DNA of 26,159 nt from a virus (Duplodnaviria; Caudoviricetes). Position numbers and translations under genes: made by a program. The number at the start of each line of letters is the position of its first letter. Within the stretch, counting starts at the first letter, position 1. Where the stretch lies: positions 1 to 26,159 of the IMG/VR virus record IMGVR_UViG_3300006919_000376; one strand, written 5' to 3'. The notes below the pieces were generated by a model that saw only the letters and a program-made list of their open reading frames with translations, did no database searches and was not told the DNA's origin. This document shows, piece by piece, positions 1 to 26,159 of this stretch.

Positions 1-524
1 AATTGAGGTGCGTAACCTGGGTTTTCTAATAAACCCATAAAACCTCCCAAGAAACCACCTCCATATTTTTCTGTGTCTTTCCTCCAAGAAGCAGCTTCGT
101 TTGTTTCTGGATTTTCTGTCATAGCGTTTGCCGCTTTCACAAAACCCTTTAAATCTTCCTCTGATATATTACGCCCTTGCCTGTACACGTCAAAAGCTTC
201 ACCAACACCCGAACCAGCTTTAGCCCCTCCAGATATCGCGGTGAACATGTCTTCAAACCATCCTTTATCTTCAGGTAGCTCATCTTCATCAGTTGAACCC
301 ATACTAGATTCACTCGCGCTTTGAGACGCTGCGATAACGTTAGGTGTAGAAACAAACCCATACTGATTAGCAAAATCCTCCTCACTTTTCGTGTATAAGT
401 TTTTGTTTACTAAACCAGTGTGTAATTTCTTTACACCCTCTTGATTATTATATTGCTCTTGGAACTTGCTAAAAGATTTAGTGTATAAACCTTTTTCAAC
501 GAGTCCTTTCCATAATTCTTCCAT
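1..524 (-). CDS. N-terminal part of a large virion ejection/cargo protein (truncated at window edge; not in the supplied ORF track)
   Basis: ATG at 524 opens a frame with no stop to position 1: MEELWKGLVEKGLYTKSFSKFQEQY...KGWFEDMFTAISGGAKAGSGVGEAF...GGGFLGGFMGLLENPGYAPQ. It starts 21 nt after the stop of the 649-aa gene and is third in a run of probable ejection genes. Function is inferred from position. Confidence 0.75.
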   Translation of the reverse strand, partial: MEELWKGLVEKGLYTKSFSKFQEQYNNQEGVKKLHTGLVNKNLYTKSEEDFANQYGFVSTPNVIAASQSASESSMGSTDEDELPEDKGWFEDMFTAISGGAKAGSGVGEAFDVYRQGRNISEEDLKGFVKAANAMTENPETNEAASWRKDTEKYGGGFLGGFMGLLENPGYAPQ

Positions 525-545
525 TTAGGATTTCACTTTAAAGAT

Positions 546-2495
546 TTAATCAAACTCAGCTCCTTCCGCATTTCTTTGTTCTCTAGTAATTTTATCTTCT
601 CTGTACTTATTTAGTGTAGGAGACGCTTTGAACAGCTCACTTATAAATTTAGCTTGCTCATCAAAATCGGTGTTGAAGTTAAACCATAAATCTCCTTCAG
701 TTGCATAAACGTTGGTGCCACTTACTTCCCCAGTGCTTCTAGCTATTAACCCTTGTTTTTCAGCAAGTTCTACAATTTGTTCAACCGTCATACCAAGATT
801 CCCTGGTGTTATATTTTTACCGTTTGGATCTTTTAGTGTTGCTGTATTTTTAGGGAGATCCCAGGCAAAACTCTCGGCTATGCCAAATAATCCTTTTGGC
901 TTAGAAAACTTAATTGGAGAATTTGGCGCTGGAAAATAAAAAGAATTTAAGTTGTCAACCGCTTTGCTAACACTTATCTTCCCGCTGTCAGTCAGTCTAT
1001 CACCTGTTACAATACCCTGTAAAGCAGCTTGGTCTACGGTCGCCTGCTGCACCTGCGTAGACGTAGGCTTAAATATCGCTGAATCTTCCGTTTCGCCGTC
1101 TCTTAGTACACCCTCTATACCCGCAACTTGACCCACGGTAAATTGATCGCCTTCTGCTTCGTACATTCCAGCTTCAGGATTCCAGGTAAATATACCATGT
1201 GCGCCACGCACAGTTTGTAAATTGTCTAATTGATTTCGCTTTATAGAGGCGTCAGCGTGTGTTTGATATCTACCAGCTCTCTCTTGCCCACCTACAAAAC
1301 CTCCACCAGTATTCCAACTGTCTCTACCCCATCCACCCCAGTTGTTACCACCACCACCACCACCACTACCAGTTTTTTCTTCGTCAGCTCTATACTTTAT
1401 GCCTAAATCAATAGCTTTACCACCTTCTTCTTCAGCATAAAACTTAGCCGCAAGAGAGTGAGCTAAGGTTCTTTCCTGTGGATTAGGATCTACTAGTGAC
1501 TTTATAAATTCTTCGTAGTTTTCTGTAGTGGCAAAATCATCTACTGTAATCTGGCCATCTCCGCTACCGTCGTTGCCGTTTTTATCAAGCTCTGGTTTCA
1601 TGCTGAGCAGAACATCAAGTATCTGTTTTGACTCTTTGCTATCTGGATTATGTAAAGCGTCATAATAACTCATAGATTGACCAAACATCTTGGTCATTGC
1701 GACACTAGCAAACCCGTCTGGTTTGTTTTTAAACAGCTCTTCAAGACTGTTTTGTATCTCCTGGAGAACATCTTGTTTTTCAAGCTTAGGATTCTTTTTA
1801 GCGGTTTCTCGCCAGTTGTTTAATACTTCGTTAGCAGAAGTTATAGTACCTGTATCTCTTTTTCTAAGTAATTTAGATATATCTTCTATAGACTGTCTTT
1901 CAAAAGAAGTAGTTTTATTATCTCCATCTGTGTAAGTAAAAGAAAACACACGTTTTCCATCTACGGTTTCTATTTTAAAAGAAGTATCTGTAGCGTCACC
2001 GTTATAATGATCAGCAACGTTTTTAATAAAAGCTATAGCTGGTGCTTTAGTTAGTCCAACGTCGTAAGCGTTTGTGTTGTAAGACGTGATTATATCGTTA
2101 CCTATTTGACCCTCTGTTTGTCTAGCTTTAGTGTATTTATTTATTTCATAAAGTAAGTCCGCCCTCTTTCTTTTATTTTCTTTACCAAATAGTGGTATAT
2201 TTTTTAACTCTTCTCTATACGTATCTAATTGGTCTTGCATCTCAGCTCTTTCGTCGCTGTTTTTCACAGTGCCGTCATTCATGTTTTTAGCAAGCTTCCC
2301 CATAGCTTCCTTCGCCTCAGCGTTTATACCCTCGATCTCTTGCATGCTTTTTTCAAAGTTAGTGGATATACTATCCAATAACTCGCCTCTTTGCTGTAAC
2401 AAACCAGCGGTCATGCCTCTCATGGAGAACGGTACCTTAGCTCTTGCTAAAGCGCCTGCTGAGGCTACTATTGTTGAATCTGCTTTTATGTTCAC
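546..2495 (-). CDS. Probable internal virion/ejection protein (649 aa)
   Basis: Long ORF with a GTG start and an in-frame TAA five codons upstream. Helical, charged N-half, then a Gly-rich linker and a distinct C-half. Lies directly after the small Gly/Ala/Gln-rich ejection-like gene, as in podovirus ejectosome gene triads. Confidence 0.6.
   Translation of the reverse strand: MNIKADSTIVASAGALARAKVPFSMRGMTAGLLQQRGELLDSISTNFEKSMQEIEGINAEAKEAMGKLAKNMNDGTVKNSDERAEMQDQLDTYREELKNIPLFGKENKRKRADLLYEINKYTKARQTEGQIGNDIITSYNTNAYDVGLTKAPAIAFIKNVADHYNGDATDTSFKIETVDGKRVFSFTYTDGDNKTTSFERQSIEDISKLLRKRDTGTITSANEVLNNWRETAKKNPKLEKQDVLQEIQNSLEELFKNKPDGFASVAMTKMFGQSMSYYDALHNPDSKESKQILDVLLSMKPELDKNGNDGSGDGQITVDDFATTENYEEFIKSLVDPNPQERTLAHSLAAKFYAEEEGGKAIDLGIKYRADEEKTGSGGGGGGNNWGGWGRDSWNTGGGFVGGQERAGRYQTHADASIKRNQLDNLQTVRGAHGIFTWNPEAGMYEAEGDQFTVGQVAGIEGVLRDGETEDSAIFKPTSTQVQQATVDQAALQGIVTGDRLTDSGKISVSKAVDNLNSFYFPAPNSPIKFSKPKGLFGIAESFAWDLPKNTATLKDPNGKNITPGNLGMTVEQIVELAEKQGLIARSTGEVSGTNVYATEGDLWFNFNTDFDEQAKFISELFKASPTLNKYREDKITREQRNAEGAEFD
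1347..1364 (-). repeat. (GGT)6 trinucleotide run encoding a poly-Gly linker
   Basis: Plus strand accaccaccaccaccacc; protein KTGSGGGGGGNNWGGWG. Confidence 0.9.
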
Positions 2496-2525
2496 GTCTA
2501 TGTTATTTTAATGCTATTAATAAAA

Positions 2526-3338
2526 TCAAGGTGAAACCATACCTGGTAGTTGCGATTGATTGTAACCTTGGTTAGCAACTGTGCTGTTAGTCGTGTTGTT
2601 ACCAAAATTCATCTCATCCCAAGGCACATTACCCATCATATCTCCAAATGCTTGAGCGTTTTGCATCTGCATCTGCGCACCAGCCATATTCATATTCATT
2701 TGATTTCCATAAGCTTGTTGTAAACCAGCAGAAGCACCTGCAGCTCCTTGATAAGCAACGCCCAATAACGTAGCTTGTCTTTGCATCTCGGCTTCCTGCG
2801 TCGCCATCTCCCCACCAGCCTGAGCCATTTGAATAGCGCTAAGACCTTGTCTTTCCATTTGTTGGTTCTGCATAGCTCCTTGAGCAGCTAAGCGCTGATT
2901 AGCAGTCTCTTGTTTAGATATATCAGCTGAAACCTGTCTGGCTTGTAAACGACCTTGATTTGCTAAAGCTTGCGCTAACCCAGCAACACCTGATGATCCA
3001 GCTGAACCACGCAGACCCTGCATTACGTTAGCTCTCTGTTGAGTGCCTTGTTCCATTTGGAATCTAGCCGCCTCTTGATTTACGGTTAAATCCTCATACA
3101 CATTCTCCATACCCTCAAATGGGTTTTGAAGATTTGCGTACGGATTTGTAAACTCAAACTCTCTATATCTTTGTCTTTGAGCCTCTAGTAAAGCGTCTTG
3201 CTTTTGCTGGCGCTCGAGCTGTGCTGTAACTTGATCGTTAGCGTCACTCGCTGCACTTCTAGCTGCGCTACCAGATATTAAAGCACCTCCTAATTGAGCT
3301 ACGCCGCCTATTATGGCTGCACCTAGTAGAAATGACAT
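2526..3338 (-). CDS. Small ejection/DNA-transfer-like virion protein (270 aa)
   Basis: Hydrophobic Gly/Ala N-terminus (MSFLLGAAIIGGVAQLGGALISGSAA) followed by a long Gln/Ala/Met-rich helical body. This composition and position are typical of the first ejection protein of podoviruses (analogous to T7 gp14 or P22 gp7). Confidence 0.65.
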   Translation of the reverse strand: MSFLLGAAIIGGVAQLGGALISGSAARSAASDANDQVTAQLERQQKQDALLEAQRQRYREFEFTNPYANLQNPFEGMENVYEDLTVNQEAARFQMEQGTQQRANVMQGLRGSAGSSGVAGLAQALANQGRLQARQVSADISKQETANQRLAAQGAMQNQQMERQGLSAIQMAQAGGEMATQEAEMQRQATLLGVAYQGAAGASAGLQQAYGNQMNMNMAGAQMQMQNAQAFGDMMGNVPWDEMNFGNNTTNSTVANQGYNQSQLPGMVSP

Positions 3339-3385
3339 AATCTATTTATTTTTAATATACTTTTCATAATATCTTTAATTCAATT

Positions 3386-3413
3386 ACACTAATATAGTTA
3401 CATTTTTTAGTGT
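3386..3413 (-). promoter_or_regulatory. AT-rich inverted repeat ACACTAA-N14-TTAGTGT at the tail/ejection module boundary; possible promoter or operator
   Basis: Minus strand ACACTAA AAAATGTAACTATA TTAGTGT immediately after the stop of the 112-aa gene, in a 75-nt intergenic gap. Function is not demonstrable from sequence. Confidence 0.3.
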
Positions 3414-3752
3414 TTATTTACTACTTTCAGTTACCTCAGAACTTATAGCAAATAATTCAGCCTGCTTAGAGTCAGTATTTTTCATTTTAACGCTTGCGTA
3501 ATACCCTTTTAAACTACCACTATTAGCTCTATTATCTTTCGCAAACATTATGTACGATCCAATTGGTATATACTTAGTAGCATCTACAGTTATAGTTTTA
3601 TTACTCATGTCCGTTATCTTGCCTATAAGCAATGGCTCACTACCAACAGCTTGTCCATCGAAATCAGTTAGCGAAGTAGATGAGATATAGTACGCAAAGT
3701 CCCCTACCTGCAAAGATGCGTTATCTATTTTACTAGTTAATTGTATTATCAT
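3414..3752 (-). CDS. Small tail protein (112 aa), resembling the C-terminal segment of stabilization/muzzle proteins
   Basis: Motifs NASLQVGDFAYY and SLKGYYASVKMKN...AELFAISSEVTESSK. ATGA overlap with the stop of the upstream gene (3749-3752). Confidence 0.6.
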   Translation of the reverse strand: MIIQLTSKIDNASLQVGDFAYYISSTSLTDFDGQAVGSEPLLIGKITDMSNKTITVDATKYIPIGSYIMFAKDNRANSGSLKGYYASVKMKNTDSKQAELFAISSEVTESSK

Positions 3753-5170
3753 GTCTGTGTGCCTACCGTTATAAAGTTATCTAACAAAAAGTGTATCGTT
3801 CTATTAGAACTTGGGTATTTATTTATTTTAAAGCGATTACTAGTTCTCACCTTTTGTGTGCTACCTGAAAGATATAGTTTTGTTCCAGCTTTTAAAGTTT
3901 GCGCTCTAGATACCACCATAGTGCCAGCCGTTGCAGATGGACTGCTTATAGATGCTACGGTAGTAGCCGTAGCGTTATCAACGCCTTCACCTAGTATAGT
4001 TAAATTATTTCCACCAGCAATCCCGTATGTACCTAATAAATCAACATTAGTACTACTTGATGACGTTACTCTAACTGTTTTAGTTAAAGCATCAGCCGTA
4101 GCGCTGGAAGATATGAAACTCATACTTAACCCAATAGCTTTTTTAATAGCTTTAAACCCTATAGCGTGAAAAGTCAAAGTTATACCGTCTGCGAAAGTTT
4201 GTGCAGAAGATAAAGTTAACGTTTTAGTATTAGTGTTTATGCTTTGTATTTTCGGCGAGCCAGAAAGGCTACCAGCGCTAACACCCTTTAGAATAGTCCC
4301 AACAGCTAAATCTGATACATCATCAAGCACTACGGTGGTAGAACCACTTATAGCTCCATCTACAGTCTGCGTTTTTTGAAACACCCAGTCGGTGTCTCTT
4401 GGTTGCCTTATTAACCTTAAACCAAAACCGTTTGTATCATTTTTTGAATTTGTAACAAAAGTATCAATATCAACATTGGTTGAATGCGAAAGCGCTGGAG
4501 AGGCAGTGTATACCGCGTCCTCACCTGTGGCAGCATAGCTGCTACCGTTGGCGGTAAGACCGGAAAATGTAACGGTAACATTCGCAACTTGAGATATATT
4601 TCTATGTATAACGTTTTTGTTTAACACAGTGTCAGTTGAAGGATCAGCCATAAGTATCATAGTGTACGTAAGGCCGTCTCCATTAGTCGGGAAATTTATA
4701 ACCCCGTTATACTCACCACCACTTACCTTGGCTTTTAAAGCGTTTTTAGAACTAAAACCAGCTGCAAAAGTTTTGGTTTTAAAATTGTAAAATAAGTTAT
4801 TAGATGTTACAACTTGTAAAATAAAACTAGCTCCCTCGTCACCTTTAATCGCGAAGCTTCGCGTAGAAGCTAGATAAGGTAGTGTGTTTAAGGGTATAAA
4901 TAGTGATTGTATTTTTTTTAATACTTCTTTTTGAGTAACGCTTGAATCAGCTCGCGAATGATTAATGCCAGCCATATAACCAACATCGCCCCTAAAAGTA
5001 TGCGTATGGTAACCTTGTAAACCCACGCTTTGACCGTAGTCTAGCGCTTGCTGTATAGTTTTAAACAAAGGTTCATTATCGATATACGTTAGTATATTTT
5101 GTTGCGATTGCCTAGTAGACCGTTGCGTTGATTGCGTAGAGCCACTTGTGTTTGTATTATGATAACTCAT
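3749..5170 (-). CDS. Beta-rich tail-associated structural protein (473 aa) with N-terminal His motif and two C-terminal repeat modules
   Basis: Thr/Ser/Gly/Val-rich. Two related modules (TVDGAISGSTTVVLDD...TLTLSSAQTFADGITLTF and TVRVTSSSSTNVDLLG...MVVSRAQTLKAGTKLYL) of a kind common in phage tail proteins. Located inside the tail gene block. Confidence 0.6.
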   Translation of the reverse strand: MSYHNTNTSGSTQSTQRSTRQSQQNILTYIDNEPLFKTIQQALDYGQSVGLQGYHTHTFRGDVGYMAGINHSRADSSVTQKEVLKKIQSLFIPLNTLPYLASTRSFAIKGDEGASFILQVVTSNNLFYNFKTKTFAAGFSSKNALKAKVSGGEYNGVINFPTNGDGLTYTMILMADPSTDTVLNKNVIHRNISQVANVTVTFSGLTANGSSYAATGEDAVYTASPALSHSTNVDIDTFVTNSKNDTNGFGLRLIRQPRDTDWVFQKTQTVDGAISGSTTVVLDDVSDLAVGTILKGVSAGSLSGSPKIQSINTNTKTLTLSSAQTFADGITLTFHAIGFKAIKKAIGLSMSFISSSATADALTKTVRVTSSSSTNVDLLGTYGIAGGNNLTILGEGVDNATATTVASISSPSATAGTMVVSRAQTLKAGTKLYLSGSTQKVRTSNRFKINKYPSSNRTIHFLLDNFITVGTQT

Positions 5171-5180
5171 GATTCTGCAC

Positions 5181-8100
5181 TTAATGCGTTGATGAAACTA
5201 TACCTAAACCTTGAAAATTGAAATTAGCTGTATCAATATTTTCAGTGGAAAGCCTTGATCCTTTTATATAATTAAACCATTTACCTTCTTTCTCTATAAA
5301 TTCACTTATAAAACCTTTTTGAAGATCTGTTTCAAAAGACTCCATCTCCCAGCCTAAGCGGTCGTTGGTAAAAGCGTTATAGGTAGATAGCGTCGTAGCT
5401 GTTGAATTTTCAGCTTTAGCGAAAGCTTTAACCATAGCTTGTGAACCCTCGTAATTTATAGTGTTAAAACTCTTTATAGATGAAGGGGTTTCATTCAATA
5501 TAGCCGTAACAGACGCTTCATATTGCTCTCCGTAAAACGAACCTCTAGTTTCGTTAGTGTAATGTTGCCACAGTTCACCGTTTTTAACAGTGAAGTATTG
5601 ATTTGATAAACTAACACCACTTTCTGGTACGAAAGATTTAAAACTTTCCCAACCTCTTACGTCTTCATTAAAACTAACTGTTGTAGAATTTTCTAATCTA
5701 AAAATCTTATTTAGAGTTATATTATCTAAAGTACCTCTCAACTCAAGAGCTTTATCATTTGAACCTGAAGTTATAACCACCGTATTTATTAGGTTATCTG
5801 GATCGTCGTTAGTAGAAGTACCTATAAAGAAGTCTTGCTCAAAAGATACGTTAGCTTCTATATCGGTTTGGAATACAAAACCCTTACCGTCTTCATTATA
5901 ATAATATCCAGCTATAAAACCGTTATCAAGAGCGCAGTCAAAAGAAAGTCTAACCTCTTGATTTGTGTGTATGTGACCTATATTTTGGTTGATATTACCC
6001 CATACAGCTCTGAGTCCCTCGAAACGTATACGGCCACCACCAGCGGGATCTTCTTCCCAGAACAAGAGATTTTGGAAAGATGTACTAAACACTATATTCC
6101 AAGAATCCACTGTACCTCCTGTAAAGTAGTTTGTTGTGTCACGTAAAGCAATATCTTTAATGGCGCCCGTAAAACCATTTTCTTCAGGTTCAAAAAACAC
6201 TTTTCTAGGATTTCCAAGAGGTGAGCTTTCATCTTCAGCGAACGTGGACGCGCTGTAAATAAAACCATTTATATCACCAGCCAATACATCTGCGGCGCTT
6301 ACTTCTTCACCATTAAGAAATACAGATATGGGATTTCCAGAATAAGAGAGCATGTTACCTTTGATTACATAATCTCCAGGTTGCGTTAAATTATTAAAAC
6401 CAAACCCATGCGTCAAGATAGATGTAACACCATCAACTTCAACGTCCTCCGTATTACCTGTAACATAACCTGCTAAAGACCCTTGAATATCAAGACTTGA
6501 AACTGGGATTATAGTAAATGAAAACTCATATGGCTGGGTTGGGTTTGGGTTATCCATTGGGAAGTTAGGTGAAATATTCTGGTATATAAACTTTTCGTGA
6601 CCAGGGCCTTGCGTTGTGTTCCACTCAATAGCTCCATTTTTAAAGTATACCTCTGGTTGATCAAATAAATTATAAGTGATTGGAGGTATTTGAACATCTG
6701 AACTTCCTAAGTAATTACTTGGTGGAGTAATCCAACTGTCTGCTTTTCCGCCAGTGGTAAGATTTGTTATATTTATTAACCGTATACTGTCTATAGCTTT
6801 AGCATAATCGTGCTTAGTTATCGCAATTTTAATTTCTTCGAGGGGTGGGAATCCAAATGGATATTGGAATATGCATCTAATAACGTTACTCACTACTGCG
6901 GTGGTATCGTATTCGGTTCTTGTTGTTGATAGTAATCTTAAATTACCATTAGGTTTTATTTCTCCAAAATACCCATAAGGATATGATGGATCACCACTAT
7001 CCTGATCTATAGGAGACTCGGGTATTAAACCAGTAGGTATACAATTTAATAAACTAACATCAGAATTAGCGTCTATATCGTCAACTACTGGTTGATACGA
7101 TATATCTAATAAGTACCAATTACCGTTTTCAAGAGGATTATCGGAAATATCTTGAGAGATGATAGCTGTACTATCTGCATCAACTTCTATCCGTGTCGCA
7201 GAGTCTGTTGCACCTCCCGTGTTGTCACCAGAGACCTCATGTATGCTAACAAACGGATCGGGTTGCTCTCCCGGTATAGGTGGTACTGGTTGATCGCTTA
7301 AATCGATGTGATCACCAAAATTAGTTATTGCGCCTCCGTCTTGTAGCGGTTCGTTTACAGCATTATACTCACCAGTTTCTTCATTAATCGTAGGGGAGTA
7401 ATATGTATGTTGAGCACCAAATTCACCTAACCCACCTGCTTCGTATTCTGTGTTCGATTGGCCTAGATTTTGTCTTCCATATATAATTTGATTAGTCCAA
7501 ACAAAATCGATTAGATTAGTGCCGTTATTTTCAACGTCACCGGTCCAACCTAAAATACCTCCACTACCGTCCCCATGTTTAACCTCTGCCCAAGCGGGAA
7601 TATCACGATATGGGATAGGATTCACTTCTTGTATAAAATCTTGACCCTCTATACCCGTGGGGTTTATAAGGCTATGCGGTTTTACTAGTTTAAACTCGTT
7701 TACATATATACTGTACTTTGTCGAAACGGCGCTAGGTTTAGTTACAAGACTCAATTTAACGACTAGGTTTTCTATTAAAACGCTATCCTGAGTAGTGCCA
7801 TCTGAAAACTTCCAAGCGGCAGAGTTCATCGTAGGTGAACCATGTACAGGGTTTTCATCGTTTGCTTCATAAACACCAGGCACGAAAGCCCAAATTGCTG
7901 GAAAAAGCACTTCGTTATTACTCTGCCACCCCATAACGTAATCACCTGCAAAAGCTATGTCTGGATTACCGTTGCTGTAACCAGTCCAATCCGTAAATAG
8001 CATGTGATGAGCTTCATAAGGGCTATCTGTTAAGTTATTAAGTATATAGTTAGCATTTCCAAACTGCGTGTCCCCTAAAGGCGCTATTATCTCTGGGTCA

Positions 8101-11100
8101 ACTGGCTCTTCACCATCAAATAGCTCTATTAACATGTTAAACCCATCAGCTAGCTGAAAAAACGGGTCAGTTATATTAAAAACGCCGGTTGTGAAATATA
8201 TAGCTATTTCCTCTCCGTTAAATATAGTTTTAGATGTCGCTTCGGGAAAACTTGCTATAATGTCGTCAGACACCTGGTGCGTTAAATCAGTAATAGGTGA
8301 GTCAACGTAGCTATCTAGTATATTTACAGAATACTTTAATCCACCATCGATAGCTGTTCCTACACCAGCCCCACTCAGAAAACTACTACCTTCTGGTGAA
8401 AAAACAATTCCACCCGGTTCGTCGTTGTCTTGATTTTCTAGTCTCCATATAGAACCTACAAATGCGGGTAACGTATTAGACGCTGGTGCGTCCGGAGGCC
8501 CATCGTAAGTGGTTTCAACTCCATCCGCGCTAGTAAAAAATCTACTAGCGTACATAAGAGGAGTTCCACTACCGTGATTCTCTATAAATATATTATTTCC
8601 CAAACTAAAAGCGCCTATGTCTGCAACCACTTCTTGAGCGTTAAGATTAAACCTAGCAGAATACGGAGCGTTAAAAGAATCATATGGTGTATCTATGATA
8701 GGCGCTTGCAGAAATTCACCAAACGCTTCACCCACAAAATCTTGACCCTCTACAGCCTCAACAAAATGCCCTTTGGGTATAGCTGGATGATGAGTAATAG
8801 CTGTCGATGAGTTTAACGACATGTTTTTTAACGGGATAAACGAATGGTTAACCGGTATATCCGGGATACCCCAGTGATTGTAGTGGCTCTGCCAAGTTTC
8901 ATTGATATTATGAGGAGATGGAATTAAATCCACGCCTGTTAAAGGGAAGCTGTCTTGAAAATGATTAACATCGTTTTGATATGTTACTAACTCTGTGCCT
9001 TGATCAACATTAGAGCTAGTTAGTAAATTCGAAGTATCTACGGGATAGTTGTCTAGCGTAAGATTATAATGCTTGCTATAGTCATCATAACTACCAAGCG
9101 CTATATTGTATTCACTTAAATTATCTCTAAACCAATCACGCATACCTGCGTCTGAGATAGGTGTTAATCCGTCCATAGAAAGTCTAAGGACTGAACCTCT
9201 TTGTTTATCTGTAAAATAAGCTCTATATGATTCAGAAGCAAAAGACTCAGGGTTCTTAGATATACCATAATCCCCTACAAAAGGCACAGCTTGTCCAAGG
9301 ACGTTTTCAGTGGCTACAAGTTGAGGGTTTCCATCCGCGTTAAAGACAGCGTCTTTATTTGCTAATATCTTTAAAACCCTATCTTCGCACATAGCAACTA
9401 AATCAGTGCTTCTTGTGAATAGCTTTTGAATACTTCCGTATGTAGGGTTTAAATCTTTGGTTATCTTTTCTGCTTGGATAAACTGATTAAGGTTGTTTAT
9501 ACCACTGTTAGAATTATATATACCAGAATAAATTAACCCATGTTTGCGGTGCTCTTCTGCATATGGCTCTTCTAATGTTGAAGACGCTCGAGCACCATTT
9601 GTGATCTGCATCTCGTTAAAAGTGTCTCTAATTCTATTAGATTCTATACCGTCTCCAAAAGAAAAACAATTGTACCAACTTAATCCCGTGTCAAGAGAAA
9701 GATCTAGATCTTTATTTATAAGCCAAATTCTTTTATCGAATACCCCAGGCTCAGAGAATTGCTTAAACCATTTTATTTTAGCTGTAGTATAACTACCGTT
9801 TTCTCGTATAAACTTAACAGCGACTGGGTCGCCTACTTCATCAGCTAAAGCTGCTGCTGTTGTGCTGTTTTCTTCTTCGGCACCATCGTGTGGAAAGTTA
9901 TAATTTAATTCAAATGCAGCAAACTCATCACCACTAAAAATTGTATTTGCAGCGGATGAGTTATACTGATTGCTATTAAAATCACCGGCATCAATGATCC
10001 AGTTTGTAATACGCCTATTGGCGTTGTAATCAAATATACCTGCTTCTCCAGGAATCCTACCTTCATCTAAAGTTGGGACCTCTAACCCTAAATCGTCTAC
10101 TAAAACCACTCTGCATCCTACAGGTGCAAAAATCTCTGCGTTTTCACTTGTTAATCTAACTGGTATATTGCTACTAGCTTCGTAATATATGTTTAAATCG
10201 GTTAGTTGTTGAGGCTCTGTCTCCCAAATAGCAGGGTAACTCTGTAAAGTGGTAAGAACGTTTTCAACATTTGTCTCTGGGTGTAAGAATTCAATGTTTG
10301 TAAAAGTATCATCATCAACCGAGAATGTCGGAGCGCCAGGATTGTAACCTTGTTCTGTAGGGTTTTTATCAAGCTCAATTATGTAACACGTTCTCCTATT
10401 ATGTCTTGCCCCAAAGTTTTCTAACGCTTCAATAAGATTTTGGGTTGCGGTAGTATCTTCACCTGTAATTGTTTGGTTTGCATCAACCGTTACGGAATTC
10501 GCCCACGCGCTAGCCGCTTCCTCTACGCTAAGGGGATAATCAACGGTGTCAGCGTTTTTATAATCATCTCCGTCGTATATCCACCTCATTCTCCATGACG
10601 TATGGTTGTATATGTGTTTAGTACGAACCTTTTGTATAGTATATACAATTTTACCAGGATCATCTTTGAATATAAACCTGTTACCTTCCTCGAGTTGACT
10701 TACAAAAAACTGAATATCAGTGTCTAATCCAGACGGGCTGATCTCAGGTCTCCACTGGTTTAAATGTAAATTCTGATAACTATCATCATACCCTTGCCCT
10801 TGGAGTTCGCTAGGGGTAAGCGCTCTACCTATTCCAGTTACTTCATCGTAATTCCCTTCAAACTCCATTATACGTATCCCATCAGCTTCCGAAGCTGCGA
10901 TAACTGGACTAATAGCGTTTTCACCTGTTGTTGAAAGACTAGGTGGAAAAGCAGTATCTTGCCCTGTTCCTTGAGACGCGGTAGGAAGTAAATTGAATAT
11001 ACCTCCACCCCATATACCTTGTAATTTGCTGGCTATACTATCTTTACCAACGAGACTAGTTACCCCTAAGTCGTTTATTATACTAGTGGCATTACCCAAA

Positions 11101-14100
11101 TCAATAAGATCTTCACCAGGACCTAAGAATGAAAGATGCATATAATGTTTACCTATATCACTATTTGAAGTACCGTAAGTATTATCTACATCAAGGTTTG
11201 AAGGGTATATAGTATTGACGTTCCACCGTCTCCACAATGATGTATGCTCAACCGTGGAAGTCATGATCCCCTCTAAACCGTTTATAATTCTATCTCCCGC
11301 ACCGTCACCCTGCGCTAAGTAAACCTCCGGAGTAACACCTCTTCCGCCTGCGTTTCCACTCACACGCCAAGTGTAGTAATCCATGTCACTAGTCTGAGAG
11401 TTCTCCCAGTCCCCTACATTAGTTCCACCACCTACTAAATCTAAGTTTTCAAACCCATCAACTACATTATCACCATTGTTGAAAAGATCGTCAGACATAC
11501 CGAATAAAGGCCCTTGCCATTCTTTACCGTGTATTGATAACGCTAAATTAAGCAAACTGTTATTGTCGTCATATGAGACACCTTTCCATGGGCCTATGTG
11601 CTTTTTCCACTCTAACTTACGATAATAAGTCTGAGCCCCAAACCATCCTTCGCCAGACTCTTTAGCGTAAGAACTCGCAGATGGATTAGACGCTATGAAA
11701 GGCAAGTTATCTATAAAGAAAGACTTTTTGTCAGACTCGTCAAGAACATCAAATAAATTACTCCAGTGTATAGGTTCACACCCTGGTGTTATGTCTGTTG
11801 GATATTGAGTACCATCTGGCTCCCCAGGATCAATAGTGTTAATTAGACCTGACGTTTCATCATTATCAGATGTATTATATGCACTATATAGCCAATACAT
11901 CTGTTGTGAAGTGACCGCGTAATTTTGACTTTCTAAAGAAGAGTCTTCGTTTATTAATAAGTTTACAGCTGTTTTTATTTTTACAAAAAATTTACCACTA
12001 AAATCTTCACCAGGTATTTCATCTCTCCTTTCAGTTTTAAACGTTAAATTTTCATGTAACAACCAGTCGTCACCATTAGGGTCTTTAGCTATGTTAGCGT
12101 CTATAGCGGATATTTTACTAGATAGTTTTATGTGATAAATACCGGCAGTATTAACTGCGCTTTGCGCTCTCGTAACACTAGAAATCCTATATCTTTTAGA
12201 ATGAGTACCGTGTTTTTCCCATGATATAAATACTTTGTTACTGCCTGATGCCAGGAAATCTTGAGAAAGATCAGATCCAAATACTCCTGATATTAACCAA
12301 CCTGTTGCGTTTATTTCTATATCTTGCGTGTCCTCTTTATCTATTCTAGCGTCAGGGTTTAAGAATATAGATTGATCTTCCACGCCCTCATTATCCAAAG
12401 TTCCAGAATCGTTATAGCCGTACCCGGCTAATTTATCGAAATTATTTACTACTCTACCTAAAGGAGAGAACGTATACTTAATAGCCTCTGGAGCTTCATT
12501 ACTTATATCTAAAACTTTGTATTTGTTATCAAATAAAGGCTGTGTAGATAAACTATTATTAAATATCTTTTTTACTGTTATAAAATCCTCTTTTACGATT
12601 TTATTTCTATCTGAAGAGGCGAATGATAACCACAAGTGATTGTTATCATCGTGAAAGTCCACGTGTCTAGGCGGGGTATAAGCTTTATCCATGATAAGAT
12701 TGTAGTACTCCCCAGAAGTTTCTTTTATATAAAACTTATAGTAATCAATCCAATCAGCGGGCTCTAAATCTATATATGCCTTGAACATGTTAGAGTTGCT
12801 AGCGTTTAACCCTAACTCAGGATTTCTCCAGTCAATTTTCACACCTTTTTTAGAAGTGAAAACAGGTGTTTCTCTACCATATTTATCACCGAATACAACT
12901 CCAACTTGATAATCTCTCTTTGACTTTAAAGATCTTAATCCTCCTTCACTGAAATCTTGAGTCTCTCTAAGTTCAAAACCAGACCACACGTTTGGTTTTA
13001 AGAAGTTGCCATCGATGTCTTTACCGAAGTTGTAACCTTGAGTGTAATTGCCATACACTATTCTATTACCAACAATTTCTTGAGCTAAAGCGGATCTAGG
13101 CACATTATCCCATGGTCTAAGCAGTTGGTTTTCAGGTAAAGCCGCGTGTATACTCTCTGTCGATATATTATACTTTCCCTTATGCGCTGACACTTCTCCA
13201 AACGTTACAAGCTCACTAGGCGTACCTGCTGGTAATATGTTTGTAGCTAGTTGACCAGAACCCGCTTTACTCCATTCTGAATCTGTATACTTTATATTAT
13301 CTATAGAATAAACTACATTAGAGTTTTCTTGCTTGTAAAGAAGATCTACTTGAACTACATCTTTAGGTATATCGGAGGGTACAAAATCATACAGATCTAT
13401 AGACTTTATAACGTTTGTCATAGTCTTGTTGTACGGTTCGTCTGTACTATAAGAGTTTAGCGAACTAATCCCATCATCATATTCGGAATTGAATACTACA
13501 TCTGTAAACGGACCCATAGCGGAATACTCCCCGTCTCTGTACTTATATCTAAAACAAAATCTTGGAAATATTTTTTCAAAAATAGCGGAATTCACATCTT
13601 CAATAGCGGAATTCATTTTATACGTAGGAGCTATACTAGGCTTCTTTTTTATAACAGTAACGTAATCTTCTGTTAAAAACCCTTTATCTTCACCATCTAT
13701 ATATAATCTAGAGTGTAAATTTATATTAGTAGGATTTTCTTTATGACGTGTCTCCTCGATATTTATCTTTTTTGGTTCAGAATCTCCGTCTGTCCAAAAT
13801 AGAAAATCATCAATAATATTTACACCTGTAACTTGCTTACCTGTAAATTTTAGAAATGCATTTTCACCACCTAAGTCTACAGCTATAAATGAACTAGCTG
13901 AGTAAGGTGCATCAGATTTATCATACTCTACAATAACATCTCTGTCAAGCATTTTAACAAACGTGTAGAGTTTATTCGTTAATTCATTAGAAATACTTCC
14001 AACGCAAGTTCCACCTGAACTTAAAGAGTCTACCCTAGAGTTACCCATGATATTTTGAACAGTACCAACGTCAGATCCCTCAGAAGTTGCAACGCTGATA

Positions 14101-14195
14101 TTTAAAGCGTCTCTATACTGTCCTTTTGGAATTAATCTTTCATCAAGGTCTTTATTCATTTTACCTTGATTGAAAGTATTTTTAATTTCAGGCAT
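5181..14195 (-). CDS. Giant tail stabilization/muzzle (nozzle)-like protein, P22 gp10/crAss muzzle type, with large insertions (3004 aa)
   Basis: Conserved-looking motif islands: N-terminal GKMNKDLDERL...YRDALNI; DDFLFWTDGDSEPKKINI; FPRFCFRYKYRDGEYSAMGPF; QEIVGNRIVYGNY; SLKSKRDYQVGVVFGDKYGRETPV; WYNCFSFGDGIESNRIRD; YGISKNPESF; YFTDKQRGSVLRLSMDGLTPIS; GWESFKSF; KEGKWFNYIKG. Follows the ring-protein genes. Family recognised from memory of crAss-like/flavophage tail proteins. Confidence 0.75.
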   Translation of the reverse strand: MPEIKNTFNQGKMNKDLDERLIPKGQYRDALNISVATSEGSDVGTVQNIMGNSRVDSLSSGGTCVGSISNELTNKLYTFVKMLDRDVIVEYDKSDAPYSASSFIAVDLGGENAFLKFTGKQVTGVNIIDDFLFWTDGDSEPKKINIEETRHKENPTNINLHSRLYIDGEDKGFLTEDYVTVIKKKPSIAPTYKMNSAIEDVNSAIFEKIFPRFCFRYKYRDGEYSAMGPFTDVVFNSEYDDGISSLNSYSTDEPYNKTMTNVIKSIDLYDFVPSDIPKDVVQVDLLYKQENSNVVYSIDNIKYTDSEWSKAGSGQLATNILPAGTPSELVTFGEVSAHKGKYNISTESIHAALPENQLLRPWDNVPRSALAQEIVGNRIVYGNYTQGYNFGKDIDGNFLKPNVWSGFELRETQDFSEGGLRSLKSKRDYQVGVVFGDKYGRETPVFTSKKGVKIDWRNPELGLNASNSNMFKAYIDLEPADWIDYYKFYIKETSGEYYNLIMDKAYTPPRHVDFHDDNNHLWLSFASSDRNKIVKEDFITVKKIFNNSLSTQPLFDNKYKVLDISNEAPEAIKYTFSPLGRVVNNFDKLAGYGYNDSGTLDNEGVEDQSIFLNPDARIDKEDTQDIEINATGWLISGVFGSDLSQDFLASGSNKVFISWEKHGTHSKRYRISSVTRAQSAVNTAGIYHIKLSSKISAIDANIAKDPNGDDWLLHENLTFKTERRDEIPGEDFSGKFFVKIKTAVNLLINEDSSLESQNYAVTSQQMYWLYSAYNTSDNDETSGLINTIDPGEPDGTQYPTDITPGCEPIHWSNLFDVLDESDKKSFFIDNLPFIASNPSASSYAKESGEGWFGAQTYYRKLEWKKHIGPWKGVSYDDNNSLLNLALSIHGKEWQGPLFGMSDDLFNNGDNVVDGFENLDLVGGGTNVGDWENSQTSDMDYYTWRVSGNAGGRGVTPEVYLAQGDGAGDRIINGLEGIMTSTVEHTSLWRRWNVNTIYPSNLDVDNTYGTSNSDIGKHYMHLSFLGPGEDLIDLGNATSIINDLGVTSLVGKDSIASKLQGIWGGGIFNLLPTASQGTGQDTAFPPSLSTTGENAISPVIAASEADGIRIMEFEGNYDEVTGIGRALTPSELQGQGYDDSYQNLHLNQWRPEISPSGLDTDIQFFVSQLEEGNRFIFKDDPGKIVYTIQKVRTKHIYNHTSWRMRWIYDGDDYKNADTVDYPLSVEEAASAWANSVTVDANQTITGEDTTATQNLIEALENFGARHNRRTCYIIELDKNPTEQGYNPGAPTFSVDDDTFTNIEFLHPETNVENVLTTLQSYPAIWETEPQQLTDLNIYYEASSNIPVRLTSENAEIFAPVGCRVVLVDDLGLEVPTLDEGRIPGEAGIFDYNANRRITNWIIDAGDFNSNQYNSSAANTIFSGDEFAAFELNYNFPHDGAEEENSTTAAALADEVGDPVAVKFIRENGSYTTAKIKWFKQFSEPGVFDKRIWLINKDLDLSLDTGLSWYNCFSFGDGIESNRIRDTFNEMQITNGARASSTLEEPYAEEHRKHGLIYSGIYNSNSGINNLNQFIQAEKITKDLNPTYGSIQKLFTRSTDLVAMCEDRVLKILANKDAVFNADGNPQLVATENVLGQAVPFVGDYGISKNPESFASESYRAYFTDKQRGSVLRLSMDGLTPISDAGMRDWFRDNLSEYNIALGSYDDYSKHYNLTLDNYPVDTSNLLTSSNVDQGTELVTYQNDVNHFQDSFPLTGVDLIPSPHNINETWQSHYNHWGIPDIPVNHSFIPLKNMSLNSSTAITHHPAIPKGHFVEAVEGQDFVGEAFGEFLQAPIIDTPYDSFNAPYSARFNLNAQEVVADIGAFSLGNNIFIENHGSGTPLMYASRFFTSADGVETTYDGPPDAPASNTLPAFVGSIWRLENQDNDEPGGIVFSPEGSSFLSGAGVGTAIDGGLKYSVNILDSYVDSPITDLTHQVSDDIIASFPEATSKTIFNGEEIAIYFTTGVFNITDPFFQLADGFNMLIELFDGEEPVDPEIIAPLGDTQFGNANYILNNLTDSPYEAHHMLFTDWTGYSNGNPDIAFAGDYVMGWQSNNEVLFPAIWAFVPGVYEANDENPVHGSPTMNSAAWKFSDGTTQDSVLIENLVVKLSLVTKPSAVSTKYSIYVNEFKLVKPHSLINPTGIEGQDFIQEVNPIPYRDIPAWAEVKHGDGSGGILGWTGDVENNGTNLIDFVWTNQIIYGRQNLGQSNTEYEAGGLGEFGAQHTYYSPTINEETGEYNAVNEPLQDGGAITNFGDHIDLSDQPVPPIPGEQPDPFVSIHEVSGDNTGGATDSATRIEVDADSTAIISQDISDNPLENGNWYLLDISYQPVVDDIDANSDVSLLNCIPTGLIPESPIDQDSGDPSYPYGYFGEIKPNGNLRLLSTTRTEYDTTAVVSNVIRCIFQYPFGFPPLEEIKIAITKHDYAKAIDSIRLINITNLTTGGKADSWITPPSNYLGSSDVQIPPITYNLFDQPEVYFKNGAIEWNTTQGPGHEKFIYQNISPNFPMDNPNPTQPYEFSFTIIPVSSLDIQGSLAGYVTGNTEDVEVDGVTSILTHGFGFNNLTQPGDYVIKGNMLSYSGNPISVFLNGEEVSAADVLAGDINGFIYSASTFAEDESSPLGNPRKVFFEPEENGFTGAIKDIALRDTTNYFTGGTVDSWNIVFSTSFQNLLFWEEDPAGGGRIRFEGLRAVWGNINQNIGHIHTNQEVRLSFDCALDNGFIAGYYYNEDGKGFVFQTDIEANVSFEQDFFIGTSTNDDPDNLINTVVITSGSNDKALELRGTLDNITLNKIFRLENSTTVSFNEDVRGWESFKSFVPESGVSLSNQYFTVKNGELWQHYTNETRGSFYGEQYEASVTAILNETPSSIKSFNTINYEGSQAMVKAFAKAENSTATTLSTYNAFTNDRLGWEMESFETDLQKGFISEFIEKEGKWFNYIKGSRLSTENIDTANFNFQGLGIVSSTH
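7635..7651. repeat. 17-nt direct repeat, left copy (aaaatcttgaccctcta)
   Basis: Identical to 8736-8752; both encode EGQDF in the same frame of the 3004-aa gene. Confidence 0.9.
8736..8752. repeat. 17-nt direct repeat, right copy (aaaatcttgaccctcta)
   Basis: Identical to 7635-7651; offset 1101 nt = 367 codons. Confidence 0.9.
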
Positions 14196-14198
14196 GAA

Positions 14199-15683
14199 TT
14201 AGTGTTTTATATGCTTAGATTGACCTCTAAGAGTTTGTGTTAACTCTTCTAATTTTATATTGGAAAGTCTTAGTTTTGCTTTTCTAACTGCTGCAAATTT
14301 ATCTTTCTTGTAGTAGGCTAATTGACCTCGACCTACGTTTGCTCTAGCGCTCATAACGTCGCATAGTATATGTTTATACATAGCTTCTTCAGCTAATTTA
14401 GGAACTTGCATCTCAGAATCACTACCAAGACTATCGCTTATATAATCTAATATCACAGTTTTTCCAGATATATTAGATGAAAAATGTATTTTACCTAATC
14501 TTTGATCTATGAAAAAAGATCCATTGATTTGCGCATGACTTGGCTCAAGACCGTAGCGCTCATTTGGATTTAACCAATGTTGCTCATATCTATAATCCTC
14601 AATAGAGTTTTCAGCTGGAGTTGTAGACTTAAAAGCATTCCAAGTCGAACTATTTATTTCATTACCTCGAGGAGATGTTAAACCTTCGTTAACCCTATAA
14701 CCTGTCACTGATATGTTGTCTATTGTGTTTGAAACTAAATGAATAGAAGCATCTACGTCGTAATTTGTATGAGGGACATAAGATGTCACTAAAGCATACA
14801 CGTGATCATATGCACTTACGTTTATACTGTATTTAGCTTCGTCGTCACTTGATGTACCGTTCCACTCTATATAACTACCACCATCTTCGTGGGGTATGTC
14901 GAATATTTCGTGACTCACGTTAGCTGATGGACCTTCTGGATTTGATATACCATCATACGGTAAAGTGTTCATATCTCCAGATTGAGTGCTTAAACCAAAC
15001 CTCAAGACTCCAGCAGGGGTAGCTCTAGTGCTCAAACCAGCAGCCGCGACAGCCGCACCATCCGCTTCTATATCTAAATAGTCTATGCCAGTAACATCGA
15101 TTTTCTGCCAAACAGCAAGAGCATGCCCAAAAGTTATCTTAGGTCTACCTCTCTGATGAGAAGCGTGGTTGAAGCTAAGTATATTTGACGTAGCCTCTAA
15201 CGTAGTGCGCATCTCACGATCTGTAGGTACAATCTCCCAGTTATTTAAACCATCATCAAAACCTGGATTTGTTACAAATTCGCTAAGACTCTTGAAAGAA
15301 TATTCTCCACTTGTCTCTTGTTTTACATGAAAAGGATTAGACGTGTGCTTAGTTGGGTATAAAGGTCTTTTAATACCAGCCGCGTCAACCCAAGCAATCT
15401 TAGTATAGTTAACGTAATCATGAGGTAGTATCATGGTTAAACTTGGAGGTAGATCTATCTGCTGTGATTTAAAAGATTTAAACGTATCAAAAGACAATTC
15501 AGCTAAAGCTCTTTGCGCATGAAACGCTATATCTGTTCTACTAGCTTTGGGTATAACTTTATCTTCTCCAACATACATTATTTGGAACTGAGCTATAATA
15601 TCGTCTAGTGAAACAAACTGATATCCGCCATAGTTTTCACCTTGATAATACTCTCTTTGAGTTTTGTCATCTAATAGTCCCAT
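14199..15683 (-). CDS. Tail ring/tubular (head-tail adaptor) protein with internal CBM-like insertion (494 aa)
   Basis: N-part YQFVSLDDII...AQRALAELSFD...LPHDYVNYTKI and C-part GKIHFSS...VILDYISD...VPKLAEEAMYKHI fit tail tubular/ring proteins (P22 gp4-like fold family). Lies immediately upstream of the muzzle-like gene. Confidence 0.65.
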   Translation of the reverse strand: MGLLDDKTQREYYQGENYGGYQFVSLDDIIAQFQIMYVGEDKVIPKASRTDIAFHAQRALAELSFDTFKSFKSQQIDLPPSLTMILPHDYVNYTKIAWVDAAGIKRPLYPTKHTSNPFHVKQETSGEYSFKSLSEFVTNPGFDDGLNNWEIVPTDREMRTTLEATSNILSFNHASHQRGRPKITFGHALAVWQKIDVTGIDYLDIEADGAAVAAAGLSTRATPAGVLRFGLSTQSGDMNTLPYDGISNPEGPSANVSHEIFDIPHEDGGSYIEWNGTSSDDEAKYSINVSAYDHVYALVTSYVPHTNYDVDASIHLVSNTIDNISVTGYRVNEGLTSPRGNEINSSTWNAFKSTTPAENSIEDYRYEQHWLNPNERYGLEPSHAQINGSFFIDQRLGKIHFSSNISGKTVILDYISDSLGSDSEMQVPKLAEEAMYKHILCDVMSARANVGRGQLAYYKKDKFAAVRKAKLRLSNIKLEELTQTLRGQSKHIKH

Positions 15684-15686
15684 TTA

Positions 15687-16430
15687 CTATGATTTTTCTT
15701 GTTGAATACTCTTAACCTCTTCTTGTGTGGCTAACTGAGCCACGTTGTAATCTTTCATTGAAACACCCGCTAGTTTAAGTATTTGAATAACTAAATTCTT
15801 CTCTTCAGAGGCGTGTAATTCAAAATCTCTTTTATCAACAGCGGTTGGATTCCATAAAGCTTGATCATTCACAATTATGTAAGTCCACCTAGGAGCATTT
15901 GGTTTTCTTATATAGTCAATTTTTACCTTGTCGTTTGCGGGGTCTGGATAAGGAAATACTTTGATTTTACTTGACGTGACGCCATGTTTAATAAATACTG
16001 GTCTCCTTTTGCTCCATTTAGCTAGTTTTGATTCACCACGTAGAGACAACTCTTTGCCACTTAGCTCTTCCGCTATGTTATATGCACCTTGACTTTTATA
16101 ATGAACACCAACTTCCTCTATCCTATATAATTCAGGAAATAAGTTTGCTGTGTTGACATCGCCATTGGCTAGCACGGCCGTGTTAGACTCACCCACCCAC
16201 ATTCTAAATAAAGCTATCTTTTCTTCTATGATATCCCTAGGATCCGCCGTTACCGTGTTATTACCAGGAACTCTGCGGAATTGATTGAGGTCGTAAAAGT
16301 ACTGCTCAAATATTGAATTCTGAGCGTGTGTGGCAAATAAATTAAACTCTTGCGGAGTTATGTAACCTCGTTGTTCTTTATTAGCTAACGCTAACACTGT
16401 TTGATACACTCTATCTACACTTATCGCCAT
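15687..16430 (-). CDS. Tail ring/head-tail connector protein (247 aa)
   Basis: N-terminal VYQTVLALANKEQRGYITPQEFNLFATHAQ and C-terminal IKVFP...IDYIRKP...DFELH...LVIQILKLAG match the pattern of crAss-like ring proteins. Two genes downstream of the major capsid gene. Confidence 0.65.
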   Translation of the reverse strand: MAISVDRVYQTVLALANKEQRGYITPQEFNLFATHAQNSIFEQYFYDLNQFRRVPGNNTVTADPRDIIEEKIALFRMWVGESNTAVLANGDVNTANLFPELYRIEEVGVHYKSQGAYNIAEELSGKELSLRGESKLAKWSKRRPVFIKHGVTSSKIKVFPYPDPANDKVKIDYIRKPNAPRWTYIIVNDQALWNPTAVDKRDFELHASEEKNLVIQILKLAGVSMKDYNVAQLATQEEVKSIQQEKS

Positions 16431-16444
16431 AATTCTTTTTATGT

Positions 16445-16490
16445 TTCATAGTATGAAAGACCACCTAGTTGGTGGCCTTTCCACTACAAA
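16445..16490 (-). other. Long intergenic RNA stem-loop (terminator, stabiliser or processing site)
   Basis: Minus strand TTTGTAGTG-GAAAGGCCACC-AACTA-GGTGGTCTTTC-A-TACTATGAA. An 11-bp core with one G-U extends to about 20 bp with a single bulged A. The G-U pairs work only on the minus-strand transcript. No clear U-tract follows. Confidence 0.7.
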
Positions 16491-16496
16491 TGATTA

Positions 16497-17351
16497 TTAG
16501 TTTAATCGTTTTTCTATATTGGAGTATATCTCCATTCCCTCATCAGTCTTAAACCAAGCGGCTAAGGCTGAATACGGGTGTTCATCAAAAGGAACTGTCA
16601 TTAACTTTCTGTCGTTACTTCCCCATGAGAACGTTCTTTGATCAGAGGATAGTTTGATAATCCCCATCTCCGTAGCTTTAATACCAAAATTTCTAAGTAC
16701 CACATTGTCGTCATTAACAAGTTCTAGGAACAAAGCTGGGTTTTTCTTAGCGTATAATAATAAATCACGCTTAAGCTCCTTAGAACTCATCTCTGATACC
16801 TTAGAACCAATCTCAACTCTCATAACAGCCTCAGCCATGTCGATGTCTAGGTTTTTAGCAGCGTTAAGCGCTTCGATTTCCATTTCTAACCACTCAATTT
16901 GACTAGCTGCTTTCGCGGCTGGCTTCTCTTCGTAAAACATAGTGTCTCTGTCTGGGTGATACAAAGAAAGAAGCTTTTGTAATACTGTTTTTTCTTTTTC
17001 TACTATAAGCATGCCGTTTCTAAACACAATATGCTCTAATCGCTGATCACCTTTCATCTCATCTACAAAGACTGTTCTTTGGTTAGAGCAGTATTTCAAC
17101 TCTCTTTCGTAGCCCTGCTCTTCGTCAAACCAGTGTATATTAGCTCCTTTAATTGATCTTGATAAAGGTTTTTTATTTCCTTTAAGTCTATAAACTCTGT
17201 TTTTAAACTCCCAACCATCTGTTAAAAGCTTTTCTTGATCACTAGCTCTTTTTGGTTTTAATTTTGGCTCCGGTTTTGGAGCTTCAACTACAATTGTTTC
17301 TTCTACGTAGGGCTCTTGAACCTCTACTTTTTTTGTTTGCTTTTTAGCCAT
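16497..17351 (-). CDS. Conserved capsid-adjacent protein of unknown function (284 aa)
   Basis: Clean ORF directly after the major capsid gene. Flexible K/E/P-rich N-terminus, then a globular/helical body. Occupies the position of the conserved post-capsid gene in crAss-like phages. Confidence 0.7.
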   Translation of the reverse strand: MAKKQTKKVEVQEPYVEETIVVEAPKPEPKLKPKRASDQEKLLTDGWEFKNRVYRLKGNKKPLSRSIKGANIHWFDEEQGYERELKYCSNQRTVFVDEMKGDQRLEHIVFRNGMLIVEKEKTVLQKLLSLYHPDRDTMFYEEKPAAKAASQIEWLEMEIEALNAAKNLDIDMAEAVMRVEIGSKVSEMSSKELKRDLLLYAKKNPALFLELVNDDNVVLRNFGIKATEMGIIKLSSDQRTFSWGSNDRKLMTVPFDEHPYSALAAWFKTDEGMEIYSNIEKRLN

Positions 17352-17378
17352 AATATAATATAATAAAAAATTAATATA

Positions 17379-17408
17379 AAACTACCCCACCCGAAGGCAG
17401 GGTAGTTT
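17379..17408 (-). terminator. Rho-independent terminator after the major capsid gene
   Basis: Minus strand AAACTACCCTGCC-TTCG-GGTGGGGTAGTTT: 13-bp stem (two G-U), C(UUCG)G tetraloop, followed by U-rich TATATTAATTTTTT. Confidence 0.85.
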
Positions 17409-17422
17409 CACCAAATATAATC

Positions 17423-18931
17423 TTACTTCATTAACATAAAGTTGTTTGCACCTTGAGTCACTAGACATCTTTCAGACAAGTAGTGAATTTGCATTGCGTC
17501 AAGCGCTGACGTAGTAGCTCCAACAGAACCGGTAACCCAAGTTTTTAACTTACGATTATCAGTAGCAGAAGCTCTGTAACGGACATGTAAGAAAGGACGC
17601 TTAAGGTTCTTGCCTAACGCTTGATCATACACAGTAGATACACCAGCTGGAATTATAACCCCACGAATAGCGGCTGATCCAGCAATACGGTTAATCTCAC
17701 CACGAGTAGCTTTATCGTTCAAGTAACGCATGTCTGACTTATAGAAATCGTAAGATCCACGACGGAATCCAGAGAATCCTAGGTTTAAAGCCATATCTTC
17801 AGAGTTATCAAATACTCCGTAAGAAGTACCACCAGCACCGTAAGAATTCATAGATGCAAGCATGTCATCGATAGCTAGGCTAGTCGCACGGTTTACAAAC
17901 ATCATGTTCTCCTCAATAGCACCTTGCTTATCAAATTCTGCTAGGATAGCGTCAAACTCAGCTAAGTCAGTAGCGGCGTTAACTCCAGTTACACCAGATG
18001 TTACGTTTCCACGAGACTCGATAGCCGCGAATAAACCTTCAGTACCAGCACCGTTTGCACCAGCATCAGCAGCGCCTCTAACTTGACTGTCAGCACCAAA
18101 TCCAATAATAGAACCAGCCACTGTCTTTTCAGACTCAAGCATAGCCATCTCTAAGTAATCAGTGAAACGAGCACGAGTGTCTCCTTCAGCTTTTAGATAC
18201 CATAGATAACCGTTCTGACCTTCTTCACCAGTAACCTCAACCCAACCGATTTGTGAAGCATCAGATCCAGAGATCTCGTAGTAATCCTTCATAATGATTG
18301 GCTTGTTGCTGTATGATTTGAAAGTCGGTGTTAGAGCAGTACGCTTATCAGCTTCAGTAGCACCAGTAATACCAGCGTACTTCGCTCCTTTACCGTACTC
18401 AGAACCTACAACTAATAACACAGAACCACTAGCAGTAGTAGCGTGTCCAGTAAGATCAGCTTTATCATAAGGTTCAACTGTGATCACAGCTGTTGCTGGA
18501 GTCTCTACAACTAAACATTTAGTTACGATACCTGCAGTAGCGATAAGTACGATATCGTTTACACGAACACCGTGATTAGCTACTAAGAAACCGTTTTCAG
18601 TGTCAGCGGAACCATCGATATCAGTCACAACTGTGAATGTACCGTTAGTATCACCAGCAGTAGCTACTGTACCTACGTAAGATAAGTGTAGACGAGATTG
18701 CTCAGACCATACCACTTGATCAGCGGTCATGCTCTCTTCAGCTCCTACTTGTGAAAGGAATCCCGAGATTGTTCTTTGTCCGAACACCTCAGCTTCTTTT
18801 TCCATAAGATCTGGTAAATATTGTTGCTCCCAACCGGTAGAACCGCCTGCGAAGTCAATGTAGTTGCTTGATAAAGTCTGCTGCTGTGCAGAAGGTACTT
18901 TATTTAACAACGCTCCATTTGTAATTGCCAT
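17423..18931 (-). CDS. Major capsid protein (HK97 fold expected; 502 aa)
   Basis: Follows portal and scaffold genes and is followed by a strong terminator. Motifs WEQQYLPDL, VVWSEQSRLH, NKPIIMKDYYEISGSD, WYLKAEGDTRARF, EGLFAAIESRG, LNLGFSGFRRGSYDFYK, HYLSERCL resemble Bacteroidota podovirus capsid proteins. Confidence 0.85.
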   Translation of the reverse strand: MAITNGALLNKVPSAQQQTLSSNYIDFAGGSTGWEQQYLPDLMEKEAEVFGQRTISGFLSQVGAEESMTADQVVWSEQSRLHLSYVGTVATAGDTNGTFTVVTDIDGSADTENGFLVANHGVRVNDIVLIATAGIVTKCLVVETPATAVITVEPYDKADLTGHATTASGSVLLVVGSEYGKGAKYAGITGATEADKRTALTPTFKSYSNKPIIMKDYYEISGSDASQIGWVEVTGEEGQNGYLWYLKAEGDTRARFTDYLEMAMLESEKTVAGSIIGFGADSQVRGAADAGANGAGTEGLFAAIESRGNVTSGVTGVNAATDLAEFDAILAEFDKQGAIEENMMFVNRATSLAIDDMLASMNSYGAGGTSYGVFDNSEDMALNLGFSGFRRGSYDFYKSDMRYLNDKATRGEINRIAGSAAIRGVIIPAGVSTVYDQALGKNLKRPFLHVRYRASATDNRKLKTWVTGSVGATTSALDAMQIHYLSERCLVTQGANNFMLMK

Positions 18932-18953
18932 TTTAAATTGTTTTTAAATTGTT
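18932..18953 (-). repeat. Perfect 11-nt tandem repeat (AACAATTTAAA)x2 filling the scaffold-capsid junction
   Basis: Minus strand T-AACAATTTAAA-AACAATTTAAA-ATG; begins within the scaffold stop codon and ends at the capsid start codon. Confidence 0.85.
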
Positions 18954-20121
18954 ATTTTTTATTTTTCATTTTGAACTTAAAAGAGGCAGAATCATCACCT
19001 AACACTCGAACTTTCATGCCGCCGGTAGTCGTGTCTTTATGTGAACCTCTAGGGTCCATATCAATATTCTTCGACTTCCGAACACTGTCTTTCAGTGCAT
19101 CGGCTTTTCCCTGTTCATAGAAGTGTTGAGCAACTGCATCGGAATTCATAGCTGTATATAATGCCTTGTGGTATCCTTTAGCATCTGAAAGCGATTTATT
19201 TTCATCGACAAACTTTGCCATAAAATTGTTTATATCACTTTGTTTAGCTTTTACACCATCGACATCCTTAACATTGAATCGATATTTTTTTTCTCCGACG
19301 TTGTATTCAAAACCTTTGAATTTGTCGTTAAAAAGATTATTAGTCTTTTGTTCAAAAACATCACTACTACGTTTGACAGCTTGATTAGTCTGCTCTGACT
19401 CTTTATTGTATCGGTTGAAGAAATCAATTGCTTTCTGCTGCTCACCTGTGAGCTTGCTTCCAGCTTTAATCTCTTCGTAGTATTTAGACTTTTGCCCGTC
19501 TAAGTAGGTCTTGGCCTCGGCAACTTGCTCTTTGAGGGCCAATTTTTTACGTTTAATATCTCTTTCGTCATCTATATCTTCATCATATGAAAACCTATCT
19601 TCTATAAGAAAATCGATTTCATCTGAAGCTAGATGCGGTTTAGTTCGTTCGTAATACTCGCGTAACGCTTGTTGATCGTTTAAACCGCTAGTATCTCTGT
19701 TAAGTTTGACATAATCCTCTAAATCTCCACCTGTTTCATCCATGAAGTCTAATAACTTCTGAACGTTCTCAGGTATTTCTTTACCTAGCTCTTCTTGAGC
19801 TACGACAGCTTCTATTACGTCTTCTTCTGTGACAGCTTCCTCATCGGTAACTTCCTCAAGGGTTGGTACCTCTGTATTATCGACTTCTTCTTGTGTAACT
19901 TCTGTGACGATCTCTTCGGATTGAGTTTCGATCTCATCTGCTGTTTCTAGTTCTGATTCTGTTTCTAGCGGTTTACTTAAATCTACTTTAATGACATCTG
20001 GGTCATCTTTACTTTCAAATTTACTTAAATCTACTTCAGGTTTTTGCTCCTCAGCAACCTCTTCTTGAGGTGTTTCTTGGGTGACTTCTTCAATCACTTC
20101 TTTGTTTTCAACTTCTTCCAT
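18952..20121 (-). CDS. Probable capsid scaffolding protein (389 aa)
   Basis: Very acidic, low-complexity N-terminal 110 aa, helical/coiled-coil middle and basic C-terminus. Lies between portal and major capsid genes. Confidence 0.7.
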   Translation of the reverse strand: MEEVENKEVIEEVTQETPQEEVAEEQKPEVDLSKFESKDDPDVIKVDLSKPLETESELETADEIETQSEEIVTEVTQEEVDNTEVPTLEEVTDEEAVTEEDVIEAVVAQEELGKEIPENVQKLLDFMDETGGDLEDYVKLNRDTSGLNDQQALREYYERTKPHLASDEIDFLIEDRFSYDEDIDDERDIKRKKLALKEQVAEAKTYLDGQKSKYYEEIKAGSKLTGEQQKAIDFFNRYNKESEQTNQAVKRSSDVFEQKTNNLFNDKFKGFEYNVGEKKYRFNVKDVDGVKAKQSDINNFMAKFVDENKSLSDAKGYHKALYTAMNSDAVAQHFYEQGKADALKDSVRKSKNIDMDPRGSHKDTTTGGMKVRVLGDDSASFKFKMKNKK

Positions 20122-20150
20122 AATATATAATATAATAGTTATTCAATAAT

Positions 20151-22565
20151 CTACTGTGCTCCAAAGGCTTCTAAGCCAAACCCACCACCTATAGTATCAT
20201 TACCTGCGGATTCAAACTTTTTAGGCGGTTTTCCGCTTTTTCTTTGATCTATAAGTTCACTTTGTTGTGAAGCCTGTATCTTGGTTCTTTCGTCTTTTCT
20301 ATCTTCTTTTTGTTTTTCTCTATCCCTAAGCCCTCCAACCTCGATACCTTTTAATTGCATGTTGTACTGAAACTCAAGTCCCATAAGTTCTTTTTTAGCA
20401 GCCATTTCTAACTGTAGCTTTTGGGCGTCAGCTTGTGATTGAGCTTGAAGTAGTTGAACTTTGCTTTGCGTTATAGCTGATTGCTTTTGAACCTCCGCTT
20501 GAGCTGAAGCTTGAGCAGCCGCTTGATTAGACTGTGTTTGAGCTTGGATGTTTTCTAGTTGTTGCTGCCTGTCACGCTCTATTTTCTTATTACGCCTTAT
20601 TTTTAGTAATTGGTTGGCGAGTTTTAGGTTTTTTACTTCTCTAATATCTATAGCGTCCTCTAACTCAATACCTCCTTGCTGAAGAGCCATTTGAACATTG
20701 TTTTCTAACAACTGCTTTTCTTCTTCGTCAGGAGATAGCTCTATGAAAATACCGAAGTCATGCAAGTGTAACTCTGATACTTCCTCTAGCTTAGCCACAT
20801 TGCGATGACCTATTGACTCGATAAAAGCTTTTTTAGTAGGTGAGTACTCTATAACGTCAGATATTCTTAATGACAGTTTTTCAGCTGTTTCAGCTGTAAG
20901 AAGCAATCCAGCTTGTAGTATATGCCTCGTAGCTGTATTAGAGTTAGCCGCAGCTATTTTTTGTATTCCAACTAAAGCATTTTTATCTGGTGTGCTACCA
21001 TCTCTAGCTTCATTTAAACCCGTTACATCACGGATCATCTGCAGATAGTAATTATATGTCTGTATCAAAGATTGCAACTTAGCACCTTTGCTACTTGATT
21101 GTATTTCTTGGATAGGCACTTTACCAGGATTTATATCACCTTCAGAAGTGAAACTTCTACCTATAACGCTACCCGTTTGGAAGAACATGTTTAGAGCTTC
21201 CTGAGGGTTATAATTAGTACCATTACCTAAATCAACCTCAGCTAATCCATCTGCGTCTAGATAAACACCATCTGGAACCATCTTAGACATAACCTGTTGA
21301 AGCTTGAGGTGCGTAAGCTGTATCATATCGGCAAATCCCGTTATCCTGCTAACTAAACTTTTAATTCTACCTTTATACATCCTAGGAGCAACTATACTGT
21401 AGTTCATTTTAACTTTGTTAAAATCGCTCTTAGAACGTATCATGTTTTTAGACAATTCCCACTTAAGCATTTTATTGCAACCTAAAGCCATAACTCCATC
21501 GTACAGAACCTCTAGTTTCTTAGCCTCTCTAGTGAAGTTACCATCCATATTTTCTGGTGGATTAAACTTGTCGGTTTTTCTTATAGCTTTATCACCGCCA
21601 CTACCAGTCTTTTTAATTTTATAAACCTCACTATTGTAAGTCTTATAGTTAAAATAAAGTACGTGTACAATGTTGTCATCTCTAAGACTGTCACGTGAAC
21701 TATACGAGTATGTGTTATTTTTATTATTCTTGCTAATTATCTCGTCAATTTCGCTGTCTAACAGATCAGGAAACTCTCTAACCAACTCGTTTATCGGTAT
21801 GGCTTTTACTTCACCTACGTAGTATATGTCTTCAAAATAAGGCGATTCAGTATGCGAGTAAACAATATTAGCAGGATCAACATAGTCAACTACGACTCCT
21901 TCCGATTTGTTAAATCCTGTCTTAACAGCTCCAATACCTAAAACAGTTAAATCTTGAAAAAACCTTTTTTTAATTAACTCGTAATTATTTCCTTCCAATA
22001 AAACGCTAATAGCTTGCTCTTCCGCTATTTCAATAGCCTGCTTATACTGCAATTGCATATACAGCTGTAACTCTTCGTTTGACTCAGGTAAAGATGGCAT
22101 ACCACTTTGAGTAGTGTCAACGCCTAATTCCTGCATCATCGTTCCATCAAAACCTTGCATCTGCATATCGCCCGCGACGCTATCCATGAAGTTGTTCCTC
22201 TTTTCTGATCCGCTAGCATCTATGGAAAATGCTTTTATATCGTATGTTCTTTCAGCTATACCATTAACAACTATATCTACAAATTTAGATATAATAGGCA
22301 CAGGCGTCCAATCTAAGTTAAGGTAAGACAAATCACCATTGATAGACAACTCATCTTTATACTTTTGAATAGACTGCTCGCCTCTAGCATATAGTCTAAG
22401 TTTATGAAAATTATTTACGTTAGTAGTATATCTACTAGCGCTAGTTTCTTTACTAAACCACTCAGCACTTATAGCTTTAGCGATTTTCTCTCCGTACTCA
22501 ATAGAGTTCTTCTCGTCATCGCTAACGTTTTGCTTTGGGAAATTAACATGTACTGACTCAGCCAT
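20151..22565 (-). CDS. Portal protein (804 aa)
   Basis: Directly after TerL. Motifs PIISKFVDIVVNG, FFQDLTVLGIG, YVDPANIVYS, SLVSRITGFADMIQLTHLKLQQ, IRDVTGLNEARDG. Long Gln-rich C-terminal coiled coil consistent with a podovirus portal barrel. Confidence 0.85.
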   Translation of the reverse strand: MAESVHVNFPKQNVSDDEKNSIEYGEKIAKAISAEWFSKETSASRYTTNVNNFHKLRLYARGEQSIQKYKDELSINGDLSYLNLDWTPVPIISKFVDIVVNGIAERTYDIKAFSIDASGSEKRNNFMDSVAGDMQMQGFDGTMMQELGVDTTQSGMPSLPESNEELQLYMQLQYKQAIEIAEEQAISVLLEGNNYELIKKRFFQDLTVLGIGAVKTGFNKSEGVVVDYVDPANIVYSHTESPYFEDIYYVGEVKAIPINELVREFPDLLDSEIDEIISKNNKNNTYSYSSRDSLRDDNIVHVLYFNYKTYNSEVYKIKKTGSGGDKAIRKTDKFNPPENMDGNFTREAKKLEVLYDGVMALGCNKMLKWELSKNMIRSKSDFNKVKMNYSIVAPRMYKGRIKSLVSRITGFADMIQLTHLKLQQVMSKMVPDGVYLDADGLAEVDLGNGTNYNPQEALNMFFQTGSVIGRSFTSEGDINPGKVPIQEIQSSSKGAKLQSLIQTYNYYLQMIRDVTGLNEARDGSTPDKNALVGIQKIAAANSNTATRHILQAGLLLTAETAEKLSLRISDVIEYSPTKKAFIESIGHRNVAKLEEVSELHLHDFGIFIELSPDEEEKQLLENNVQMALQQGGIELEDAIDIREVKNLKLANQLLKIRRNKKIERDRQQQLENIQAQTQSNQAAAQASAQAEVQKQSAITQSKVQLLQAQSQADAQKLQLEMAAKKELMGLEFQYNMQLKGIEVGGLRDREKQKEDRKDERTKIQASQQSELIDQRKSGKPPKKFESAGNDTIGGGFGLEAFGAQ

Positions 22566-22567
22566 AT

Positions 22568-24781
22568 TTACTTTATTATTTGGGAATTAAATCCTTTGTT
22601 GTTGTATTTTGATATATTTAGGTTTAGTGGTTGTCTTTCTACTGTAGCGTTCGGAGCGTATAAATGTCTATTACAAGCCATAATAGCTAAACCAGAACTT
22701 ATAGAAGCATCGTGCTTAGTTCTTTTATTTATATCAAACTTAGCCCAATCGTTCAGTAATTCGTTAAAATAAACTGTACCATAATTACCATCGCCAAGAT
22801 GACCTACATGACTCTGTATGTACATCTCGATAGCAGCAGCGTGAGCTTGTTTGATGTCTTCACTTGAGTTTGGTATACCACCAACTTCTTTTTCAGCTGT
22901 TGATAGTTTATTCCAAGTTTTATCTGGTCTATTCATGCTATATCCTCTGTAACCTCTTCGGCGTAAATAATATAGTAATCTAGGTTTATTATTCTCTGCA
23001 AGTAAAGGCATGCCATAAAACACTAATGCCATTAATACATCTTCAAAAAACATCTCCGCGGTTTGTGGTCTCGCTATATATTCTAGGAAAAAAGCACTTG
23101 GTGGCGCGTCTTCCATAGAAAACTTAGTTAATCCGTGGAGCGATCCTTTGGACCCTTTGCCATCGACAGTACCGCTAATATCGTAACTATCACACCCAAA
23201 CGCGCCAATATGATCATTCCCTGGGAACTTAATACCATTTTTTATTATTTGTTTATTCTGTAAATAAGCTGGTGGCACCCAGCTAACTTTAAACCTCCCA
23301 CTTGGATCTGGGTGGAAAACCACCTGTGAATCCTTAATACCGTTAACCCATCCAAAACTTCCAGTAGTAGTGTGAGCAGCGTGTCTACTACCTTCGTTGT
23401 AATCTATCTGCTCATATATCTTCATTAAATTAAAGATACTGTTTTTACTTTCATCTCTAAAAGCGTGCTCAGTAGTTCTAGGGAATTGACGGTAGAATTC
23501 ATTTAAAGCATCTTGATCATCCTTTAAACCGTCCACCTCATTCTCCCAACTATCTACAACGCCTATGTCTATTAGTTCACCGTCTGGTCCCAGTCGTTCT
23601 CCATCACGTGGATTATCAAAGACTGGAAATCCGAATCTGTCAATAAATCCTTCATAGTTCCATTCCATTGGGATAAAGAGAGAATAAAGCCCAGACTTTG
23701 TTTGTCCATTACGATTTCGTTTTGTAACATCTGAATCATTATATAGTTTTTTAAAGTTACTACCTCCCTTGTCCAACGCGTTTGAAGTGGAACCCATAAG
23801 GCATTTCCCTACGATTCTACTTCCAAGTCTCAAGCAAGTTTTTGTTACTCGCCAGTTATTTAGTATATTATCAGGTCTCTCCCACTTACCACTCTCATCG
23901 TGTACTAACAGACTTAACTTTTCACCGTCATAGCTGTTGTCTCCAGTGTTTTTCCAGTCGATCGTTGTGTCAAGACCAGCTAACTCCTCTAGCTTCTCAT
24001 TACTCTGAATTTTCTTACGAGTAAACTTTGTAGAAGGAACCCGATATGCTAACTCAGATTTTGGACGATCCATACCATCCTGTATAGGTTTAAAGAAGAA
24101 AGGGTAATTAATTGATATAGGTACCACTTTATCTGTAAACATTTTCTTCGCATCGGCACCAGACTTAGACAAGATCCCATATCTACTATCACTCGATATA
24201 GTGGCTAAGTTAACTGTTTCTGCAGAGGACATAAAAGAAAAACCTGAACGACGGTTCTTAAGGTAGCACATTCCATAGCATCTTTTATCTGCCTTGCAGG
24301 CTTCCCAGAATATAAAGAATAGTCTATTAGCCTCTCTAAAGTCTGGTGCACCCACGTCGATTTTACTCCATTGAAGATACATATAGTGACTACCGGTTAT
24401 GTACGTCGGTTTACCGTTATTGGTAAACCAAAAACCTTCATCCCTACGTCTAAACTCTTCGTCTATATAGTCATGCCACTTTTCTTTTTGTTCGTCCGGA
24501 TAGGTTCTCCAGTCGAATATAGTTTTTAAACGGCTTAACTCTTTGGGTTGCTCTATCTTACCCCACTTATTGTCTTTATGCTTGAACACTTTAGTGGGTT
24601 TAGGTAGAGCTATCTTAAAACCTTGTATGTCATATATTTCACCTATAACACCAGTTTTAGATAAAACCACTATATCGTGGTCTTTATCGTAACCATACTT
24701 CCACTTCTTACCTCTATTTAATCTTGTAAGAGTGGTTTTCTTTATAGGCTCTATTATTTTTAATAATGTCTGCTCGTACAT
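22568..24781 (-). CDS. terL: Terminase large subunit (737 aa)
   Basis: Walker A-like LKNRRSGFS, Walker B LLVHDESGKW, motif III-like MGSTSN, nuclease acidic motifs AFGCDSYD and KHDASISSG. Confidence 0.92.
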   Translation of the reverse strand: MYEQTLLKIIEPIKKTTLTRLNRGKKWKYGYDKDHDIVVLSKTGVIGEIYDIQGFKIALPKPTKVFKHKDNKWGKIEQPKELSRLKTIFDWRTYPDEQKEKWHDYIDEEFRRRDEGFWFTNNGKPTYITGSHYMYLQWSKIDVGAPDFREANRLFFIFWEACKADKRCYGMCYLKNRRSGFSFMSSAETVNLATISSDSRYGILSKSGADAKKMFTDKVVPISINYPFFFKPIQDGMDRPKSELAYRVPSTKFTRKKIQSNEKLEELAGLDTTIDWKNTGDNSYDGEKLSLLVHDESGKWERPDNILNNWRVTKTCLRLGSRIVGKCLMGSTSNALDKGGSNFKKLYNDSDVTKRNRNGQTKSGLYSLFIPMEWNYEGFIDRFGFPVFDNPRDGERLGPDGELIDIGVVDSWENEVDGLKDDQDALNEFYRQFPRTTEHAFRDESKNSIFNLMKIYEQIDYNEGSRHAAHTTTGSFGWVNGIKDSQVVFHPDPSGRFKVSWVPPAYLQNKQIIKNGIKFPGNDHIGAFGCDSYDISGTVDGKGSKGSLHGLTKFSMEDAPPSAFFLEYIARPQTAEMFFEDVLMALVFYGMPLLAENNKPRLLYYLRRRGYRGYSMNRPDKTWNKLSTAEKEVGGIPNSSEDIKQAHAAAIEMYIQSHVGHLGDGNYGTVYFNELLNDWAKFDINKRTKHDASISSGLAIMACNRHLYAPNATVERQPLNLNISKYNNKGFNSQIIK

Positions 24782-25056
24782 TACTTAGATCTTCCTTCAG
24801 CAAAACCCTTAAAGACATTAGCTTTCTTTTCCTCAGGCTCTCGACCCTCAAGCAAATTCTCTTCTTCTTGGATTCTGGTTAATATCTCAAAGGCGTCGAA
24901 GATAGCCAGCTTTTTTGTAGCGGCAGCGTTCTTGAGTCTATCTGCAGTGATATCATCACCTGAATCAACGATAGCCTCTTTCGCCACCTTGATTAACTCC
25001 TCAACTGCTATCTGTCCAGCTTGGATTATACTCTTCTTCGTCTCCTTGATGTTCAT
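24781..25056 (-). CDS. Probable terminase small subunit (91 aa)
   Basis: Small helical protein translationally coupled to terL by a TAATG overlap at 24781. Assignment rests on position and size only. Confidence 0.5.
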   Translation of the reverse strand: MNIKETKKSIIQAGQIAVEELIKVAKEAIVDSGDDITADRLKNAAATKKLAIFDAFEILTRIQEEENLLEGREPEEKKANVFKGFAEGRSK

Positions 25057-25597
25057 ATTTAATTGTAATAAAATTAGATAATACTCTGTATAGTTTTTGA
25101 CCGTCTACAATAAACTCGAATTCACTGCTAGGTCTAAAACCAATTAGATCACCCTCTTCTACTGTACCATCAGTATACTTGACAACACCAATTAAAGGTC
25201 TCTCTGTTTCAGTGTCAAATTCATCTATAGACTGAAGAGGTTGAACAAAACAATATCCCTTAGGACAAGTCCAATCGCCACCCTCTCTTTTATATAAGTA
25301 TATTTGATCTCTCTCTACTAGATACTTACCTTCTTCAAGGAAGGATCTACTGTTTCTTTCTTTACCTTTTACATCATGCCATCTTCTAAAGACGTTATGG
25401 TGCAAAGTAACTATATCCCCCGTGCGAGGATTTAAAGGAGCTCCAGCTCGAGGTACAGATAAAATCCGCGCCTCTCTGTTTACGTACTGATGATTGTATA
25501 TCTCAGTATTTAATATTAACTCCTTGTCTCCAACTTTCGTGCTATTGTTATATCTATCACCTAAAGGCTCAACAATATAGTTGTAGACTGAATCCAT
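25001..25597 (-). CDS. GroES/Cpn10-like co-chaperonin with two tandem domains (198 aa)
   Basis: EPLGDR...GDKELIL...ARILSVP...GDIVTL...YLVERDQI and FVQPL...GVVKY...VEEGDLIGF...EFIVDGQKLYRVLSNFI each echo the GroES pattern (PLxDRV...GGIIL...VxxGDxVLF...EVKxDGEEYLIL). Confidence 0.6.
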   Translation of the reverse strand: MDSVYNYIVEPLGDRYNNSTKVGDKELILNTEIYNHQYVNREARILSVPRAGAPLNPRTGDIVTLHHNVFRRWHDVKGKERNSRSFLEEGKYLVERDQIYLYKREGGDWTCPKGYCFVQPLQSIDEFDTETERPLIGVVKYTDGTVEEGDLIGFRPSSEFEFIVDGQKLYRVLSNFITIKYEHQGDEEEYNPSWTDSS

Positions 25598-25818
25598 CAG
25601 TACTCAAGATTGTATTCTACCGAGATAGCCATGTTCTTATTAAAATCCTTCCAAGGTATAACCGCTTTATCTTTACGTATATAGATAGAGTACTTATCGT
25701 CCTCCTCTAATATATCACAAATAGTATGACCGCCATACACTTCTTGCCCTACGGCATAGTGCATGGAGTCATTCTTGTAGTCTTTACCTATCGTGATCTT
25801 ACGAATCAGATGGCTCAT
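25597..25818 (-). CDS. Small hypothetical phage protein (73 aa)
   Basis: Overlaps the upstream gene by 20 nt and is coupled to the downstream gene by a TGATG overlap. Predicted beta-rich. Confidence 0.75.
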   Translation of the reverse strand: MSHLIRKITIGKDYKNDSMHYAVGQEVYGGHTICDILEEDDKYSIYIRKDKAVIPWKDFNKNMAISVEYNLEY

Positions 25819-26080
25819 CTTTCTTGTAATTTATAGTTCCGTCTTGAATATTGATATCGTAAGTGCCATATTCCTTTTCAAACTCACTCTGCATAGCGGT
25901 TAGTTGCTCTTGTATTGAGGATATATCATGAAGTAGTTTATGCTTCCTAGTCTCCATAATACCTAGATCCATTTGACCTCGGTTCATCATGTTTATAATC
26001 TGTTGAACCTTTTGCAACTGCTCGTCAGAGATCTTCTCTGGCTTCAAGTCTATTACTTTTTCTTTTTTCTTTTTACCCAT
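25799..26080 (-). CDS. Small coiled-coil hypothetical protein (93 aa)
   Basis: ATG in AT-rich context. Heptad-like helix followed by EKEYGTYDINIQDGTI. Confidence 0.75.
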   Translation of the reverse strand: MGKKKKEKVIDLKPEKISDEQLQKVQQIINMMNRGQMDLGIMETRKHKLLHDISSIQEQLTAMQSEFEKEYGTYDINIQDGTINYKKDEPSDS

Positions 26081-26102
26081 AATTAAATTAAATTAAATTA
26101 AA
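26081..26102 (-). repeat. (TTTAA)4 pentamer repeat abutting the start codon
   Basis: Minus strand TTTAATTTAATTTAATTTAATT-ATG. Confidence 0.9.
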
Positions 26103-26109
26103 CTGTTAT

Positions 26110-26159
26110 TTATTCTGCCGCGGTGAACAATTCACCTGCAACCAGTGTTTGTGCTTCTG
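26110..26159 (-). CDS. C-terminal end of an upstream gene (truncated at window edge)
   Basis: Open frame ...EAQTLVAGELFTAAE-TAA ending 29 nt before the next start. Only 50 nt are visible. Confidence 0.5.
   Translation of the reverse strand, partial: EAQTLVAGELFTAAE

Follow-up and report, generated by a model that had tools for sequence, protein, structure and literature searches.

An exchangeable tip domain on a nested insertion of a crass-type muzzle protein and the short repeats at its ends

In the window, by which we mean the whole stretch of 26,159 nucleotides of viral DNA analysed here, a pair of 17-nt direct repeats encloses 367 codons of a muzzle (tail-tip/nozzle) gene. Structure prediction indicates that these codons are a real module, the innermost, probably jelly-roll (CBM-like) domain of a nested insertion, carried by a two-armed stalk. 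Comparison of related loci demonstrates, at the level of sequence, exchange of the tip itself; with a probability of about 0.7 it is exchanged via phage-encoded homologous recombination through the conserved stalk flanks, the repeat being a by-product. According to this reading the 367 codons would form the tip of a nested muzzle appendage in which beta-sandwich domains are inserted one within another, and the innermost domain would project on a stalk of two antiparallel strands whose pattern recurs every three residues. Homologous recombination within the conserved stalk and flanks would exchange the tip between co-infecting relatives, and in-frame deletion of the tip, as seen in one lineage, would leave a short hairpin. 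The 17-nt repeat would arise as both arms are built from one limited vocabulary of stalk words and the five codons are the most used in the gene; in the lineage of the window, a single copying event, from the returning onto the outgoing arm, may have improved the match.

The muzzle gene and the architecture of its insertion

The muzzle gene (5181..14195, minus strand) encodes 3004 aa and matched the Pfam families crAss_MUZ (aa 5-258, E 7.6e-13, 47.9 bits; cut-off 27) and crAss_MUZ_C (aa 2883-2978, E 3.3e-9, 37.5 bits; cut-off 27), the former match reaching just positions 4-231 of the 1224 in the profile. It also matched phrog_14478, a virion structural protein (E 3.5e-126). Genes for a terminase, a portal and three virion structural proteins lie upstream on the same strand, and the last three appear to be capsid and ring-type genes. 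As both Pfam matches exceed the cut-off and the position in the structural block fits, the ORF is by homology a crass-type muzzle protein. A phmmer search against the PDB returned nothing at E 0.01.

A nested beta-sandwich series, D1 > D2 > D3 > tip module, makes up an outer insertion at aa ~1716-2833 (5697..9050, minus strand). It sits just before the C-terminal segment, probably the propeller half. Homologues of the insertion were found at 21 of 80 loci, with one additional weak match (P0001-P0003 left out of the count); it is cleanly missing in L018-L021, with 57-58 aa between the anchors in L018, L020 and L021. D1, the outermost domain, comprises a first strand identified by CBM matches (aa ~1719-1730, 9006..9041, minus strand, end approximate) and a body (aa ~2692-2832, 5700..6122, minus strand) that VIA-align matched to CBM16/61/4-like jelly rolls with Z 10.3-10.8 and rmsd 3.0-3.9 in the top seven rows. 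These matches run over model residues 15..1127 yet align just 122-141 residues. Model quality is modest (mean pLDDT 54.9 and 46.3); the poorer value belongs to the model of the whole insertion, which was used for D1 alone. The nesting of D1 was taken from this predicted model, and that of D2 and D3 is suggested by conservation and by the empty allele described below.

Within D3, a conserved host strand (aa 1797-1806, 8778..8807, minus strand) precedes the stalk; I1806 is invariant in 29 sequences, and the block has a pLDDT of 91. It is followed by the outgoing stalk arm (aa 1807-1828, 8712..8777, minus strand), which is enriched in stalk words and shows isolated beta bridges at every third residue of the model. 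The returning arm (aa 2173-2195, 7611..7679, minus strand) has bridges at model residues 399, 402, 405 and 408 as well as an invariant P2195, and leads into a second conserved host strand, IPAWAEVKH (aa 2199-2207, 7575..7601, minus strand), defined by consensus and pLDDT. At stalk model residues 11-30 and 401-420 pLDDT is 84-93 and the bridge patterns agree, arm pairing being taken from the DSSP string rather than from coordinates. The initial annotation had supposed that Pro-rich flanks could form a stalk, and this confidently modelled stalk bears it out. Arm lengths in 21 lineages showed no sign of the covariation that would point to antiparallel pairing (rho 0.14, P 0.55), the upstream arm end not being delimitable in long-armed relatives. 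In several short-armed relatives arm lengths match (22/22, 21/21, 34/33).

Between the arms lies the tip module (aa 1830-2176, 7668..8708, minus strand), the exchangeable unit, with a probable jelly-roll core and long variable loops. Its fold matches cover model residues 44-390, i.e. exactly these amino acids, and fall between the two repeats, in agreement with the earlier proposal of a structural unit bounded by them. The best matches, mostly of jelly-roll class, reached Z 6.8-7.0 with rmsd 3.4-5.0 (top rows); a Z of about 7 is middling, being below 8 and within the range that the tool calls common. Foldseek gave a best E of 3e-3, and all Atlas matches were below 0.9, with CBM27 in the lead at 0.85. 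The tip module of the window matched no Pfam family, and among 29 module members Pfam matches were limited to two weak, unrelated families. CBM4, 16, 22, 27 and 61, MAM and cleaved-adhesin domains belong to the same fold class as D1 (Z 10.3-10.8) and, less clearly, as the tip (Z 6-7). In contrast to galactose-binding-like CBMs, to which identity is 5-15%, there is no Pfam match here and the loops are very long. When profiles of the module and of D1-D3 were compared, just the overlapping flank was shared, with no sequence sign of paralogy.

Swapped and empty tips among relatives

Two clades carry divergent tip alleles within near-identical flanks, the signature in sequence of a swappable domain. 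In the first (L023/L116 versus L103/L159), L023 and L103 are 86-97% identical in the flanks and 35-37% in the module, and identity at four-fold sites is 0.42-0.56 in the module versus 0.72-0.88. The flank tree (a quick tree, L034 and L140 omitted) and the module tree (FastTree) disagree for this clade, and the breakpoints fall away from the repeats. In the second (P0062/P0069 versus P0068/P0070), flanks are 76-97% identical, and modules 30-34% between and 83-88% within groups. Recognition by the module HMM varied: the module of P0009 was missed (E 0.27), and that of L131 was weakly recognised (E 4.5e-4, versus E 51 for the best among 30 shuffles).

One lineage has lost the tip. The span from anchor to anchor is 28 aa in L118 versus 323-628 aa in the other 30 loci, and the join is in frame and located at the stalk. 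The module is present in all sisters of this lineage (flank identity 68-75%) and also in their outgroup P0071, so that loss is the parsimonious direction. It is hardly credible that the module was never lost and that faulty assembly produced the empty allele: L118, L130 and L141 are probably a single contig (each 24448), but six distinct full-length proteins of 2733 aa, encoded on JGI and ENA contigs, lack the module at this one site with the in-frame join at the stalk. One of the six carries its own substitutions, and this reading is largely refuted. Both the empty and the swapped alleles predicted by the initial annotation exist in relatives, as one loss lineage and two swap clades.

In the lineage of the window itself, k-mer, protein and cluster searches uncovered neither an empty nor a swapped allele. 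All seven full-length members of its cluster have 3004 aa and an invariant module. A 17-mer scan of IMG/VR yielded 12 stretches, four from two full-allele contigs and eight unrelated, and no single-copy muzzle. A search with the region against 5.8 billion clusters gave two matches, both full and none empty; a HMMER search of representatives also gave two, with no empty allele of this lineage; scans with two-sequence alignments recovered the same two full contigs from viral sequences and nothing from GTDB genomes. For 4 of 23 runs, mapped as assembled contigs, none of the best 15 of 108 joints lay at the repeats, and contigs from those runs bridge both copies. Assembled contigs drop rare variants, so rare excision is compatible with this mapping. 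Codon identity between the window and L144 is 0.61-0.64 in the module and 0.54-0.72 in the flanks, i.e. synonymous divergence is similar.

The 17-nt repeat and the recombination genes

The repeat is present as originally annotated: the two copies, one in the outgoing arm (8736..8752, minus strand; EGQDF at aa 1816-1820) and one in the returning arm (7635..7651, minus strand; EGQDF at aa 2183-2187), are 1101 nt apart, in frame in the minus-strand muzzle ORF and identical in codons. With mismatches allowed the match grows to 21/24 nt in frame (7633-7656 and 8734-8757). The codon-shuffled null suggested alongside that annotation was run, and an exact repeat of at least 17 nt occurred in 1.15% of 2000 shuffles of the muzzle gene and in 7.8% of 600 shuffles of the 26-kb window. 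The repeat exceeds chance only modestly (P about 0.01 for the gene, about 0.08 for the window). When 2000 synonymous shuffles were made with the protein fixed, all five EGQDF codons agreed in 4.5% of them, and the 21/24 arm match was equalled in 2 of 200 synonymous redraws (P 0.01). All five codons are the commonest in the gene, and the muzzle protein contains six 5-aa repeats versus 4.1 +/- 2.3 expected. It had been stated that other protein repeats in this gene are diverged in their DNA, which is overstated: among 40 of 58 repeats listed, NLFD and PGED are 12/12 identical. An exact 16-mer repeat, out of frame, is also found in the gene (12500/13540).

Arms were compared across 36 selected loci, with L022, L036, L138, L149 and L154 dropped (one anchor missing). 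Strong arm repeats occurred at 3 of 30 loci, belonging to two lineages, and the other 27 scored at most 18/24; three tests fell under P 0.05 versus about 1.5 expected, and codon identity between arms was 60/139 versus 65.1 expected over the 30 loci. The swap-1 loci and L131 showed 14-15 of 24 between arms, which is background. The DNA tests covered swap 1 and a minor part of the loss clade, without swap 2 and P0068-P0071; no swap or loss locus among those tested had a strong arm repeat, so that the role of swap sites once ascribed to the repeats lacks support there. EGQDF is absent from the empty allele, which belongs to a distant lineage. At the place of the returning arm it also occurs in L144 and L155, and in L155, the nearest outgroup, the upstream copy reads EGQEG with different codons. 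As the module is present at 30 of 31 loci, a strong repeat at three, and the upstream copy of L155 is EGQEG, the module is older than the repeat. This speaks against gain of the module with a target duplication, as does its occurrence in lineages just 15-25% identical. Judged from these comparisons, the short repeats look like a by-product and not the exchange mechanism.

Gene content bears on the same question. The near-identical genome G001 encodes an ERF annealase (E 3.3e-31) adjoining an ExoVIII-like gene, and a resolvase-like gene is also encoded, at odds with a route described earlier as recombinase-free. ERF was also found in G004; among partial relatives it was found in 1 of 5, these being fragments in which absence is uninformative; a Sak4-type AAA_24 domain had no match in four records. 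The ERF annealase and exonuclease most likely mediate the exchange. Data presented in PMC3945230 on Rad52-like relaxed recombination (Red-beta, RecT, Erf) include efficient recombination of 78%-identical sequences by an Erf and exonuclease pair, such as that in G001. The minima for efficient pairing given there are 23-27 bp for Red-beta and 31-34 bp for RecA; unlike in those systems the repeat here, at 17 nt, falls short of them, and ERF activity in this phage is predicted.

We regard it as very improbable that the repeats let a cassette plug in and out without a recombinase, whether as a target-site duplication or as dedicated microhomology sites. They do coincide with the domain ends, their P within the gene is about 0.01, a distant lineage has an empty allele whose short hairpin is similar, and in the loss clade the word PEVLA is found in P0068 in the outgoing arm and in P0062/63/65/69 in the returning one. 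Against this stand the greater age of the module, the encoded ERF and exonuclease, the length below the pairing minima and the failure to find an empty allele of the window's own lineage in the IMG/VR 17-mer, protein and cluster searches; moreover, exchange between genomes requires homologous flanks, not direct repeats.

A narrower alternative concerns the origin of the repeat only. Out-of-register recombination or a template switch may have copied the returning onto the outgoing arm twice, once in an ancestor shared by the window and L144 and once, separately, in L025, a tentative idea to which we give slightly less than even odds. The outgoing arm of L144 departs from that of L155 where it matches its own returning arm (8/9 aa, 24/27 nt), L025 has a different repeat (22/24 nt, P 0.015), and in the window all six identical arm residues share a codon versus 3.3 expected. 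The repeat persists in L144 in the face of about 40% synonymous change, which leaves room for a process at the DNA level. Conversely, the lineages taken together show no excess, and for L144 by itself P is 0.225. L031 and L032, which are distant, likewise have EGQD in their outgoing arm, and all five codons are the ones most used in the gene. The stalk-word motif xGQ[DEAP], picked post hoc, was counted 13 times in 1260 arm residues versus 7 times in 20103 residues elsewhere. As a caution, stalk symmetry and codon bias, not mobility, can yield short in-frame repeats at domain ends.

Putative function and related systems

Swapping of receptor-binding domains through conserved flanking motifs is known from tailspikes and fibres, and a paper of Tetart from 1998 on T-even adhesins reportedly concerns it as well. 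We lean slightly towards a putative function of the tip in binding a host surface glycan and tuning host range. It is rather unlikely that the tip instead has an auxiliary role at the surface, as a decoy, a stabiliser or a means of adhesion to particles or mucus, with variation that reflects habitat or drift. One lineage survives tipless, close relatives do without the entire insertion, and the Pfam and Atlas searches gave the module no firm assignment, all of which would suit such a role; however, the tip is located on a tail tip protein, and sharp swaps in otherwise close genomes follow the pattern of receptor-binding domains in the accounts of PMC10408124 and PMC10684548. The tailspike and fibre swaps in these accounts likewise involve a variable domain inside conserved flanks with sharp drops of identity. 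There the domain is usually C-terminal on a fibre or spike, whereas here it is internal, in the middle of the nested insertion, requires two crossovers within the gene and can be lost in frame. With the muzzle, the shuffling of receptor domains at the ends of fibres would extend to a domain that is internal and nested, and a candidate host-range determinant would lie in an unexpected part, the gate protein; full, swapped and empty natural alleles offer ready-made comparisons. Improbable, in our estimate, is a more far-reaching scenario in which the muzzle of this abundant aquatic group is also a host-recognition organ with six nested carbohydrate-binding arms, whose pseudo-symmetric stalk regenerates in-frame repeats by arm-to-arm copying and so renders the tip a reversible cassette that is ejected, regained or swapped to change host.

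The muzzle gp44 of phiCrAss001, as described in PMC10172136, has the same crAss_MUZ/crAss_MUZ_C build, and both proteins are built by loop insertions and vary in length. In gp44 length variation is reported for the crass and IG2 domains, unlike the nested CBM-like series of ~1100 aa found here. The nozzle-rope protein gp39 of Pseudomonas podophage A1002 is another nozzle-derived, out-and-back rope that ends in a beta-sandwich, with Ig-like residues 108-242 between the rope segments, according to the description in PMC13730344. That rope is ~300 A long, docks fibre dimers and has an Ig-like end, whereas the arms here have ~22 residues each and carry a jelly roll, the likeness being one of description. 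A literature search across titles and the starts of abstracts, with subscription papers mostly outside its scope, found no description of a nested exchangeable muzzle appendage; the supplements of PMC10172136 may cover length variation.

The phage group is aquatic, widespread and uncultured, and its hosts are probably Flavobacteriia. Searching with the terminase by tblastn returned 87 records, assigned to Flavobacterium (68), Cellulophaga (15), Tenacibaculum (2), Maribacter (1) and unclassified (1). The cultured relatives among the matches listed are Flavobacterium elemo, Cellulophaga and Tenacibaculum phages, with 30-45% identity. With regard to a possible place in the order Crassvirales, phi13:2 served as an outgroup in the analysis presented in PMC10172136.

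Position of the repeat and architecture of the muzzle insertion

The exact 17-nt repeat (7635-7651 and 8736-8752; offset 1101 nt) was confirmed; both copies lie in frame and encode EGQDF within a minus-strand ORF of 3004 aa, which was identified as a crass-type muzzle by Pfam matches crAss_MUZ and crAss_MUZ_C. The muzzle gene lies in the same block as the genes for terminase, portal and virion structural proteins. The structural gene located 5' of it (14199-15683, 494 aa) aligns to a 273-position profile as two separate stretches, which points to a further internal insertion, of ~200 aa, in this gene.

A homologous insertion of ~1100 aa near the C-terminus was found in 21 of 80 related loci, with a weak match in one and none in 58. 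A clean uninserted junction was seen in L018-L021. Since these loci are close relatives in the core (85% in that segment) yet are missing all 1100 aa, the whole appendage is also gained or lost. Instead of this insertion, many relatives (L039-L094, most of the loci) carry extensions at the C-terminus, hundreds to >1000 aa long, beyond the last conserved muzzle segment.

CBM16/61/4-like structures aligned to a low-confidence model of the whole insertion (Z 10.3-10.8) across residues 15..1127 with just 122-141 residues aligned. This spread indicates a nested arrangement in which the first strand of the outer domain would lie ~960 residues away from its body; the nested outer beta-sandwich domains are named D1-D3 here. 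A second model (aa 1787-2213, 29 sequences, mean pLDDT 54.9, pTM 0.57) was confident at residues 11-30 and 401-420 and showed isolated beta bridges at residues 26, 29, 32, 35 and 399, 402, 405, 408. From its secondary-structure string, which carries no coordinates, we infer that the arms form an antiparallel two-stranded stalk, with the EGQDF copies opposite one another about a pseudo-two-fold axis. Residues 44-390 of the model, between the arms, resemble jelly-roll domains of CBM, MAM and adhesin type (Z 6-7, rated middling). The predicted ends of this tip module coincide with both repeats. The returning stalk arm comprises 70-94 residues in L023, L026, L029, L041, L132 and L137 versus ~22 in the window.

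Empty and exchanged modules in related loci

The initial annotation had regarded the segment as a plug-in receptor-binding cassette gained with a target duplication or swapped by microhomology without a recombinase. The structural unit and the empty and swapped alleles stood up, the alleles in relatives; the target duplication, the repeats as mechanism and the recombinase-free route did not.

An empty allele was detected by motif scan in L118, which keeps all three outer domains and has a short hairpin in place of the module (28 residues between the anchors, where the other 30 loci have 323-628). The module is missing at the same site from six proteins of 2733 aa, encoded on separate contigs of JGI and ENA. 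As it is present in sisters of the empty proteins (68-75% in flanks) and in the outgroup P0071, the empty allele would most simply represent a loss. The arms of L131 match at 15/24 nt, and the word PEVLA occurs in one arm or the other within the loss clade.

Different modules were found in two clades. In the first, the identity of L023 to L103 amounts to 86-97% in the flanks but 35-37% in the module; at four-fold sites it drops from 0.72-0.88 to 0.42-0.56. Module identity is 73-86% for L023/L116 and for L103/L159; the module tree groups these pairs, whereas the flank tree groups L023 with L159 (support 94). Identity falls ~60 residues past the upstream anchor and returns ~60 ahead of the downstream anchor, that is, within the long arms. 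In the second clade, P0062 and P0068 share 34% identity in the module and 89-97% outside it. L031 and L033 show 45-64% identity inside the module versus 79-94% in the flanks, and L132 versus L140 also dips inside it, a pattern that hints at partial swaps or rapidly diverging loops.

Neither swap nor loss was found in the window's lineage (comparison with L144 and seven full-length cluster members), so mobility would be a trait of the family, demonstrated only in relatives. Synonymous divergence from L144 is equal inside and outside the module, and all seven cluster members have 3004 aa and an invariant module. A single contig of run X5 covers 5000-11530; in run X7 both repeat copies are bridged by contigs, which hide rare variants. 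A 1039-nt contig (run X20, record 11) matches 7516-7926 with 31 differences while its remaining 628 nt do not match, hinting at a mosaic break left of 7516, ~120 nt beyond the repeat (one contig only, depth 5.4).

The tip module may have a receptor-binding role, judging by its fold, its position and the way it is swapped. Its exchange resembles that of receptor domains via conserved flanks in tailspikes and fibres (PMC10408124, PMC10684548), but here the exchanged domain is the innermost part of a nested muzzle insertion. Crassvirus muzzles are described as varying in length by insertion, in other regions than here (PMC10172136). An out-and-back rope tipped by a beta-sandwich is described for the nozzle-rope of phage A1002 (PMC13730344).

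Origin of the repeats and recombination genes

With mismatches allowed, the repeat extends to 21/24 nt. A 17-mer arose in 1.15% of 2000 codon shuffles of the muzzle gene and in 7.8% of 600 shuffles of the window. With the protein held fixed, the five EGQDF codons were identical in 4.5% of trials because all five are the gene's commonest codons. The gene also contains two 4-aa repeats with identical DNA and an exact out-of-frame 16-mer repeat (12500-12515 and 13540-13555), which serves as a chance control. Given these frequencies and other identical repeats, the 17-nt repeat taken alone is suggestive, not compelling. A second exact in-frame 17-nt repeat (19972-19988 and 20020-20036, offset 48 nt), whose copies each read VDLSK in an acidic gene between portal and putative capsid genes, is probably a local duplication.

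Comparison of the loci indicates that the repeats are not the exchange mechanism. The arms of the first swap clade match at 14 of 24 nt, i.e. lack a strong repeat; among the 30 loci, a match of 21-22/24 nt occurs only in the window, L144 and L025. In the best arm-to-arm alignments of 30 loci, identical residues used the same codon in 60/139 cases versus 65.1 expected. As protein the arms are mildly alike (4.5 versus 3.6 of 9; 21 lineages) owing to the xGQ[DEAP] words found in both, a motif (picked post hoc) with ~30-fold enrichment in arms; EGQD also occurs in the outgoing arm of the distant L031 and L032. The nearest outgroup, L155, has EGQDF in the downstream place only; the module would thus predate the repeat, and gain with target duplication is not supported. 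Strong arm matches with different sequences in two lineages (P 0.01 and 0.015; 3/30 tests <0.05) are compatible with occasional copying from arm to arm, of which the window's repeat may be a product, at somewhat less than even odds.

The recombinase-free route is not supported: in G001, a record 99.8% identical to the window across the 13.8 kb compared, an ERF annealase gene adjoins an ExoVIII-like nuclease gene and a resolvase-like gene is also encoded. Along with the genes for ERF, the ExoVIII-like nuclease and a resolvase-like nuclease, L162:14858-19065 and L163:2038-4150 (-) hold those for a class II ribonucleotide reductase, a MazG-like protein, ThyA and a sigma-70-like factor. ERF is also present in G004, from the first swap clade. 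According to PMC3945230, Erf-exonuclease pairs efficiently recombine 78%-identical DNA, and the pairing minima quoted there (23-34 bp) exceed the 17 nt of the window's repeat.

Another G001 product (L162:8850-11000, plus strand; 717 aa) carries a Por (type IX) secretion C-terminal sorting domain. The window's terminase has a 62.7% match to an unclassified record and, among the matches listed, 30-45% to cultured Flavobacterium, Cellulophaga and Tenacibaculum phages; together with the Por-domain protein, these matches point to a probable host in the Flavobacteriia. Three tandem Thr-rich genes (L162:11482-12786, plus strand; 137-141 aa) with similar N-termini possibly encode paralogous virion proteins.
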